59,519 nt of DNA from Bacteroidales bacterium (GTDB lineage Bacteria > Bacteroidota > Bacteroidia > Bacteroidales > JAADJA01), in the NCBI GenBank assembly GCA_047920975.1, contig JBLRXC010000004.1:1-59519 (forward strand). Direction: 5' to 3'. This document shows positions 1 through 59,519 of this stretch, one piece after another; position 1 is the stretch's first letter; each line of letters begins with the position of its first letter. The notes beneath the pieces were generated by a model. The model ran no database searches. It saw nothing but the letters and a program-made list of their open reading frames with translations, and was not told where the DNA came from. Made by a program: the position numbers and the translations under genes.

Positions 1-151
1 ATTATATGAATCTATAAATTGAGTGAACGAAAGCTAAGCCAATTGATGATAAAACAGTATAAAAGGAATTCAGGCCGGGTTATTTCCGGAAGATCTTGTT
101 TTGCTAGTTTTGCTCTTACATTGAGGATAGATTTTTAGACGAACTGATGTT

Positions 152-655
152 ATGAGTAATTCGAACCATGATCTCACTTTCAGAATTGTTCCAACCTCCA
201 GCGATGTTGAGGGTATCAGGGCAATGGTGTCAGGAACCGGTTTCTTCCGGCCTGACGAGGTGGAAATAGCTGTGGAACTTGCAGAAGTAAGAATAAAAGA
301 GGGATTAAAAAGCGGTTACCATTTTATTCTGGCCGATGTACATAGCGAACTTGCCGGTTACGCATGTTTTGGACTCATCCCCTGCTCACTGCTAAGCTGG
401 GATCTGTATTGGATCGTAACCAAAAAAGAGTTTCAGGGAAAAGGCATTGGCGGACAATTACTCCTGAAGGCCGAAAATGAGATCACCAAAAACGGCGGTA
501 AAAACATCATCATCGAAACATCTTCCAAAGAACTTTACAAAGGCACGCAGCACTTCTATGACAAATACGGCTATATGCTGAAGGCACGCCTTGAAGATTT
601 CTATGATTATGGTGATGATAAACTCATCTACATCAAAAAGTTGCCTGTAAGATAA
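152..655 (+). CDS. GNAT family N-acetyltransferase
   Basis: Acetyl-CoA motif A (FQGKGIG), preceded by WDLYWI; C-terminal FYDKYGY. TAGTTTTG promoter-like motif at 105-112. Confidence 0.9.
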   Translation: MSNSNHDLTFRIVPTSSDVEGIRAMVSGTGFFRPDEVEIAVELAEVRIKEGLKSGYHFILADVHSELAGYACFGLIPCSLLSWDLYWIVTKKEFQGKGIGGQLLLKAENEITKNGGKNIIIETSSKELYKGTQHFYDKYGYMLKARLEDFYDYGDDKLIYIKKLPVR

Positions 656-664
656 TCATTCAGG

Positions 665-2938
665 TTATTGATTCCCAATGTTCTTTTTTTTGATCAGGTT
701 CAGTGCACTGCCGGCTTTGAACCATTCTACCTGATTTGAATTATAGGTATGCAGCGCCTGAAACTCATCTTTTGTCCCGTCTGAATGGTTAAGCATCACC
801 TGAAGGGGCTTGCCTTCACTAAATGTTTTCAAACCTTTGATATCAATCTGATCATCCTCTCTGATCCTATCATAGTCGGCCTTATCAGCAAATGTAAGTG
901 CAAGCATACCCTGTTTTTTCAGGTTGGTTTCATGAATCCGCGCGAACGATTTTACAAGAACCACTTTTACCCCAAGGTGTCTTGGTTCCATAGCTGCATG
1001 TTCGCGTGAAGAGCCTTCTCCATAATTTTCATCGCCAACCACCACAGAACCTATTCCTGCAGCCTTATAGGCCCGCGCTGCCTCCGGCACAGACTGATAG
1101 TCGCCGGTTATTTGGTTCTTCACGGAATTGGTTTGATCATTAAATACGTTGACTGCCCCGATCAACAGGTTATTCGAAATATTGTCCAGATGCCCTCGGT
1201 AACGCAGCCATGGCCCTGCCATGGAGATATGATCTGTGGTACATTTTCCTTTTGCCTTGATTAAAAGTTGAAGGCCTGTCATTTCATTTCCATCCCACGG
1301 ATCAAAGGGAGCTAACAGCTGAAGCCTTTCAGAATCCGGTTTAATCACTACCTCAACAATACTGCCGTCCTCTGCCGGAGCAATATAACCCGCATCCTCC
1401 ACATCAAAACCCTTTGGAGGAAAATCAATTCCATATGGCTCATCCAGTTTGACTTTTTCGCCCTTTTCGTTGGTCAGATAGTCAGTCATCGGGTTAAAGG
1501 TAAGCTTACCGGCTATGGCAAAAGCCGTTGTGATCTCAGGTGAAGCTACAAATCCATGGGTGTTGGGATTTCCATCATTTCGCTTGGCAAAATTCCGGTT
1601 GAAGGAGGTCATGATCGAGTTCTTCTCTTGTTTATCTGCATCATGACGCGCCCATTGACCAATACATGGGCCACAGGCATTGGCCAGGACTACTCCGCCA
1701 ATTTGCTCAAAAACATTCAGGTAACCGTCTCTTTCAACGGTATAACGAACTTGTTCTGATCCGGGGGTGACCGTATATTCAGATTTCACTTTCAAACCCT
1801 TGTCCAATGCCTGTTTTGCAATGGAAGCTGCACGTGTGATGTCTTCATATGAACTGTTCGTACAGGAACCAATCAGGCCAACTTCCAGCTTTTCTGGCCA
1901 GCCATTCTTTTTGACAGCTTCGGCGAATTCAGAAACAGGATGGGCAAGATCCGGTGTAAAAGGTCCGTTGATATGAGGCTCGAGCGCCGAAAGATTGATC
2001 TCAATCACCTGGTCAAAGTACTTTTCCGGATCTTCATAAACCTCAGGGTCACCGGTGAGGTGTTCTCTGATCTTGTCAGCTTCATCTGCTACGTCAACCC
2101 GTTTAGTGCCCCGGAGATAAGCACCCATTTTCTCATCATAACCAAAAATGGATGTAGTCGCACCTATTTCGGCACCCATATTACAGATTGTGCCTTTGCC
2201 GGTACAACTGATGTTATCAGCTCCCTCGCCAAAATATTCGAGGATGGCACCCGTACCACCTTTTACAGTGAGGATTCCGGCCACTTTGAGTATCACATCC
2301 TTAGCAGAGGTCCATCCGCTTAATTTTCCGGTCAGCTTAACGCCAATCAACTTAGGAAACTTAAGTTCCCATGGCATTCCTGCCATTACATCCACAGCAT
2401 CGGCGCCACCGACACCAATGGCGATCATACCCAGACCTCCTGCATTCACTGTATGGGAATCGGTACCGATCATCATCCCTCCCGGAAAGGCATAATTCTC
2501 AAGCACCACCTGATGAATTATACCGGCACCTGGCTTCCAGAAACCAATCCCGTATTTATTGGAAACCGATGCCAAAAAATCGAAGACCTCCCGGCTTGTG
2601 GACAGTGCTTTTTCCAGGTCAGCCTTTGCTCCAAACTGTGCCTGAATGAGATGATCACAATGCACAGTTGTTGGCACCGCAACTTTTTCCCTGCCTGCCT
2701 GCATAAACTGAAGCAAGGCCATCTGGGCTGTGGCGTCCTGCATAGCCACTCTGTCAGGTCGAAAGTCAACGTAAGACGCTCCCCGTTGGTACTCTGCCCT
2801 AGCCGGATCTTCATCAAGGTGGGCATACAGAATTTTTTCAGTGAATGTCAATGGTTTACCAACAACCTTTCGGGCTGTAATAATTCTTTCAGCGAGAGAG
2901 GCATATACCTGCCTGATTAAATCCAGATCGAATATCAT
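665..2938 (-). CDS. acnA: Aconitate hydratase, mitochondrial-like type
   Basis: [47 protein letters not shown] (Fe-S Cys), [17 protein letters not shown]. Confidence 0.97.
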
Positions 2939-3049
2939 TTTTTTTTACTATTTTTTGATGATGAATATCATTTTATCCTGGAATGGAATGCCGGGATTAT
3001 TATATTATTCTGATTTTTAAACAGCAAAATTCCCTATTTGTTTGGCTTG

Positions 3050-3057
3050 CAAAAATA
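3050..3057 (-). promoter_or_regulatory. Bacteroidota sigma-A -7 element (TATTTTTG) upstream of aconitase
   Basis: Reverse complement of CAAAAATA matches TAnnTTTG about 110 bp upstream of the start. Confidence 0.55.
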
Positions 3058-3124
3058 GAGTACTTACAAAAAGCATTGAGATAACAGTTAAAAACAAAAA
3101 GCACGGGGTCACATTTCAGATCAG

Positions 3125-5176
3125 TCAGACAGTTTTCAATCTTTGGGATATGATATCAATAAACTCCTGCCTTTTAAATGGTTTTGAGATATAGTCATCC
3201 ATCCCTGCATTCAGGCACATTTCTCTGTCATCCTTCATGGCATAGGCTGTCAGGGCAATGATGGGTGTATGAATGGCTTTTCCTTTTTCTATTTCACGGA
3301 TGATCCGTGTGGCTTCGTATCCATTCATCACAGGCATCTGGACATCCATCAGGATCAGATGAAAAAATCCCTTTTTATACTCTTCAACAGCTTTTTCACC
3401 ATTGTCAACAACGACTATGTTCCAGTTCTCTGATTTGGTAATTGCCCTGATCAGGAATTGATTCGTTTCGTTGTCTTCAGCAAGAAGGATATTGACTTTT
3501 TTTTCCAGTGTGGGCTTAGGCTCAGCCATATCCGGTTTCGCCTTATAGCTGCCCTGGGTTGGCTGTTCTGAGAATGGGAGCACGACCGTAAAACGGCTTC
3601 CCTCCCCGTGTTTGCTTTCAGCAGTGATATTTCCGCCGAGAAACTCCACAATTTTTCTGGTTGTTGTCAATCCTATTCCGGTTCCTTTAATTCGTTTGGT
3701 GAGATAATACTCAACCTGCTTAAAATCATCAAAGATCATCTCCATATCCTCACTATGTATACCAACTCCAGTATCAGTGACGATAAAATGTGCCATGATT
3801 CTGTTCTTTTCTTTCCTTGTTGATACCTGAACGGAAACACTTCCCTTTTCGGTAAATTTGATTGCATTGCTTAATAAATTGACCAGGATCTGACTCAGTT
3901 TAAAATAATCGCCCTCCAATGCGGCATGATTAACCTGTGTATGGTCAACAATCACATTTATCCCCTTCCGCTGAGCATCCTTTATAAAGTATGAAACGGT
4001 CTCATCAACCAATTCAGGCAGGTTAAAATGGCCAGTTCTGAGGACAATTTTGCCACTATCTGCTGCCGAATAATCAAAAACATCATTCACAATTTTCGTC
4101 AGCTGTTTGCCCGATTCTTCAATGAGTTCGAGCATCCATCGTTTTTTGGGATCAGACTCTTCATTGATCAATATTTCCGAAAAGCCCATAATTCCGTTCA
4201 GTGGTGTCCTTATTTCATGGCTCATGTTCGAAAGAAACTGACTTTTGGCTTCATTTGCATGTTTGGCCTCGGCCACTGCATTGGTGAGGTTTTGCTCAAG
4301 GAAATATCGCTTATGCTCCAGTGAAAGGGCAATTGCGAGGGCTGCAATCGTCCTTTTTTCTGTCTCTGTAAAGTGCCGGACACTTGTATCAAGGATACAG
4401 AGTGAACCGACAGCTTTTCCATCCACAAATACGGGATGGCCAAGATAGGAACGCAGATTATATTTATTCACAAAAGGATCACTCATATAAAAGGGTGTGT
4501 CATGAATGTCGGAGATGGCAACTGTGCCTTTGCCAACCTTGATGACAGCTTCATAACAGATGTGCCCGTCGGGTTTGTCTCTCCGGTTGATATCTTCAGG
4601 TACATTGTCTGACGACCATGCAAAAAGAGACTTTTCCGATTCATCATAACGATTATAGAGGGCACATACACCCTTCAACACTTCATTTGTTTTCGCAACG
4701 ATGGTCCTGATATTTTTTTCAGGATCAACCCCAAATGCATTAAATATTGAATTGAGGAATTGAAGCTGTGATTCAGACTGATAGGTATGGAGTTCCGTTG
4801 TCTCATCATCGGGTTTGATCATAAATGATAAGGTCGCATCATCGGGTTTGGAGAAATATACCTTTACACCTACCTGAGGAATGGAGAGGTAAACGTCAAA
4901 AGAGGCACCGGAGAACAAATCACCGGTAACCGCTCCTTTAATAATGGGATCATTCATAACGGCAGCAAATTCAGGAAAAATACCAAGAAGGTTTTTTCCG
5001 AGCACTTGCTTGTTGTAAGAAGGACATAGGTCAACAAAGAGGGGATTGGCCTCCTCAATGAGGATATCTGCTGATCCGGATTTACGCATATGAACCAGTT
5101 TGCCCATGACCGTTGCAAACGGATTCTTCCGGGTCAATGATAACTGGCTTTTTGTAATCTTCCCTGTTTTGTCCAT
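3125..5176 (-). CDS. Cytoplasmic hybrid sensor histidine kinase/response regulator (PAS-like, GAF, HisKA, HATPase, REC)
   Basis: H-box FLSNMSHEIRTPLNG; N-box NLLSNAIKFT; G boxes DTGVGI and GTGIGL; receiver LLAEDN...LMDVQMP...SKPF; GAF-like SYLGHPV...GSLCILD; no TM segment seen. Confidence 0.93.
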   Translation of the reverse strand: MDKTGKITKSQLSLTRKNPFATVMGKLVHMRKSGSADILIEEANPLFVDLCPSYNKQVLGKNLLGIFPEFAAVMNDPIIKGAVTGDLFSGASFDVYLSIPQVGVKVYFSKPDDATLSFMIKPDDETTELHTYQSESQLQFLNSIFNAFGVDPEKNIRTIVAKTNEVLKGVCALYNRYDESEKSLFAWSSDNVPEDINRRDKPDGHICYEAVIKVGKGTVAISDIHDTPFYMSDPFVNKYNLRSYLGHPVFVDGKAVGSLCILDTSVRHFTETEKRTIAALAIALSLEHKRYFLEQNLTNAVAEAKHANEAKSQFLSNMSHEIRTPLNGIMGFSEILINEESDPKKRWMLELIEESGKQLTKIVNDVFDYSAADSGKIVLRTGHFNLPELVDETVSYFIKDAQRKGINVIVDHTQVNHAALEGDYFKLSQILVNLLSNAIKFTEKGSVSVQVSTRKEKNRIMAHFIVTDTGVGIHSEDMEMIFDDFKQVEYYLTKRIKGTGIGLTTTRKIVEFLGGNITAESKHGEGSRFTVVLPFSEQPTQGSYKAKPDMAEPKPTLEKKVNILLAEDNETNQFLIRAITKSENWNIVVVDNGEKAVEEYKKGFFHLILMDVQMPVMNGYEATRIIREIEKGKAIHTPIIALTAYAMKDDREMCLNAGMDDYISKPFKRQEFIDIISQRLKTV

Positions 5177-5306
5177 CTACAGACCGGATAAAAAAGTTAT
5201 TACACCTATCAAACATTCGTTTGATAAAAAAAAGATTCATTTTGCAAAATTACACATTTGGACACTTCCTCATTTTGAAGTATCGAAAGAACAACCGATA
5301 GCTGCA

Positions 5307-6041
5307 TCAGAGTAAAAAACCGAGTGATGATCCCGGTTGAAATTCTTTAGGATCCATGCCATATCTGAAAAGCCGCATTGGTTTTTTCCCAAGAAGCTCC
5401 AGAGAATCATCATTGACCAATAGCAATGAAGACTCCCTTAATCCAACCACATAAACATTGTTGTTGATCACCATGAATTCCTCAATCCTTTGTTCCCGTG
5501 TTTCCCCACCATGTCCCTCAGTATTGGCATCCAGAAAATGTGGATTAATCTGGAAATTTACCAGGCCAAGGCAGTTCATACTTTCAGGCTCAATGATCGG
5601 CATATCGTTGGTTGTTCTCATGGTTGGACAGGCAATGTTTGCACCTGCACTCCATCCGATAAATGGCAATCCTTTTTCAACGGCCTCCTTGATGACTTTC
5701 ATTAATCTCAGTTGGTGCAGCATATAAGCAAGGTGAAATGTATTGCCTCCCCCAACTATGATCGCAAGGGCATCCTTTACCGCCTGCTGGGGGTCCTTCT
5801 CACGGTGGATGGAATATACTTCAAAACCCAGTTGATCAAAGACACCGTTTACCCTTTGCTCGTAAGCATCAAATGAGGCTTCAATACCATTCTCGGAGAG
5901 AGCTACCCCGGCGTAAGGAATAAATAACGCTCTTTTCACTCCGGTTCTATCAAGAAAATCCCTGATATACTGTTTTGGCCAATCGAGGTATTCCTCACCG
6001 TAGTTAGTAGAATTACTGATTAAAAGCAGCCTTTTTTTCAT
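5307..6041 (-). CDS. pepE: Alpha-aspartyl dipeptidase PepE (peptidase S51)
   Basis: LLLISNST, VGGGNTF, nucleophile GWSAGAN, TTNDMPI, QINPHF, GHGGETREQRI. Confidence 0.95.
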   Translation of the reverse strand: MKKRLLLISNSTNYGEEYLDWPKQYIRDFLDRTGVKRALFIPYAGVALSENGIEASFDAYEQRVNGVFDQLGFEVYSIHREKDPQQAVKDALAIIVGGGNTFHLAYMLHQLRLMKVIKEAVEKGLPFIGWSAGANIACPTMRTTNDMPIIEPESMNCLGLVNFQINPHFLDANTEGHGGETREQRIEEFMVINNNVYVVGLRESSLLLVNDDSLELLGKKPMRLFRYGMDPKEFQPGSSLGFLL

Positions 6042-6116
6042 CACAAAAGATTAAATTAAACGACTAAAAGAATCAGTCGCTAATTTATAAAATCTTTTGT
6101 TACGACAGAAATTTGT

Positions 6117-8795
6117 TTACCAGGAATTCAAATAGGTTTTTTTGAAATGACGGAACCAGGAGTTGCCACTGGTATATTCTTCCACATTTACTCTGGGATT
6201 GCCTGCATCGGCCGATAATTTATCGGCTGCAGCCAATTTTTGAGCCAATCCCTGCTGGATAGATTTTACATCTTTCCCTGAATAACTATTGGCCGCAAGA
6301 ACATGAAGGATTTTTAAACCCGTTTCAAATTCATCAGGACTTTGATAATCGTTGATCAGGGTTTCAAGAAAAGCGAGGTTCTTCTTCACGGAAAAAAGAT
6401 AATGAAGCGGGAGGGGTTCAATCCTTTTTCTTATGACTTCATGGGTTTGGGATAACAACTCCATCTCCTTATATAACTCGGTAAAACGCTGTTTGTCATT
6501 TCCCAAAAGAGCTTTCTGAGCTTCCTGTGCAAGGATCTGATACCTTGCAGCGGGTTTGAATTGCGCTTCCAGAATAGCCACCTGGGATTTATCAAACTCA
6601 CAAAAGTAATTAACATGAAACAACCCTGTTGTTTCATGAAGTACCTCCATGGCATGGACAAAATCAGCTGATTCAACTGTTCTTTTAAAATGATTGAGAA
6701 TACCCTCAAACCGGAGATTAGCCATTTCGCAATTCTTTGAAAAAATATTATTATTCAGGAGCGCAAGACTCGCCTGAAGTTTTGGTTCATAATTTAGCCC
6801 AAATTCCCGCTGCATTGTAAAACATTGCTCATAGATATCCCGTGCTTCATCCAGTTTATTTTTCGTCACTTTAACTTCAGCAATGCTGCATAAATAAACC
6901 AGGTAAGGAGTAGCGGCCTTTGCAAAAAGCTCATGCACTGACTCATACACTTCCAGGTTGTAATAAACCTCTAACTCAAAGGCCCGGTGTAAATGCTCAA
7001 ATGCCATGTTAAAGTTACCCCTGTTTAGATATTTATTTCCTGCTTCAATCTCTTGAAGATAAACATAGTAATTAAGGTTGTACTCAATGGCATCTATGTT
7101 TTCTGACGGGATGATTTGCGAGGGATATTTCATTGCCAATTCGTTAGCCGATTCCAACTGTGACCTGGCTTTTGTCAGGTTTCCTGATTCCATGCTTTCA
7201 CCTGCCTTCGCTAGCAATTGATTATAATAACCATTCAGGGACCTGCTCAGGCCGTGTTTGATCAGGTAATCATGATTGAATCTTTTAATGCTGAAACACA
7301 GCCTGTTAGCCTGTTCAAAACAATAGATGGCCTCCCTGAACTCATCCTTCCCTGCCAGATTAAACCCTTTATTAATGTATAATTCAACCAGTTGTTCAGT
7401 GACTTTATGAATGTGATTATTGGAAATGATGGTTGAAGCATTCTCGGACTGAAACTTTGTGGCCTTATCCATATAATTTTCGGCAAGTCCATAATTTCCG
7501 ATATCAACAGCGCGATCTATCAGATGAAGATAGGAGTTATAAATGCCATAATTTGATTTGGATAAAAGAATATTGAGCTCTACAGGAACCTGTTGACCAA
7601 AAGCCGACCGATAAAATTTATCAGCATTGATCAGTAAACCTTTGGCCACATTAAACTGCTCCTTCTCAATAAAACTTTCCGCTTGCGCGATAAATGCCTT
7701 ATAGACTCCGGTTTTTAATTGTTCTATCGCCAGACCTGCATTCTTATCATATGCTGTTTTCATTATGATCTCCGGGAGGCCTGATTGAAGCGAACTCAAA
7801 AGAGATGCATTAAAATCAACATAGCCTAAACTATAATAGTACGTCTGGAGTGTGTGTGAAACAGACTGGGATCTGAAGAAAAACCGACTGATTTCGTTGA
7901 CATAAAAATCAGCAATCATATCCAGTGTAATCTGTGGATTGATAGAATCAATAGCTTTTATATTTCTTTGAAGACGCGCCCGGGCGGTCTCTATTTGAAT
8001 CTGAAACTGTCTTAGCCTGGTAAAATAACCGGCAACATCATGCTGCCCTAGATTCAGAGCAGCAACAAACGGAGACCGTTCAATAACCTTGAAAATCCTT
8101 TCGTACTCATTGATTTTTATAAGGTTTTTAATCAATTGCCCCTGAAGGTATTTCATGGAAGACAATTCCATGATGATAATATCCATAGCCTCAATGGATG
8201 CATAGTAGCTGTCAATGATATTGACCCGGCGTGTGAATAGATCCTTGTCAGCATCATCTGAATAAAACCTGACCTTTGAAATGAATATTTCAAAGTTATC
8301 GGATTCATCAAAGCTTTCAAACACTGATGAAAAACTAAAAACCTGGCCGTCAGTCTGCACCCTTTGAAATGTCTCCCTGTGTATATAGTTGCCCTTATCC
8401 TCAACAATAATCTCTAAATCAGCAAAATTCGGGACAAGGATGTCTGTCATGTCAAAACCACGGTAATGAATATCGCCTGTACATTTGATACCAGAGAGTT
8501 CAACATGAACCTTAAAAGTATAGGGCTCAATCTTTTCAAGTTTCCGTGTATCTATGTAATGATAAGAAAATGAAGTATTTTGAAGGGTTGCCATCTTAAG
8601 TCTGGCCAATTCGCGAATGAAAAAGTTATTGGTCTGGTGTTTTTCTGCATTATCTGGGGTATACCTGATCGTGTAAATAGCTGGTTCAGACAAAGGAGAG
8701 AACCCAATGCCCATGATTGGCAAAAGACAAAAAAGAGCGACAGCGACACCCTGAATTATGCGGCTTCTGATTATAAACATAAATAGATCAACCAT
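6117..8795 (-). CDS. Large hypothetical exported protein with TPR-like helical repeats
   Basis: 892-aa ORF with an N-terminal hydrophobic stretch and repeated helix pairs (e.g. KGFNLAGKDEFREAIYCFEQA, AGNKYLNRGNFNMAFEHLHRA). Confidence 0.7.
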   Translation of the reverse strand: MVDLFMFIIRSRIIQGVAVALFCLLPIMGIGFSPLSEPAIYTIRYTPDNAEKHQTNNFFIRELARLKMATLQNTSFSYHYIDTRKLEKIEPYTFKVHVELSGIKCTGDIHYRGFDMTDILVPNFADLEIIVEDKGNYIHRETFQRVQTDGQVFSFSSVFESFDESDNFEIFISKVRFYSDDADKDLFTRRVNIIDSYYASIEAMDIIIMELSSMKYLQGQLIKNLIKINEYERIFKVIERSPFVAALNLGQHDVAGYFTRLRQFQIQIETARARLQRNIKAIDSINPQITLDMIADFYVNEISRFFFRSQSVSHTLQTYYYSLGYVDFNASLLSSLQSGLPEIIMKTAYDKNAGLAIEQLKTGVYKAFIAQAESFIEKEQFNVAKGLLINADKFYRSAFGQQVPVELNILLSKSNYGIYNSYLHLIDRAVDIGNYGLAENYMDKATKFQSENASTIISNNHIHKVTEQLVELYINKGFNLAGKDEFREAIYCFEQANRLCFSIKRFNHDYLIKHGLSRSLNGYYNQLLAKAGESMESGNLTKARSQLESANELAMKYPSQIIPSENIDAIEYNLNYYVYLQEIEAGNKYLNRGNFNMAFEHLHRAFELEVYYNLEVYESVHELFAKAATPYLVYLCSIAEVKVTKNKLDEARDIYEQCFTMQREFGLNYEPKLQASLALLNNNIFSKNCEMANLRFEGILNHFKRTVESADFVHAMEVLHETTGLFHVNYFCEFDKSQVAILEAQFKPAARYQILAQEAQKALLGNDKQRFTELYKEMELLSQTHEVIRKRIEPLPLHYLFSVKKNLAFLETLINDYQSPDEFETGLKILHVLAANSYSGKDVKSIQQGLAQKLAAADKLSADAGNPRVNVEEYTSGNSWFRHFKKTYLNSW

Positions 8796-9093
8796 TTAGA
8801 ACCCTTATTTGATTTTCTTCATCCGGATGATTCACCCAACTTCTGTAAAAACATCCACTCTAATTAATATCCTTATACGTCATTGAATGTTTTTGTTGCA
8901 TCACCACCACATTTTATCCGAATGTCAGTGCCCAAATGAAGGCAAAAATAATCAAATCGAAATACTATGCTTAAAAGCAACAGATGAGTCAAGGGCAGAT
9001 TCAACAACAAAAACCCGTTTTCAAAATTCAGTTTACTTGCAGCTATGATGCAGTTGGGGAGAAGGACTTTCCTGTGTTCAGGGATGAACTGAT

Positions 9094-9810
9094 TTAAAAA
9101 TCAAGGTTATACTGAATCTTATATTCAAGTGAATTTAACTCCAATGCAACCAGATTACCAAAGCCCTCCCTCTTGGTCATGTAACATCCATTATCAAGAT
9201 CAATGAATTTGTAGCTTTTGTTACGGATACTCAGGTCTATGAATTCAAGACTTACCGGGACATGCCCATGAACAATCCGTTTATTGAAAACCTTGGAACT
9301 ATCAATTTCATAGTCCCTGATCCAAAGCATTGAATTCCTATCGTTGAACGGGTTTCCATTTCTAAAGTTAAATCCCGCATGAACAAGAAAATATTGATCA
9401 AGCTCAATGTAGTATTCAAGATTTTTCATCCACTCGATATAATCTTTGGGGAAATTTCTTAAATCCTGGACTTTAAAGCTTTCAAGGGTTTGCTTACCGC
9501 CATGGAAGACCCACTCCCTCTTCTTCTGATTTTTTTGCCGGAATCCAAGGATCTTTTTCAGGTTCAATTCCTCTTCATATGCTTTAATAAGATAGTCTTC
9601 GTGGTTTCCCATCAGCAACCTCAGGGAATAATCTTCCCGCTGGAGATAGATCAGATAATCAATCACCTCTTTCGAACCCGGGCCTCTGTCAATGTAATCG
9701 CCCAGGAAATAAAGCCAGTCATGTTTTGATGGCTTTACAAGATCTTCAATGAGTGTGCGTAAGGTTTTTGCACATCCATGAATATCAGGTATGACCCAAT
9801 GCTCCCTCAT
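9094..9810 (-). CDS. Calcineurin-like metallophosphoesterase (PPP-type Ser/Thr phosphatase family)
   Basis: DIHG, GDYIDRG, GNHE, VHAG and HGHVP motifs. Confidence 0.92.
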   Translation of the reverse strand: MREHWVIPDIHGCAKTLRTLIEDLVKPSKHDWLYFLGDYIDRGPGSKEVIDYLIYLQREDYSLRLLMGNHEDYLIKAYEEELNLKKILGFRQKNQKKREWVFHGGKQTLESFKVQDLRNFPKDYIEWMKNLEYYIELDQYFLVHAGFNFRNGNPFNDRNSMLWIRDYEIDSSKVFNKRIVHGHVPVSLEFIDLSIRNKSYKFIDLDNGCYMTKREGFGNLVALELNSLEYKIQYNLDF

Positions 9811-10553
9811 TTCTTGCTGGCCTGATTTGCAACCTGTTCCATCAATTTTTTAATCTCCTCCGGGTCGCCAATAAAATAATCTTTTTGTAGCTGAAGGCGA
9901 TCATCAAACTCGAACACATAGGGTATACCCGTAGGTATATTGAACTGAAGGATTTCATCGCTGCTCATATTCTTCAGATATTTTACGATTCCGCGAAGGC
10001 TGTTGCCATGAGCAGCCACAACTACTTCTTTATGCTTCAGCAGGGATTGGGAAATATCGGACTTCCAGTAAGGCACAATTCGTTCTTCAGTATTTTTTAA
10101 TGCTTCCGTAGAAGGAATCTCTTCCGGTTTTAACCCGGTATACCTGGGGTCATGCATGGGATGACGCTGATCCTCTGGTGAAATGGCCGGTGGTGCAATA
10201 TCATAACTTCTCCGCCATAACAGAACCTGCTCATCTCCAAACTTTTCAGCCATCTCCAGTTTATTCAGTCCCTGAAGGTTACCGTAATGTTTTTCGTTAA
10301 GCCGCCAGGTATTGTAAACAGGTATCCACATCAGGTTCATCTCTTCGAGGATCAGCCAAAGAGTTTTGATGGCCCGGTTCAGGTATGAGGTATAAGCCAC
10401 CTTGAATTGAAAGCCATGCTCTTTGAGCACTTTCCCGGCATCAACGGCCTCATGAATACCCTTTTCCGACAAGGGTACATCGGTCCAACCGGTGAAACGA
10501 TTTTCTTTGTTCCAGGTGCTTTGTCCGTGTCTTATCAATACGAGTCTTAACAT
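9807..10553 (-). CDS. gpmA: 2,3-bisphosphoglycerate-dependent phosphoglycerate mutase
   Basis: LIRHGQSTWNKENRFTGWTDV, RLNEKHYGNLQGLNK, WRRSYD, AHGNSLR. Start moved to the ATG at 10553; 4-nt overlap with the phosphatase gene. Confidence 0.97.
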   Translation of the reverse strand: MLRLVLIRHGQSTWNKENRFTGWTDVPLSEKGIHEAVDAGKVLKEHGFQFKVAYTSYLNRAIKTLWLILEEMNLMWIPVYNTWRLNEKHYGNLQGLNKLEMAEKFGDEQVLLWRRSYDIAPPAISPEDQRHPMHDPRYTGLKPEEIPSTEALKNTEERIVPYWKSDISQSLLKHKEVVVAAHGNSLRGIVKYLKNMSSDEILQFNIPTGIPYVFEFDDRLQLQKDYFIGDPEEIKKLMEQVANQASKK

Positions 10554-10688
10554 TATTAAATGGATTATTGAGTGGGGCAAAAATATTCATAATTTCATTA
10601 TCGTATGCAAGGAATTCCGTTTAGTGTGTCCCTTTCAATCAAACATTGCCGGTTTTTTTTAATTTCGCATCCTGTATAATTACATAAA

Positions 10689-13600
10689 ATGGACCACTAT
10701 AAAAAAATAAATGCCATCATCGGATGGATTGTCTTCACTATTGCTTCTGTTGTATATATCGTCACTACTGAACCCACTGCCAGTTTCTGGGATTGTGGTG
10801 AATACATTGCAACTGCTTATAAGCTCCAGGTAGGCCACCCTCCCGGAGCACCTCTGTTCCAGCTTGCCGGAAGATTTTTCAGCCTCTTTGCATTTGGGAA
10901 TACTGCATGGGTCGCACAAATGGTGAATATTATGTCGGCTTTGAGCAGCAGTTTCACCATTCTGTTTCTTTTCTGGAGTATAACCATGCTTTTAAAAAAA
11001 TTAGTGCTTTTAAACGGTGAAATGAATGCAGCCCGGATGATTGCAATCTTTGGGAGTGCTACCGTTGGATCGCTGGCCTATACTTTTTCCGATTCATTCT
11101 GGTTTTCCGCTGTTGAGGGAGAGGTTTATGCCTTGTCCTCATTGTTTACAGCCATCGTTTTCTGGGCTATTCTAAAATGGGACGAAAAAGCAGATGAACC
11201 CCACTCCTTGCGCTGGCTTATCTTCATAGCGTATTTCATTGGCCTCTCCATTGGTGTGCACCTGCTTAACCTGCTGGCCATACCCGCCATTGCTTTGGTA
11301 TACTATTTCCGCAAACACAAAAATCCGGGATTTTGGGGGGTGTTGCTAACCTTTCTTATCTCCCTTGTCTTTCTCGGATTGATCATGAACGGTATCATAC
11401 CCTGGATTGTCAGGCTGGCAGCAGGGTTTGAACTATTTTTTGTCAACACTTTTGGCCTCCCGTTTAACACAGGGACTGTTATCTACTTTGTGCTCCTCTC
11501 CGGGGCTATAGTATGGGGAATATACAAATCATATGCAAAAGGAAAAGTCATCATTAACACTGTTCTATGGGGGTTCACTTTCATCCTGATTGGTTATTCC
11601 TCTTTCTTCATGCTTGTCATCCGTTCGAATGCAAACACACCGATTGACCAAAACAATCCTGAGAATGCGATCAACTTACTTACTTACCTCAACAGGGAGC
11701 AATACGGTGACTGGCCAATATTACATGGTAATTACTTCAATGCCCCGATTGTGGACCGGAAAGACCGGAATCCGGTTTACCGACGGAGCAATGAACAGGG
11801 GAAATACATTGTAATCTACGACAGGAAAGGAACCATTCCGGTGTATGACCCTGAGTTTATGACCATATTCCCACGGATGTGGAACAACACCGAGAAGAGA
11901 TATATTGATGATTATAAGGATTGGAGTAAACTGAAGGGTGTTTCAAAAATGGTGAGGGACGAGCGCGGTGAAATGACTGAATTGTTAAAGCCTACATTCA
12001 GGGAAAACCTGAGATTTTTCTTCCGGTACCAGATAAATCACATGTATTTCAGGTATTTTATGTGGAACTTCTCAGGCAGGCAGGATGATCTCCAGGGTTT
12101 TTCTGACCGTGCCAACGGAAACTGGATCACAGGCATTCCGCTGATTGATCATACACGGCTGGGACCTGTACTGAATACGCCTGATAGCCTTGCCAACAAA
12201 GCACAAAACAAATTTTATATGTTGCCTTTATTGCTTGGATTGATAGGCCTGGTATTTCAATTACGCAAAGACTGGAAAAACTCAACAGTAATTTTTGCTT
12301 TGTTTATCATGACCGGTATAGCCATTGTTGTTTATCTCAATCAACACTCACCCCAACCTCGTGAACGGGATTATGCTTATGCCGCTTCATTCTATGCTTT
12401 TGCTATGTGGATTGGTATAGGTGTATACGCTCTATTCACGGTTGCCGGAAAATGGACAGGTCCAAAAACAGCTGCATACGCGATTTCCGGGATTACGCTC
12501 ATCCTCGTTCCTGCCATCATGGCCAGGGAGGGTTGGGATGACCATGACCGTTCAAACAGATATTCAGCACTTGCTATGGCTAAAAATTATCTGAATTCCT
12601 GTGCACCCCATGCAATCCTTTTCACCAATGGCGACAATGATACTTTTCCTCTGTGGTATGCGCAGGAGGTGGAAGGAATCCGGACAGATGTCAGGGTGGT
12701 TAACCTCAGCCTGCTTAACACTGAATGGTATATTGAACAACTCAGGCGAAAGGCTTATGATGCTGATCCCGTTCCTTTTTCTCTCCCCTGGGATCAATAC
12801 AAAGATGGTACGCGAAATTACTCCTATTTCGTCGAAAGGGATAACATCACGGGACATGTTGAGTTGAAACAGCTTTTTGACCTGTTGCGAACCAATCCTG
12901 AAAGGCTAACCATGCAAACACGACTTGGCCCTATTGAGTATTTACCCTCCAGGAGATTCAGGATAACCGTTGACTCAGCCCAGGTGCTAAGTACTGGTAC
13001 GATTCGCCCTGAACTTGCCAGCAAGATGGAAAAGGAGATTACATGGGAAGTCAGTGGCGCTGGAATTGGGAAAAACCACCTGATGGTGCTCGACCTTTTG
13101 GCAAATAACAACTGGGTAAGGCCGGTCTATTTTGCCATAACAACCGGGTCAAGCTCCTTTGTTGGATTGGAAAATTATTTCCAGTTGGAAGGTCTTGCTT
13201 ACAGGCTGGTTCCTATTAAAACCGTCCGCCGTGACGGGATGACCGGCAGAACCGACACAAAAATCATGGTTGACAACCTGATCAATAAATTTGATTTTGG
13301 CAATATGGGTGATCAGAGCGTATATCTCGATGAAACAAACGTAAGAATGGCGATGAATCTGCGCAACGTCTTCAGCAGACTTTCCTTAGCCCTGGCTGAT
13401 GAATCCAGAAGAGACTCAGCACATCAGGTTGTAGAACATTGCCTGGAATTGATTCCTGATGAACAATTGCCATATAATTACTTCACTATCTTTTTTGGAG
13501 AAACCTATTATAAAACCGGAAATTTCACAAAAGGAAACGAATTATTCAACATACTCATCAACAATTTTGAAGAGCAACTTGAATACTACTTTGCATTTTC

Positions 13601-13748
13601 AGGCAAACGTGCCAACGCCTATGATGTAAAGCGCAGGCAAACAATGGGTATGTTAAGCCGTGTGGTTCAACTGGCCGACAGGTACGATCAAAAAGAAATG
13701 TCAGGCAGAGGCAGGGAAATTCTGGAGAAATACTTTGATCAAATGTAA
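10689..13748 (+). CDS. DUF2723 / TMEM260-like multipass membrane glycosyltransferase
   Basis: SFWDCGEYI, VGHPPGAP, FWFSAVEGEVYA, RERDYAY, LFTNGDNDTFPLWY; many TM helices and a C-terminal helical domain. Confidence 0.88.
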   Translation: MDHYKKINAIIGWIVFTIASVVYIVTTEPTASFWDCGEYIATAYKLQVGHPPGAPLFQLAGRFFSLFAFGNTAWVAQMVNIMSALSSSFTILFLFWSITMLLKKLVLLNGEMNAARMIAIFGSATVGSLAYTFSDSFWFSAVEGEVYALSSLFTAIVFWAILKWDEKADEPHSLRWLIFIAYFIGLSIGVHLLNLLAIPAIALVYYFRKHKNPGFWGVLLTFLISLVFLGLIMNGIIPWIVRLAAGFELFFVNTFGLPFNTGTVIYFVLLSGAIVWGIYKSYAKGKVIINTVLWGFTFILIGYSSFFMLVIRSNANTPIDQNNPENAINLLTYLNREQYGDWPILHGNYFNAPIVDRKDRNPVYRRSNEQGKYIVIYDRKGTIPVYDPEFMTIFPRMWNNTEKRYIDDYKDWSKLKGVSKMVRDERGEMTELLKPTFRENLRFFFRYQINHMYFRYFMWNFSGRQDDLQGFSDRANGNWITGIPLIDHTRLGPVLNTPDSLANKAQNKFYMLPLLLGLIGLVFQLRKDWKNSTVIFALFIMTGIAIVVYLNQHSPQPRERDYAYAASFYAFAMWIGIGVYALFTVAGKWTGPKTAAYAISGITLILVPAIMAREGWDDHDRSNRYSALAMAKNYLNSCAPHAILFTNGDNDTFPLWYAQEVEGIRTDVRVVNLSLLNTEWYIEQLRRKAYDADPVPFSLPWDQYKDGTRNYSYFVERDNITGHVELKQLFDLLRTNPERLTMQTRLGPIEYLPSRRFRITVDSAQVLSTGTIRPELASKMEKEITWEVSGAGIGKNHLMVLDLLANNNWVRPVYFAITTGSSSFVGLENYFQLEGLAYRLVPIKTVRRDGMTGRTDTKIMVDNLINKFDFGNMGDQSVYLDETNVRMAMNLRNVFSRLSLALADESRRDSAHQVVEHCLELIPDEQLPYNYFTIFFGETYYKTGNFTKGNELFNILINNFEEQLEYYFAFSGKRANAYDVKRRQTMGMLSRVVQLADRYDQKEMSGRGREILEKYFDQM

Positions 13749-13912
13749 TTTTTTGTGCTTTTTAAGAAAACTCACATACGATACAGCCTGTGTAGAACAG
13801 ATAAAGGGTTTGACTTATCCCGTTTTTCGGCAGCACAAGACTAACATTGTAAACAATCTCTGCATTTTTTCAACTTATGTCAAAAAAATACGTTCTCTTT
13901 TTGAGATCTTTC

Positions 13913-13920
13913 TATATTTG
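13913..13920 (+). promoter_or_regulatory. Bacteroidota -7 promoter element (TATATTTG)
   Basis: Matches TAnnTTTG about 40 bp upstream of the C10 peptidase start. Confidence 0.6.
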
Positions 13921-13961
13921 CAGGCTTGAAGTTGAATTTTAATCATAAAATGGATATTATC

Positions 13962-16082
13962 ATGAAACGTTTGTTACTTAGTCTTTTGCTGGTTTTTTTC
14001 ATCAGCACAGCATTTCCTTCAAAAGTGGAAATGGAGGATGCCCGAACGATTGCCCTGAATGCCTATTTTCAGAAACTGAACAATGGTTATGCCCAGGTTA
14101 ACATTTCCGATCTCCTCATCACAGGTCACCATACCCTCAACATAAATGGTGAACCGGCCATCTATGCATTCAACTTCGAAGATTATGGATTTATCCTCAT
14201 TTCTGCCGAGGATGCACTTGAACCTGTCATTGGTTACGCACTCGACAGGCCTTTTATTGCTGACAAAGCACCGGATAATTTTATGGGTCTGATGCGCGAA
14301 TACAAAAATCATATTGAATTTCTCAGATCAAATAAAGTTGAAGCATCTCCTGAAATAATTCAACAATGGAGTGAACTCACTGGTTTCAATCCTGATGGTT
14401 TTAGTCCGAAAGGTGTCAGTGCAACGGTTGATCCCCTGCTTACCAACACCTGGAATCAGGACTGGCCCTATAACTATTACTGCCCCCTTGATCCGGCAGG
14501 ACCCGGAGGACGTGTTTATGTTGGTTGCGTGGCAACGGCCATGTCGATGATCATGCACTATTACCGGTATCCACATCAGGGTCAGGGTAGTAAGAGTTAT
14601 TACGTTTATCCTTACGGGACACTCACTGCAAATTTTGGCGAAACAACTTACGATTGGGATGGAATGGTTGACAATACAGGCAACCAGGTAAACCTGCCCA
14701 TTGCACTCATTGGTTACCATGCTGCCATCTCCGTGAGTATGAACTTTGGACCCGATGGATCGGGGGCTTACAGTTCGGATGTACCCTCAGCCATGTTTAA
14801 TTATTTTAAATATTCAAACACCATATCATACAAGCAGCGAAGTTTTTACCAGATCGCTACCTGGAAAAACATGATTCAAACCGAACTCAACTTGTCAAGA
14901 CCAATCTATTACTCTGGTGTGGAACCTGGTGGTGGTGGTCATGCCTTTGTTGTGGATGGATATAATCTCAATGACGATATGTACCACTTCAACTTCGGCT
15001 GGGGTGGTTACGGAAATGGATGGTTCCTGATCACTGATGCCGGTGGGTTCACCTCAAGCCAGGGTATGGTTCACAACATTGTGCCAGCCGATGTGAATTA
15101 TCCCTATGGCTGTACACCGGATTATGAGAGAAATTCCCTGGTAGGGTCATTCGAAGATGGTAGCGGACCCCTGGAAAACTATACTGCAAATGCAAATTGC
15201 AGTTGGTTAATCAACCCGCAAACCGAACAGGATTCAGTTAAAAGCCTTAAATTGAACTTTGTTGCACTCGATACCGATGTCAACGACATCATTACGATCT
15301 ACGACGGAGAGAATGTTGGTGCTGAGGTTCTGGGTACTTACTCAGGAACTACCTTGCCGCCGGGGTTTATCAACAGCACCGGCAATAAAGTGCTCATTGT
15401 ATTTGAAGCCAATGGAGATGCCACAACCGGATCCGGATGGAAAATAGAGTATGCTTCAATACTCCCCACATACTGCAGCGGACTCACTACTTTTACTACA
15501 CCCACCGGATCTTTTGACGACGGCAGCGGAAGTTTTTACTACCGCAACAACACGAACTGCATGTGGAAAATTGAACCACAGTGGGCCAACGGTGTAACCA
15601 TGACATTTACTGAATTTGACACCGAACCCGGAGCAGATGTTCTAAAAGTGTACAATGGCGCAAACAATCAATTGCTTGGAGAATTTTCAGGCAACCAGAT
15701 TCCTGATCCTATTTATGCTGAAAGCGGAAAACTTTTCCTTACTTTCCAGTCTAACGGTGCAATCAATCATGCCGGTTGGGCAATTGAATATGAAGCGGGC
15801 AATGTAAGTGTCAAGGATCCCCATGCTGCAGCCGAAGATTTGAGGGTTTACCCAAATCCCGCAACCAATATGCTGAATGTTTCATTCACCCGCAATGAGA
15901 TGACATCTTTCACAATCAAGCTTATTTCAATAACAGGGAAAGTGGTCTATTCCGAAAAAGTGACCAGTTTCTCCGGAAGTTATCTGAACAGCATTGACCT
16001 GAGGGAGATCAGCAACGGAGTTTATTTTCTTAACCTCATCACAGATACCGGCACATCTGCAGAAAAAGTGATTATCCGATAA
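13962..16082 (+). CDS. C10 (streptopain/interpain-like) cysteine peptidase with prodomain, two CUB domains and T9SS C-terminal domain
   Basis: Signal peptide; WNQDWPYN, VGCVATAM (Cys), GGHAFVVDGY (His), HFNFGWGG; CUB motifs YTANANCSWLI and YRNNTNCMWKI; CTD VYPNPA...GVYFL...KVIIR. Confidence 0.92.
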   Translation: MKRLLLSLLLVFFISTAFPSKVEMEDARTIALNAYFQKLNNGYAQVNISDLLITGHHTLNINGEPAIYAFNFEDYGFILISAEDALEPVIGYALDRPFIADKAPDNFMGLMREYKNHIEFLRSNKVEASPEIIQQWSELTGFNPDGFSPKGVSATVDPLLTNTWNQDWPYNYYCPLDPAGPGGRVYVGCVATAMSMIMHYYRYPHQGQGSKSYYVYPYGTLTANFGETTYDWDGMVDNTGNQVNLPIALIGYHAAISVSMNFGPDGSGAYSSDVPSAMFNYFKYSNTISYKQRSFYQIATWKNMIQTELNLSRPIYYSGVEPGGGGHAFVVDGYNLNDDMYHFNFGWGGYGNGWFLITDAGGFTSSQGMVHNIVPADVNYPYGCTPDYERNSLVGSFEDGSGPLENYTANANCSWLINPQTEQDSVKSLKLNFVALDTDVNDIITIYDGENVGAEVLGTYSGTTLPPGFINSTGNKVLIVFEANGDATTGSGWKIEYASILPTYCSGLTTFTTPTGSFDDGSGSFYYRNNTNCMWKIEPQWANGVTMTFTEFDTEPGADVLKVYNGANNQLLGEFSGNQIPDPIYAESGKLFLTFQSNGAINHAGWAIEYEAGNVSVKDPHAAAEDLRVYPNPATNMLNVSFTRNEMTSFTIKLISITGKVVYSEKVTSFSGSYLNSIDLREISNGVYFLNLITDTGTSAEKVIIR

Positions 16083-16104
16083 AAGAAATAATTAATGAAT
16101 TCAA

Positions 16105-16160
16105 AAAAGAGGCTGTATCAATTGACGAATCGCTCCATTTTTTGCAGCCTCTTTTCTTTT
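16105..16160 (+). terminator. Intrinsic terminator-like inverted repeat after the C10 peptidase
   Basis: AAAAGAGGCTGTA (16105-16117) pairs with TGCAGCCTCTTTT (16143-16155), followed by a T tract; the loop is long. Confidence 0.65.
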
Positions 16161-16286
16161 TCCTGGTCAACTTTTTTGCTTTGGCAAAAAAAATCTTCCT
16201 GGTTGGTAGAATCTTAATAAAAAAATTCCGTTCTTTGCACACCTTTTTGAAAACTTGATACAGATAAAACAGAAATAAGATTAGTC

Positions 16287-16523
16287 ATGTCAAATATTTG
16301 TCAGATTACCGGAAAGAAAGTGATTGTCGGAAACAAAGTTTCACACGCCAACAACAGAACGAAGCGGAGATTCTACCCAAACCTGCAGACAAAAAAATTC
16401 TTCCTTCCCGAAGAGGAGAAGTTTATCACCCTGAAAGTTTCTGCTGCCGGGATCAGGACCATCAACAAAAATGGGGTGTCAGCAGCAGTTAAAAAAGCCA
16501 GGGAAAAAGGTTTTCTGAAATAA
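16287..16523 (+). CDS. rpmB: 50S ribosomal protein L28
   Basis: [11 protein letters not shown]...[20 protein letters not shown]. Confidence 0.97.
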
Positions 16524-16547
16524 TTGTAAGACTCAAAAATATAACCT

Positions 16548-16578
16548 AAGCTGTTACCCCGCCGTAACAGCTTTTTTT
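16548..16578 (+). terminator. Intrinsic terminator after rpmB
   Basis: AAGCTGTTAC-cccgcc-GTAACAGCTT followed by TTTTT. Confidence 0.85.
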
Positions 16579-16675
16579 CTTTCTCCAAAGGGCAGTTTTC
16601 AGAAATAAACATGCAACCACTCCGTTAACAAATATTAACTGTGCTAATTGGTAAAGTGCACTATTTTTGCATTTC

Positions 16676-17320
16676 ATGAACATCAGTTTTCTACCACTTT
16701 TAGTCATTTGGATTTTTTGCCTGTCCTTTAATTCCCTGGCTCAGGAAGATGATGCAAGGAAGTTGGTTCAATTTTCAGGAATTGTAGTAACGGCCGACAG
16801 TATTCAGCCTGTTCCTTTCACCAGTATTGTGATCCGGAATACATGGCGGGGAACTGTTGCCGATTATTATGGTTATTTTTCATTCGTTGCGCGAAAACTC
16901 GATACCATTGTTTTCTCTTCCATCGGATTCAAGAAAAGTATTTTTGTTATTCCTGATACGATCACCTCCGACAGATATTCACTCATCCAGGTAATGACTG
17001 CCGACACTATCCTGCTTTCTCAGACAGTAATTTATCCCTGGCCATCGAGGGAGGATTTTATTGCTGCATTTCTAAATTTTGATGTTCCTGAAGATGATTA
17101 TGAAAGGGCTAAGAAAAACCTTGAGGCTTCAAAAATAAGAAGTCTGGCCGAGTCCTATCCAATGGATGGCAGCCTGAACTATCAATACGCGATGCAACAG
17201 CACCGGGAAAGGCTATACTATATCGGTCAGACCCAGCCTATAACCATCTTGAATCCCTTTGCCTGGGCACAATTTATCCAGGCATGGAAAGATGGGAAGT
17301 TTAAACGCCAAAAGGATTAG
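16676..17320 (+). CDS. Exported protein with CarboxypepD_reg-like domain
   Basis: Signal peptide; VQFSGIV...GTVADYYGYFSF...DTIVFSSIGF. TATTTTTG promoter motif at 16662-16669 lies immediately upstream. Confidence 0.8.
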   Translation: MNISFLPLLVIWIFCLSFNSLAQEDDARKLVQFSGIVVTADSIQPVPFTSIVIRNTWRGTVADYYGYFSFVARKLDTIVFSSIGFKKSIFVIPDTITSDRYSLIQVMTADTILLSQTVIYPWPSREDFIAAFLNFDVPEDDYERAKKNLEASKIRSLAESYPMDGSLNYQYAMQQHRERLYYIGQTQPITILNPFAWAQFIQAWKDGKFKRQKD

Positions 17321-17326
17321 ACTACG

Positions 17327-19813
17327 ATGTCAAACGCAGGGATGAAGGTGGGATTAGCGATTGTATGCGCCGGATTAATTTTCAGTGCCACTGCACAGGA
17401 AAGAGCAATCGTTTACGGGAGAATTACAGATGACAGAAACCGTCCGCTGGAACTGGTGAATGTTGCTGTTTCCGGTTTGCCAGGCGGGACAACTACCGAC
17501 AGCCGGGGTCGGTATGAATTGGAAATACCGCCCAATAAACAATTATATGTAGCCTACTCTTTCATTGGATTTCAGAAACAAGTAGAGGAGGTCAACCTCC
17601 AACCAGGTGAAAGGTTGAAAATTGATAAGGCACTTAGTCCTTCATTTACTGAACTTCCTTTGGTACAGGTGGAGGACGATCAGATCAGGACTACCAATCT
17701 TATCAGGATTGATCCTAAGATAGCCATGAATATTCCCACGGCTTCCGACAAAATCCCAACGCTGCTGAAAACACTGCCGGGTGTTTCATCTGCGAATGAA
17801 CTCAGCTCCCAGTATTCAGTCAGAGGAGGAAACTTTGATGAAAACCTCGTTTATGTGAATGACATTGAGATTTACAGACCATTCCTGATCCGTTCAGGAC
17901 AACAGGAAGGCCTGAGTTTTGTGAATTCAGATCTTGTGTCATCTTTGTTGTTTTCAGCTGGTGGTTTTGACGCAAAATATGGTGATAAAATGTCTTCAGT
18001 CCTTGACCTTCAGTATAAAAAGCCCAACCAGTTTGGAGGCTCATTCTCTGGCAGTCTGCTCGGTGGTTCGGTTCACCTCGAAGGGGTGACAGAGAACAGG
18101 AAGTTTACATATCTCCTGGGTGTGCGGCACAAATCGAACCAATACCTGCTGAATGCCATGGAAACCAAAGGCGACTATAAGCCTACCTTCACTGATGTTC
18201 AGGTTTTGGCGTCCTATGCATTCTCGAACAAAGTTGAGCTCTCCTTTTTGGGGAACATAGCCAGAAACCAATACAAACTCGTTCCTGAAACAAGAGAAAC
18301 TGACTTTGGCACAGTACAGCAGGCACAGCGACTTACAATATATTTCGACGGACAAGAGGTTGATCGCTACCTTACATACCTTGGTGGATTAACACTGACA
18401 TACAAACCTGATCACAGAACAAGGTTAAAGTTTATCGCATCAGGATACCAGTCACTTGAATCAGAAACATATGATATTATCGGCCAATATTGGATAGGCC
18501 GGGTGGAGAACAACCCTGGCAGTGAAAATTTTGGAAATGTGGTGGAAACCCAGGGTGTTGGAACTTATATGAATCATGCACGTAACAATATGGATATCAA
18601 TGTTTTCAATGTTTCTCACATTGGAACACGTGAATTTGACGGAAGCCTGTTGAGATGGGGAGCAAAATATCAGAATGAATTTGTGGATGATCAAATGAAT
18701 GAATGGATTCTGATTGATTCGGCAGGTTACTCCCTCCCGCGGCCACCGGACTCTGTCGGATACAATGACCCCACACTCCAGCCCGATCATCCTTTTGAAT
18801 TATATGAGCTGATCAAAACCCGGGCGTCTATTCACTCGAACCGTGTTACAGCCTATATGCAGAACACCTGGGGTTCGCCCTCCGGACTTTCACTGCTTTC
18901 ATTTACAGCGGGTGTCAGGGCAAATTACTGGGACTACAACAATCAACTTGTGGTGAGTCCCCGGGCAACCCTTTCACTCAAACCTGAATGGGAAACCGAC
19001 ATATTATTCCGGTTATCTGCCGGCCTGTATTACCAGCCTCCGTTTTACCGTGAGCTTAAAAATCTGGATGGCAGGATAAATCCGGAGCAGAAAGCCCAGT
19101 CATCTTTCCAGTTTGTTGCTGCAAGTGACATGAACTTTGAAGCCTGGGACAGGTCTTTCAAATTTATAACAGAATTATATTACAAATACCTGAACAAGCT
19201 GATCCCCTATCTTGTAGACAATGTCAGGATCAGGTATTACTCTTTTGACAAATCATCAGGTTATACCACAGGAATCGACATGAAAGTGAGTGGAGAATTT
19301 GTCAAAGGGATTGAATCCTGGGCAAGCCTTTCCATTATGGGGACCAAAGAGAATGTCGCCGGTGATTATCACCTGAACAATCTGGGCACCTGGGTTGAAC
19401 CTGGTTTTATTCCAAGACCAACCGATCAACGGGTGAATTTCAGCATATTTTTCCAGGATTACCTGCCGATGAACCCTACTTACAGGATGAGCCTAACCCT
19501 ACTTTTCGGCAGTAGCTTACCCTTTGGCCCTCCAAATTCGCCAAAATACCAACACGCACTGCGTATGCCTCCTTATCGCCGTGTTGACATCGGATTCTCA
19601 AAAGAGATTATCGGTACACACACACGGCTTAAACCAGGGAATATTTTTGGTTTTTTTGATTCGCTTTTGCTTACAGCTGAAGTCTTAAATCTTCTGCAGG
19701 TGAATAATACAGTCTCTTACATCTGGGTGACTGACATCTATGGAAGACAGTATGCCGTTCCTAACTACCTGACTCCTCGTCAGTTAAATATAAAACTGAT
19801 GGCCACTTTTTAA
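17327..19813 (+). CDS. TonB-dependent receptor
   Basis: N-terminal CarboxypepD_reg-like domain; plug LPGVSS...YSVRGGNFDENLVYVND; beta-barrel ending in Phe. Confidence 0.9.
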   Translation: MSNAGMKVGLAIVCAGLIFSATAQERAIVYGRITDDRNRPLELVNVAVSGLPGGTTTDSRGRYELEIPPNKQLYVAYSFIGFQKQVEEVNLQPGERLKIDKALSPSFTELPLVQVEDDQIRTTNLIRIDPKIAMNIPTASDKIPTLLKTLPGVSSANELSSQYSVRGGNFDENLVYVNDIEIYRPFLIRSGQQEGLSFVNSDLVSSLLFSAGGFDAKYGDKMSSVLDLQYKKPNQFGGSFSGSLLGGSVHLEGVTENRKFTYLLGVRHKSNQYLLNAMETKGDYKPTFTDVQVLASYAFSNKVELSFLGNIARNQYKLVPETRETDFGTVQQAQRLTIYFDGQEVDRYLTYLGGLTLTYKPDHRTRLKFIASGYQSLESETYDIIGQYWIGRVENNPGSENFGNVVETQGVGTYMNHARNNMDINVFNVSHIGTREFDGSLLRWGAKYQNEFVDDQMNEWILIDSAGYSLPRPPDSVGYNDPTLQPDHPFELYELIKTRASIHSNRVTAYMQNTWGSPSGLSLLSFTAGVRANYWDYNNQLVVSPRATLSLKPEWETDILFRLSAGLYYQPPFYRELKNLDGRINPEQKAQSSFQFVAASDMNFEAWDRSFKFITELYYKYLNKLIPYLVDNVRIRYYSFDKSSGYTTGIDMKVSGEFVKGIESWASLSIMGTKENVAGDYHLNNLGTWVEPGFIPRPTDQRVNFSIFFQDYLPMNPTYRMSLTLLFGSSLPFGPPNSPKYQHALRMPPYRRVDIGFSKEIIGTHTRLKPGNIFGFFDSLLLTAEVLNLLQVNNTVSYIWVTDIYGRQYAVPNYLTPRQLNIKLMATF

Positions 19814-19881
19814 TCCTTGATTTTTCACATCATTTCCTTCATAAGTTCATGGGTTCTGCAAAATAACGTCTTGTTTTGTGC

Positions 19882-19889
19882 TAATTTTG
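19882..19889 (+). promoter_or_regulatory. Bacteroidota -7 promoter element (TAATTTTG) for mrdA-rodA
   Basis: TAnnTTTG about 40 bp upstream of the mrdA ATG. Confidence 0.6.
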
Positions 19890-19930
19890 CAACATGACCG
19901 GCCTCTATAAGTTAAAGGTCTGTACTTAAG

Positions 19931-21751
19931 ATGAAAAAACATCTCTCCGATAGGAAATATGTCACATATATGCTCTTCATTCTGGTGGGCGTGTTATTCC
20001 TGTCAAGGTTGTTTTACCTTCAGGTTATTGATCAAAGTTACCTGTTAAGTGCTGAAAATAATGTGCTCAGGCAGAATGTGATTTACCCCAACAGAGGATT
20101 GATCTTCGACAGGAACGGACAACTACTGGTATATGATGAAGCAGCTTATGATCTCATGGTTATACCGGGACAGGTGAGACAAATGGATACTACAGAATTT
20201 TGCCAATTGCTGAACATTACAGATTCTGTTTTCAACCTCCGTCTTACCACTGCCAGAAAATATTCATTCCACAGACCATCAATTTTTATTTCACAGATCA
20301 CCAAGGAGGAGTTTGGGTTTCTCGAGGAAAAACTTTTTAAATACCCCGGTTTTTTTGTTCAATCCCGTTCGCTTCGAAAATACCCCTACCCTATTGCAGC
20401 ACACATTTTTGGATATGTAGGAGAAGTAAACAGCAATGAAATGGCAGAAGACCCATACTACAAAATGGGTGACTATATTGGCAAAAGCGGACTGGAGAAA
20501 TTCTATGAAAAAGAGCTAAGGGGAAAAAAAGGGGTTGAGATTGTAATGGTTGATGTACATAACCGTGAAAAAGGCAGCTACCGGGACGGTAAGTTCGATA
20601 CCATTTCAGAAGCGGGGAAGCACCTTTTCATGTCGCTTGATTATGAACTTCAGGCCTACGGAGAATTATTGATGCAAAACAAAATCGGAAGCATAGTTGC
20701 CATTGAACCTGCTTCAGGAGAAATCCTGGCATTTGTTTCAAGTCCTGGCTATGATCCAAATCTGCTTGTGGGAAGAGTCCGCGGCAAAAATTTTGCTGCA
20801 TTGAACAACGACCCTCTTAAACCCCTTTTCAACAGAGCTGTAATGGGGACATACCCTCCGGGGTCAACCTTTAAAATGGTAAATGCACTTGTCGGACTTC
20901 AGGAGAAAGTCTTAAACGAATTTACATATTATTCCTGTGCAGGAAAGTCCGCAAGTCCGATCAGGTGTTCTCATGCACATACAACACCACTTGCCCTGCA
21001 GGTGGCCATCGAACAATCCTGTAACCCCTATTTCTGGAATGTTTTCCGCAGCATCATGACCAGCTCACGTTATCGCTCTACCAAAGAGGCCTATAATGCA
21101 TGGAGAATGCATGTTTCAAGTTTAGGATTCGGTGTAAAATTCGATACCGATATCCCCTTCGAACTGAATGGGAATATTCCCTCAGCTGATTATTACGACC
21201 GTATTTATACACCCGGGCGCTGGAATTCAATGACCATCCGCTCACTCTCCATCGGACAGGGGGAAATCCTGGTTACACCATTGCAATTAGCCAATATAGC
21301 TGTAATTATTGCCAATAAAGGTCATTATTATCCCCCGCATTTTGTGAGAGCTATTGGTGAAAAGACAAACGAAATTGAATCATATAAACAAAAGGTGGTC
21401 ACTTCCATTGACCCTAAACATTTCATCATTGTCCAGGAGGCCATGCTGGATGTATTTGAGGGCTCACATGGTACAGCGAGATGGTCAAGGCTACCCGGAG
21501 TTGAAGTTTGCGGCAAAACGGGAACTGTTGAGAATCCGCATGGCAAAGACCACTCCATGTTTATCGCTTTTGCTCCAAGGGAAAATCCTCAAATAGCCAT
21601 TTCGGTTATCATTGAGAATGCGGGATTTGGTTCAACATGGGCTGCACCGATCGCATCCCTGATGATTGAAAAGTACCTGAACGATACCATCACCCGGCCT
21701 CACATTGAACAAAGAATGGTGGAGGGTCATTTAATCCCGGATATAAGATGA
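19931..21751 (+). CDS. mrdA: Penicillin-binding protein 2
   Basis: N-terminal TM, RGLIFDRNG, SxxK (PPGSTFK), SxN (QSCN), KTG (GKTGT); adjacent to rodA. Confidence 0.95.
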   Translation: MKKHLSDRKYVTYMLFILVGVLFLSRLFYLQVIDQSYLLSAENNVLRQNVIYPNRGLIFDRNGQLLVYDEAAYDLMVIPGQVRQMDTTEFCQLLNITDSVFNLRLTTARKYSFHRPSIFISQITKEEFGFLEEKLFKYPGFFVQSRSLRKYPYPIAAHIFGYVGEVNSNEMAEDPYYKMGDYIGKSGLEKFYEKELRGKKGVEIVMVDVHNREKGSYRDGKFDTISEAGKHLFMSLDYELQAYGELLMQNKIGSIVAIEPASGEILAFVSSPGYDPNLLVGRVRGKNFAALNNDPLKPLFNRAVMGTYPPGSTFKMVNALVGLQEKVLNEFTYYSCAGKSASPIRCSHAHTTPLALQVAIEQSCNPYFWNVFRSIMTSSRYRSTKEAYNAWRMHVSSLGFGVKFDTDIPFELNGNIPSADYYDRIYTPGRWNSMTIRSLSIGQGEILVTPLQLANIAVIIANKGHYYPPHFVRAIGEKTNEIESYKQKVVTSIDPKHFIIVQEAMLDVFEGSHGTARWSRLPGVEVCGKTGTVENPHGKDHSMFIAFAPRENPQIAISVIIENAGFGSTWAAPIASLMIEKYLNDTITRPHIEQRMVEGHLIPDIR

Positions 21752-23007
21752 GGAATGGATCAAATACATTAAAAAACCTTGATTGGGTTACAATTATGCT
21801 TTTCCTGGTACTTGCTGTTATTGGCTGGGTGAGTGTTTATGCTGCCGTTTACCAGGAAGAACATAGAAGTATTTTCGATATATCCCAAAGTTATGGGAAA
21901 CAACTGCTTTGGATTGCATCAGCCTTTGTCATTGCCATGATCATCCTAATCATTGATGCCAAGTTTTTTTCAGCTTTCGCATACCTCATCTACTTTCTTA
22001 TCATGCTCATGCTGATCACTGTCTTAGCAATAGGAACAGAAATTTCCGGTTCAAAATCCTGGTTTCAGATTGGTGGGTTTTCGGTTCAACCAGCTGAATT
22101 TGCCAAGTTTGCCACTTGTCTTGCCCTCGCAAAATATTTGAGCAGGATGGATATGGACATCCGAAAATTTTCAACCTGGTTCGTCTCCGGATTGATAATC
22201 ATCCTTCCTGTGGCCCTGGTTCTATTGCAGTATGATACCGGATCTGCACTCGTTTTTATTATCCTTGTATTGGTATTGTTCAGGGAGGGGCTTTCACCGG
22301 TTATTCTGATCGGAGGTTTGGCGGCAATTATTCTGTTCGTACTTGCATTGGTTGTAAGCAACATGGTCATTATTCTGTTTATTGTCGCTAATGTTGCATT
22401 GGTGTACTGGCTTTTCAGGGAATTACGCAGTAAATGGTTACGGTTATCCGGGATTGGGCTGTTGGCTATTCTATATGTACTGAGTGTTGATTATGTTTTT
22501 GATAATGTATTGGAGGCTCACCAAAAAACAAGGATAAATGTACTTCTTGGAAAAGAGATAGATTTAAAAGGTGCCGGTTACAACCTACATCAGTCGAAAA
22601 TCGCGATCGGATCAGGAGGATTCAGTGGAAAAGGATTCCTGAAGGGAACCCAAACCAAATACAATTTTGTGCCCGAGCAAAGCACTGATTTCATATTCTG
22701 TACAATCGGTGAAGAATGGGGCTTTCTTGGCAGCTTCATAGTCATTGGGTTGTTTGTAGGATTGTTGAGCCGGATCATTTATTTGGCGGAGCGTCAGCGG
22801 TCATCATTCAGCAGAATTTATGGCTACGGTGTGGCTTCCATCATCTTTTTTCATTTTGCCGTCAACATCGGAATGACGATTGGTCTTTTTCCTGTCATTG
22901 GGATTCCGCTGCCCTTCATATCTTACGGAGGCTCTTCACTCTGGGGATTTACCATCCTGCTTTTCATCTTTTTGCGGCAGGACTCCGTGAGGTTGGAGTT
23001 GCTGTAA
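21748..23007 (+). CDS. rodA: Rod shape-determining SEDS protein RodA
   Basis: QPAEFAK, SKIAIGSGG, VPEQSTDFIF, GEEWGF, PLPFISYGGSS. Confidence 0.95.
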   Translation: MRNGSNTLKNLDWVTIMLFLVLAVIGWVSVYAAVYQEEHRSIFDISQSYGKQLLWIASAFVIAMIILIIDAKFFSAFAYLIYFLIMLMLITVLAIGTEISGSKSWFQIGGFSVQPAEFAKFATCLALAKYLSRMDMDIRKFSTWFVSGLIIILPVALVLLQYDTGSALVFIILVLVLFREGLSPVILIGGLAAIILFVLALVVSNMVIILFIVANVALVYWLFRELRSKWLRLSGIGLLAILYVLSVDYVFDNVLEAHQKTRINVLLGKEIDLKGAGYNLHQSKIAIGSGGFSGKGFLKGTQTKYNFVPEQSTDFIFCTIGEEWGFLGSFIVIGLFVGLLSRIIYLAERQRSSFSRIYGYGVASIIFFHFAVNIGMTIGLFPVIGIPLPFISYGGSSLWGFTILLFIFLRQDSVRLELL

Positions 23008-23020
23008 CGAAAACTGAATG

Positions 23021-24004
23021 CTACCTGTTTCGTTCAATCGTATAATCAACCAACTTTATCAGAGAAGTCTTTGATTCAGAATCATCCAATTCTTTGAGGA
23101 TATTCATTGCCTGTTGGTGATACGCTTCCATCTTTTTTCTTGAATAATCAATACCCCCGCTTTCATTGACCCGGTCAATAACATATTTCACCTTTTCAGG
23201 GTTTGTATTGTGGTTTTTGATGATATGAATAATCTTTCTTTTTTCACTCCATCCAGTGTTATTTAACAGGTAGATAAGGGGCAGGGTCATTTTTTTTTCC
23301 TTGATATCAATACCATTCGGTTTACCTGTTTTCTCAGAACTTTCATAATCGAAGAGATCATCTTTTATTTGAAACGCAATACCAACCTTTTCACCAAACA
23401 GTTTCATCCGGCTTGTCAATCCAGTCGGGGCGCCTGCGGAAGAGGCACCGGCAGCACAACATGATGCGATCAGGGAAGCTGTTTTTTTACGGATGATCTC
23501 AAAATAGATCTCTTCATCCACATCAAGTTTCCGGGCCTTTTCAATCTGCAGCAACTCCCCTTCACTCATTTCGCGGGTTGCATCCGAAACAATCCTGAGG
23601 AGATCAAACTCATTGTTATCAAGCGCAAGCAGCAGGCCTTTTGATAAAAGAAAATCACCTACCAGGACAGCTACTTTATTTTTCCAAAGGGCATTGATCG
23701 AAAAAAAGCCCCTGCGCATATTGGAGTCATCCACAACATCGTCATGCACAAGCGTAGCTGTATGGAGGAGTTCAATCAGGGAAGCGGCTGTATATGTGGA
23801 TTCTTTCACTCCACCGGAAACTTCGGCACTGAGGAAAACAAACATGGGCCGCATCTGCTTTCCTTTACGCCTGATGATATAGCGGGTAATGATATTAAGC
23901 AAAGGCACCGAACTCTTCATCGAAGTCCGGAATTTTTCTTCAAATGCAATAAGGTGCTCATCAATGGGCCGCTTTATTTCATCCAACTTGCTCATAAAAT
24001 CCAT
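23021..24004 (-). CDS. Long-chain polyprenyl diphosphate synthase (IspB-like)
   Basis: GKQMRP, FARM LVHDDVVD..RRG, KTA, SARM FQIKDDLFD. Confidence 0.93.
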   Translation of the reverse strand: MDFMSKLDEIKRPIDEHLIAFEEKFRTSMKSSVPLLNIITRYIIRRKGKQMRPMFVFLSAEVSGGVKESTYTAASLIELLHTATLVHDDVVDDSNMRRGFFSINALWKNKVAVLVGDFLLSKGLLLALDNNEFDLLRIVSDATREMSEGELLQIEKARKLDVDEEIYFEIIRKKTASLIASCCAAGASSAGAPTGLTSRMKLFGEKVGIAFQIKDDLFDYESSEKTGKPNGIDIKEKKMTLPLIYLLNNTGWSEKRKIIHIIKNHNTNPEKVKYVIDRVNESGGIDYSRKKMEAYHQQAMNILKELDDSESKTSLIKLVDYTIERNR

Positions 24005-24238
24005 TCAATCGTACGCCAAAGGTAAAGTAAATTTCACAATAGGATTCCATCTGCAAAAACCTGAAGTGTTTCATGAACAGAGGAAATGAATGAGTTACTG
24101 TTTTGCTCGGCTGTTCAGAGTCAATAGCAAACAGGGTATCCTTGCACACACAATTATTCTATTGTAAGAAGTTAATTGACGGGCCGAAAAACTCATTCAT
24201 TTTTTAAACCTAATTTTGCCAGCTTTAATTCTTTTTCA

Positions 24239-25015
24239 ATGTCAATTCTTTTTGAAGAAATTGTTTTTGGACCTTTAAAAAGTCGCAGATTTGGAGTTTC
24301 TCTGGGAATGAACCTTCTTCCTGCAGGATATAAAAACTGCACCTTTAATTGCATCTATTGTGAATGTGGCTGGACTCAAAAACTCAAAAATGACAAGAAA
24401 AAACTTCCTGCCCGGCATGAAATCTACCGTATGCTCCAAACCCGGCTGATTCAGCTAAAAGAGCAAAATGTCACCCCTGATAATATAACATTTGCAGGCA
24501 ACGGGGAACCAACCATCCATCCTGAATTTTTTGGGATCATTGAAGACACACTCATCCTGCGCGACATCCATTTCCCCAAAACCAGCGTAACGGTTTTATC
24601 AAACGCTTCCCTTATTCACAAACCCAAAGTTTTTGATGCTTTGAATAAAATTGATAACAATGTACTGAAACTTGACACAGCCAATGAAGAAACTTTCATG
24701 CGCATCAACCAGCCTGCACCCGGAATCGACCTTCATACCATCATAAAAAACATCAAAAAATTCAGTGGGAACCAGATTATTCAGACCCTGTTTTTACGGG
24801 GAAATTACAATGACCAACGGATAGACAATACAACGAACGATGAGGTTGATGCCTGGATAGATGTCCTCACGGATATCCGGCCCAGATTTGTGATGATCTA
24901 TCCGATTGACCGGGCTACACCGGCGGGAGGCCTTGAAAAGATAAGCCGTGCGGAACTTGAATCGATTGCGAGAAGGGTCAATGAGGCCGGCATTAAAACA
25001 AAGATTTATGATTAG
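24239..25015 (+). CDS. Radical SAM protein (TYW1-like Fe-S oxidoreductase family)
   Basis: GPLKSRRFGVSLG, CxxxCxxC (CTFNCIYCECG), GNGEPT. ATG 24239 chosen because TAATTTTG lies at 24211-24218. Confidence 0.88.
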   Translation: MSILFEEIVFGPLKSRRFGVSLGMNLLPAGYKNCTFNCIYCECGWTQKLKNDKKKLPARHEIYRMLQTRLIQLKEQNVTPDNITFAGNGEPTIHPEFFGIIEDTLILRDIHFPKTSVTVLSNASLIHKPKVFDALNKIDNNVLKLDTANEETFMRINQPAPGIDLHTIIKNIKKFSGNQIIQTLFLRGNYNDQRIDNTTNDEVDAWIDVLTDIRPRFVMIYPIDRATPAGGLEKISRAELESIARRVNEAGIKTKIYD

Positions 25016-25064
25016 CGGTGCAAATTCCAGGTTTTGTTTATTTTTACAATCAAATTAAATCCGG

Positions 25065-25478
25065 GTGAAAAAAGGACAGTTAACAGAATACCCTGTGAAG
25101 ATACTCCTAGCGTTGGGAGAGGCTATTGATGGTAATGACCAGATATTTTTATGGCTGCTTAAAAACGGATATGCTGAGCTGGCTGCTTTATCAAAAGCCA
25201 TCCGGGGCAGTGAGGAAGCGTTTGACTGGCTGATGAAAAATGGATATCCTCAATTGGCAGCACTCGACATGGCCATTGTTAATGACCAGAAAGCCTGTAT
25301 GTGGCTCACCCAATACGATTTTGAACTTTTGCTGAAGCTTGCGGCTGCAGCCCGGGGTGATAAAACTTCGATCAAATGGTTCGCCCTGCGCGACCTGCAC
25401 ATCTTTATCAGACTGGCCAAGAAAATAAAGAATTTTACCGATAACCAGAAGTTTGACTATCACAAAATGCACTTCTGA
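25065..25478 (+). CDS. Hypothetical protein with about 27-aa helical repeats
   Basis: Repeats WLLKNGYAELAALSKAIRG / WLMKNGYPQLAALDMAIVN / WLTQYDFELLLKLAAAARG. Confidence 0.75.
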   Translation: MKKGQLTEYPVKILLALGEAIDGNDQIFLWLLKNGYAELAALSKAIRGSEEAFDWLMKNGYPQLAALDMAIVNDQKACMWLTQYDFELLLKLAAAARGDKTSIKWFALRDLHIFIRLAKKIKNFTDNQKFDYHKMHF

Positions 25479-25567
25479 TCACCTGCGTTCAATCATCTGA
25501 ATTTTTTGAAATAATCATTATTACAAACCGTTTCTGCCGAAACCAGGCCAATATAATGCGTGGTGTA

Positions 25568-26281
25568 CTATTTTGACAAGAATGAATTCCAGCTGACCCT
25601 CCAGTAAAGCATGAAGGGTATATCTCTGCTGCTTTCATAGCCTGGTTTCCAATTTTCGAACAGATAACCGACACCCAACCCGCCAACGAATGAGCGTTGC
25701 CTGTTTCCTTTCCTGAATGTTTCGCGTAACCACCCCACTGAAATGAAATAGTTTTCAACATAATTACCCGATCCGTAACCTCCATTGACTGCAACACCAT
25801 CGAACTTGATTTTTTCTCTTCGTCCCTGATAGGTCTCGTCAACAAAAATATTTACGCCTCCTGTAAAAGCTATCATGAACTCCTGTAATGAATACTCAGC
25901 AACAGTCAGTCTCTCTCCTGAAACAATTACAGGTTGAAGAGTTGCTCCAACCTCAAGACAAAATTTTTGCAATGGATAAAACCTTAACGGTACATGAACT
26001 AGTCCGCCTCCGCCGAACCCAAATCCAATCGACACAGGGCCCCCGTAATCCCCAAAGGTTACATATTCTGGTTCTTTTGTAATCTTTTCTATCTCGGAAA
26101 ACACAAAGACCAGCTCATTTCTGTCAGCTGTTCTGATTTTTACGCTATCGCCGATTGCCAATTCAAGGATTGTTCCCTTGATTACTGTACCATTTTTTAA
26201 GTAAACGACATCCTGCATTGTCTGGGTGCTCCCAATAGAAAAAATGCAGTAAAACAAAATAACTAAAATCTCTTTTTTCAT
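25568..26281 (-). CDS. Hypothetical exported protein, probable small outer-membrane beta-barrel
   Basis: Signal peptide MKKEILVILF; N-terminal DVVYLKNGTVIKGTI module common in Bacteroidota; alternating Gly/aromatic strands. Confidence 0.7.
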   Translation of the reverse strand: MKKEILVILFYCIFSIGSTQTMQDVVYLKNGTVIKGTILELAIGDSVKIRTADRNELVFVFSEIEKITKEPEYVTFGDYGGPVSIGFGFGGGGLVHVPLRFYPLQKFCLEVGATLQPVIVSGERLTVAEYSLQEFMIAFTGGVNIFVDETYQGRREKIKFDGVAVNGGYGSGNYVENYFISVGWLRETFRKGNRQRSFVGGLGVGYLFENWKPGYESSRDIPFMLYWRVSWNSFLSK

Positions 26282-26740
26282 AACTTTTCTTTTTTTAGCC
26301 GGTTTTCTGCCCATCACCAGTGCTGAAATTTTCCAATCAACCAGGTGCTTAAATTGTGTTAATAATTGGCTTATTTCTTGTCTGATCACGGACAATAAAT
26401 AATTTGATTACTCTATGACAGCAAATTTAGTCAATAATTATTTCTTACGGAAATCAATCCAGATCATAAATAATTAAGAATGCTGAATAAGATTGATCGC
26501 TCTGTTAATGGAAGCTTGGTTTTCGAATCAAGTTGTTTTCAAAAAAATCAAATTTTAGTTCCTGTTTTCAACTTTTGGCCCGCAGATTGTCTCAAATTCA
26601 ATTGACAATCAAATCAGAGAAACGTGTTTGATTTTTTTATAGTTCGCCGATTTACTTTGGGAAGTTTAGAATCATGATACATGCATCAGCGATGCACTTT
26701 CTTTTTTCAACCTTTCTTGAAAAAAAATTAAAAAATTACC

Positions 26741-27534
26741 ATGTCGAAACAAATCAAAAACAACGTTCGGGACTATTACAATGACCATGTAAGGGAGGAA
26801 GATGCACGCCTGGATAAACATCCTTTTGAATTAATAAATACCTTAACCACGGAAGCAATATTTTTGATGTTGCTTGTGGGACAGGACGAATTGCCGAACT
26901 GTTGCTAAATCAAGGCTACTTTTTGGGGCTTAATGATCTTTCAGATAATAATATTAAGCTCGTGAAGCAACGGCTGAGCCATAACCGGAACATACTTTTC
27001 ATCAACCGGTCAGATGCATTGGAGTCTAAAAAATGGAATCATATTATGTGGGATGGGATATTGATTTTAGGACCGCTGTATCATTTAATCAGCAAAAAGA
27101 AGCGACTGGAGGTTCTTAATTTGGCATTCAGACATCTGAAACCAGGAGGTATAGTGTTTTCATCATTTATGACCCGCAGTGGCGCACTGATTTATGGGTT
27201 GAAACACAATCCGGAAGGCGTTCGCTATCCTGACGGGGCAAAAAAACTTTGGGAAACGGGGTCAGATGAGCGTTTTGTCGAAGATACCGAATGGTTTACC
27301 AATGCCTACTTCGTACATCCCGAAGAGGCTAATTCGCTTGTTGAGCAAGCCGGTCTTGAGCCCTTGCACCTGGCAGGAGTTGAAGGGATTTTTGGCGAAC
27401 GGTTTGAATTATACCACGATCTTGATGAGGACTTGCAAAAAGCGTGGATGGAGTTTATCATCCAGCATTGCGAAGACCCGAATATGGTCTGCCTATCCAA
27501 GCATTTGCTGAGTATTTCACGAAAACCGGAATAA
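26741..27534 (+). pseudogene. Class I SAM-dependent methyltransferase, frameshifted near 26830
   Basis: The ATG 26741 frame reads MSKQIKNNVRDYYNDHVREEDARLDKHPFE. The SAM motif I (INKYLNHGSNIFDVACGTGRIA) is in a different frame that opens only after the TGA at 26827-26829 and continues into the 26902 ORF (LGPLYHL, HLKPGG). Confidence 0.8.
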
Positions 27535-27657
27535 ATAAAACCGCAGCAATGAATTGGCTATTTTGAACCGGTTCATTGTAGCAGCAGTAAAGCTGAATTA
27601 CTTTAATCTGAGACAACCAGCGGAATTATGACAGGCGATGGACTGACGAGATATGAA

Positions 27658-28086
27658 TTAATCCAAATGTGCTTCAAGGACTATATTAACTCCTTTAAGG
27701 GCTTTTGATACCGGGCAATTTTCCTTGGCTTCCGTTGCAATTTGCTGAAACTTTTCTTTTTCTATGTCCGTGACATTGACCTTTGTTTTCAGCTTAATCT
27801 CTGTGATGGAGAAAGAATCTCCTGTTTTGGCGAGTATCACCTCAGCGTCAGTTTCAATCATTTCGGGTTTGAAACCTTTCTGATCCAGCGCATGAGCCAG
27901 CGCCATTGAGAAGCAACTTGCATGAGCCGCTCCGATCAATTCCTCAGGGCTTGAGGCATTTTTATCATCTTCAAATCGAGAGGTAAAACTCAGGCTTCCT
28001 TCATAACCGCTTGTTTTCAATCTGTAAGTTCCTTTTCCCTTTACCAGATTTCCTTGCCAGTGTGCATTTGCATAATGTTTACTCAT
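27658..28086 (-). CDS. osmC: OsmC family peroxiredoxin
   Basis: AHWQGNLVKGKG, SRFED, PEELIGAAHASCFSMAL, AKENCPVSKAL. Confidence 0.92.
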   Translation of the reverse strand: MSKHYANAHWQGNLVKGKGTYRLKTSGYEGSLSFTSRFEDDKNASSPEELIGAAHASCFSMALAHALDQKGFKPEMIETDAEVILAKTGDSFSITEIKLKTKVNVTDIEKEKFQQIATEAKENCPVSKALKGVNIVLEAHLD

Positions 28087-28504
28087 AAATAATTGTTTTT
28101 TTTCGATGATTAAAATATTTGTAAAGAACGCTTTAAACTCATGCCAAGTATACAATGAATGAATCCTTTAGACCAAAACAGGAGAAATGTATCTCCTATT
28201 CGATATAATGCTTTTGTTTTGTATTGTCACAGCCCACCAATGAAAGGCCTCAAAATCATCAATATTGCCACCGAAGTATCACTAGTTGGCCTGAATAAAA
28301 AAACTGACTAAAGTAAAAAAAGAACCTTGGATGACAATGCGATGGTTTCTGGTTGAAGAATGTCGGGAGCAGGCGGATGGAAAACCATGAGCAGACAAAG
28401 GAGTCAGGTAAGGCAAATTATCCGGGTTATTGTCCTGCCGTTCTATGCAATGATTGACCTCTGAATGAAGTTTTCTATATTTGCCAACTTATTTTACACA
28501 CGTA

Positions 28505-29953
28505 GTGAAAAAAATATACTGGTTGATCATAAAGTCCTATTTAGGCCCGCTGGTGATGACCTTTTTCATTGCCCTTTTCATCCTGTTGATGCAGTTTCTC
28601 TGGAAATACATTGACGACCTTGTGGGAAAAGGGCTTGAATGGTATATAATTGCGGAACTCCTTTTTTATGCCTCCTCTACCTTTGTGCCGCTCGCATTGC
28701 CTTTGGCTATTTTACTCTCCTCACTGATGACTTTCGGTAACCTGGGCGAAAATTATGAACTTGTCGCAATGAAAGCTGCAGGTATATCACTTCGCAAGGT
28801 CATGATGCCACTGATGACCTTATCCATCATCATCAGTCTGATTGCATTCTATTTTTCGAATAATGTGCTCCCGGTAGCCAACCTTAAGTTCAAGTCACTG
28901 CTCTACGATGTAAGACAGCAAAAACTGGCACTCGATATCAAAGAAGGAATCTTTTACACCGGGATTGAGGGATTTGTAATCAGGGTTGGAAAAAAGGAAA
29001 AAGATGAGCAGACCATCAGGGATATTCTGATCTACGATCACCGTGAAAAAAAAGGAAATGTTAATGTCACGCTTGCTGATTCAGGGCGGATGGAACTTGC
29101 CCCTGATGGAAGATCACTCAGCTTTATTTTGTATGATGGGTATAACTATACTGAAAAAACAGACCAGCGGAATTACCGTGAAAATATCCCTTTTCAAAGA
29201 ACTAAATTCAAAGAGAATTATAAAAAATTTAATATCGTTGATTTTGAGATGACCCGGACCAATGAGGATCTTTTTAAAAGCAACTATTCAATGCTCAACC
29301 TGCGACAACTCAGAATGGCAGAGGATTCTCTGATAACCGGCATGCAAAGCAGAAAAGATGAACTACCTGCACAACTGTTCAGGAGTTTTACATTTTACAG
29401 TTCAGTAGATTCGGCAGGCCTTGCAACTTATGAACCTGCAAAATCATACGCAACAAACCTGATTGGGGAATACAATACCGGCGATCGATTGGAAATAGTT
29501 GAAGATGCCCTGCAACGGTCGCGCCGACTCCGCGAGAGTACCGGTTACTTTCAAAGTGAATTCAAGAGCAGATCGGAATTGATCTATAAACATCAGGCTG
29601 AATGGCACCGTAAATTTACACTTTCAGTGGCCTGCTTTGTATTGTTTTTTGTAGGTGCTCCCCTCGGAGCAATTATCCGGAAAGGAGGCCTCGGCATGCC
29701 CGTAGTGGTTTCTGTTCTGTTTTTTGTACTGTTTCACATCATCTCCATTACCGGTGAAAAATCGGTGAAATCCGGGTTTGTTGATGCCCATATTGGCATG
29801 TGGATCGCACCGGTAGTATTATTTCCACTCGGACTATTCCTGACCTTTAAAGCGACCACAGATTCTCCGTTACTGGATGCCGATGCATGGGTTAACTTAT
29901 TTAAAAAGATATTCCTAAAAAAGCGACCGGATGAAGGTTCTGTTTCTGTGTAA
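28505..29953 (+). CDS. LptF/LptG family LPS export permease
   Basis: FLWKYIDDLVGKGL, GENYELVAMKAAGISL, EWHRKF, GAPLGAIIRKGG. GTG start chosen; TATATTTG at 28476-28483. Confidence 0.9.
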   Translation: MKKIYWLIIKSYLGPLVMTFFIALFILLMQFLWKYIDDLVGKGLEWYIIAELLFYASSTFVPLALPLAILLSSLMTFGNLGENYELVAMKAAGISLRKVMMPLMTLSIIISLIAFYFSNNVLPVANLKFKSLLYDVRQQKLALDIKEGIFYTGIEGFVIRVGKKEKDEQTIRDILIYDHREKKGNVNVTLADSGRMELAPDGRSLSFILYDGYNYTEKTDQRNYRENIPFQRTKFKENYKKFNIVDFEMTRTNEDLFKSNYSMLNLRQLRMAEDSLITGMQSRKDELPAQLFRSFTFYSSVDSAGLATYEPAKSYATNLIGEYNTGDRLEIVEDALQRSRRLRESTGYFQSEFKSRSELIYKHQAEWHRKFTLSVACFVLFFVGAPLGAIIRKGGLGMPVVVSVLFFVLFHIISITGEKSVKSGFVDAHIGMWIAPVVLFPLGLFLTFKATTDSPLLDADAWVNLFKKIFLKKRPDEGSVSV

Positions 29954-31133
29954 TAAATCTCCTTTCCCTCCGTTTGAAGGCGGCCCGCTGGCGATGAATG
30001 CCAACATCCAAAGCCTGCTCAAGGCAGGCCATCAGGTAAAAGTACTTGCCCTCAATACAAATAAATATAAAATTGATCCAGCGAATATACCAGAAAGCTA
30101 TAGAAAACAAACCGGTATTGAACTGATTGACGTTGACCTCTCAGTTAAACCAACTGAGGCCTTCATTCATCTCTTTTCCGGTAAATCATACCATGTTGAA
30201 AGGTTTATTTCCGCTACATTCAGGGAAAGGCTGACTGAAGTTCTTACGTCTGAAAGATTCGATATCGTCCAGCTGGAGATGCTCTATATGACCCCTTATG
30301 CAGAACTGATCCGAAAACATTCAGATGCTGCAGTGGTCATGCGGTCGCATAATATTGAGCACCTCATCTGGGAGCGGATCGCACAGAAGACAAAAAATCC
30401 GGTAAAAAAAGCATACCTCAGCCACCTGGCCATGCAACTGAAAAAATATGAGCTAAGCCATCTGAACAGCTATGATGGTATTGCGGCAATCACCAGGCAT
30501 GATGCAGATTTTTTCAGAGAGCATGGATGCATAATCACCCTTACTGACATTCCCTTCGGGGTTGAAGTGGATAACTATCCCGTTACTGCAAACCACACAG
30601 GGACGCCTTCGCTTTTTCATCTCGGCTCCATGAACTGGATGCCCAATCTTGAAGGAGTAAACTGGTTTTTAAATGAAGCCTGGCCTCTGATTCATAAGCA
30701 AATACCTTCTCTCAAACTGCATTTAGCCGGCCGTGGAATGTCAGGGAAGTTACTTAATCTGAAACTACCCAATGTCGAAATGGTTGGCGAAGTTCCAGAT
30801 GCGCAGGCATTCATCGGGTCGCATACTGTTATGGTTGTTCCTCTTTTTTCAGGCAGCGGGATCAGAATCAAGATCATTGAGGGAATGGCGATGGGAAAAG
30901 CCATTATATCAACATCAATTGGTGCAGAAGGTATCCGTTATACCCATGGTAAAAATATCCTGATCGCCAACACGCCTGATGAATTTCTCGCCGCAGTTGC
31001 CAAATGCATTCAAAATCCTCAACTTTGTTCTTCTCTGGGACAAAATGCAAGGCGGTTGATTGAAGAAGAACACAGCCTTGAACAGGTGATTGCAAATCTG
31101 GAGAAATTCTACAGTCAGGTATTAAGAAAATAA
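29931..31133 (+). CDS. Glycosyltransferase family 4
   Basis: SHNIEHLIW, GSMNWMPN, PLFSGSGIRIKIIEGMAMG. Confidence 0.9.
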   Translation: MKVLFLCNKSPFPPFEGGPLAMNANIQSLLKAGHQVKVLALNTNKYKIDPANIPESYRKQTGIELIDVDLSVKPTEAFIHLFSGKSYHVERFISATFRERLTEVLTSERFDIVQLEMLYMTPYAELIRKHSDAAVVMRSHNIEHLIWERIAQKTKNPVKKAYLSHLAMQLKKYELSHLNSYDGIAAITRHDADFFREHGCIITLTDIPFGVEVDNYPVTANHTGTPSLFHLGSMNWMPNLEGVNWFLNEAWPLIHKQIPSLKLHLAGRGMSGKLLNLKLPNVEMVGEVPDAQAFIGSHTVMVVPLFSGSGIRIKIIEGMAMGKAIISTSIGAEGIRYTHGKNILIANTPDEFLAAVAKCIQNPQLCSSLGQNARRLIEEEHSLEQVIANLEKFYSQVLRK

Positions 31134-31172
31134 TTTACTTTTGGGCAGACAAACACAATGATTTAAGGCTGA

Positions 31173-32348
31173 ATGAAGATTTTTGTGCTGCTTTCCCGGT
31201 TTCCCTACCCTCTCGAAAAAGGTGATAAATTGAGAGCCTTTCATCAGATCAGGTGTCTTTCCGCTAATCATGAAATACATCTGTGTGCTTTGAATGATAC
31301 CAGCCTGAAACCTGAATATATCAGCGCCCTTCAGCCATATTGCCGGTCAGTAAATGTGATTGACCTTCCTTTCATGGGACGATTGTTCAATATTTTCCGT
31401 GCCTTCATCAATGGAAAGCCTTTCCAGGTGGGATATTTTTTCAATCCGGCTGCCAAAAAGAAAATTGAACAACTGATCAGGGATATCAGCCCGGATCATA
31501 TTTTTTGTCAATTGGTCAGGGTCACCGAATATGTCAAAACCCAACAGATACCCAAAACGCTTGATTATCAGGATGTGTTCTCCAAAGGAGCTGAAAGGCG
31601 CAGCAAGACGGCTTCATTTTACCTGAAACCGGTTTTAATCAGTGAATACAGGCGGTTGCTGAAGTACGAACATGACATATTCAGTGCATTCGATCATAAA
31701 ACCATCATCTCTGTACCCGACCGTGACCTCATCCCCCACCCTGACAATGAGAAGATAGTGGTAGTGATGAACGGGGTGGATACCGATTTTTTCAAGCCAT
31801 TGTCCGTGGATAAAAGGTATGACCTTGTTTTTACAGGAAATATGGGCTATCCGCCCAATGTGCATGCTGCAGAATTCCTTGTAAAAAAAATTCTTCCCCT
31901 GGTTCATCAAAAAAAACCCGGTACAAATGTTTTACTGGCCGGGGCAACACCGCATAACAATGTGAAAGCATTGGCCGGCAAGTGGGTAACAGTGACAGGC
32001 TGGGTAGATGATATTCGTTTGTGTTACGCCCAGGCCAGGGTATTTATTGCTCCCATGCAGATCGGCACGGGGCTTCAAAACAAACTCCTGGAAGCCATGG
32101 CCATGAGAATCCCATCCATTACTTCTGACCTCGCCAACAGCGCATTGAATGCAACCCACGGCAAGGACATTCTGGTTGGAAAGAATGCCGGAGAATTTGC
32201 TGAACACATCCTGAACCTGCTTGCAGATGAGAAACTTGCAGCCTCTGTTGCGGCGCAGGGATATGCTTTTGTTCACAACCATTACAACTGGCAGGCTGCC
32301 ACCAGAAATCTCGAAATCCTCATGGAACAACCTGATGCAAACAGATGA
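31173..32348 (+). CDS. Glycosyltransferase family 4
   Basis: RFPYPLEKGDKLR, FTGNMGYPPN, APMQIGTGLQNKLLEAMAM. Confidence 0.9.
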   Translation: MKIFVLLSRFPYPLEKGDKLRAFHQIRCLSANHEIHLCALNDTSLKPEYISALQPYCRSVNVIDLPFMGRLFNIFRAFINGKPFQVGYFFNPAAKKKIEQLIRDISPDHIFCQLVRVTEYVKTQQIPKTLDYQDVFSKGAERRSKTASFYLKPVLISEYRRLLKYEHDIFSAFDHKTIISVPDRDLIPHPDNEKIVVVMNGVDTDFFKPLSVDKRYDLVFTGNMGYPPNVHAAEFLVKKILPLVHQKKPGTNVLLAGATPHNNVKALAGKWVTVTGWVDDIRLCYAQARVFIAPMQIGTGLQNKLLEAMAMRIPSITSDLANSALNATHGKDILVGKNAGEFAEHILNLLADEKLAASVAAQGYAFVHNHYNWQAATRNLEILMEQPDANR

Positions 32349-32824
32349 AAAAGATTGATTCATCATTGTTGAAAAGCCTGATGGTAAAATCCAGGCAGAT
32401 GGAAAGGAGAAGGATCAATCTCAATTTTCATGATGGCAGTGCCGATCCCCTGCAAAGGATGCTCAATGCGATGCAACCCGGCACTTACCTGCAACCGCAT
32501 AAGCACGAAAACCCTGATAAAAGGGAGGTTTTTATTGCGCTCACCGGCCGCTTCGTGGTCATTGTTTTCGACGATGATGGGCTGATTACTGACCACATGA
32601 TTCTTGATCCGGTGAAAAATAACCCGGCCGCAGAAATCGCCGCACGGGTTTACCATACCATCATCTGCCTCCAACCCGACTCTGTAATCTACGAGATAAA
32701 AGATGGCCCTTACGACCCTGCTGATGACAAGCAGTTCGCCACCTGGGCACCTCAGGAAGGTCACCCTCTTTGCAATCAATTTCTTGAAAAATGGCTCAGC
32801 CAGATTAACATCAACTTTCCCTGA
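32345..32824 (+). CDS. WbuC family cupin-fold metalloprotein
   Basis: RRRINLNFH, LQRMLNAMQPGTYLQPHKH, YHT, EIKDGPY. Confidence 0.88.
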   Translation: MKKIDSSLLKSLMVKSRQMERRRINLNFHDGSADPLQRMLNAMQPGTYLQPHKHENPDKREVFIALTGRFVVIVFDDDGLITDHMILDPVKNNPAAEIAARVYHTIICLQPDSVIYEIKDGPYDPADDKQFATWAPQEGHPLCNQFLEKWLSQININFP

Positions 32825-32878
32825 TCAGATTATTCAACTATTTTTGTCCCTTTCATCCATCTTTTGAAACAAGGTAAA

Positions 32879-34246
32879 ATGATTCAAAAACCATCTATAC
32901 CTAAAGGTACCCGCGATTTTTCACCTGATGAAATGGTGAAACGCAATTTTATCTTTGACACCATCCGGTCTGTTTTCAGCTTGTTCGGATACCAGCCGAT
33001 CGAAACGCCCGCCATGGAAAACCTCTCAACATTGACTGGCAAATATAGTGATGAGGGGGATAAGCTGTTGTTCAAAATCCTGAACTCCGGGGACTATCTT
33101 GAAAAAATACCAGCATCAAAATTCCAAAGGCCTTCGGTGAATGAAATAACAGGTTTTATTTCAGATAAGGGCTTACGGTACGATCTCACAGTTCCCTTCG
33201 CCCGGTTTGTGGTTCAGAACAGAAATGAGATCACCTTTCCATTTAAACGTTATCAGATCCAACCGGTCTGGCGTGCCGACAAACCCCAGAAAGGACGCTA
33301 CCGTGAATTTTTTCAGTGTGATGTGGACGTTATCGGAAGTAATTCGTTGCTGAATGAAGTGGAGCTTGTTCAGATCATCGATGCAGTATTCAAACGCCTG
33401 AAGGTTAAAAATATCATCAAAATCAACAACAGAAAAGTATTGCAGGGAATTGCGGAATATATCGGTGAATCGGATAAATTCACCGGCATTACTGTGGCCA
33501 TTGACAAGCTGGAGAAGACTGGTACAGATGCTGTAGAAAATGAACTACTGCAAGGGGGATTAAAACCAGATGCGGTAAAGAAACTTACCGACATTCTGAA
33601 ATTTGAGGGTAGCAATGAGACCAAAATTGAATTTCTGACCAGATTGCTTGAACCTTCGGCCATAGGAAGCAAAGGAATGTCAGAGGTATCACAAGTATTT
33701 GATCTGCTGAAAAATTTTGATATACAATCTAAAATGGTGTTCGACACTACCCTGGCACGTGGGTTAAACTATTACACAGGGGCCATTTTCGAAGTGGCAT
33801 CTTCTGATGTTAAGATTGGTAGCATTTGTGGAGGCGGCCGGTACGACGACCTGACGGGAATTTTTGGATTGCCGGATGTCTCTGGTGTCGGGGTCTCTTT
33901 TGGTGCCGACAGGATTTTTGATGTCATGTCGGAACTGAGTCTTTTTCCGGCTGAAACTGAATCCATGACAAAAGTATTCCTGGTTAATTTCGGAGAAAAA
34001 GAGCAATATTATTGTCTTCAACTTCTTACTGAATTGCGGAAGGCGGGTATTAACTCGGAAATCTATCCGGAATCTGCAAAAATGAAAAAGCAGATGACCT
34101 ATGCCAACAACAAGAAAATTCCTTTTGTCATGCTGATCGGTGAAAATGAAATGGCTGCAGGAACAATCACTGTTAAAAACATGGAAACCGGCATCCAGAC
34201 AAGCTATACCAATTTAAACCAGTTCATCTCCTCCATTGCAAAATAA
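32879..34246 (+). CDS. hisS: Histidine--tRNA ligase
   Basis: [55 protein letters not shown]. Confidence 0.98.
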
Positions 34247-34247
34247 A

Positions 34248-35774
34248 ATGATACCCATCCATTCCATAACCACCGGATTACTCAACTTCGAGGACATTAA
34301 CCAGATCATAATACAGGATAAGAAACTCGAACTTTCTGAGGAGGTCTCTGAAAAGATCAACCGCTGCCGTGCGTATCTTGATCAAAAAATGGAATCGAAC
34401 ACTGAGCCCATTTATGGAATCAACACAGGGTTTGGCGCCTTATATGACAAAACCATTCCAAATGATGAACTAAGCACTTTACAGCGAAATCTTGTGATGT
34501 CGCATGCCTGTGGCACCGGTGACGAGGTTCCCCTTGAAGTTGTGAAACTCATGCTTCTGTTAAAGGTGCAATCTCTGGCTTATGGTCATTCCGGAGTTCA
34601 ATTGCTCACTGTTCAGCGCCTTGTGGATTTCTACAATCACCATGTTATACCTGTGGTTTACCAGTTGGGATCACTGGGTGCCTCGGGAGATCTTGCACCA
34701 CTTGCCCACCTTTCACTACCGATTCTTGGTTTGGGTGAGGTATACTATCAGGGCGAAAAAAGAGATGCCGGAGAAGTCCTGACTGAGTTGAACTGGCAAC
34801 CTGTGGCACTAAAATCGAAGGCTGGCCTGGCGCTCCTCAACGGAACCCAGTTTATGAGCGCCTATGGGGTATATTGCTGCCTCAGAATTTTCAAATTGTC
34901 GCGCCTGGCCGATATCATTGGGGCCATCTCCCTGGATGCTTTCGATGGCAGGATTGAGCCTTTCCACCCCCTGATTCAGTCAGTTCGTCCCCATAAAGGG
35001 CAGATCAAAACAGCATTCAGAATCAATAACCTGCTTGAAGGCAGTGAAATCATCAGCCGGAAAAAGAAGCATGTGCAGGACCCTTACTCATTCCGGTGCA
35101 TTCCACAGGTGCATGGTGCTTCCAAAGACTCGATCAATTATGTAGCTTACGTATTCAGGAAAGAGATCAATTCTGTAACTGACAACCCCACCATTTTCCC
35201 TGACCAGGACCTGATCATCTCGGCAGGAAATTTCCACGGTCAACCACTGGCCCTGGCACTTGACAACCTGAGCATTGCCATGGCTGAGCTTGGCAATATT
35301 TCTGAAAGGCGAACCTATCAGTTACTATCAGGAGCAAGAGGCTTGCCACCCTTCCTTGTAGCTAACCCGGGACTAAATTCAGGTTTTATGATCCCGCAAT
35401 ACACCGCTGCATCCATTGTCAATCAAAATAAGATTCTCTGCACACCGGCTTCGGTTGATTCCATTGAATCCTCCAAAGGACAGGAAGATCACGTAAGTAT
35501 GGGCGCCAATGCTGCAACAAAAGCTTACCGTATCATGGAAAACCTGGAACGAATCCTTGCCATTGAACTCTACACGGCTGCGCAGGCACTTGAATTCAGG
35601 CGATCTTTAAAAACATCGCCGGTCCTTGAAGATTTCATTACTCAATACAGGCGTCACGTTGCTTTTGTCAGGGAGGACCAGGTGATGTACCAGGATATTC
35701 AGGCATCTGTTGATTTTCTTAAAAATATTGAACCGGTGTTGCCCGGGGAAGACACCGGGAAATTTCAACTTTAA
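34248..35774 (+). CDS. hutH: Histidine ammonia-lyase
   Basis: YGINTGFG, NLVMSHACG (His-specific SH), MIO GASGDLAPLAH, QDPYSFRCIPQV, GNFHG, QEDHVSM. Confidence 0.95.
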   Translation: MIPIHSITTGLLNFEDINQIIIQDKKLELSEEVSEKINRCRAYLDQKMESNTEPIYGINTGFGALYDKTIPNDELSTLQRNLVMSHACGTGDEVPLEVVKLMLLLKVQSLAYGHSGVQLLTVQRLVDFYNHHVIPVVYQLGSLGASGDLAPLAHLSLPILGLGEVYYQGEKRDAGEVLTELNWQPVALKSKAGLALLNGTQFMSAYGVYCCLRIFKLSRLADIIGAISLDAFDGRIEPFHPLIQSVRPHKGQIKTAFRINNLLEGSEIISRKKKHVQDPYSFRCIPQVHGASKDSINYVAYVFRKEINSVTDNPTIFPDQDLIISAGNFHGQPLALALDNLSIAMAELGNISERRTYQLLSGARGLPPFLVANPGLNSGFMIPQYTAASIVNQNKILCTPASVDSIESSKGQEDHVSMGANAATKAYRIMENLERILAIELYTAAQALEFRRSLKTSPVLEDFITQYRRHVAFVREDQVMYQDIQASVDFLKNIEPVLPGEDTGKFQL

Positions 35775-36097
35775 AATACCATTGCATAATATCTCTGAAT
35801 CGCTTGCTCCAATTCAGCGATTGAAACAAATTTACTGAACCGTCTAAATTCTTTCCCTTCGAAAAAAACAAGAATAGTTGGGCTGGCAAAAACACCCCAT
35901 ACAGCAGGCAAGTTTGGATAATCCTTTGCATTGACCCAGACCAGTTCCATTTTGGGAAACTTCTCTTTCACCATGGATTCAACCTTTGGCCGGAGACTGA
36001 CGCAGGGTAAACACCTGTCATCATAAAAATAAATCAGCATGCCAGGATTTGAAGAGATGGCCTTGCTGAGCGCTTCAGCTGTACTCAAAAAAATCAT
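35771..36097 (-). CDS. Thioredoxin-like protein
   Basis: CxxC (CLPC), cis-Pro region VFASPTILVFFEGKE. Its stop overlaps the convergent hutH stop (TTAA 35771-35774). Confidence 0.85.
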   Translation of the reverse strand: MIFLSTAEALSKAISSNPGMLIYFYDDRCLPCVSLRPKVESMVKEKFPKMELVWVNAKDYPNLPAVWGVFASPTILVFFEGKEFRRFSKFVSIAELEQAIQRYYAMVF

Positions 36098-36212
36098 TTC
36101 CTACAATTATATTTTTTTGTTTTTTCGCCGGAATCAAATTTTTATAATTTTATCGGTTCAATTGACAGGGCAAAATTAGTCTGAAAGATTGGTCTTTTAA
36201 CATTTGCTATTT

Positions 36213-36424
36213 GAGCTGAGGGCTGAGAGCGGAGGGCGGAGAGATTAGAGCGTCAGGTCAGTTGGCAGTGGGCAGTGGGCAGTTGGCAGTGGTTAAATGG
36301 TTAAATGGTTGAATGGTTGAATTGTTAAATTGCTAAATTGTTTCGGAACATGCTAAAGGCCAGGATCAAAAGGCCAAGGGCATGATGAAACTGAGAACTG
36401 AGAACTAAATATCGAACATCAAAC
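36213..36424 (+). repeat. Stack of several different 7-8 bp degenerate tandem arrays
   Basis: G(A/G)GC(T/G)GA about 6x, CAGT(T/G)GG 5x, TT(A/G)AAT(G/T)G about 6x, AGGCCA-like about 3x, GAGAACT 3x, ATC(G/A)AAC 2x. Confidence 0.9.
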
Positions 36425-36436
36425 TCATCATATACA

Positions 36437-37960
36437 ATGAGATATATAATAAAAGGAGAGGGCTTAACCATTGAAGACGTGGTGCGCGTTGCCCGGCATC
36501 ATCAACAGGTTGAACTGCACCCGGCAGCTCTTGAAAGAATCAGGAAATGCAGGGCCATGCTTGAAAAAAAGATTGAGAAAAAAGAGATCATGTACGGTGT
36601 GAATACCGGCATTGGTGAATTTTCGGAGGTGGTGCTGAACGATGATCAGGTAAAGGATTTCCAGAAGTATCTTATCTACAATCACGCTGCCGGCATCGGT
36701 GATCCTATGCCGGAAGAATGGGTGCGCGGAGCCATGCTTGGCCGGATCAACGTCCATGCCCATGGAAACTCCGGTGTACGGCCCGAAATCACTCAAACCC
36801 TTGTGGATATGCTTAACAAGGGAGTAACACCCTGGGTTTGTAAAAAGGGTTCAGTAGGTGCCTGCGGTGATCTGGCACCCATGTCCCAAATTGCGTTGCT
36901 GATGATGGGTGAAGGGAAGGCATACTTCAATGGAGAATTGCTGGCGGGTAAAGAAGCGCTTGACCGGGCTGGTATACCTGTTCCCGGATTAAAGGCACGA
37001 GACGGACTGGCCACAATTAACGGCTCAAATGTTTTAACCGCCATGAGCGCCATTTTCTTATATGATGCCAACCGCTGGCTTAAACAGGCTGAAATTGGAG
37101 CAGCCATGTCGCTTGAGGCATTGAAGGCAAACATGCGCCCTTATACTTCCAAATTGCATGAGGTAAGAGGATTCAGTGGAGCCGTAAGGAGTGCCCGGGC
37201 TATCAATAAACTTGTTGATGGAGGGGATTTGAAAGAGGGGCGTGTGAAATGCAAGGTTCAGGATGCCTATTCCATGCGCTCAACGCCACAGGTCATCGGG
37301 GCTGCCCACGATGCTTTGGCCTGGGCACGATCACAGGTTGAGATTGAACTAAATGGTGTGGGGGACAACCCTGTATTTTTTCCTGATGAAGACCTTCAGC
37401 TGTCAGGAGCTAATTTTCAGGGGTCTCCGGTGGCGCTGCCTATGGATATGGCTGGAACAGCCATTACGATGGTCAGTATTTTGTCGGAACGCAGGATGAA
37501 CCGGCTGAATAATCCGGCACTGAGTGTTGGTCTACCGGCTTTTCTCACCAAAGGCGCCGGCATGTTCTCAGGACTTATGCTCAGTCAATACACCGCCGAT
37601 ACACTCATTGTGGAACAACGCATTCTTTCGGCACCGGCTTCCATTCAATCCATTCCGGCAGCTGCCGACCAGGAAGATTTCGTTTCGATGGGGATGAATA
37701 CCGCCCTTAAAAATTTCGACATTCTTGACAATGCTTATGGGATTCTTGGCATTGAACTCATGGCAGCAGCTCAGGCACTTGATTTCAGGGAGTATTCATT
37801 CGGCAAAGGCGTCTCAAAAGCCAGAGAGGTAATCCGCAGATATGTCGAATTCCTTGATGTTGACCGTCCCCTCTATGATGATCATAACGCAATGAAGGCG
37901 CTGGTTGAATCATGTGAGATCCTTGAGGAGGTCGAAAAAATAACCGGAAGCCTGGAATAA
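36437..37960 (+). CDS. MIO-family aromatic amino acid ammonia-lyase/aminomutase homolog with an Ala-Cys-Gly motif; substrate unknown
   Basis: MYGVNTGIG, YLIYNHAAG, GSVGACGDLAPMSQ, QDAYSMRSTPQV, ANFQG, DQEDFVSMG. Confidence 0.9.
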   Translation: MRYIIKGEGLTIEDVVRVARHHQQVELHPAALERIRKCRAMLEKKIEKKEIMYGVNTGIGEFSEVVLNDDQVKDFQKYLIYNHAAGIGDPMPEEWVRGAMLGRINVHAHGNSGVRPEITQTLVDMLNKGVTPWVCKKGSVGACGDLAPMSQIALLMMGEGKAYFNGELLAGKEALDRAGIPVPGLKARDGLATINGSNVLTAMSAIFLYDANRWLKQAEIGAAMSLEALKANMRPYTSKLHEVRGFSGAVRSARAINKLVDGGDLKEGRVKCKVQDAYSMRSTPQVIGAAHDALAWARSQVEIELNGVGDNPVFFPDEDLQLSGANFQGSPVALPMDMAGTAITMVSILSERRMNRLNNPALSVGLPAFLTKGAGMFSGLMLSQYTADTLIVEQRILSAPASIQSIPAAADQEDFVSMGMNTALKNFDILDNAYGILGIELMAAAQALDFREYSFGKGVSKAREVIRRYVEFLDVDRPLYDDHNAMKALVESCEILEEVEKITGSLE

Positions 37961-37971
37961 AAACACTAGCA

Positions 37972-38397
37972 ATGGAACATGAATCCATCTCTGATCAAAG
38001 GGCTGAAAGGCCGGAACTTCTAAAAATCCTTTGTATTCTGTCATTCATTGGCAGCGGTTTATCTGCTGTTTCCAATCTTGTAATATGGCTCACATTCAAT
38101 CAATTGGACCTGGTGATTGAGGACATGATTACAAATTTCCCGGAACTGGAGACCATCCTGTCGGGAGGAAAAGGATTTTTTATTTCCGGATTTGTGCTCT
38201 ATTCCATTTCCCTGTTTGGTGTTTTGCAAATGTGGAAACTAAAAAAGATAGGTTTTCACTATTACACCGGCGCTCAGATTTTTATTCTGTTGCTGCCTGT
38301 CATCACCATTGAATCATTCCAGGTGCCTATCCTGAGCATCATACTTACCCTGGCTTTCATCCTTGCTTATTCAAGCCAGTTAAAATTTATGCGATGA
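37972..38397 (+). CDS. Small four-TM membrane protein
   Basis: RPELLKILCILSFIGSG...MWKLKKIGFHYY; four hydrophobic segments. Confidence 0.8.
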   Translation: MEHESISDQRAERPELLKILCILSFIGSGLSAVSNLVIWLTFNQLDLVIEDMITNFPELETILSGGKGFFISGFVLYSISLFGVLQMWKLKKIGFHYYTGAQIFILLLPVITIESFQVPILSIILTLAFILAYSSQLKFMR

Positions 38398-38831
38398 CCG
38401 ACAATACACAACCGGAAACAAAGCTACCTGAGCCTGAAAGCAGAAAAACACGCTATCCCAGGCCGGTTTTATTTTCAGCCATCTGCGGAGCTGCGCTCAT
38501 TTATTCTTTTCTAATGGTCATGCTTTTTCTGGCCGGTTTGATAAAAAACAGATGGTTAACCCATGTACTGACTGATTTTTTTCCTGACCGGCTGTTCACC
38601 TATTCCGGAACACTCTATATCACCATCACAGGGCTGACGGTCCATCTCCTATCCATGACCGGCCTCATATTGCTTATCCGGCTTCGCCGTGCCGGCTTTT
38701 ATATCTTCGGTGCAGCCATTGTTCTGATAATTACAATACCTTATATATTCGGTTCCGGCCACTGGTTAAGCAGTATTATATTTGCGTCTATGCTGATTCT
38801 GGTCAGTTTTTTTTTCAAAAAATTAAAATAG
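38394..38831 (+). CDS. Small four-TM membrane protein, probable paralog of the upstream gene
   Basis: RPVLFSAICGAALI...LIRLRRAGFYIF; ATGA overlap with the upstream gene. Confidence 0.75.
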   Translation: MTDNTQPETKLPEPESRKTRYPRPVLFSAICGAALIYSFLMVMLFLAGLIKNRWLTHVLTDFFPDRLFTYSGTLYITITGLTVHLLSMTGLILLIRLRRAGFYIFGAAIVLIITIPYIFGSGHWLSSIIFASMLILVSFFFKKLK

Positions 38832-39169
38832 TTGGCACTACCACAGAATTTTTCTTAACTTTGTTTGATAGAAAGTAAACATTTAAGAAACAATACTGAC
38901 AACAATTTATACATAAAGCATTATAAATTAAATATTTATATTTTTACGCCTGTTAATTATTAAGAATTAATTGTTAATTATATCTTAATTTTTTTTTGCT
39001 CAGTTCAAAACATAATGTTTATTTTCGCTTGACTATAAGGATTATTTCAGTTTCAAATGAAAGCAAAAGCCTTATTTATGCAAAGAGAAGAGACTCACCC
39101 ATTGATTTCGCACAGAAATTTTTCGAATAGTTACTTGTTCAATAATTACTAATTTAAATTAATTATGTT

Positions 39170-42100
39170 ATGAGAAAACTTACCCTTTTTCTGGCATTCA
39201 TTTTCATGGGAATGCAACTTTTGCATGCGCAAGAGCGGGAAATATCGGGAACCATTACCGGAGCGGATGATGGCCTGCCAATCCCCGGCGTGCAAATTTT
39301 AGTGAAAGGTACCACGCTGGGTACCGTTTCTGACCTCAGTGGAAATTACAGTCTGCGAGTTCCAGCCTCTGCAACAACACTGATTTATCAATTCGTGGGG
39401 ATGAAATCCCAGGAAGTTGTGATTGGGGACCAGACAGTTATCTCCATAGTCATGGAATCTGCCATTACCGATATTGAAGGGGTGGTGGTGACGGCTATCG
39501 GCATCAAACGTGAAACCAAGGCACTTGGTTATGCAGTCCAGTCTGTAGAATCGGATGCCATCAGCCGTTCCGGAAATACAAACGTACTCAATTCGTTATC
39601 CGGCAAAGTGGCAGGGGTCCAGGTTACCAATTCATCCGGAGCAGCAGGTGCAGCTACATTCGTCACCATTCGTGGCAACGCTTCTATTACGGGAAACAAC
39701 CAGCCCTTGTTCATCATCGACGGTATTCCTATTGATAACTCTCAGTTAACCGGGGGAGATCCCAGAAATGGTGAAAACAACCTGCTCTACGGCGTGGCTT
39801 TATCAAACCGTATGGTTGACCTCAACCCTGAAGACATTGAGTCGATCAACATCCTGAAAGGCGGGGCTGCCACAGCACTTTACGGCCTCCGTGCTGCCAA
39901 CGGCGCCGTGGTCATCAACACCAAAAAAGGAACCGCTGTGGCAGGGAAGAAGTCTTCCATCTCTTTCAATTCTTCAGTGGCATTCGACATGATTTCACAA
40001 ATGCCTGAAATGCAAAACAAATATGCACAGGGTCTTTCCGGGAACTATTCAGTAACAACGCTGAACTGGGGTCCAAGATTGGATACCATGCGTTTTGACG
40101 GGGGAACAAACCTCTATTATCCGCAAGGGAACATCGTACCTCAAAGTCATCCGGACGCAAAAGCAGACCTGAATGTAGGTCCTTATGATGCCATTGACGA
40201 CTTTTTCCAGACAGGGATGACCTATAACAACTCGCTGAGCTTTGCAGGCGGAAGTGATAATTCAACCTATTATCTCTCCATCGGAAATTCAAATGCAACC
40301 GGTGTTGTTCCCAACAACACCTTTAACAGGACAACCCTGTCGCTCGCAGGTGAAACCAAACTGTCGAAGAAATTTGTATCCGATGCACGTATCAGTTATA
40401 CAAACTCGGGTGGTATCAGAATTCAACAAGGATCCAACACATCCGGTGTCATGCTAGCCATCGCACGTATGCCGGCAAACTTCGACATCACAGGCGGTTC
40501 TGACGACCCGGTGAATGATGAAGCATCCTATATGCTGCCTGATGGCCGCCAGCGGAATGCATACAATGGCGGAGGCTATGACAATCCGTTCTGGACAGCC
40601 AATAAGAACCAGTTCCAGGATAAGGTTCACCGTATACAGGGTCATACCGCTTTGACCTACATCACAAACGACTGGCTCAATTTTACTTATCGGATCGGCA
40701 GCGACCTTTACAGCGACATCAGGAATCAGTTTTTTGCCAGGGGATCACGTACAGCCCCCAATGGCAGGGTGTTTGAAGAGCAACATTTTGTCCGCCATTT
40801 CAACAGCGACCTGATGATGACCATCAACCGTAATCTGACAGAAGATATCAACTTTACCGGAATTTTTGGGAACAGCATGTATCAGTTCAACTGGCAGCGA
40901 TTATATACACAGGGTGATAACCTCTTTGTATCTGATTTTTACAATATTTCCAATGCTTCTTCCACATATTCCAATGAATACAAAGAAAAGAAAAGGACTG
41001 CCGCCTTTTATGGTGACCTCGGTTTTTCATTCCGAAGCATGGTCTTTTTGAACATCACAGGCCGAAACGAATGGTCCACCACACTACCTGAAGGTGAAAA
41101 CTCATTCTTCTTCCCTTCATTCAGCGGGTCGTTTGTTTTTACGGAATTACCCGGACTTCAAAACAACAGGATTCTGCCCTTTGGTAAAGTCCGTGCATCT
41201 TATGCCATGATTGCCAATGATGCATTCGCATATGCCACACTGCCCACTTTTGCATCTGCGGCATGGGGCGACGGCTGGACGGATGGCGTCTCCTTCCCGG
41301 GATGGGGAACTGCAGGCTTCAGCATGTCTGCCACACTGCCCAACAACACCCTGAAACCTGAAAAACTGAAATCTTTCGAAGTGGGTGTTGACCTGCGCTT
41401 TATTGAAAACAGACTGGGTCTTGATGTAACTTATTACAGCAACACCAATGAAGACCTGATTCTTTCCGTACCTATTGCAAGATCATCAGGTTACTATTTT
41501 GCCAACATGAATGCCGCCAGTATGGAGAACAAAGGCTGGGAGGTAACTTTGCTCGGCACCCCTGTAAAAACTACAAACTTTAACTGGGATATCGCCGTGA
41601 ACTTTACAAAAAACACCAACGAAGTTCTTGAACTGGCTGAGGGTGTTGACAATGTTTTCCTCGCCGGATTCGTCGGAGCACAGGCCCGTGCCGTTGTGGG
41701 TGAATCATACGGAAGTATCTATGGCGACTACTGGGTAAAACATGACAATGGTGAACGTCTGATCATTGACGATACGGATGATCCTTACTATGGATTCCCC
41801 GTTATGGCCGAAGGTGAAACCAAACTTGGAAACGTATTGCCGGATTGGACGATGGGTATCAACAATATGTTCAAATACAAAGACCTCTACTTATCATTCC
41901 TGTTTGATATCAAACAAGGTGGTGTGATGTGGAACGGAACCAAGGGTGCCATGTACTATTTCGGAACCCATAAGGATACCGAAGCCCGCGAGCCCGGTGA
42001 CACCTATGTTTTTGAAGGCGTTAAATCAGACGGAACTCCAAATGACATTTCAGTTGTCAGGGATGAAAACTGGTATGTATTTGGAGAGGGTAGCGGTTTT

Positions 42101-42370
42101 ACCGGACCAACCGAAGAGTTTATAGAAGAGACCGACTGGGTAAGACTCAGGGAGGTAACTCTGGGTTATTCGTTCAAGAAACTGATCGGTCAGAGTGTGT
42201 TCAACGATGTTGAACTCTATTTTACGGGTCGCAATCTATGGCTGAGCACACCTTATACAGGTGTTGATCCTGAAACAAGTCTGATCGGTGCTCAAAACGG
42301 CCAGGGACTTGAATATTTCAACATGCCCGGAACAAAGACCTTCATGGTTGGATTAAGAGTTACCCTGTAA
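39170..42370 (+). CDS. SusC/RagA family TonB-dependent transporter
   Basis: VVVTAIGIKRE, IRGNASITGNNQPLFIIDG, DLNPEDIESINILKGGAATALYGLRAANGAVVINTKKG, YTGVDPE. Confidence 0.96.
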   Translation: MRKLTLFLAFIFMGMQLLHAQEREISGTITGADDGLPIPGVQILVKGTTLGTVSDLSGNYSLRVPASATTLIYQFVGMKSQEVVIGDQTVISIVMESAITDIEGVVVTAIGIKRETKALGYAVQSVESDAISRSGNTNVLNSLSGKVAGVQVTNSSGAAGAATFVTIRGNASITGNNQPLFIIDGIPIDNSQLTGGDPRNGENNLLYGVALSNRMVDLNPEDIESINILKGGAATALYGLRAANGAVVINTKKGTAVAGKKSSISFNSSVAFDMISQMPEMQNKYAQGLSGNYSVTTLNWGPRLDTMRFDGGTNLYYPQGNIVPQSHPDAKADLNVGPYDAIDDFFQTGMTYNNSLSFAGGSDNSTYYLSIGNSNATGVVPNNTFNRTTLSLAGETKLSKKFVSDARISYTNSGGIRIQQGSNTSGVMLAIARMPANFDITGGSDDPVNDEASYMLPDGRQRNAYNGGGYDNPFWTANKNQFQDKVHRIQGHTALTYITNDWLNFTYRIGSDLYSDIRNQFFARGSRTAPNGRVFEEQHFVRHFNSDLMMTINRNLTEDINFTGIFGNSMYQFNWQRLYTQGDNLFVSDFYNISNASSTYSNEYKEKKRTAAFYGDLGFSFRSMVFLNITGRNEWSTTLPEGENSFFFPSFSGSFVFTELPGLQNNRILPFGKVRASYAMIANDAFAYATLPTFASAAWGDGWTDGVSFPGWGTAGFSMSATLPNNTLKPEKLKSFEVGVDLRFIENRLGLDVTYYSNTNEDLILSVPIARSSGYYFANMNAASMENKGWEVTLLGTPVKTTNFNWDIAVNFTKNTNEVLELAEGVDNVFLAGFVGAQARAVVGESYGSIYGDYWVKHDNGERLIIDDTDDPYYGFPVMAEGETKLGNVLPDWTMGINNMFKYKDLYLSFLFDIKQGGVMWNGTKGAMYYFGTHKDTEAREPGDTYVFEGVKSDGTPNDISVVRDENWYVFGEGSGFTGPTEEFIEETDWVRLREVTLGYSFKKLIGQSVFNDVELYFTGRNLWLSTPYTGVDPETSLIGAQNGQGLEYFNMPGTKTFMVGLRVTL

Positions 42371-42409
42371 TAGTTTATGAAAAATCAAGAATATAAAAAA
42401 CACAACAAT

Positions 42410-43795
42410 ATGAAAAAAATAAATTTCAGAAAGATAGGAATCCTGCTAACCCTAGCATTTTTCTTGAATTCCTGCGAGAAATGGATCGACCCTGAAATCA
42501 ATGTTGATCCAAATGTACCGGCAGATGTGAACCTGAATCTGTTGCTTCCGTCATCACAGGCAGGCATAGCCTATGCTTTTGGAGGCGACCACAGCAGAAC
42601 TTCTGCCATGTGGATGCAGCACCTCTCAGGTGTTGACCGTCAGTCCTTCGCACTCGAAAGATACTCCGTGCTTGAGTCAGATAACAATAACCTTTGGAAC
42701 ACGCTCTATGGAGGAGCCCTCAAAAACCTGGTCATAATGATTGACAAAGGGGATGAACAGGGAGCCATTCATTACACCGCTGTTGCCAAAATCCTGACTG
42801 CCTTCACACTCGGCATTATCACTGATGTATGGAATGATGCACCCTATTCAGACGCTCTGAGAGGAGAAGACGGCAATCTCACTGCACAATTTGACACTCA
42901 GGAGCAGCTTTACAACACGATGAACAGCTACCTCAATGATGCCATTGCCCTTTTGGGCCAGGAATCACCCACAGGAGTGCCTGTACCAGGAAATGACGAC
43001 CTGATGTACCAGGGAAATACTGCTAAATGGATGAAACTTGCCAAAGCTCTGAAAGTAAGGTATGCGTTGCACCTCTCCAACCGGACAAACGATTATTCAA
43101 CGGTCAGAGCCCTGATCAATGAAGGTGGTTTAATGACTGAGGTTGCTGACAATTTCACTTTTAATTTTTCAACTGCTGCCAATGAATGGAATCCACGCTA
43201 TCAATTTGACTCCGACAGGGGTGATATCCGGGTTGGAAAAAGAATCGTTGACCTGATGAATGCCACCAATGATCCAAGACGTCCGGTTTACTTCGACACC
43301 AAAGGCGCCGAAGAATACATCGGTTCAGGACCTGGTGAGGCACTTGTTACGGCTGCATGGGCAGGACCTGGTTATGCTTCTCAAGGCTCACCGGTATTCT
43401 TCTTTCCTTACTTTGAGCAGTTGTTTATTGAAGCTGAAGCTTTCTTTGGTAATGATAACGGAAGAGCTGCCGCAGCTTACAATGCAGGCGTAATGGCTTC
43501 ACTTGCAACCCATGGAATCAGTGATCCTGACTGGGAGGCAGCCAATGCCGCTGAAACTGCAGGTACAATTACTATGGAGAAGATCATGATCGGGAAATAC
43601 ATCGCCATGTTCCTCCATTCAGAGACATGGACGGACTGGAGGAGAACCAATATGCCCAGTCTGACTGCCCCTGCTGCTGCGCAAACGGCAACACCCAGAA
43701 GGTATCTCTACACAACAGATGAGATTAATTACAACGGTGCAAATGTTCCAACCGGACAGACCTCAACGAGTCGTGTCTGGTGGGATGTACCATAA
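42410..43795 (+). CDS. SusD/RagB family lipoprotein
   Basis: Lipobox FLNSC, INVDPN, TDVWNDAPYSDAL, DPRRP, WTDWRRT, RVWWD; follows susC. Confidence 0.93.
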   Translation: MKKINFRKIGILLTLAFFLNSCEKWIDPEINVDPNVPADVNLNLLLPSSQAGIAYAFGGDHSRTSAMWMQHLSGVDRQSFALERYSVLESDNNNLWNTLYGGALKNLVIMIDKGDEQGAIHYTAVAKILTAFTLGIITDVWNDAPYSDALRGEDGNLTAQFDTQEQLYNTMNSYLNDAIALLGQESPTGVPVPGNDDLMYQGNTAKWMKLAKALKVRYALHLSNRTNDYSTVRALINEGGLMTEVADNFTFNFSTAANEWNPRYQFDSDRGDIRVGKRIVDLMNATNDPRRPVYFDTKGAEEYIGSGPGEALVTAAWAGPGYASQGSPVFFFPYFEQLFIEAEAFFGNDNGRAAAAYNAGVMASLATHGISDPDWEAANAAETAGTITMEKIMIGKYIAMFLHSETWTDWRRTNMPSLTAPAAAQTATPRRYLYTTDEINYNGANVPTGQTSTSRVWWDVP

Positions 43796-43811
43796 TAATT
43801 TTATAACACAG

Positions 43812-43848
43812 AAAAAAAAGCCGTCTCTGTTTCAGGACGGCTTTTTTA
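43812..43848 (+). terminator. Intrinsic (bidirectional) terminator after susD
   Basis: AAAAAAAAGCCGTC...GACGGCTTTTTT. Confidence 0.85.
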
Positions 43849-44106
43849 TTATAGAAACTGCAGCCCCGCTGTCAAACAATTCTTTAAGTATTTAATCATA
43901 AATATTGCGGTCTTCCCGTCGATCTCTCCAAATCCATGGAAACAGGATGATGCTTGTATAAAAATCAAAACCGGAGCAACCGCTCCTTCCTGAAACAATA
44001 GTCAAGGCCATTTCAAATACCAATTAACCCGGAACCAAAATTCTCGTAAACTTATCACTCTGGCAGAATTTAACTTTGTTATAACTAACCAACCCTACCC
44101 ATTCAC

Positions 44107-44114
44107 TATCTTTG
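44107..44114 (+). promoter_or_regulatory. Bacteroidota -7 promoter element (TATCTTTG) for the TreS-like operon
   Basis: TAnnTTTG about 20 bp upstream of ATG 44134. Confidence 0.65.
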
Positions 44115-44133
44115 CACCTCAAAAATTTGATTC

Positions 44134-45861
44134 ATGGAATTATTAAAAACCTTGTCTAAATATTGGAATGAGCTTTATCCCGGTCAGTCCGATCAAACGT
44201 TGCAAGCTTTTATTAAGGAGATTGACAAAGTCAGGGACCAGATAACAGATCCCCCTAACCAACCTGAATGGTACAAGGATGCCATTGTTTATTCGCTCTA
44301 TGTTGACCTGTTCAATCACGATTTCAATGGGTTGAAGGAAAAACTCGATTACCTGCAGGAGCTCGGCGTCAATTGCATTTGGCTGTTACCAATACTGGAT
44401 TCTCCCATGAAAGATGCCGGGTTTGATATCAGGAATTACGACCGCATCCGGACTGATCTGCTTGGGCTGCCGGAGAATGCTCCCCTTGACAAACAGCAGG
44501 AAGTATTTCGCGAATTTCTTGAAGAAGCACACAAACGCGGTCTGAAAGTGATCTTCGACATCGCCATCAACCACACTTCGGAAGAGCACCCCTGGTTTGT
44601 TGAGTCACGCAAAGGGGTTGACAATCCGTTCCGTGATTATTACATCTGGTCAAGGGATACGAGCCTTTACAAAGAGGCGCGCATCATCTTTGAGGGGCTT
44701 TGTGAAAGCAACTGGGAAAAGGATGGCGAATGGTACTATTTCCATCGCTTCTTTGAGTTCCAGCCCGACCTGAATTACAAAAACCCGGAAGTACTGCTCG
44801 CCATGACCCGGAATTTCCTTTTCTGGCTCATCCAGGGAGTGGATGGCTTCAGGGCGGATGCCATACCTTATCTGTGGAAAGAGGAGCGAACCAATTGCGA
44901 GAACCTTCCCAAAACCCATACTGTGGTGAAGTTTTTCAGGGCTGTCCTCGATTATGTCAGACCGCACACCCTGCTGCTTGCTGAGGCCTGCCAGAAACCG
45001 CATGATGTGGTGAAATATTTCGGTGACGGGGATGAGTGCAACGCCGGTTACCATTTTCCACTGATGCCGATGATCTTTAAAGCGCTTGCAGCCGGCAGCA
45101 GTGAACCGGTATCGAATATTCTAAGTCCTGCCGTTACTCCGGCCATCCCTGAATCGGCCCAATGGTTCACCTTTCTCAGGTGTCACGATGAACTGAGCCT
45201 GGAGTTGGTTTACGTTTCAGAAGAAGACCGGAAATATATCCATGATAACTATTGCCATGAGCCGCTTTGGAACTTCCGGCTGGGACAGGGTGTTGCAGCC
45301 AGGCTTTCAGAATTGCTCCAGCGCGACCCGGAAAGGATCGGGCTGGCCTATTCCATTATGCTAACACTGCCTGGGACGCCAATTATTTACTATGGAGATG
45401 AATTCGGTAAACTCAATGATGAAAATTATTACCATGAAATGATCAAGCTGACCGGTAAAGATGACACCAGGTTCCTGGTGAGGGGCAAACTGGATTGGAA
45501 TGCATTGGAGAACCAGTTGAAAAACCCGGATTCCTTTTCAGCAAAGGTATTTAACCAGGTGAAAAAGTTGGTGAAAACAAGAAGTCGTTATAAATGTTTC
45601 GGAAGAGGTAGTATTGACTGGGTAGATGTGAAAGACAGAACAGGAAACAAAAAGATGGAAATCCTTGCATTCGTGCGTCAATTTGAGGGGGAAAAAGTAC
45701 TGGTGCTGAACAATCTGAGCGACAAAGAGCAATGGATCCGGATGGCTGATCTGGGAGAAAATGGTTTTAAGGAAATTTTGGGCCAGGAGATCGTTACCGG
45801 AAAAGAAAGCGGGCATTTGCAACTGAAGGGGTATGGGTATTTGTGGATGAGGTTGGAATGA
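44134..45861 (+). CDS. GH13 trehalose synthase (TreS)-like alpha-glucosyltransferase
   Basis: WYKDAIVY, FHRFFEFQPDLNY, catalytic DGFRADAIPYL / LLAEACQ / FLRCHDELSLE, LPGTPIIYYGDE; no signal peptide. Confidence 0.82.
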   Translation: MELLKTLSKYWNELYPGQSDQTLQAFIKEIDKVRDQITDPPNQPEWYKDAIVYSLYVDLFNHDFNGLKEKLDYLQELGVNCIWLLPILDSPMKDAGFDIRNYDRIRTDLLGLPENAPLDKQQEVFREFLEEAHKRGLKVIFDIAINHTSEEHPWFVESRKGVDNPFRDYYIWSRDTSLYKEARIIFEGLCESNWEKDGEWYYFHRFFEFQPDLNYKNPEVLLAMTRNFLFWLIQGVDGFRADAIPYLWKEERTNCENLPKTHTVVKFFRAVLDYVRPHTLLLAEACQKPHDVVKYFGDGDECNAGYHFPLMPMIFKALAAGSSEPVSNILSPAVTPAIPESAQWFTFLRCHDELSLELVYVSEEDRKYIHDNYCHEPLWNFRLGQGVAARLSELLQRDPERIGLAYSIMLTLPGTPIIYYGDEFGKLNDENYYHEMIKLTGKDDTRFLVRGKLDWNALENQLKNPDSFSAKVFNQVKKLVKTRSRYKCFGRGSIDWVDVKDRTGNKKMEILAFVRQFEGEKVLVLNNLSDKEQWIRMADLGENGFKEILGQEIVTGKESGHLQLKGYGYLWMRLE

Positions 45862-45867
45862 GAGGAC

Positions 45868-45956
45868 GGAATTCAGAATTCAGAGTCCAGAATTCAGAAG
45901 AAAGAATTATAGAAGACTGAAATAGATTATAGAATGGAGAATACAGAATATAGCAT
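45868..45956 (+). repeat. Left heptamer array (consensus AGAAT(T/A)C, about 12 degenerate units)
   Basis: GGAATTC AGAATTC AGAGTCC AGAATTC AGAAGAA ... AGATTAT AGAATGG AGAATAC AGAATAT. Confidence 0.9.
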
Positions 45957-45965
45957 CAACAAGAT

Positions 45966-46343
45966 ATGAACAGACCGCCGGCAAAGTGTTTTATGGATCT
46001 GACGGTGTGGCAGAAGGCGCATGAGCTTGTTTTACTTGTGTATCAGTTTAGTGATCATTTTCCAAAAAAGGAGATTTTTGGTTTGACTTCGCAGTTGAGA
46101 CGTTCTACTGTTTCAGTCGCCGCAAACATTGCCGAGGGGTTTAAAAAAAGAGGGAAGCCAGATAAAATGAGGTTTATGAATATTGCCCAGGGCTCATTGG
46201 AGGAAACCCGGTATTACCTGATCCTCGCAAATGACCTTAAATACGGCGATACTAAGATACTCATGAATCACCTGGAGGAAGTCAGCAAGCTACTTGAAGC
46301 ATACAGAAATGCAATCAATCCATACAAACCGCCTGAATTCTGA
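45966..46343 (+). CDS. Four helix bundle protein (23S rRNA IVP / TIGR02436, Avd-like fold)
   Basis: FMDLTVWQKAHELVLLVY, FPKKEIFGLTSQLRRSTVSVAANIAEG, FMNIAQGSLEETRYYLILANDLKY. Confidence 0.95.
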   Translation: MNRPPAKCFMDLTVWQKAHELVLLVYQFSDHFPKKEIFGLTSQLRRSTVSVAANIAEGFKKRGKPDKMRFMNIAQGSLEETRYYLILANDLKYGDTKILMNHLEEVSKLLEAYRNAINPYKPPEF

Positions 46344-46430
46344 GTCTGGATTCTGGATTTGGATTCCGACTTCTGGCTTCTGTATTCTGTATTCTGAATC
46401 CCGGGTTCTGAGTTCAGAGTTCAGAGTTCC
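46334..46430 (+). repeat. Right heptamer array (consensus TG(G/T/A)ATTC, about 14 units), inverted relative to the left array
   Basis: TGAATTC TGAGTC TGGATTC TGGATT TGGATTC CGACTTC TGGCTTC TGTATTC TGTATTC TGAATCC CGGGTTC TGAGTTC AGAGTTC AGAGTTC. Confidence 0.9.
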
Positions 46431-46471
46431 CAAAAAAAACAAACGCATTACTACAGATAAATATAAACAAC

Positions 46472-49400
46472 ATGTCACAAAACAATTTCGAAGCAGTAAT
46501 CTTTGACCTTGATGGTGTTATCACTAAAACGGCTTTGGTTCACAGTGCAGCCTGGAAAAAGATGTTTGATGAATATCTTATTGATCGAGAAAAGAAGTAT
46601 AAGGAGCCGTTCAGGGAGTTTCTGCATGAAACGGACTACCTGCCTTATGTTGACGGAAAGCCCAGGTATAAAGGCGTGGAATCTTTCCTGCAATCCCGGG
46701 GAATCAATATTCCTTTTGGCACTCCTGAAGATGAACCGGGCAAAGAGACTGTCTGCGGGTTGGGAAACCGGAAAAATCAGGCATTCAATCAAGTTCTCGA
46801 AAAGGAAGGAGTTGAGGTATATGAATCAACAGTTGAATTGATCAGAAACCTGAAAAGCAGAGGAATCAGGGTAGGTGTGGCGTCATCCAGCAAAAACTGC
46901 AGGGCGGTACTTGAAAGAGCCGGCTTATTGCATCTGTTTGAGACGCGCGTGGATGGAGAGGTGTCAGCAGAACTTGGCCTCAAGGGAAAACCTGAACCGG
47001 ATATTTTCACGGTAGCTGCGGATAATCTGAAGGCTTCTTATGACAGGGCTGTTGTTGTTGAGGATGCCGTGTCGGGCGTACAAGCCGGGAGGGCCGGGAA
47101 TTTTGGCCTGGTGCTTGGGATTGCCCGCGAAGAGAATGAAAAAGAACTAATGGTCAACGGAGCAGATATCGTTGTGAAAGATATTGAAGAGATCGGCCTG
47201 GAAGGCATCGAAAACTGGTTTAAGGGTGGATTGGAAAAAGACAACTGGAGTATCACTTACAATGATTACATTCCTGAAAAAGAGAAGACTAGGGAAACAC
47301 TGCTTGCGATTGGTAACGGATATTTTGGTACGCGCGGGGCTTTAGAAGAGACAGATGCAGGTGAGAACAACTACCCTGGAACCTATATCGCCGGACTGTA
47401 TAACCGGCTTGTGAGCAAAGTTGAGGACTGGGATATCGAAAACGAAGACTTCGTGAACTGTCCAAACTGGCTTTCCATCCGGTTCAGTATTGGACCAGAA
47501 GAGCCGGTGAATTTCAGCAGAGTCAGGATCAATCATATTGAAAGAAAACTGGATATTAAAACAGGGTTGCTCACCAGAAACATCCTCATTGAAGATACCC
47601 ATGGACGCCAGACACATATCCGATCCGAACGGTTTGCGGGTATGGATAATCCGCATCTTGCAGCCATGCGCTATGAGATAACACCTGTCAATTATTCAGA
47701 AAAGATCACCGTGATTTCAGGACTGAACGGCGACATCATCAATGACGGGGTAGCACGCTACAGGCAACTCAACCAGCAGCATCTCAGACCCTCACTGACA
47801 GGGCACAATGGAAACCTCTCGTGGCTCTCGGTTGAGACTACACACTCAGCCATTGAGATAGCGGAGGAAGCTAGGCTCGAGGTTTTGTATGACAATGAAA
47901 AGATCAATCCTGAATTCACCTTTGATGAAAAACCGGGCGCCATCTATACCGAATTTGAAGTTCCGGTTGAAATGGGCAAAACACTCACGGTCGAAAAAGT
48001 GATTGCCCTCTTTACTTCTATGCACTGGGATACCGCGGATCCGCTGAATGAAGCAAAAGAGATGATCCGGGAGGCACCCGGGTTCCAGAGCTTGCTTGTT
48101 AAGAGCAAACTCAAATGGTCAGAGATCTGGCAAAAGATTGATGTCCGGATTGAAGGAGACCGGCTCACTCAGAAATTACTCAGGTTACATTTATATCACC
48201 TTGTGATCTCATTTTCTCCGCACAATGTGAATATTGATGCAAGCATCACAGCAAGAGGGCTGCATGGTGAGGCATATCGGGGTCATATCTTTTGGGATGA
48301 GCTCTTCATATTACCGTTCTACAACATCCATTTTCCGGAGGTAGTGAAAGCTGCACTTTTGTACAGGTACAAAAGACTTCCGGAGGCCAGAAAATATGCA
48401 CAGCAACACGGTTACAATGGGGCTATGTTCCCCTGGCAAAGCGGCAGCAACGGCAGGGAGGAAACGCAGGTGGTTCACCTCAATCCACTGACAGGGAAAT
48501 GGGGTAATGACTACAGTTCGCTGCAAAGGCATGTATCGCTGGCGATTGCTTACAACATCTGGCAATATTTTCATACCTCCGAAGACATAAGGTTTATGGA
48601 AAATTACGGCGCTGAAATGTTTTTTGAAATCTGCCGCTTCTGGGCAAGTAAATCGAAATTCAATGAGGTAACAGGCAGGTATGAGATCAAAAATGTGATG
48701 GGTCCCGATGAATTCCACGAAAGTTATCCCGGCGCTGAGGATGGAGGTTTGAAAGACAACACCTATACGAACCTGATGGTCGCTTGGCTGTTCCGCCGGG
48801 CATCCGACCTGATGGAAAAGACATCCGCTGTCAGGAACACCCTCATGACAAAGATCGGTTTGACCACAGATGAGGTCAGCCATTGGAAAGAGATCGCGGG
48901 CAAGGTAAACATAGTGATCCAGGATGACATCCTTGCACAGTATGACGGCTATTTTGAACTGAAGGAACTCGACTGGGATCATTACCGGGAGAAATATGGC
49001 AATATTTACAGGATGGACCGCCTGCTGAATGCGGAAGGCAAATCGGCCGACGAATACAAAGTGGCCAAGCAGGCCGACACGCTGCAAACATTCTATAATC
49101 TGGATGAAAAAGAGGTCACAGAGATGCTTAAAGAACTTGGCTATGATCTTCCTGAAAATTACCTTGCCAAAAATCTGGAATATTACCTCCAAAGGACATC
49201 CCATGGCTCTACCCTGAGCCGCGTGGTGCATGCACAGTTGGCCAACATGATCAGTAACAAAAAGCTCAGTTGGGAACTTTACCTGGATGCCCTGACCAGC
49301 GACTATGCTGACATCCAGGGAGGAACAACAGGCGAAGGCATCCATGCGGGGGTGATGGCTGGCACCGTGCTGATCGCCCTGCAATCGTTTGCCGGCCTCG

Positions 49401-49621
49401 ACCTGAAAACTGACTTTGTCAGGTTCAAACCACACATGCCTGACCATTGGCGTTCAATCAGTTTCAAATTTGAATTCAAAAAAGTCAGCTACCATTGTAT
49501 TGTAACCCATCGTTACGTGAGGATCGTGCAAACCAATCCATCCGGAAAAGAGGTGTTTGCAGAGATCAATGGGCGGTTTGAAACATTGAAAAACGGAATT
49601 GCCGGCGAATTCAATTATTAA
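46472..49621 (+). CDS. Fusion of a beta-phosphoglucomutase-like HAD domain and a GH65 phosphorylase (trehalose-6-phosphate phosphorylase-like)
   Basis: HAD: FDLDGVIT, ASSSKN, GKPEPDIF, VEDAVSG. GH65: GNGYFGTRG, ARGLHGEAYRGHIFWDE, GPDEFHE, KQADT, TSHGSTLS. Confidence 0.9.
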   Translation: MSQNNFEAVIFDLDGVITKTALVHSAAWKKMFDEYLIDREKKYKEPFREFLHETDYLPYVDGKPRYKGVESFLQSRGINIPFGTPEDEPGKETVCGLGNRKNQAFNQVLEKEGVEVYESTVELIRNLKSRGIRVGVASSSKNCRAVLERAGLLHLFETRVDGEVSAELGLKGKPEPDIFTVAADNLKASYDRAVVVEDAVSGVQAGRAGNFGLVLGIAREENEKELMVNGADIVVKDIEEIGLEGIENWFKGGLEKDNWSITYNDYIPEKEKTRETLLAIGNGYFGTRGALEETDAGENNYPGTYIAGLYNRLVSKVEDWDIENEDFVNCPNWLSIRFSIGPEEPVNFSRVRINHIERKLDIKTGLLTRNILIEDTHGRQTHIRSERFAGMDNPHLAAMRYEITPVNYSEKITVISGLNGDIINDGVARYRQLNQQHLRPSLTGHNGNLSWLSVETTHSAIEIAEEARLEVLYDNEKINPEFTFDEKPGAIYTEFEVPVEMGKTLTVEKVIALFTSMHWDTADPLNEAKEMIREAPGFQSLLVKSKLKWSEIWQKIDVRIEGDRLTQKLLRLHLYHLVISFSPHNVNIDASITARGLHGEAYRGHIFWDELFILPFYNIHFPEVVKAALLYRYKRLPEARKYAQQHGYNGAMFPWQSGSNGREETQVVHLNPLTGKWGNDYSSLQRHVSLAIAYNIWQYFHTSEDIRFMENYGAEMFFEICRFWASKSKFNEVTGRYEIKNVMGPDEFHESYPGAEDGGLKDNTYTNLMVAWLFRRASDLMEKTSAVRNTLMTKIGLTTDEVSHWKEIAGKVNIVIQDDILAQYDGYFELKELDWDHYREKYGNIYRMDRLLNAEGKSADEYKVAKQADTLQTFYNLDEKEVTEMLKELGYDLPENYLAKNLEYYLQRTSHGSTLSRVVHAQLANMISNKKLSWELYLDALTSDYADIQGGTTGEGIHAGVMAGTVLIALQSFAGLDLKTDFVRFKPHMPDHWRSISFKFEFKKVSYHCIVTHRYVRIVQTNPSGKEVFAEINGRFETLKNGIAGEFNY

Positions 49622-49652
49622 ATGTCAGTTCAATCGTTAAAAACATAAAACT

Positions 49653-50297
49653 ATGCTCGGAGATATTTTATTGATTCAGGATAAACACAAAGCCGCAGGA
49701 GAGATCATCATCGAAAAGATCCTCAAAAACAGGAAGGATAAGTTCATTCTCGCCATCTCGGGTGAATCCGGTTCAGGAAAAACCGAACTGGCTCACGTGA
49801 TCGCAAGGGGATTGCGCAGGCACAGCATCTTTGCCAAACCACTCCACACCGACAACTATTACATGACCGATCCACTCAAACGAAAAGCCTGGCGGGTGGA
49901 GCACGGGATCGAAAATGTGGTCGGATACAATGAATACGACTGGGATGCCATTCACAAAAACATGGACGATTTCAAAAATGGCCGCACATCCGAAATGCCT
50001 TGCGTTGACCTCGTCACCGAGCAGGTTGACCGCCTGATCACCGACTTCGGCAAGGTGGATATGCTGGTTATTGACGGCCTGTATGCCATCAGGGCCAACC
50101 TTGTTGACCTGCGCATCTTCATAGAACTCACCTACCTCGAAACCAAGGAAAAGCATACCAAAGATGCACGTGGCAAAGAGGTGATGGACGAAGTGCGCTG
50201 GGCTGTTCTCGGTCAGGAGCACAAAATGGTACAGTCGCTGAAACCGATGGCTGATCTATTGATCACAAAGGATTACAAGGTAGTAGAAGTAAAGTGA
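49653..50297 (+). CDS. Uridine kinase/phosphoribulokinase-like P-loop kinase, substrate unknown
   Basis: Walker A ISGESGSGKTE, HTDNYY, LVIDGLYA. Confidence 0.8.
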   Translation: MLGDILLIQDKHKAAGEIIIEKILKNRKDKFILAISGESGSGKTELAHVIARGLRRHSIFAKPLHTDNYYMTDPLKRKAWRVEHGIENVVGYNEYDWDAIHKNMDDFKNGRTSEMPCVDLVTEQVDRLITDFGKVDMLVIDGLYAIRANLVDLRIFIELTYLETKEKHTKDARGKEVMDEVRWAVLGQEHKMVQSLKPMADLLITKDYKVVEVK

Positions 50298-50325
50298 CCG
50301 TAGCCGGTTTGATAGAATCTCCGAT

Positions 50326-50585
50326 GAGATGACTTCGGTCGTTCCTGAACCCATTTGAGATAAATTTGGCATATTCAGGGATTGCTTCGGTCGTTCCTCC
50401 CTCGCAATGACGGGTTAATATGGTTTTTAAGGGGTTGAGGGGTCGGGCTTCGCCCGACCCCTCAACCCCCCTTTATTAACCCAAACCCAGTCATTGCGAG
50501 GAGCGGAAACCGCCAGGTTTCCGTGACGAAGCAATCTCACCTTTTCCTGAAGCCGTGGTTCCAGGTTTCCGTGACGAAGCAATCT
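50326..50585. repeat. Nested palindromic REP/MITE-like element
   Basis: 18-bp perfect hairpin at 50431-50469 inside paired arms GATTGCTTCG/CGAAGCAATC, CCTCGCAATGAC/GTCATTGCGAGG and GGGTTAATA/TATTAACCC, with partial duplications at both ends. Confidence 0.85.
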
Positions 50586-50797
50586 GTCTTTTCATGAAGC
50601 CGGGTTACCAGGTTTCCGGCACAAATCAATCTGACCAAAAAAATCCATCATCGTTTTACACCGGAATTTATTTCGGGCATAAAAACCTTTCAATAAGGAA
50701 GTTCCTGAAGAACATGTTTTTTACCGCACCCTCCTGCTGATTTATGCTAACTTTGTTTATTCATAGAAGAGATGAAATATTTAGTGAACAGATAAAG

Positions 50798-52096
50798 ATG
50801 ACATCTATCAAAACAAAATACCCGCCCTGGTTCAATCATCAAACCATTTATGAGGTAAATCTCCGGCAATATACCAAAAGCGGCACCATGATGGAATTTT
50901 CAGAGCACCTGCCACGGCTCAAGGATCTTGGCGTGGGGATCCTGTGGTTCATGCCCGTTCAACCCATTGGTAAAAAAAACAGAAAAGGCACCCTGGGAAG
51001 CTATTATTCAATCAGCAATTACAGGGAGATCAACCCTGAATTCGGCACGCTGGAGGATTTCAAATCGCTTGTTCAGAAGATACACAACCTGGATATGAAG
51101 GTGATCATTGACTGGGTAGCCAACCATACAGCCTGGGACCACCACTGGGTAAAAGAGCATCCTGAATTCTACTCTATAGAAGAAAACGGTAACTTCAGGC
51201 CGCCTTACCCTGATTGGGAGGATGTGATCCACCTGAATTACAACAATCCGGCGCTTTGGGATAAGATGATTGAGGCAATGGCATTTTGGGTCAGAGAGGC
51301 AGATGTTGATGGATTCCGCTGCGATATGGCACACCTGGTTCCGACGCTTTTTTGGAATTACGCCAGGTTTCAGCTTGAAAAGACAAAACCGCTTTATATG
51401 CTGGCCGAGTCGGACAACCATGACCTGCTTGCGTATGCATTCGATACCCTTTACAACTGGCACCTGCTGCATGCCATCAATGATGTGGCTGCCGGAAGGA
51501 TAACAGCCAATGGATTGTTAGATCTCTTCCGGGCGGGACTTGAACATCTGCCTGCCGGGGCCACCCAGCTCAATTTTACAACCAATCACGATGAAAACTC
51601 ATGGAAAGGATCAGCCATTGAGCGGTTGCATTACTACCTGGAACCGCTGACGGTGCTTGTTTTTATGTTGCCTGGCATTCCGCTTATTTACACTGGCCAG
51701 GAGGCTGGAAATTACCGGAGCCTGAAATTCTTTGACAAGGATGAGGTCGAATGGAAAGAGGATAAGATGAAACTCCTGTTTCAAAAACTATGCAAAGTCA
51801 GAAAGAAAAACATAGCGCTTTGGAACACAATAAATCAGGGTCAATTTCTTATCATCACAACAAACTATCCTGCAAAAATTGCTGCATTTAAAAGAGTCTG
51901 TGATAAAAACGAGGTTTTAGTGATTTGCAATCTAAATGATGAAGCAATAATAGTTGATCTGGATTTGGACCTGAATGAAGAACTATTCTATGACTGGTTT
52001 ACACAGGATTCTGTTACAGGTGATGAAGTCGCGACAGTTCATCTCAAACCATTTGGTTACAAGGTTTTTACTAAAAACCAAACGCACGCCGATTAA
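50798..52096 (+). CDS. GH13 alpha-amylase / maltodextrin hydrolase, cytoplasmic
   Basis: IYEVNLRQY, GSYYSI, DWVANHTAWDH, DGFRCDMAH, LAES, NHDENSW; no signal peptide; TAACTTTG at 50748-50755. Confidence 0.9.
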   Translation: MTSIKTKYPPWFNHQTIYEVNLRQYTKSGTMMEFSEHLPRLKDLGVGILWFMPVQPIGKKNRKGTLGSYYSISNYREINPEFGTLEDFKSLVQKIHNLDMKVIIDWVANHTAWDHHWVKEHPEFYSIEENGNFRPPYPDWEDVIHLNYNNPALWDKMIEAMAFWVREADVDGFRCDMAHLVPTLFWNYARFQLEKTKPLYMLAESDNHDLLAYAFDTLYNWHLLHAINDVAAGRITANGLLDLFRAGLEHLPAGATQLNFTTNHDENSWKGSAIERLHYYLEPLTVLVFMLPGIPLIYTGQEAGNYRSLKFFDKDEVEWKEDKMKLLFQKLCKVRKKNIALWNTINQGQFLIITTNYPAKIAAFKRVCDKNEVLVICNLNDEAIIVDLDLDLNEELFYDWFTQDSVTGDEVATVHLKPFGYKVFTKNQTHAD

Positions 52097-52172
52097 CTAA
52101 CTTTGTCAGCTATTATGCACAGCTATCAAACCTTAACAAACGCCAGATGTTTTTAGTACATAGTCCATAGCA

Positions 52173-52817
52173 ATGTCAATCATCGAAGCGCGGAATGAAA
52201 AAAGAACCATGTGGGTTGTCCTTCTGACAGCCGTAACCATGGTCATTGAAGTCATTTATGGGTTGACTACCAACTCAATGGCACTACTGGCAGATGGCAT
52301 ACACATGGGCTCACACGTTCTCGCCATAGGTCTGAGTTGGCTGGCTTACATCATTGTGAGAAAAGTTTCGAAAAAAGAGAGTTTCAAAGGTAATTCGGCT
52401 AAAATTCTATCCCTGTCAGGCTACACCAGCGGCCTGTTGTTGCTCATCTTTGCCCTTGTAATCGTGATTGAAGCCATCAAGCGCTTTATCAACCCGCTTG
52501 AGATCATTTACAGGGAGGCCATCCTGGTTGCATTCATAGGATTGATCGTGAATATCATCAGCGCGTTTTTATTGCATCACAAACGTGAACATTCCGACCA
52601 CAACATCAGGGCAGCCTATTTGCACGTTTTGGCCGATGCCCTCACGAGTGTTGCAGCCATATTAGGTTTAACAACCGCTATGATATGGGATCTTCCTTAC
52701 ATTGATACCATAGCGGCTGTTGTCAGTTCGGCAGTGATCGTCAGGTGGTCAGTCGCGCTCATGAAAGATTCGGGACGTGTACTCCTTGACATGGATAAAA
52801 ACGAATCTGACATCTGA
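52173..52817 (+). CDS. Cation diffusion facilitator (DmeF-like, lacking the C-terminal domain)
   Basis: SMALLADGIHMGSH, HSDHNIRAAYLHVLADALTS; six TMs. Confidence 0.88.
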   Translation: MSIIEARNEKRTMWVVLLTAVTMVIEVIYGLTTNSMALLADGIHMGSHVLAIGLSWLAYIIVRKVSKKESFKGNSAKILSLSGYTSGLLLLIFALVIVIEAIKRFINPLEIIYREAILVAFIGLIVNIISAFLLHHKREHSDHNIRAAYLHVLADALTSVAAILGLTTAMIWDLPYIDTIAAVVSSAVIVRWSVALMKDSGRVLLDMDKNESDI

Positions 52818-52931
52818 TCATGCAGCAATGAGGCGGTTCATCATTTTTCTTGCCAGTGAAGCATTGTTCTTCAAATGTATTTTGATAATTTTGTAAACAC
52901 TAAAAGATTTAATGAATTAATTATTCAGGAA

Positions 52932-53366
52932 ATGGCAACAATCAACACTTATCTTACTTTTAACGGCAACTGCGAAGAGGCATTTAATTTTTACAAATCA
53001 ATATTTGGCGGTGAATTCTCCTATTTTGGAAGATTCGGAGATATACCACCCGGTGAGGAAATGACTGTTCCTGACCATGAAAAGAATCTGGTCATGCATG
53101 TTTCACTTCCCATCAGTAAGGAGACCGCCCTGATGGGTAGTGACTCCACTGCAGATTCAGGCCCTGTCAGATTCGGGAATAACTTCTCTGTATCTATTGA
53201 CGCTGCGAGCAAGGAAGAAGCCGACAGGTTTTTTATCGGACTTTCAAAAGGAGGGACGGTTATCATGCCTATGCAGAACACCTTTTGGGGAGCATATTTC
53301 GGCATGTTTACCGATCAATTCGGCATCAACTGGATGGTAAATTTCGATATGCGGCAACCTGAATAA
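52932..53366 (+). CDS. VOC family PhnB-like protein
   Basis: YLTFNGNCEEAFNFYKSIFGG, VMHVSL, FWGAYFGMFTDQFGINWM. Confidence 0.9.
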   Translation: MATINTYLTFNGNCEEAFNFYKSIFGGEFSYFGRFGDIPPGEEMTVPDHEKNLVMHVSLPISKETALMGSDSTADSGPVRFGNNFSVSIDAASKEEADRFFIGLSKGGTVIMPMQNTFWGAYFGMFTDQFGINWMVNFDMRQPE

Positions 53367-53414
53367 AGGAATCCGGAATAACCTGTATTTATCACTTTAA
53401 TCCAAACATCTACG

Positions 53415-53876
53415 ATGATGATGAGAGAGATTTTGTTGTCTGCTGGTTTAATCCTGTCCATGAGTTTGTTTGGTCAATCGATAAACCCGGATTACGACTC
53501 TACCCTGACCCGGCAATATGGCGCTGATGATTATGGCATGAAAAGTTACATGCTGGTCATCTTGAAAACCGGGACAGCTACCATTGAAGATCGCCAGACG
53601 ATTGACAGCTTATTCGCCGGGCATCTCAAAAACATCAGGCTGCTGGCTGAATCGGGTAAGCTGGTTATTGCCGGTCCACTCGGAAAAAACCCTCACAGCT
53701 ACAGAGGAATATTCATTCTGGATGTCGCCGATGAGCATGAAGCAAGTGACATCCTGCAAACCGACCCGGCGATCATTGAAAAGCTATTAGAACCTGAAGT
53801 TTTTAAATGGTATGGTTCCGCAGCGCTTTCTGAATACATGAAGATACAGCATAAATTAGGAAAATTCCGTTTTTAG
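53415..53876 (+). CDS. Exported YciI-like protein
   Basis: Signal peptide, GADDYGMKSY, FAGHLKNI, GKLVIAGP, RGIFIL, TDPAI. Confidence 0.85.
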   Translation: MMMREILLSAGLILSMSLFGQSINPDYDSTLTRQYGADDYGMKSYMLVILKTGTATIEDRQTIDSLFAGHLKNIRLLAESGKLVIAGPLGKNPHSYRGIFILDVADEHEASDILQTDPAIIEKLLEPEVFKWYGSAALSEYMKIQHKLGKFRF

Positions 53877-54001
53877 GAAATCTTCCAATATAACCAAAAT
53901 AGATAATAAGCTCCGGCAATGCTTCAATGACCGGGACTTTTTTTGTTACTGACCACAGAGCCATCAGATTATGTAAAAGACCAGATCAGTGGTTGATATC
54001 T

Positions 54002-55453
54002 TTATCGCTTGATAATCTTAATATTTTCTACATGGTTACCCGATTCAACCCTGAGAAGGTATACTCCCCCGGAGATGTCCTGTAAATTCAGTTGTGCACC
54101 TGCACCATGGTTTGAATCAAGGTGTCCGGCCATGATGGATCTGCCTGCAAAATCCAAAATCTGATAATGCACAGGTGATTTTATGGTGAATGGATCAACC
54201 TGTATATTCAGATAGCTCCCGGCCGGGTTCGGATATATATGAACTGAAAATTGTTTGACCTCGCCTGCTGTAATTCCTGCAACATTCTCGTACCAGCTTT
54301 CCAGTTTGTGAACTTTTTCCCACCCTTTTCCCTCATCATAGTAAACTTCCAGGTACTCTACAGCTACATTGTTATTGGCATCATATTCATAATCAAAGCT
54401 GTAACCCCAGGTAAGGACCCATGCATCACCAGACCATTCTTCGTCGGTAATTAGGAGAATGTTGTAGAAACTATCGTACGTCCAGGTCGATTGCCAGTCA
54501 TTCACCCAGGATGTTCCGGACCAAATTTCAAACAGAAAAGACAAATGCATTTCCATGGAATTATAAGTTGCAGAGGCACGCTCATAGTTAACCCAATCAA
54601 CACCATTGTGCATCATGAAAGTATACGAAGCCCAGAGAAAAGCATCGAAATTGACCCAAACAATATCTTTGATCCGCAACTCAGGTAACCACTCCTCCTC
54701 CATTTCATCCCACAAAAAACCGAAAATCTCTGACCACTCGTTGTTAACATAGTGATATTCCTCAAAGTAATTATTGATCCAATCCTGCTCCACTGCATCC
54801 CAATATTTTTCTGTCATGGCCAGGAGTAACCCACTTTCGTCATACTCCATAATATTCTTCCATTCCGGATTCCAGTTCCCCCATGAGTAATAGGAATATA
54901 TAATGGAAAGGATACGGCCCTGCGCATCGTATTCATATACCATCTCCGAACCCCAGTCAAGCAGCCATTCTCCCAGATTCCAGACATAAAATCCATAAAA
55001 TACTTCATTTCCATAAATGTCAAATAACATAACCTCCTTCCAGTTATTCTCCCAACCCTTTTCAATGCTATCCCAGTATTGCTGCACCACAGTGGTGTCT
55101 CTTCCCTGGTCATCACGGAAATGAAGTTCGAGCTGAGAATTCTCAAATTCCCCGTCGACATAATCTTTTGTAAGGATTTCTGAAACCAGCACACTCCAGA
55201 CATACTCATAATGGAAGGTGGCTGCTGTATCATAACCTTCACCGTTAAAATAGTGGAGCATCTGATCTTTTACCACGAAGGTTTTTTTATAGCCCAACAT
55301 CTTCTTATCCGGGTTTCTCACTTCAGAGAACTTTTCTATTTTCCGGCCAGACTCTTTTTTTGTAAAAACCGGCTTTTCTGCTGCAGAAAGATGAAATGCG
55401 AAGACGCTTGTCAGCACCCATGCAACTGCACTAAAAAGGTAAGTTGTTTTCAT
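54002..55453 (-). CDS. T9SS cargo protein with Trp/Tyr/acidic beta-repeats
   Basis: Signal peptide; repeats such as YEYDAQGRILSIIYSYYSWGNW and YEYDANNN; CTD IYPNPA...GGVYLLRV...KIIKR; TATCTTTG on the minus strand at 55498-55505. Confidence 0.88.
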   Translation of the reverse strand: MKTTYLFSAVAWVLTSVFAFHLSAAEKPVFTKKESGRKIEKFSEVRNPDKKMLGYKKTFVVKDQMLHYFNGEGYDTAATFHYEYVWSVLVSEILTKDYVDGEFENSQLELHFRDDQGRDTTVVQQYWDSIEKGWENNWKEVMLFDIYGNEVFYGFYVWNLGEWLLDWGSEMVYEYDAQGRILSIIYSYYSWGNWNPEWKNIMEYDESGLLLAMTEKYWDAVEQDWINNYFEEYHYVNNEWSEIFGFLWDEMEEEWLPELRIKDIVWVNFDAFLWASYTFMMHNGVDWVNYERASATYNSMEMHLSFLFEIWSGTSWVNDWQSTWTYDSFYNILLITDEEWSGDAWVLTWGYSFDYEYDANNNVAVEYLEVYYDEGKGWEKVHKLESWYENVAGITAGEVKQFSVHIYPNPAGSYLNIQVDPFTIKSPVHYQILDFAGRSIMAGHLDSNHGAGAQLNLQDISGGVYLLRVESGNHVENIKIIKR

Positions 55454-55557
55454 AGTCTGTAATTTCTGTTAATGTTTATTAAACTTTAATTCAGCAGCAA
55501 AGATACTTTTGTTTCATCCTGATATCGTGAGAAAATTGTTTACTTTGTATAAAAAAA

Positions 55558-56370
55558 TTGAACAGATTTCTGACCTTTAGCTTTTTGTGGTGGAAACTTT
55601 TGCTGGCTCCCGGAGTTGGTGCTCAGTGCGATATAGATAGCCCAACCAGTTTTCTTCCGGGAGAGTTTGTCCGGTATGAAGTGGCCTACAATTGGGGCTA
55701 TCTTTGGGTAAATGCAGGTGAGGTCTATTTCAGGGCAGACACACTGACCTTTCAGCAAGTCCCCTGCTGGACCTTTGAAAGCTACGGAACATCTTACAAA
55801 TTCTACGATTGGCTGTTCAAAGTCAGAGATCATTTCCAGTCCAAAGTAACCATGGACTCCTTTCAACCCATATGGTTCCAACAAAACACCTATGAAGGAG
55901 GGTACACCGTCAATAACCGGTTCGACTTTGATCCCCTGAGAGGCCAGGTGATCGCAGCCGTTCAGAATTCAAACAAGCCATTGACCATCGATACGCTTAA
56001 CCTTCCTCCCTGCACATTTGATGTGCTTTCGGCTATTTATCATACCCGGAACCTCCGGTTCGACAGGCTGAATAAAGGCGAGAAGGTTCCGGTGAAGGTA
56101 ATCATCGACAATGAGTTTTTTGATCTGTATATTCGCTATCTCGGTAAAGAACCGGTTAAAACCCGGGATGGGAAAATATATGATTGTATTAAATTCAGCG
56201 CATTACTGGTAGACGGTACCATCTTCAAAGGTGGTGAAGATCTTTTTGTGTGGATTACCGATGACGAAAACAAAATTCCTGTTATGGCCGAGGCAAAAAT
56301 CCTCATCGGGTCTGTCAAGGCCTATCTGATTGAGTACCGGAACCTGAAGGAGGAGCTAAAATACAGATAG
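55558..56370 (+). CDS. DUF3108 domain protein
   Basis: FLPGEFVRYEVAYNWG, FKVRD, FDVLSAIY, VWITDDENKIPV, GSVKAYL. Confidence 0.85.
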   Translation: MNRFLTFSFLWWKLLLAPGVGAQCDIDSPTSFLPGEFVRYEVAYNWGYLWVNAGEVYFRADTLTFQQVPCWTFESYGTSYKFYDWLFKVRDHFQSKVTMDSFQPIWFQQNTYEGGYTVNNRFDFDPLRGQVIAAVQNSNKPLTIDTLNLPPCTFDVLSAIYHTRNLRFDRLNKGEKVPVKVIIDNEFFDLYIRYLGKEPVKTRDGKIYDCIKFSALLVDGTIFKGGEDLFVWITDDENKIPVMAEAKILIGSVKAYLIEYRNLKEELKYR

Positions 56371-56563
56371 ATCAACAGGTATTTAACTCCGGAGCTTTCA
56401 ATGCCGGAGTCTGTCATTTTCAAATTGATGCATTGACCTGTCTTCTTTTATCTCCACACTTAGGGTTATGAATGTATGATCCATGATTATTTAATATAAA
56501 TCCGGAAAAGATACGATTGGATTTCTATCTTTGCAGACCTCAAGAGTTCGAATTTATTTTCAA

Positions 56564-58654
56564 ATGCTTAAAAATCTTTACATTGCGGCAGCAGAAGCTG
56601 AATCAGGGAAATCACTGATCACAATGGGTATTATGGATCTGTTGTCGCGTCACGTGAAAAGGCTTGGTTTCTTCAGGCCAATCGTTACCACGGATGGAAA
56701 ATCAGACCACGATATTGGTCTTGTATCGAAACGCATACAGCTTCCTTTTACTCCGGATGAAATGTATGGATTGAAGAGTGCTGATGCCCTTGACCTGCTG
56801 CAGGAAAACAAAGTTGATGAACTGTTTACGGCAGTGCTCGACAAATACAAAAAACTGGAATCGAAATGCGACTTCATCGTCTGCGAGGGGACAGACTTCA
56901 CCGGAACGCTCAGGCCTTTTGAATTTGAATTCAACACCCGCCTGGCCAACAACCTGGGTGCTCCTGTACTTGCTGTGGTGAATGGCTTTCAGAAAAGCGT
57001 AACAGACATTGCGGATGTCACGCAAATGATCCGGTCAGTACTTGTCCGTGAAAAGTGCAATTATATTGGAATGTTTGTCAACCGCGCCAACAAAAACCAT
57101 ACGGAAGCCATCCGGGAGGTACTCACGCGTTTTCAGGATGACGGAGAAATTGATTTCATCATACCCGAACTTGATCTGCTTCAGAAACTTACCATTCGCC
57201 AAATCGTAAGGGCACTGAAAGCTGAAAAGATTTACGGCGATGACAATGCCCTGGATTATGATGTGGATGATTTTAAAGTGGGTGCAATGGGCGTTGCCCG
57301 GATTTTAAAAAGTACCGAAAGCGGATCACTGGTCATCACACCCGGCGACAGGACAGATGTCCTGATAACGCTCTTTATGACCCTCGTCTCTGATAATTAC
57401 CCTAAAATTGCCGGAATCATATTAACGGGAGGAATTGACCCGGATCCGGAGCTTGTCCGCCTGATGCATGGCATTAAAAAAATGCCCATCTCCATATTCA
57501 AGGTCGCGACCGATACTTTCGATACAACCATCAACCTGACCAGGATAAAACCATTGCTCTCACCTGACAATGATCGCCGCATGGCCGTCGCTCTGGGTCA
57601 TTTTGAGATGAATGTCGACGGAAAACGGTTAATAGACCGCATTGCCCTTACACCTGCCGGAGTGATGACACCCATCATGTTTGAATACCAGCTTTATGAA
57701 CGCGCCGGGACTAAAAGGAAACACATTGTACTACCTGAAGGTTTGGATGAACGCATTCTGAGGGCATCTGAAATTTTGTTGAGGCGCGATGTGGTTGAAC
57801 TTACCCTACTTGGGAATGAAGAGGAGATCCTGAGAAAAGCTGAATCATTGCACCTGAAAATAGATGGTGCGGGCATCATTGATCCTTATGATAATGACCT
57901 GATCAACGATTATGCTGCAACATATTACCGTCTCCGGAAACACAAAGGGATCACCAGGGACCAGGCACATGAAACGATGCTGGATGTGAGTTACCTTGGA
58001 ACGATGATGGTGTATAAAGGCCATGCCAACGGGATGGTGTCAGGGGCAGCCCACACAACACAGCATACTATAAGGCCGGCATTTGAATTCATCAAAACAA
58101 AACCGGGCTTTTCTATTGTATCGAGTTCATTCCTGATGTGTTTCGACGACAGGGTATTGGTTTATGCCGATTGCGCCTTCAACCCCAATCCGAATGCAGA
58201 TGAACTGGCCGATATTGCCGTCAGTTCAGCCGATACGGCCATCGCTTTTGGTATTGAACCGCGGATTGCCATGCTCTCCTACTCTACCGGTTCATCAGGC
58301 AAGGGAGCAGACGTTGAGAAGGTCCGGGCTGCTACAGAAATCGCACGCAAGCGCCGCCCCGATCTGAAAATTGAAGGACCCATCCAGTACGATGCCGCCA
58401 TTGACCCGACAGTCGCCCGTCAAAAAATGCCGGGCAGCGAAGTCGCCGGCAGGGCTACCGTTTTTATTTTCCCCGACCTGAACACCGGAAACAACACCTA
58501 CAAAGCGGTGCAGCGGGCTTCCGGCGCTATTGCTGTGGGTCCGGTTTCGCAGGGTTTGAATAAACCGGTAAACGATCTCAGCCGTGGCTGTACTGTTAAA
58601 GATATAGTAAATACGGTGCTGATCACAGCCATTCAGGCGCAAATGGCAGGCTAA
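56564..58654 (+). CDS. pta: Phosphate acetyltransferase, long form (AAA_26, DRTGG, PTA_PTB)
   Basis: ESGKS, TPGDRTD/LTGG, IVLPEG, VSGAAHTT, DCA.NPNP, MLSYSTG, FPDLNTGNNTYKAVQR, PVNDLSRG; TATCTTTG at 56526-56533. Confidence 0.96.
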   Translation: MLKNLYIAAAEAESGKSLITMGIMDLLSRHVKRLGFFRPIVTTDGKSDHDIGLVSKRIQLPFTPDEMYGLKSADALDLLQENKVDELFTAVLDKYKKLESKCDFIVCEGTDFTGTLRPFEFEFNTRLANNLGAPVLAVVNGFQKSVTDIADVTQMIRSVLVREKCNYIGMFVNRANKNHTEAIREVLTRFQDDGEIDFIIPELDLLQKLTIRQIVRALKAEKIYGDDNALDYDVDDFKVGAMGVARILKSTESGSLVITPGDRTDVLITLFMTLVSDNYPKIAGIILTGGIDPDPELVRLMHGIKKMPISIFKVATDTFDTTINLTRIKPLLSPDNDRRMAVALGHFEMNVDGKRLIDRIALTPAGVMTPIMFEYQLYERAGTKRKHIVLPEGLDERILRASEILLRRDVVELTLLGNEEEILRKAESLHLKIDGAGIIDPYDNDLINDYAATYYRLRKHKGITRDQAHETMLDVSYLGTMMVYKGHANGMVSGAAHTTQHTIRPAFEFIKTKPGFSIVSSSFLMCFDDRVLVYADCAFNPNPNADELADIAVSSADTAIAFGIEPRIAMLSYSTGSSGKGADVEKVRAATEIARKRRPDLKIEGPIQYDAAIDPTVARQKMPGSEVAGRATVFIFPDLNTGNNTYKAVQRASGAIAVGPVSQGLNKPVNDLSRGCTVKDIVNTVLITAIQAQMAG

Positions 58655-58678
58655 GTTTTTGACTTCATGATCGCGTTA

Positions 58679-59170
58679 TCATTTCCTTTCGTAAATCACA
58701 TACGAATATGGATATGGATTTGCTTCACCTGTGGCCGCAACATCCTCCTTTGAAACCTCCCGCCACTCGTAATGGTTGATCTCAGGGAAATAAGTATCCG
58801 CTTCAAAATCATGGTGAATCCAGGTGATGTATAATTTATCGGCATGAGCCAAAAACTGCCTGTAAATGGAAGCGCCACCAATGATGAAGTTTTCGTTTTC
58901 AGGCTCCATTTTCGCAATGGCATCGTCAATGGAATAAGCCATAATGCAATCATCAATCTGCTCGCCGGGTTTATCGGTTAAAATAATATGTCGGCGGTTC
59001 GGTAGTGGTCTTTTTGGCAAAGTGTAATAGGTGGTTCGACCCATAACTATGGTATGACCTGTTGTAATTCGCTTAAACCTTTTCAGGTCATCAGGCAGGT
59101 GACACAGGAGTTTGTTGTCCTTGCCAATGGCGTTGTTTCTGGCAACCGCAACAATGATGGATATTTTCAT
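58679..59170 (-). CDS. folA: Dihydrofolate reductase
   Basis: IIVAVARNNAIGKDNKL, DLKRFK, MGRTT, LPNRR, IIGGASIY, ADTYFP. Confidence 0.96.
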   Translation of the reverse strand: MKISIIVAVARNNAIGKDNKLLCHLPDDLKRFKRITTGHTIVMGRTTYYTLPKRPLPNRRHIILTDKPGEQIDDCIMAYSIDDAIAKMEPENENFIIGGASIYRQFLAHADKLYITWIHHDFEADTYFPEINHYEWREVSKEDVAATGEANPYPYSYVIYERK

Positions 59171-59367
59171 TTGTGGGACTCTTTAATGATAAATTTGATT
59201 GCGCTCATAAGTTGATGTTTCGGCCAAATTTAGAGATATTTTTTTAAAACAAAAGCGGATCTTCGGTTCCCAAATTTTCATACCGAACAATTTTGTTGGC
59301 ACCATCAATTGCTGTTAAAAAACAAGACGGTGGTAGACGTGGGCTAAAGATAGTTGTTTTTGTGGTT

Positions 59368-59514
59368 TTGTTAACCGGATGGCCATTCTTGCCAACCGGA
59401 TGCCCATTCTTGTTAACCGGATGCCCATTTCGGGTTAATCAATGCGCATTTTGGGTCAGTCAATGACCGATTTGAGTAACTCAATGCGGGTTTGAGTGAA
59501 CCGGACGGAGAATT
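59368..59514. repeat. Degenerate 21-bp tandem repeat, about 7 units, running to the window end
   Basis: TTGTTAACCGGATGGCCATTC / TTGCCAACCGGATGCCCATTC / TTGTTAACCGGATGCCCATTT, then more divergent units with the same period. Confidence 0.8.
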
Positions 59515-59519
59515 TTAGG

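Follow-up and report, generated by a model that had tools for sequence, protein, structure and literature searches.

The window, by which is meant the whole stretch of 59,519 nucleotides that was analysed, contains a PF05635/TIGR02436 open reading frame (ORF) of 125 aa (45966-46343, + strand) that is flanked on both sides by opposed arrays of heptamers. The gene and its arrays fill the exact stop-to-start gap between two genes, GH13 and HAD-GH65, that belong to a sugar-utilisation operon of SusC/SusD type, and the features are arranged as follows:

44134-45861, + strand: GH13 alpha-amylase-family protein, TreS-like, forming the left border (Pfam Alpha-amylase, 4e-61)
45862-45965, + strand: upstream arm of about 12 purine-rich AGAATNC-type heptamers, with the array at 45869-45950
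45966-46343, + strand: four-helix-bundle protein gene, 125 aa, PF05635/TIGR02436, of the 23S rRNA intervening sequence (IVS) protein family and a distant relative of Avd
46333-46400, + strand: downstream arm of about 10 pyrimidine-rich reverse-complement heptamers
46374-46432, + strand: local hairpin in which the inner downstream arm pairs with 3.6 units (46405-46429) oriented like those upstream
46433-46471, + strand: A-rich spacer reaching the start codon of the HAD-GH65 gene
46472-49621, + strand: HAD (beta-phosphoglucomutase family) fused to a GH65 glycoside phosphorylase/hydrolase, forming the right border (Pfam GH65 N, middle and C, and HAD)

The original prediction had placed a 125-aa TIGR02436 gene between a TreS-like and a HAD-GH65 gene, and this is borne out by the ORF and by profile matches. 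The product scores 122.8 bits against PF05635 (cut-off 33.8) and 116.9 bits against TIGR02436 (cut-off 24), matches only four-helix-bundle families in profile searches, and matches two PDB entries by sequence only, 2GSC (XCC0516 of Xanthomonas; E 4.2e-18) and 2RLD (E 2e-4), with five chains per entry. For the upstream GH13 gene the best NCBIfam match is the TreS N-terminal family (460.8 bits, under the cut-off of 678), and its orthologues in same-genus genomes are 68-73% identical, while the HAD-GH65 gene scores 164.1 bits against TIGR02009, above the cut-off.

The upstream arm begins at the base after the amylase stop codon and stops 15 nt 5' of the ATG. TRF reports 45869-45950 as a period-7 array of 11.7 copies with 68% matches, in agreement with the roughly 12 AGAAT(T/A)C-type copies that had been noted in the sequence. 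On the downstream side, where about 14 reverse-complement units had been claimed, about 10 stand (46333-46400; TRF, period 7, 9.4 copies and 76% matches at 46333-46396), and the last 3.6 copies (46405-46429; GTTCAGA, 94% matches) turn out to be in the upstream orientation. The downstream array does begin within the last codons of the gene, as had been stated, and more precisely overlaps the final three codons and the stop codon. Reading the sequence also confirms that AGAATACAGAATA (45938-45950) and TATTCTGTATTCT (46383-46395) are perfect reverse complements of each other. Downstream of the local hairpin, which is present in the predicted minimum free energy (MFE) structures, comes a run of A rather than of U.

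The repeats are confined to this place in the window and their pairing potential is far above chance. A pattern search across the 59.5-kb window for three consecutive AGAATNC units with up to 3 mismatches gave 13 matches, all within the cassette (8 on the + strand at 45861-45958 and 5 on the - strand at 46361-46409), against a chance expectation of 0.17, and this number was equalled in 0 of 100 shuffles. An inverted-repeat search found 16 inverted pairs between the two flanks, the longest with 54-nt arms at 72% complementarity and one, of 11 nt, perfect. The co-fold of the two arms has 37 intermolecular pairs and an energy of -72.8 kcal/mol (z about -7), compared with -44.7 +/- 3.9 kcal/mol for 200 mononucleotide shuffles, none of which was as stable as the real arms, and 45862-45904 pairs with 46333-46373 both in the arm co-fold and in the 596-nt MFE fold. 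The predicted co-fold and its shuffle control agree with the earlier proposal that the arms could pair and loop out the ORF.

Comparison of orthologous treS-GH65 junctions, which had been suggested as a search for empty sites, indicates that the cassette is an insertion: none of 16 same-genus relatives has a PF05635 gene at this junction, 13 have just 2-228 nt there, and the remaining three have different inserts, among them, in L013, an IS200-family gene that carries palindromes and, in L020, a GxxExxY gene accompanied by repeats of its own. A search of sequencing runs found the locus in one DNA run and in no RNA run. Two contigs from the DNA run, which may be the source sample and so not independent, are identical to the window and span both arm-host junctions, with no alternative joint. 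No transposase was found in or adjoining the cassette, and inspection by eye reveals no target-site duplication at its borders, the relatives' borders being unalignable at about 70% protein-level identity. The view that gene and arms form one unit is supported; the unit is missing from the orthologous junctions, and the same design recurs around homologues elsewhere.

This recurrence is seen within the same genome and genus. This genome has 8 PF05635 genes, and five relatives have 8-16 apiece. When the upstream flank was scored against the reverse-complemented downstream flank for 2709 crude ORFs of this genome, PF05635 genes ranked 2, 3, 4, 19 and 44; the chance of at least three of them falling in the top 4 is 4e-8 (rank-sum p 2.4e-4). 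The other high scorers, judged by eye, belong to known kinds of repeat-flanked element: a pair of IS200/RAYT-like genes that have palindromes, one IS transposase and one GIY-YIG gene. The expectation that the flanks of other TIGR02436/PF05635 genes would carry inverted arrays was thus confirmed for 5 of the 7 testable genes here, which score 24-42 versus a median of 16, and for 21 of 30 loci in five genomes of the genus, which score at least 28 (the 99.5th percentile of this genome) in inverted orientation; clear arms are missing around two paralogues here (C54 and C122) and 9 of the 30 in relatives. The median of these 30 loci is 34 versus 16 for mismatched pairs, and none of them reaches the score in direct orientation. 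Each armed locus in the genus has its own repeat unit, and the 8 paralogues in this genome are diverged, each with different arms and without near-identical copies; the arms of the paralogue on contig C24, for instance, are of the GCTGGTT type. Inverted pairing is shown to be specific to the PF05635 family, whereas heptamer arrays alone are not, because they occur genome-wide here. The original prediction had taken stable synteny in all relatives as evidence against it; this cassette is absent from 16 of 16 relatives, but many others are stably syntenic across species of the genus, which indicates that they are not highly mobile over short time scales. At one genus site, on the other hand, the cassettes encode proteins that are only 23% identical.

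Beyond the genus, about 20 phylum-level labels include proteins 62-74% identical to this one, again with the AGAATNC-type unit family and with its polarity unchanged. Among 78 usable loci from 80 named genomes, at least three AGRANNC units lie upstream in 53 and at least three reverse-complement units lie at or after the stop codon in 54, with 65 loci having either arm, and wrong-orientation and far-flank AGRANNC counts are about tenfold lower. Nine cyanobacterial plasmid records carry a homologue (66-70% identity), and one copy, with AGAATTC/AGGAGTC arms, lies within the T4SS operon of a conjugative element, plasmid C of Trichormus variabilis ATCC 29413; Nostoc punctiforme PCC 73102 is another carrier of the subfamily. 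A search of 50,697 phage records gave no match down to the threshold of E 1e-10. Arms of this subfamily can cross-pair between phyla, 44.5% of 5412 pairs scoring at least 28, whereas none of 4524 pairs with arms of another subfamily does so. The repeat unit therefore follows the protein subfamily, in line with the co-variation for which a test had been suggested. Cross-subfamily and genus controls were used in place of a mismatched-pair control within the C4-type set, which was confounded (control median 26) because all its loci share one unit family. Array copy number differs even between near-identical loci (L111 versus L116).

As to the protein itself, dN/dS values of 0.06-0.33 in six pairs of same-site orthologues show that cassette proteins in the genus are under purifying selection. 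Avd binds nucleic acid. The most likely role of the cassette protein is nucleic acid binding, possibly to the repeats around it, in a multimeric form comparable to that of its solved relatives and of Avd. The unit sequence is conserved across phyla beyond what complementarity demands; an RNase III stem would not need such conservation, which points to sequence-specific recognition.

Taken together, the locus may be read as an IVS-type hairpin cassette, that is, a PF05635 gene with two inverted heptamer arrays, acquired as one piece and lodged in an operon, a reading to which we give an even chance. The cassette would be transcribed by read-through within the operon transcript, and its arms (45862-45904 with 46333-46373) would pair into an imperfect stem of about 40 bp that loops out the ORF. 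RNase III, whose gene is encoded in this genome, might then cut the stem, the homologous Coxiella 23S rRNA IVS being the one precedent, so that the cassette would be excised from the mRNA. Such cleavage would free a stem-capped message encoding the small protein while the cistrons on either side stayed usable, and for this reason, it is proposed, the insert could be tolerated in operons and rRNA alike. The arrays would meanwhile expand, contract and drift by slippage with their complementarity retained; templated quasi-palindrome correction could keep the arms complementary without selection. A promoter/terminator scan found two promoter-like sites inside the ORF (2.1 expected), none in the arms, and no terminator-like site in 45500-46800. 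Cassettes are co-oriented with both neighbours at 51 of 72 loci and antisense to both at 6 of 72, and hence operon read-through is not universal. Neighbouring bacterial genes are usually co-oriented only mildly less often than this, so the co-orientation argues weakly for read-through. In RNAduplex comparisons at 63 loci, a blunt test as large loops were allowed, the arm duplex was better in sense at 27 and in antisense at 36 (Wilcoxon p 0.33), wobble-pair counts were similar, and the arms were not enriched in G-U pairs on the sense strand; sequence thus does not favour a stem in sense RNA over a structure at the DNA level.

This lack of strand bias is compatible with a DNA system resembling REP/RAYT, which we regard as possible, if on the unlikely side. 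Here the PF05635 protein would bind or propagate its own heptamer, the cassette would be the master copy, the scattered one-orientation arrays its targets or progeny, and the arms candidate protein-binding sites rather than an RNA stem. The conservation of the unit family with the protein subfamily across phyla, beyond complementarity, fits this, as do the five chains per entry of the crystallised relatives and the nucleic acid binding of Avd. Arrays remote from any cassette are common and count against the IVS-type reading. The 3.63-Mb genome yields 236 period-7 TRF rows, most of them distant from PF05635 genes; many spacers are filled with mosaic one-orientation arrays (e.g. contig C24), and inverted array pairs also surround a 257-aa ORF and gene-less spacers. 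For a PF05635 remnant in the 134-nt loop of one gene-less hairpin (contig C9), the best tblastn match with 71 queries (E 0.043, 32 residues) was not significant. In favour of the DNA system, AGAATNC/AGAAGAC-type arrays occur at five further loci in this genome (C8, C9, C16, C105 and C226) and are rare in the 28 other genus genomes, where AGAAT-type arrays are found only in G002 and G003, at one locus each, and AGAAGAC arrays in G019; the last genome, however, has no C4-type gene at E 1e-20 or better. GGTTYMA arrays are concentrated in genomes with the matching IVS-protein subfamily, with 38, 3, 47, 0, 14 and 0 window matches in six such genomes and at most 3 in the 23 genomes without it (one-sided rank-sum p 0.0066), and at least 19 of 21 array loci in G008 have no PF05635 match within 1 kb. 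Yet these genomes are kin, so that the association may reflect one clade where both features spread, and two of the six have no such arrays. AGAACNC arrays occur in 5 of 9 genomes with the 51-60% subfamily versus 0 of 20 others, a post hoc co-occurrence that is suggestive, the arms of three cassettes having been checked. AGRANNC x4 proved too loose as a genus marker, since arrays that belong to other cassette types (AGAACYC, AGAAACC) are caught as well, and between the C4-type gene (3 of 29 genomes) and any AGRANNC x4 array (10 of 29) there is no clear link. The clustering of orphan arrays in genomes with the matching subfamily hints at a REP/RAYT-like relation, but for many abundant units this assembly, which is 89% complete, contains no cognate gene, and past cassette insertions that left footprints would produce the same pattern.

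Such insertions could also be the work of a non-autonomous mobile element whose arms serve as ends for a trans-acting recombinase, transposase or reverse transcriptase, with the protein as cargo or accessory, and which may act through ssDNA hairpins or homologous exchange between arrays. The empty site in 13 of 16 relatives, the other small repeat-flanked genes at the same junction in L013 and L020, the protein identity of about 70% over some 20 phylum-level labels, the copies on conjugative plasmids and the genus site with strongly diverged proteins, suggestive of exchange at a fixed site, are all in keeping with this, and the genome does have three reverse-transcriptase matches as well as RAYT-like genes. 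Nevertheless, we consider it improbable: the cassette lacks an adjoining transposase and a target-site duplication evident by eye, its paralogues are highly diverged with different arms, a recombinase would have to recognise many different units, the absence of near-identical copies speaks against a recent burst, and many cassettes keep their syntenic position from one species of the genus to another. Finally, the arrays might be slippage-prone intergenic microsatellites without function, the inverted arrangement around the gene being incidental. The period-7 rows lying far from PF05635 genes, the mosaic spacers such as that of contig C24 and the variable copy number at L111 and L116 would suit this explanation, which is nonetheless strongly disfavoured by the flank ranking (4e-8) and hard to reconcile with 21 inverted against 0 direct arrangements among 30 genus loci, the strict polarity over 78 loci across phyla and the location of 13 of 13 window matches within the cassette where 0.17 were expected; we therefore deem it highly improbable.

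The PF05635 family, which is very large, was discovered more than 30 years ago within rRNA intervening sequences, and the IVS design is not peculiar to rRNA but is the normal package of PF05635 genes, in ordinary operons of many phyla and on conjugative plasmids. The data join two old puzzles, the function of this family and the bacterial heptamer arrays, such as the cyanobacterial STRR (short tandemly repeated heptamers). A tentative and rather doubtful extension is that PF05635 proteins serve the heptamer microsatellites of bacteria as dedicated partners, every subfamily recognising, and seeding or maintaining, a 7-nt unit of its own, with the cassette as master copy and the orphan arrays of Bacteroidota, cyanobacterial STRR and Xanthomonas as progeny or binding sites. 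If so, the AGAATNC-armed cassette would have arrived horizontally and AGAATNC-type arrays would then have spread to at least five other spacers. Both questions, namely whether RNase III excises the cassette from mRNA and whether the protein binds its own repeat, become amenable to bench tests in tractable organisms. For annotation, such intergenic "junk" in operons can be treated as a discrete element with predictable borders.

Several known systems share parts of this design. Like REP/RAYT, the cassette is a small gene flanked inversely by a short repeat that is dispersed in intergenic DNA of the same genome, and RAYT-like genes rank beside PF05635 genes in the flank test; the protein, however, is a four-helix bundle and not an HUH/Y1 enzyme, and the repeats are tandem heptamers instead of palindromes, so the relation is one of analogy. 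It differs from IS elements and MITEs in having no transposase, no near-identical copies and arms that differ among 8 paralogues. The intercistronic RNase III processing hairpins in the polycistronic mRNAs of phages T7 and lambda resemble the proposed stem in that they separate messages between cistrons without inactivating them, but they enclose no gene and are not tandem heptamers. With Avd, the accessory protein of diversity-generating retroelements (DGRs), the product shares a distant sequence relationship, its scores (bAvd Pfam, E 5e-05, 24.2 bits, cut-off 40; equivalog NF033474, E 1e-06, 29.1 bits, cut-off 80) being far below the Avd cut-offs; unlike in a DGR, reverse-transcriptase matches lie on contigs C20, C7 and C281 and none on this contig, and no template/variable repeat pair is among the repeats found at the locus. 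The four-helix-bundle relationship to Avd is described in PMC10053308.

Heptamer arrays have been described as GGGAATC/GGGGAYT units in Xanthomonas and Nostoc, with 70-75 convergent inverted pairs, potential stem-loops, in Xanthomonas (Rehm et al. 2015, PMC4692102). The present arrays are likewise intergenic tandem 7-mers at many loci per genome, as are STRR, but here it is specifically PF05635 genes that lie within the inverted pairs, and the unit goes with the protein subfamily; the text of that paper makes no mention of the PF05635 family ('23S', 'intervening' and 'four helix' have 0 occurrences). A literature search, supplements and subscription journals aside, found no description of PF05635 genes with inverted heptamer arrays outside rRNA. 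The closest relative is the IVS in helix 45 of the Coxiella burnetii 23S rRNA, for which one report describes an S23p ORF within terminal inverted repeats, tandem heptameric direct repeats of strain-variable copy number just 5' of the start codon, RNase III cleavage within the stem at the first repeat, a sporadic and horizontally acquired distribution and a protein that the authors think is not made, Leptospira being cited alongside for ORF-bearing IVSs (Warrier et al. 2016, PMC4990558). The cassette shares with it a PF05635 ORF enclosed by a predicted stem (37 intermolecular pairs), tandem heptamers upstream of the start (11.7 copies, the last of them 15 nt from the ATG) and a sporadic, horizontally acquired distribution. 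It differs in that its arms are longer arrays of about 12 and 10 units, in that cleavage is known for Coxiella and predicted here, in that cassette proteins of the genus are under purifying selection whereas the Coxiella protein is thought unmade, and in that it lies between protein-coding genes of a sugar operon and not in a 23S rRNA helix (9, 25 or 45), a location that makes it IVS-like, yet not an IVS in the strict sense.

The 125-aa gene of the window can be assigned, on profile scores of 122.8 bits for PF05635 and 116.9 bits for TIGR02436, to the PF05635/TIGR02436 family, its closest solved relative by sequence being 2GSC (E 4e-18). The original observation of a gene enclosed by inverted heptamer arrays is confirmed, and the cassette formed by the gene and its two arms is arranged as follows:

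Stop at 45861, plus strand: GH13 gene (TreS-like), left border, upstream neighbour of the ORF
45869-45950: upstream array, period 7, 11.7 copies (Tandem Repeats Finder)
45966-46343, plus strand: PF05635 ORF, ATG to TGA, 125 aa
46333-46396: downstream array, period 7, 9.4 copies (Tandem Repeats Finder)
46374-46432: local hairpin, including the last 3.6 downstream units, in upstream orientation
46405-46429: short third array, period 7, 3.6 copies (Tandem Repeats Finder)
Start at 46472, plus strand: HAD-GH65 gene, right border, downstream neighbour of the ORF

The earlier count of about 12 upstream units agrees with this arrangement, while the supposed 14 or so reverse-complement units downstream come down to about 10, because the last 3.6 have upstream orientation; the two 13-mers quoted, at 45938-45950 and 46383-46395, are indeed exact reverse complements. 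A repeat search returned 16 inverted pairs between both flanks, the longest of 54 nt with 72% complementarity. Three successive AGAATNC units, with up to three mismatches, matched 13 times in the 59.5-kb window (8 on the plus strand upstream of the ORF, 5 on the minus strand downstream) and nowhere in it outside the cassette flanks, compared with 0.17 matches expected and 13 reached in 0 of 100 shuffles. The arms are predicted to pair around the ORF: 45862-45904 joins 46333-46373 through 37 intermolecular pairs in a co-fold of -72.8 kcal/mol, far below the -44.7 +/- 3.9 kcal/mol of 200 mononucleotide shuffles, and this outer stem recurs in the MFE fold of the full 596 nt. Elsewhere in the window there are more heptamer arrays (GAGGGCG, CAGTGGG and AACTGAG) at 36213-36406, before a SusC-like gene, and at 59373-59487 the contig ends with a tandem repeat of 21-nt period.

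GH13 orthologues were found in 21 of the 24 same-genus genomes searched, and the GH13/GH65 junction was compared in 16 genomes with both gene ends in the fetched locus, leaving out G007, G012, G013, G015 and G016, in which it is cut or broken. The distance from GH13 stop to GH65 start is 2-228 nt in 13 of these 16 relatives, and tblastn with the window protein found a PF05635 gene at none of the 16 junctions. Since all 16 lack the gene and 13 leave no room for one, gene and arms together are by this comparison an insertion, in line with the empty site that had been proposed as a check. The junction is a hot spot that attracts other small repeat-flanked genes too: it holds an IS200-family gene (NF033573, 65.5 bits) with REP-like palindromes at L013 (genome G023), a GxxExxY gene (TIGR04256, 137.9 bits) flanked by its own repeats at L020 (G011), and a 1.3-kb ORF at L016. 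At L014 and L023 it carries palindromes without a gene.

The genome of the window, G000 (3.63 Mb in 307 contigs, 89% complete, SusC/SusD genes present), has eight PF05635 loci. When their flanks were read, inverted heptamer arrays were seen around four complete loci, each with its own unit (AGAATNC on contig C4, that of the window; GCTGGTT on C24; TTGCTGA type on C3; GGGGAGA type on C201); the C244 locus has an upstream CAGTAGG array and is truncated by the contig end, that on C35 has a plain inverted repeat, and the flanks on C54 and C122 showed nothing obvious. For the 2709 of 2977 crude ORF-genes with full flanks, the 130 nt upstream were also compared with the reverse-complemented 130 nt downstream, giving scores with a median of 16 and a 99.5th percentile of 28. 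PF05635 genes ranked 2, 3 (the window gene), 4, 19, 44, 846 and 1566 of 2709, the chance of at least three of seven in the top four being 4e-8. By eye, the gene at rank 1 and several more of the highest scorers look like IS200/RAYT-type genes with palindromes, an IS transposase and a GIY-YIG gene, and the test therefore detects known repeat-bounded elements. Among top-ranking loci identified by eye only, C93:5148-5627, C52:15381-15971 and C166:1303-1602 comprise two IS200/RAYT-like genes with palindromic repeats and one GIY-YIG gene with repeated hairpins.

Heptamer arrays as such are unspecific to PF05635 genes; the 236 period-7 rows of Tandem Repeats Finder across G000 are mostly one-orientation mosaics in spacers. 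A same-unit inverted partner within 2.5 kb occurs at only five places among 130 arrays of at least 2.9 copies, namely two PF05635 genes, two gene-less spacers (C9, C183) and one 257-aa ORF. The gene-less hairpin at C9:48138-48392, between two genes, has AGAATNC units, the unit family of the window cassette, a 134-nt loop and about 12 reverse-complement units; its loop resembles the C-terminal part of PF05635 proteins weakly and non-significantly (E 0.043), in the position and orientation expected. At C3 ~36318-36900 (L005) the ATCAGCA-type downstream arm lies about 100 nt beyond the PF05635 stop, within the coding sequence near the 5' end of the ORF that follows. A heptamer array is thus read as protein here: it encodes a His/Ser/Thr-rich stretch of a metal-efflux-like protein, after a predicted membrane helix. 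Consecutive spacers of long gene rows at C24:21400-32000 and C201:1250-3070 carry one-orientation mosaics whose unit types recur in similar order (AGAGCAG, GTTGCTC, GAACCGT, CAGTAGG and others), two of which also build the arms of the PF05635 genes on C24 and C244.

Five other genomes of the genus have 8-16 PF05635 matches each, and 21 of the 30 loci returned from them score at least 28 for inverted flanks (median 34), as against a median of 16 for mismatched upstream/downstream pairs; in direct orientation 0 of the 30 score. The inverted-arm design around PF05635 genes is the rule in the genus, and other family members thus do have flanking inverted arrays; C54 and C122 of G000 and 9 of the 30 loci from relatives lack clear arms. 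High mismatched-pair scores were all between cassettes at one genomic site in different species, and many genus cassettes are therefore vertically inherited with drifting units (e.g. GGTTTAA, GGTTCAA, GGTTTCA). Same-site orthologues lie in the purifying range (dN/dS 0.06-0.33 in the six close-orthologue pairs with computable dS; six further pairs, saturated, were left out). At one site the cassette proteins are only 23% identical and the arms differ, which suggests cassette replacement at a fixed position. By eye, this site lies between the end of a crotonase-like gene and the start of a biotin-carboxylase-like gene (L130 in G014, L138 in G022, C244 of G000), with arms of GC-rich GGCAGT type versus AT-rich TTAACAA type. 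No more than 3 of 29 genomes of the genus carry the window's own protein subfamily (C4-type); in the two besides G000 the gene lies elsewhere, between AGAAGAC-type arms.

Beyond the genus, searches for proteins 62-74% identical to that of the window turned up 80 metagenome contigs and 80 named genomes, the latter under about 20 phylum-level labels assigned from record titles and including Cyanobacteria, Nitrospirota, Acidobacteriota, Verrucomicrobiota, Planctomycetota, Bacillota, Chloroflexota, Deinococcota and Chlamydiota. Among the 78 usable named loci, 53 have at least three AGRANNC units within 100 nt upstream of the start and 54 at least three reverse-complement units from 30 nt before to 70 nt after the stop (both arms, 42; either arm, 65). 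On average the upstream and downstream arms have 3.29 and 3.50 units, whereas wrong-orientation counts average 0.24 and 0.40 and those of far flanks 0.34-0.38; at many loci the array codes the last six or seven codons and the stop. Arms of C4-type loci pair across phylum labels in 44.5% of 5412 comparisons (score at least 28), whereas 0 of 4524 comparisons reach this score with arms of the subfamily of the C24 paralogue (29 loci from other Bacteroidota families, 46-64% identity, GGTTGC-type units, more drift); the repeat unit goes with the protein subfamily. Nine cyanobacterial plasmid records carry a C4-type gene (66-70% identity), 10 of 14 plasmid matches are typed conjugative, and on plasmid C of Trichormus variabilis ATCC 29413 the cassette, with AGAATTC/AGGAGTC arms, fills a gap within a T4SS gene row; the phage records searched gave no match. 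That a small accessory protein keeps roughly 70% identity over so many phyla, and that the site is empty in relatives, points to a horizontal spread in which gene and arms travelled as one piece, and the cassette is very probably an inserted, horizontally spread element of the type of the intervening sequences (IVS) of 23S rRNA. The shared unit and polarity across phyla and the empty junction likewise speak for gene plus arms as one unit, and the original interpretation as a whole is partly supported. In many C4-type loci (e.g. L284:1460-1500 and 1845-1875) the upstream units often contain AGGAG 5-10 nt before the ATG, Shine-Dalgarno-like, and downstream units with CTCCT complement it, so that arm pairing would mask the ribosome-binding site; the AGAATNC units of the window copy lack AGGAG.

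Because protein family, heptamers before the start codon and stem match the ORF-bearing 23S rRNA IVS of Coxiella burnetii, which is cleaved in vitro by RNase III and whose mapped ends lie within the stem, at the first repeat (PMC4990558), an IVS-type mechanism is proposed as the most likely one: the cassette would be transcribed by read-through, both arms would pair in the transcript, RNase III would cleave them, and a stem-capped message would be released with the flanking cistrons still functional. We give this mechanism an even or slightly lower chance. G000 has an RNase III gene, and a site scan found no promoter-like or terminator-like sites in the arms. The sense-RNA arm duplex is not stabler than the antisense one (sense better at 27 of 63 loci, antisense at 36, p 0.33), and no more than 51 of 72 cassettes share the orientation of both neighbours, 6 being antisense to both.

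A REP/RAYT-like relation, in which the PF05635 protein is the partner of heptamer microsatellites and recognizes the unit sequence-specifically, is in our view improbable. Such recognition is suggested by a unit conserved in sequence beyond complementarity; AGAATNC/AGAAGAC-type arrays occur at five further G000 loci, and of the other 28 genus genomes just G002 and G003 have AGAAT-type arrays, a single locus in each, although G019 has AGAAGAC arrays without a C4-type gene. GGTTYMA matches number 38, 3, 47, 0, 14 and 0 in six genomes with the matching protein subfamily (at least 68% identity) and at most 3 in the other 23 (one-sided rank-sum p 0.0066, kin not being independent), but G009 and G022 have that subfamily without such arrays, and the same pattern would arise from common descent or from traces left by earlier insertions. 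The 18 orphan GGTTYMA loci read are one-orientation spacer arrays, often directly after a stop codon, with no inverted partner within the 800 nt fetched. Some orphan arrays are broken by a recurrent small GC-rich hairpin (TCTCGCC, four bases, GGCGAGA; L268, L275 and L277 of G008) or by an inverted-repeat element of about 150 nt (L270, L271), and look as if they were insertion targets of other small elements.

Among known systems, a diversity-generating retroelement is ruled out, as models of its accessory protein Avd gave only sub-threshold similarity and reverse transcriptase matches lie only on other contigs of G000. Heptamer arrays and convergent pairs have been published for Xanthomonas and Nostoc (PMC4692102), unconnected there with the PF05635 family. 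A literature search that took in neither supplements nor subscription journals turned up no account of PF05635 genes between inverted heptamer arms other than in rRNA; the cassettes would generalise the IVS design, in operon mRNA, to the whole PF05635 gene family. Nearest among the documented systems stands the 23S rRNA IVS with an ORF, with which the window element shares the PF05635-family ORF, the heptamers before the start codon and the stem; it has these structural features but not the defining location in 23S rRNA, lying instead in a putative operon mRNA and with a longer stem.
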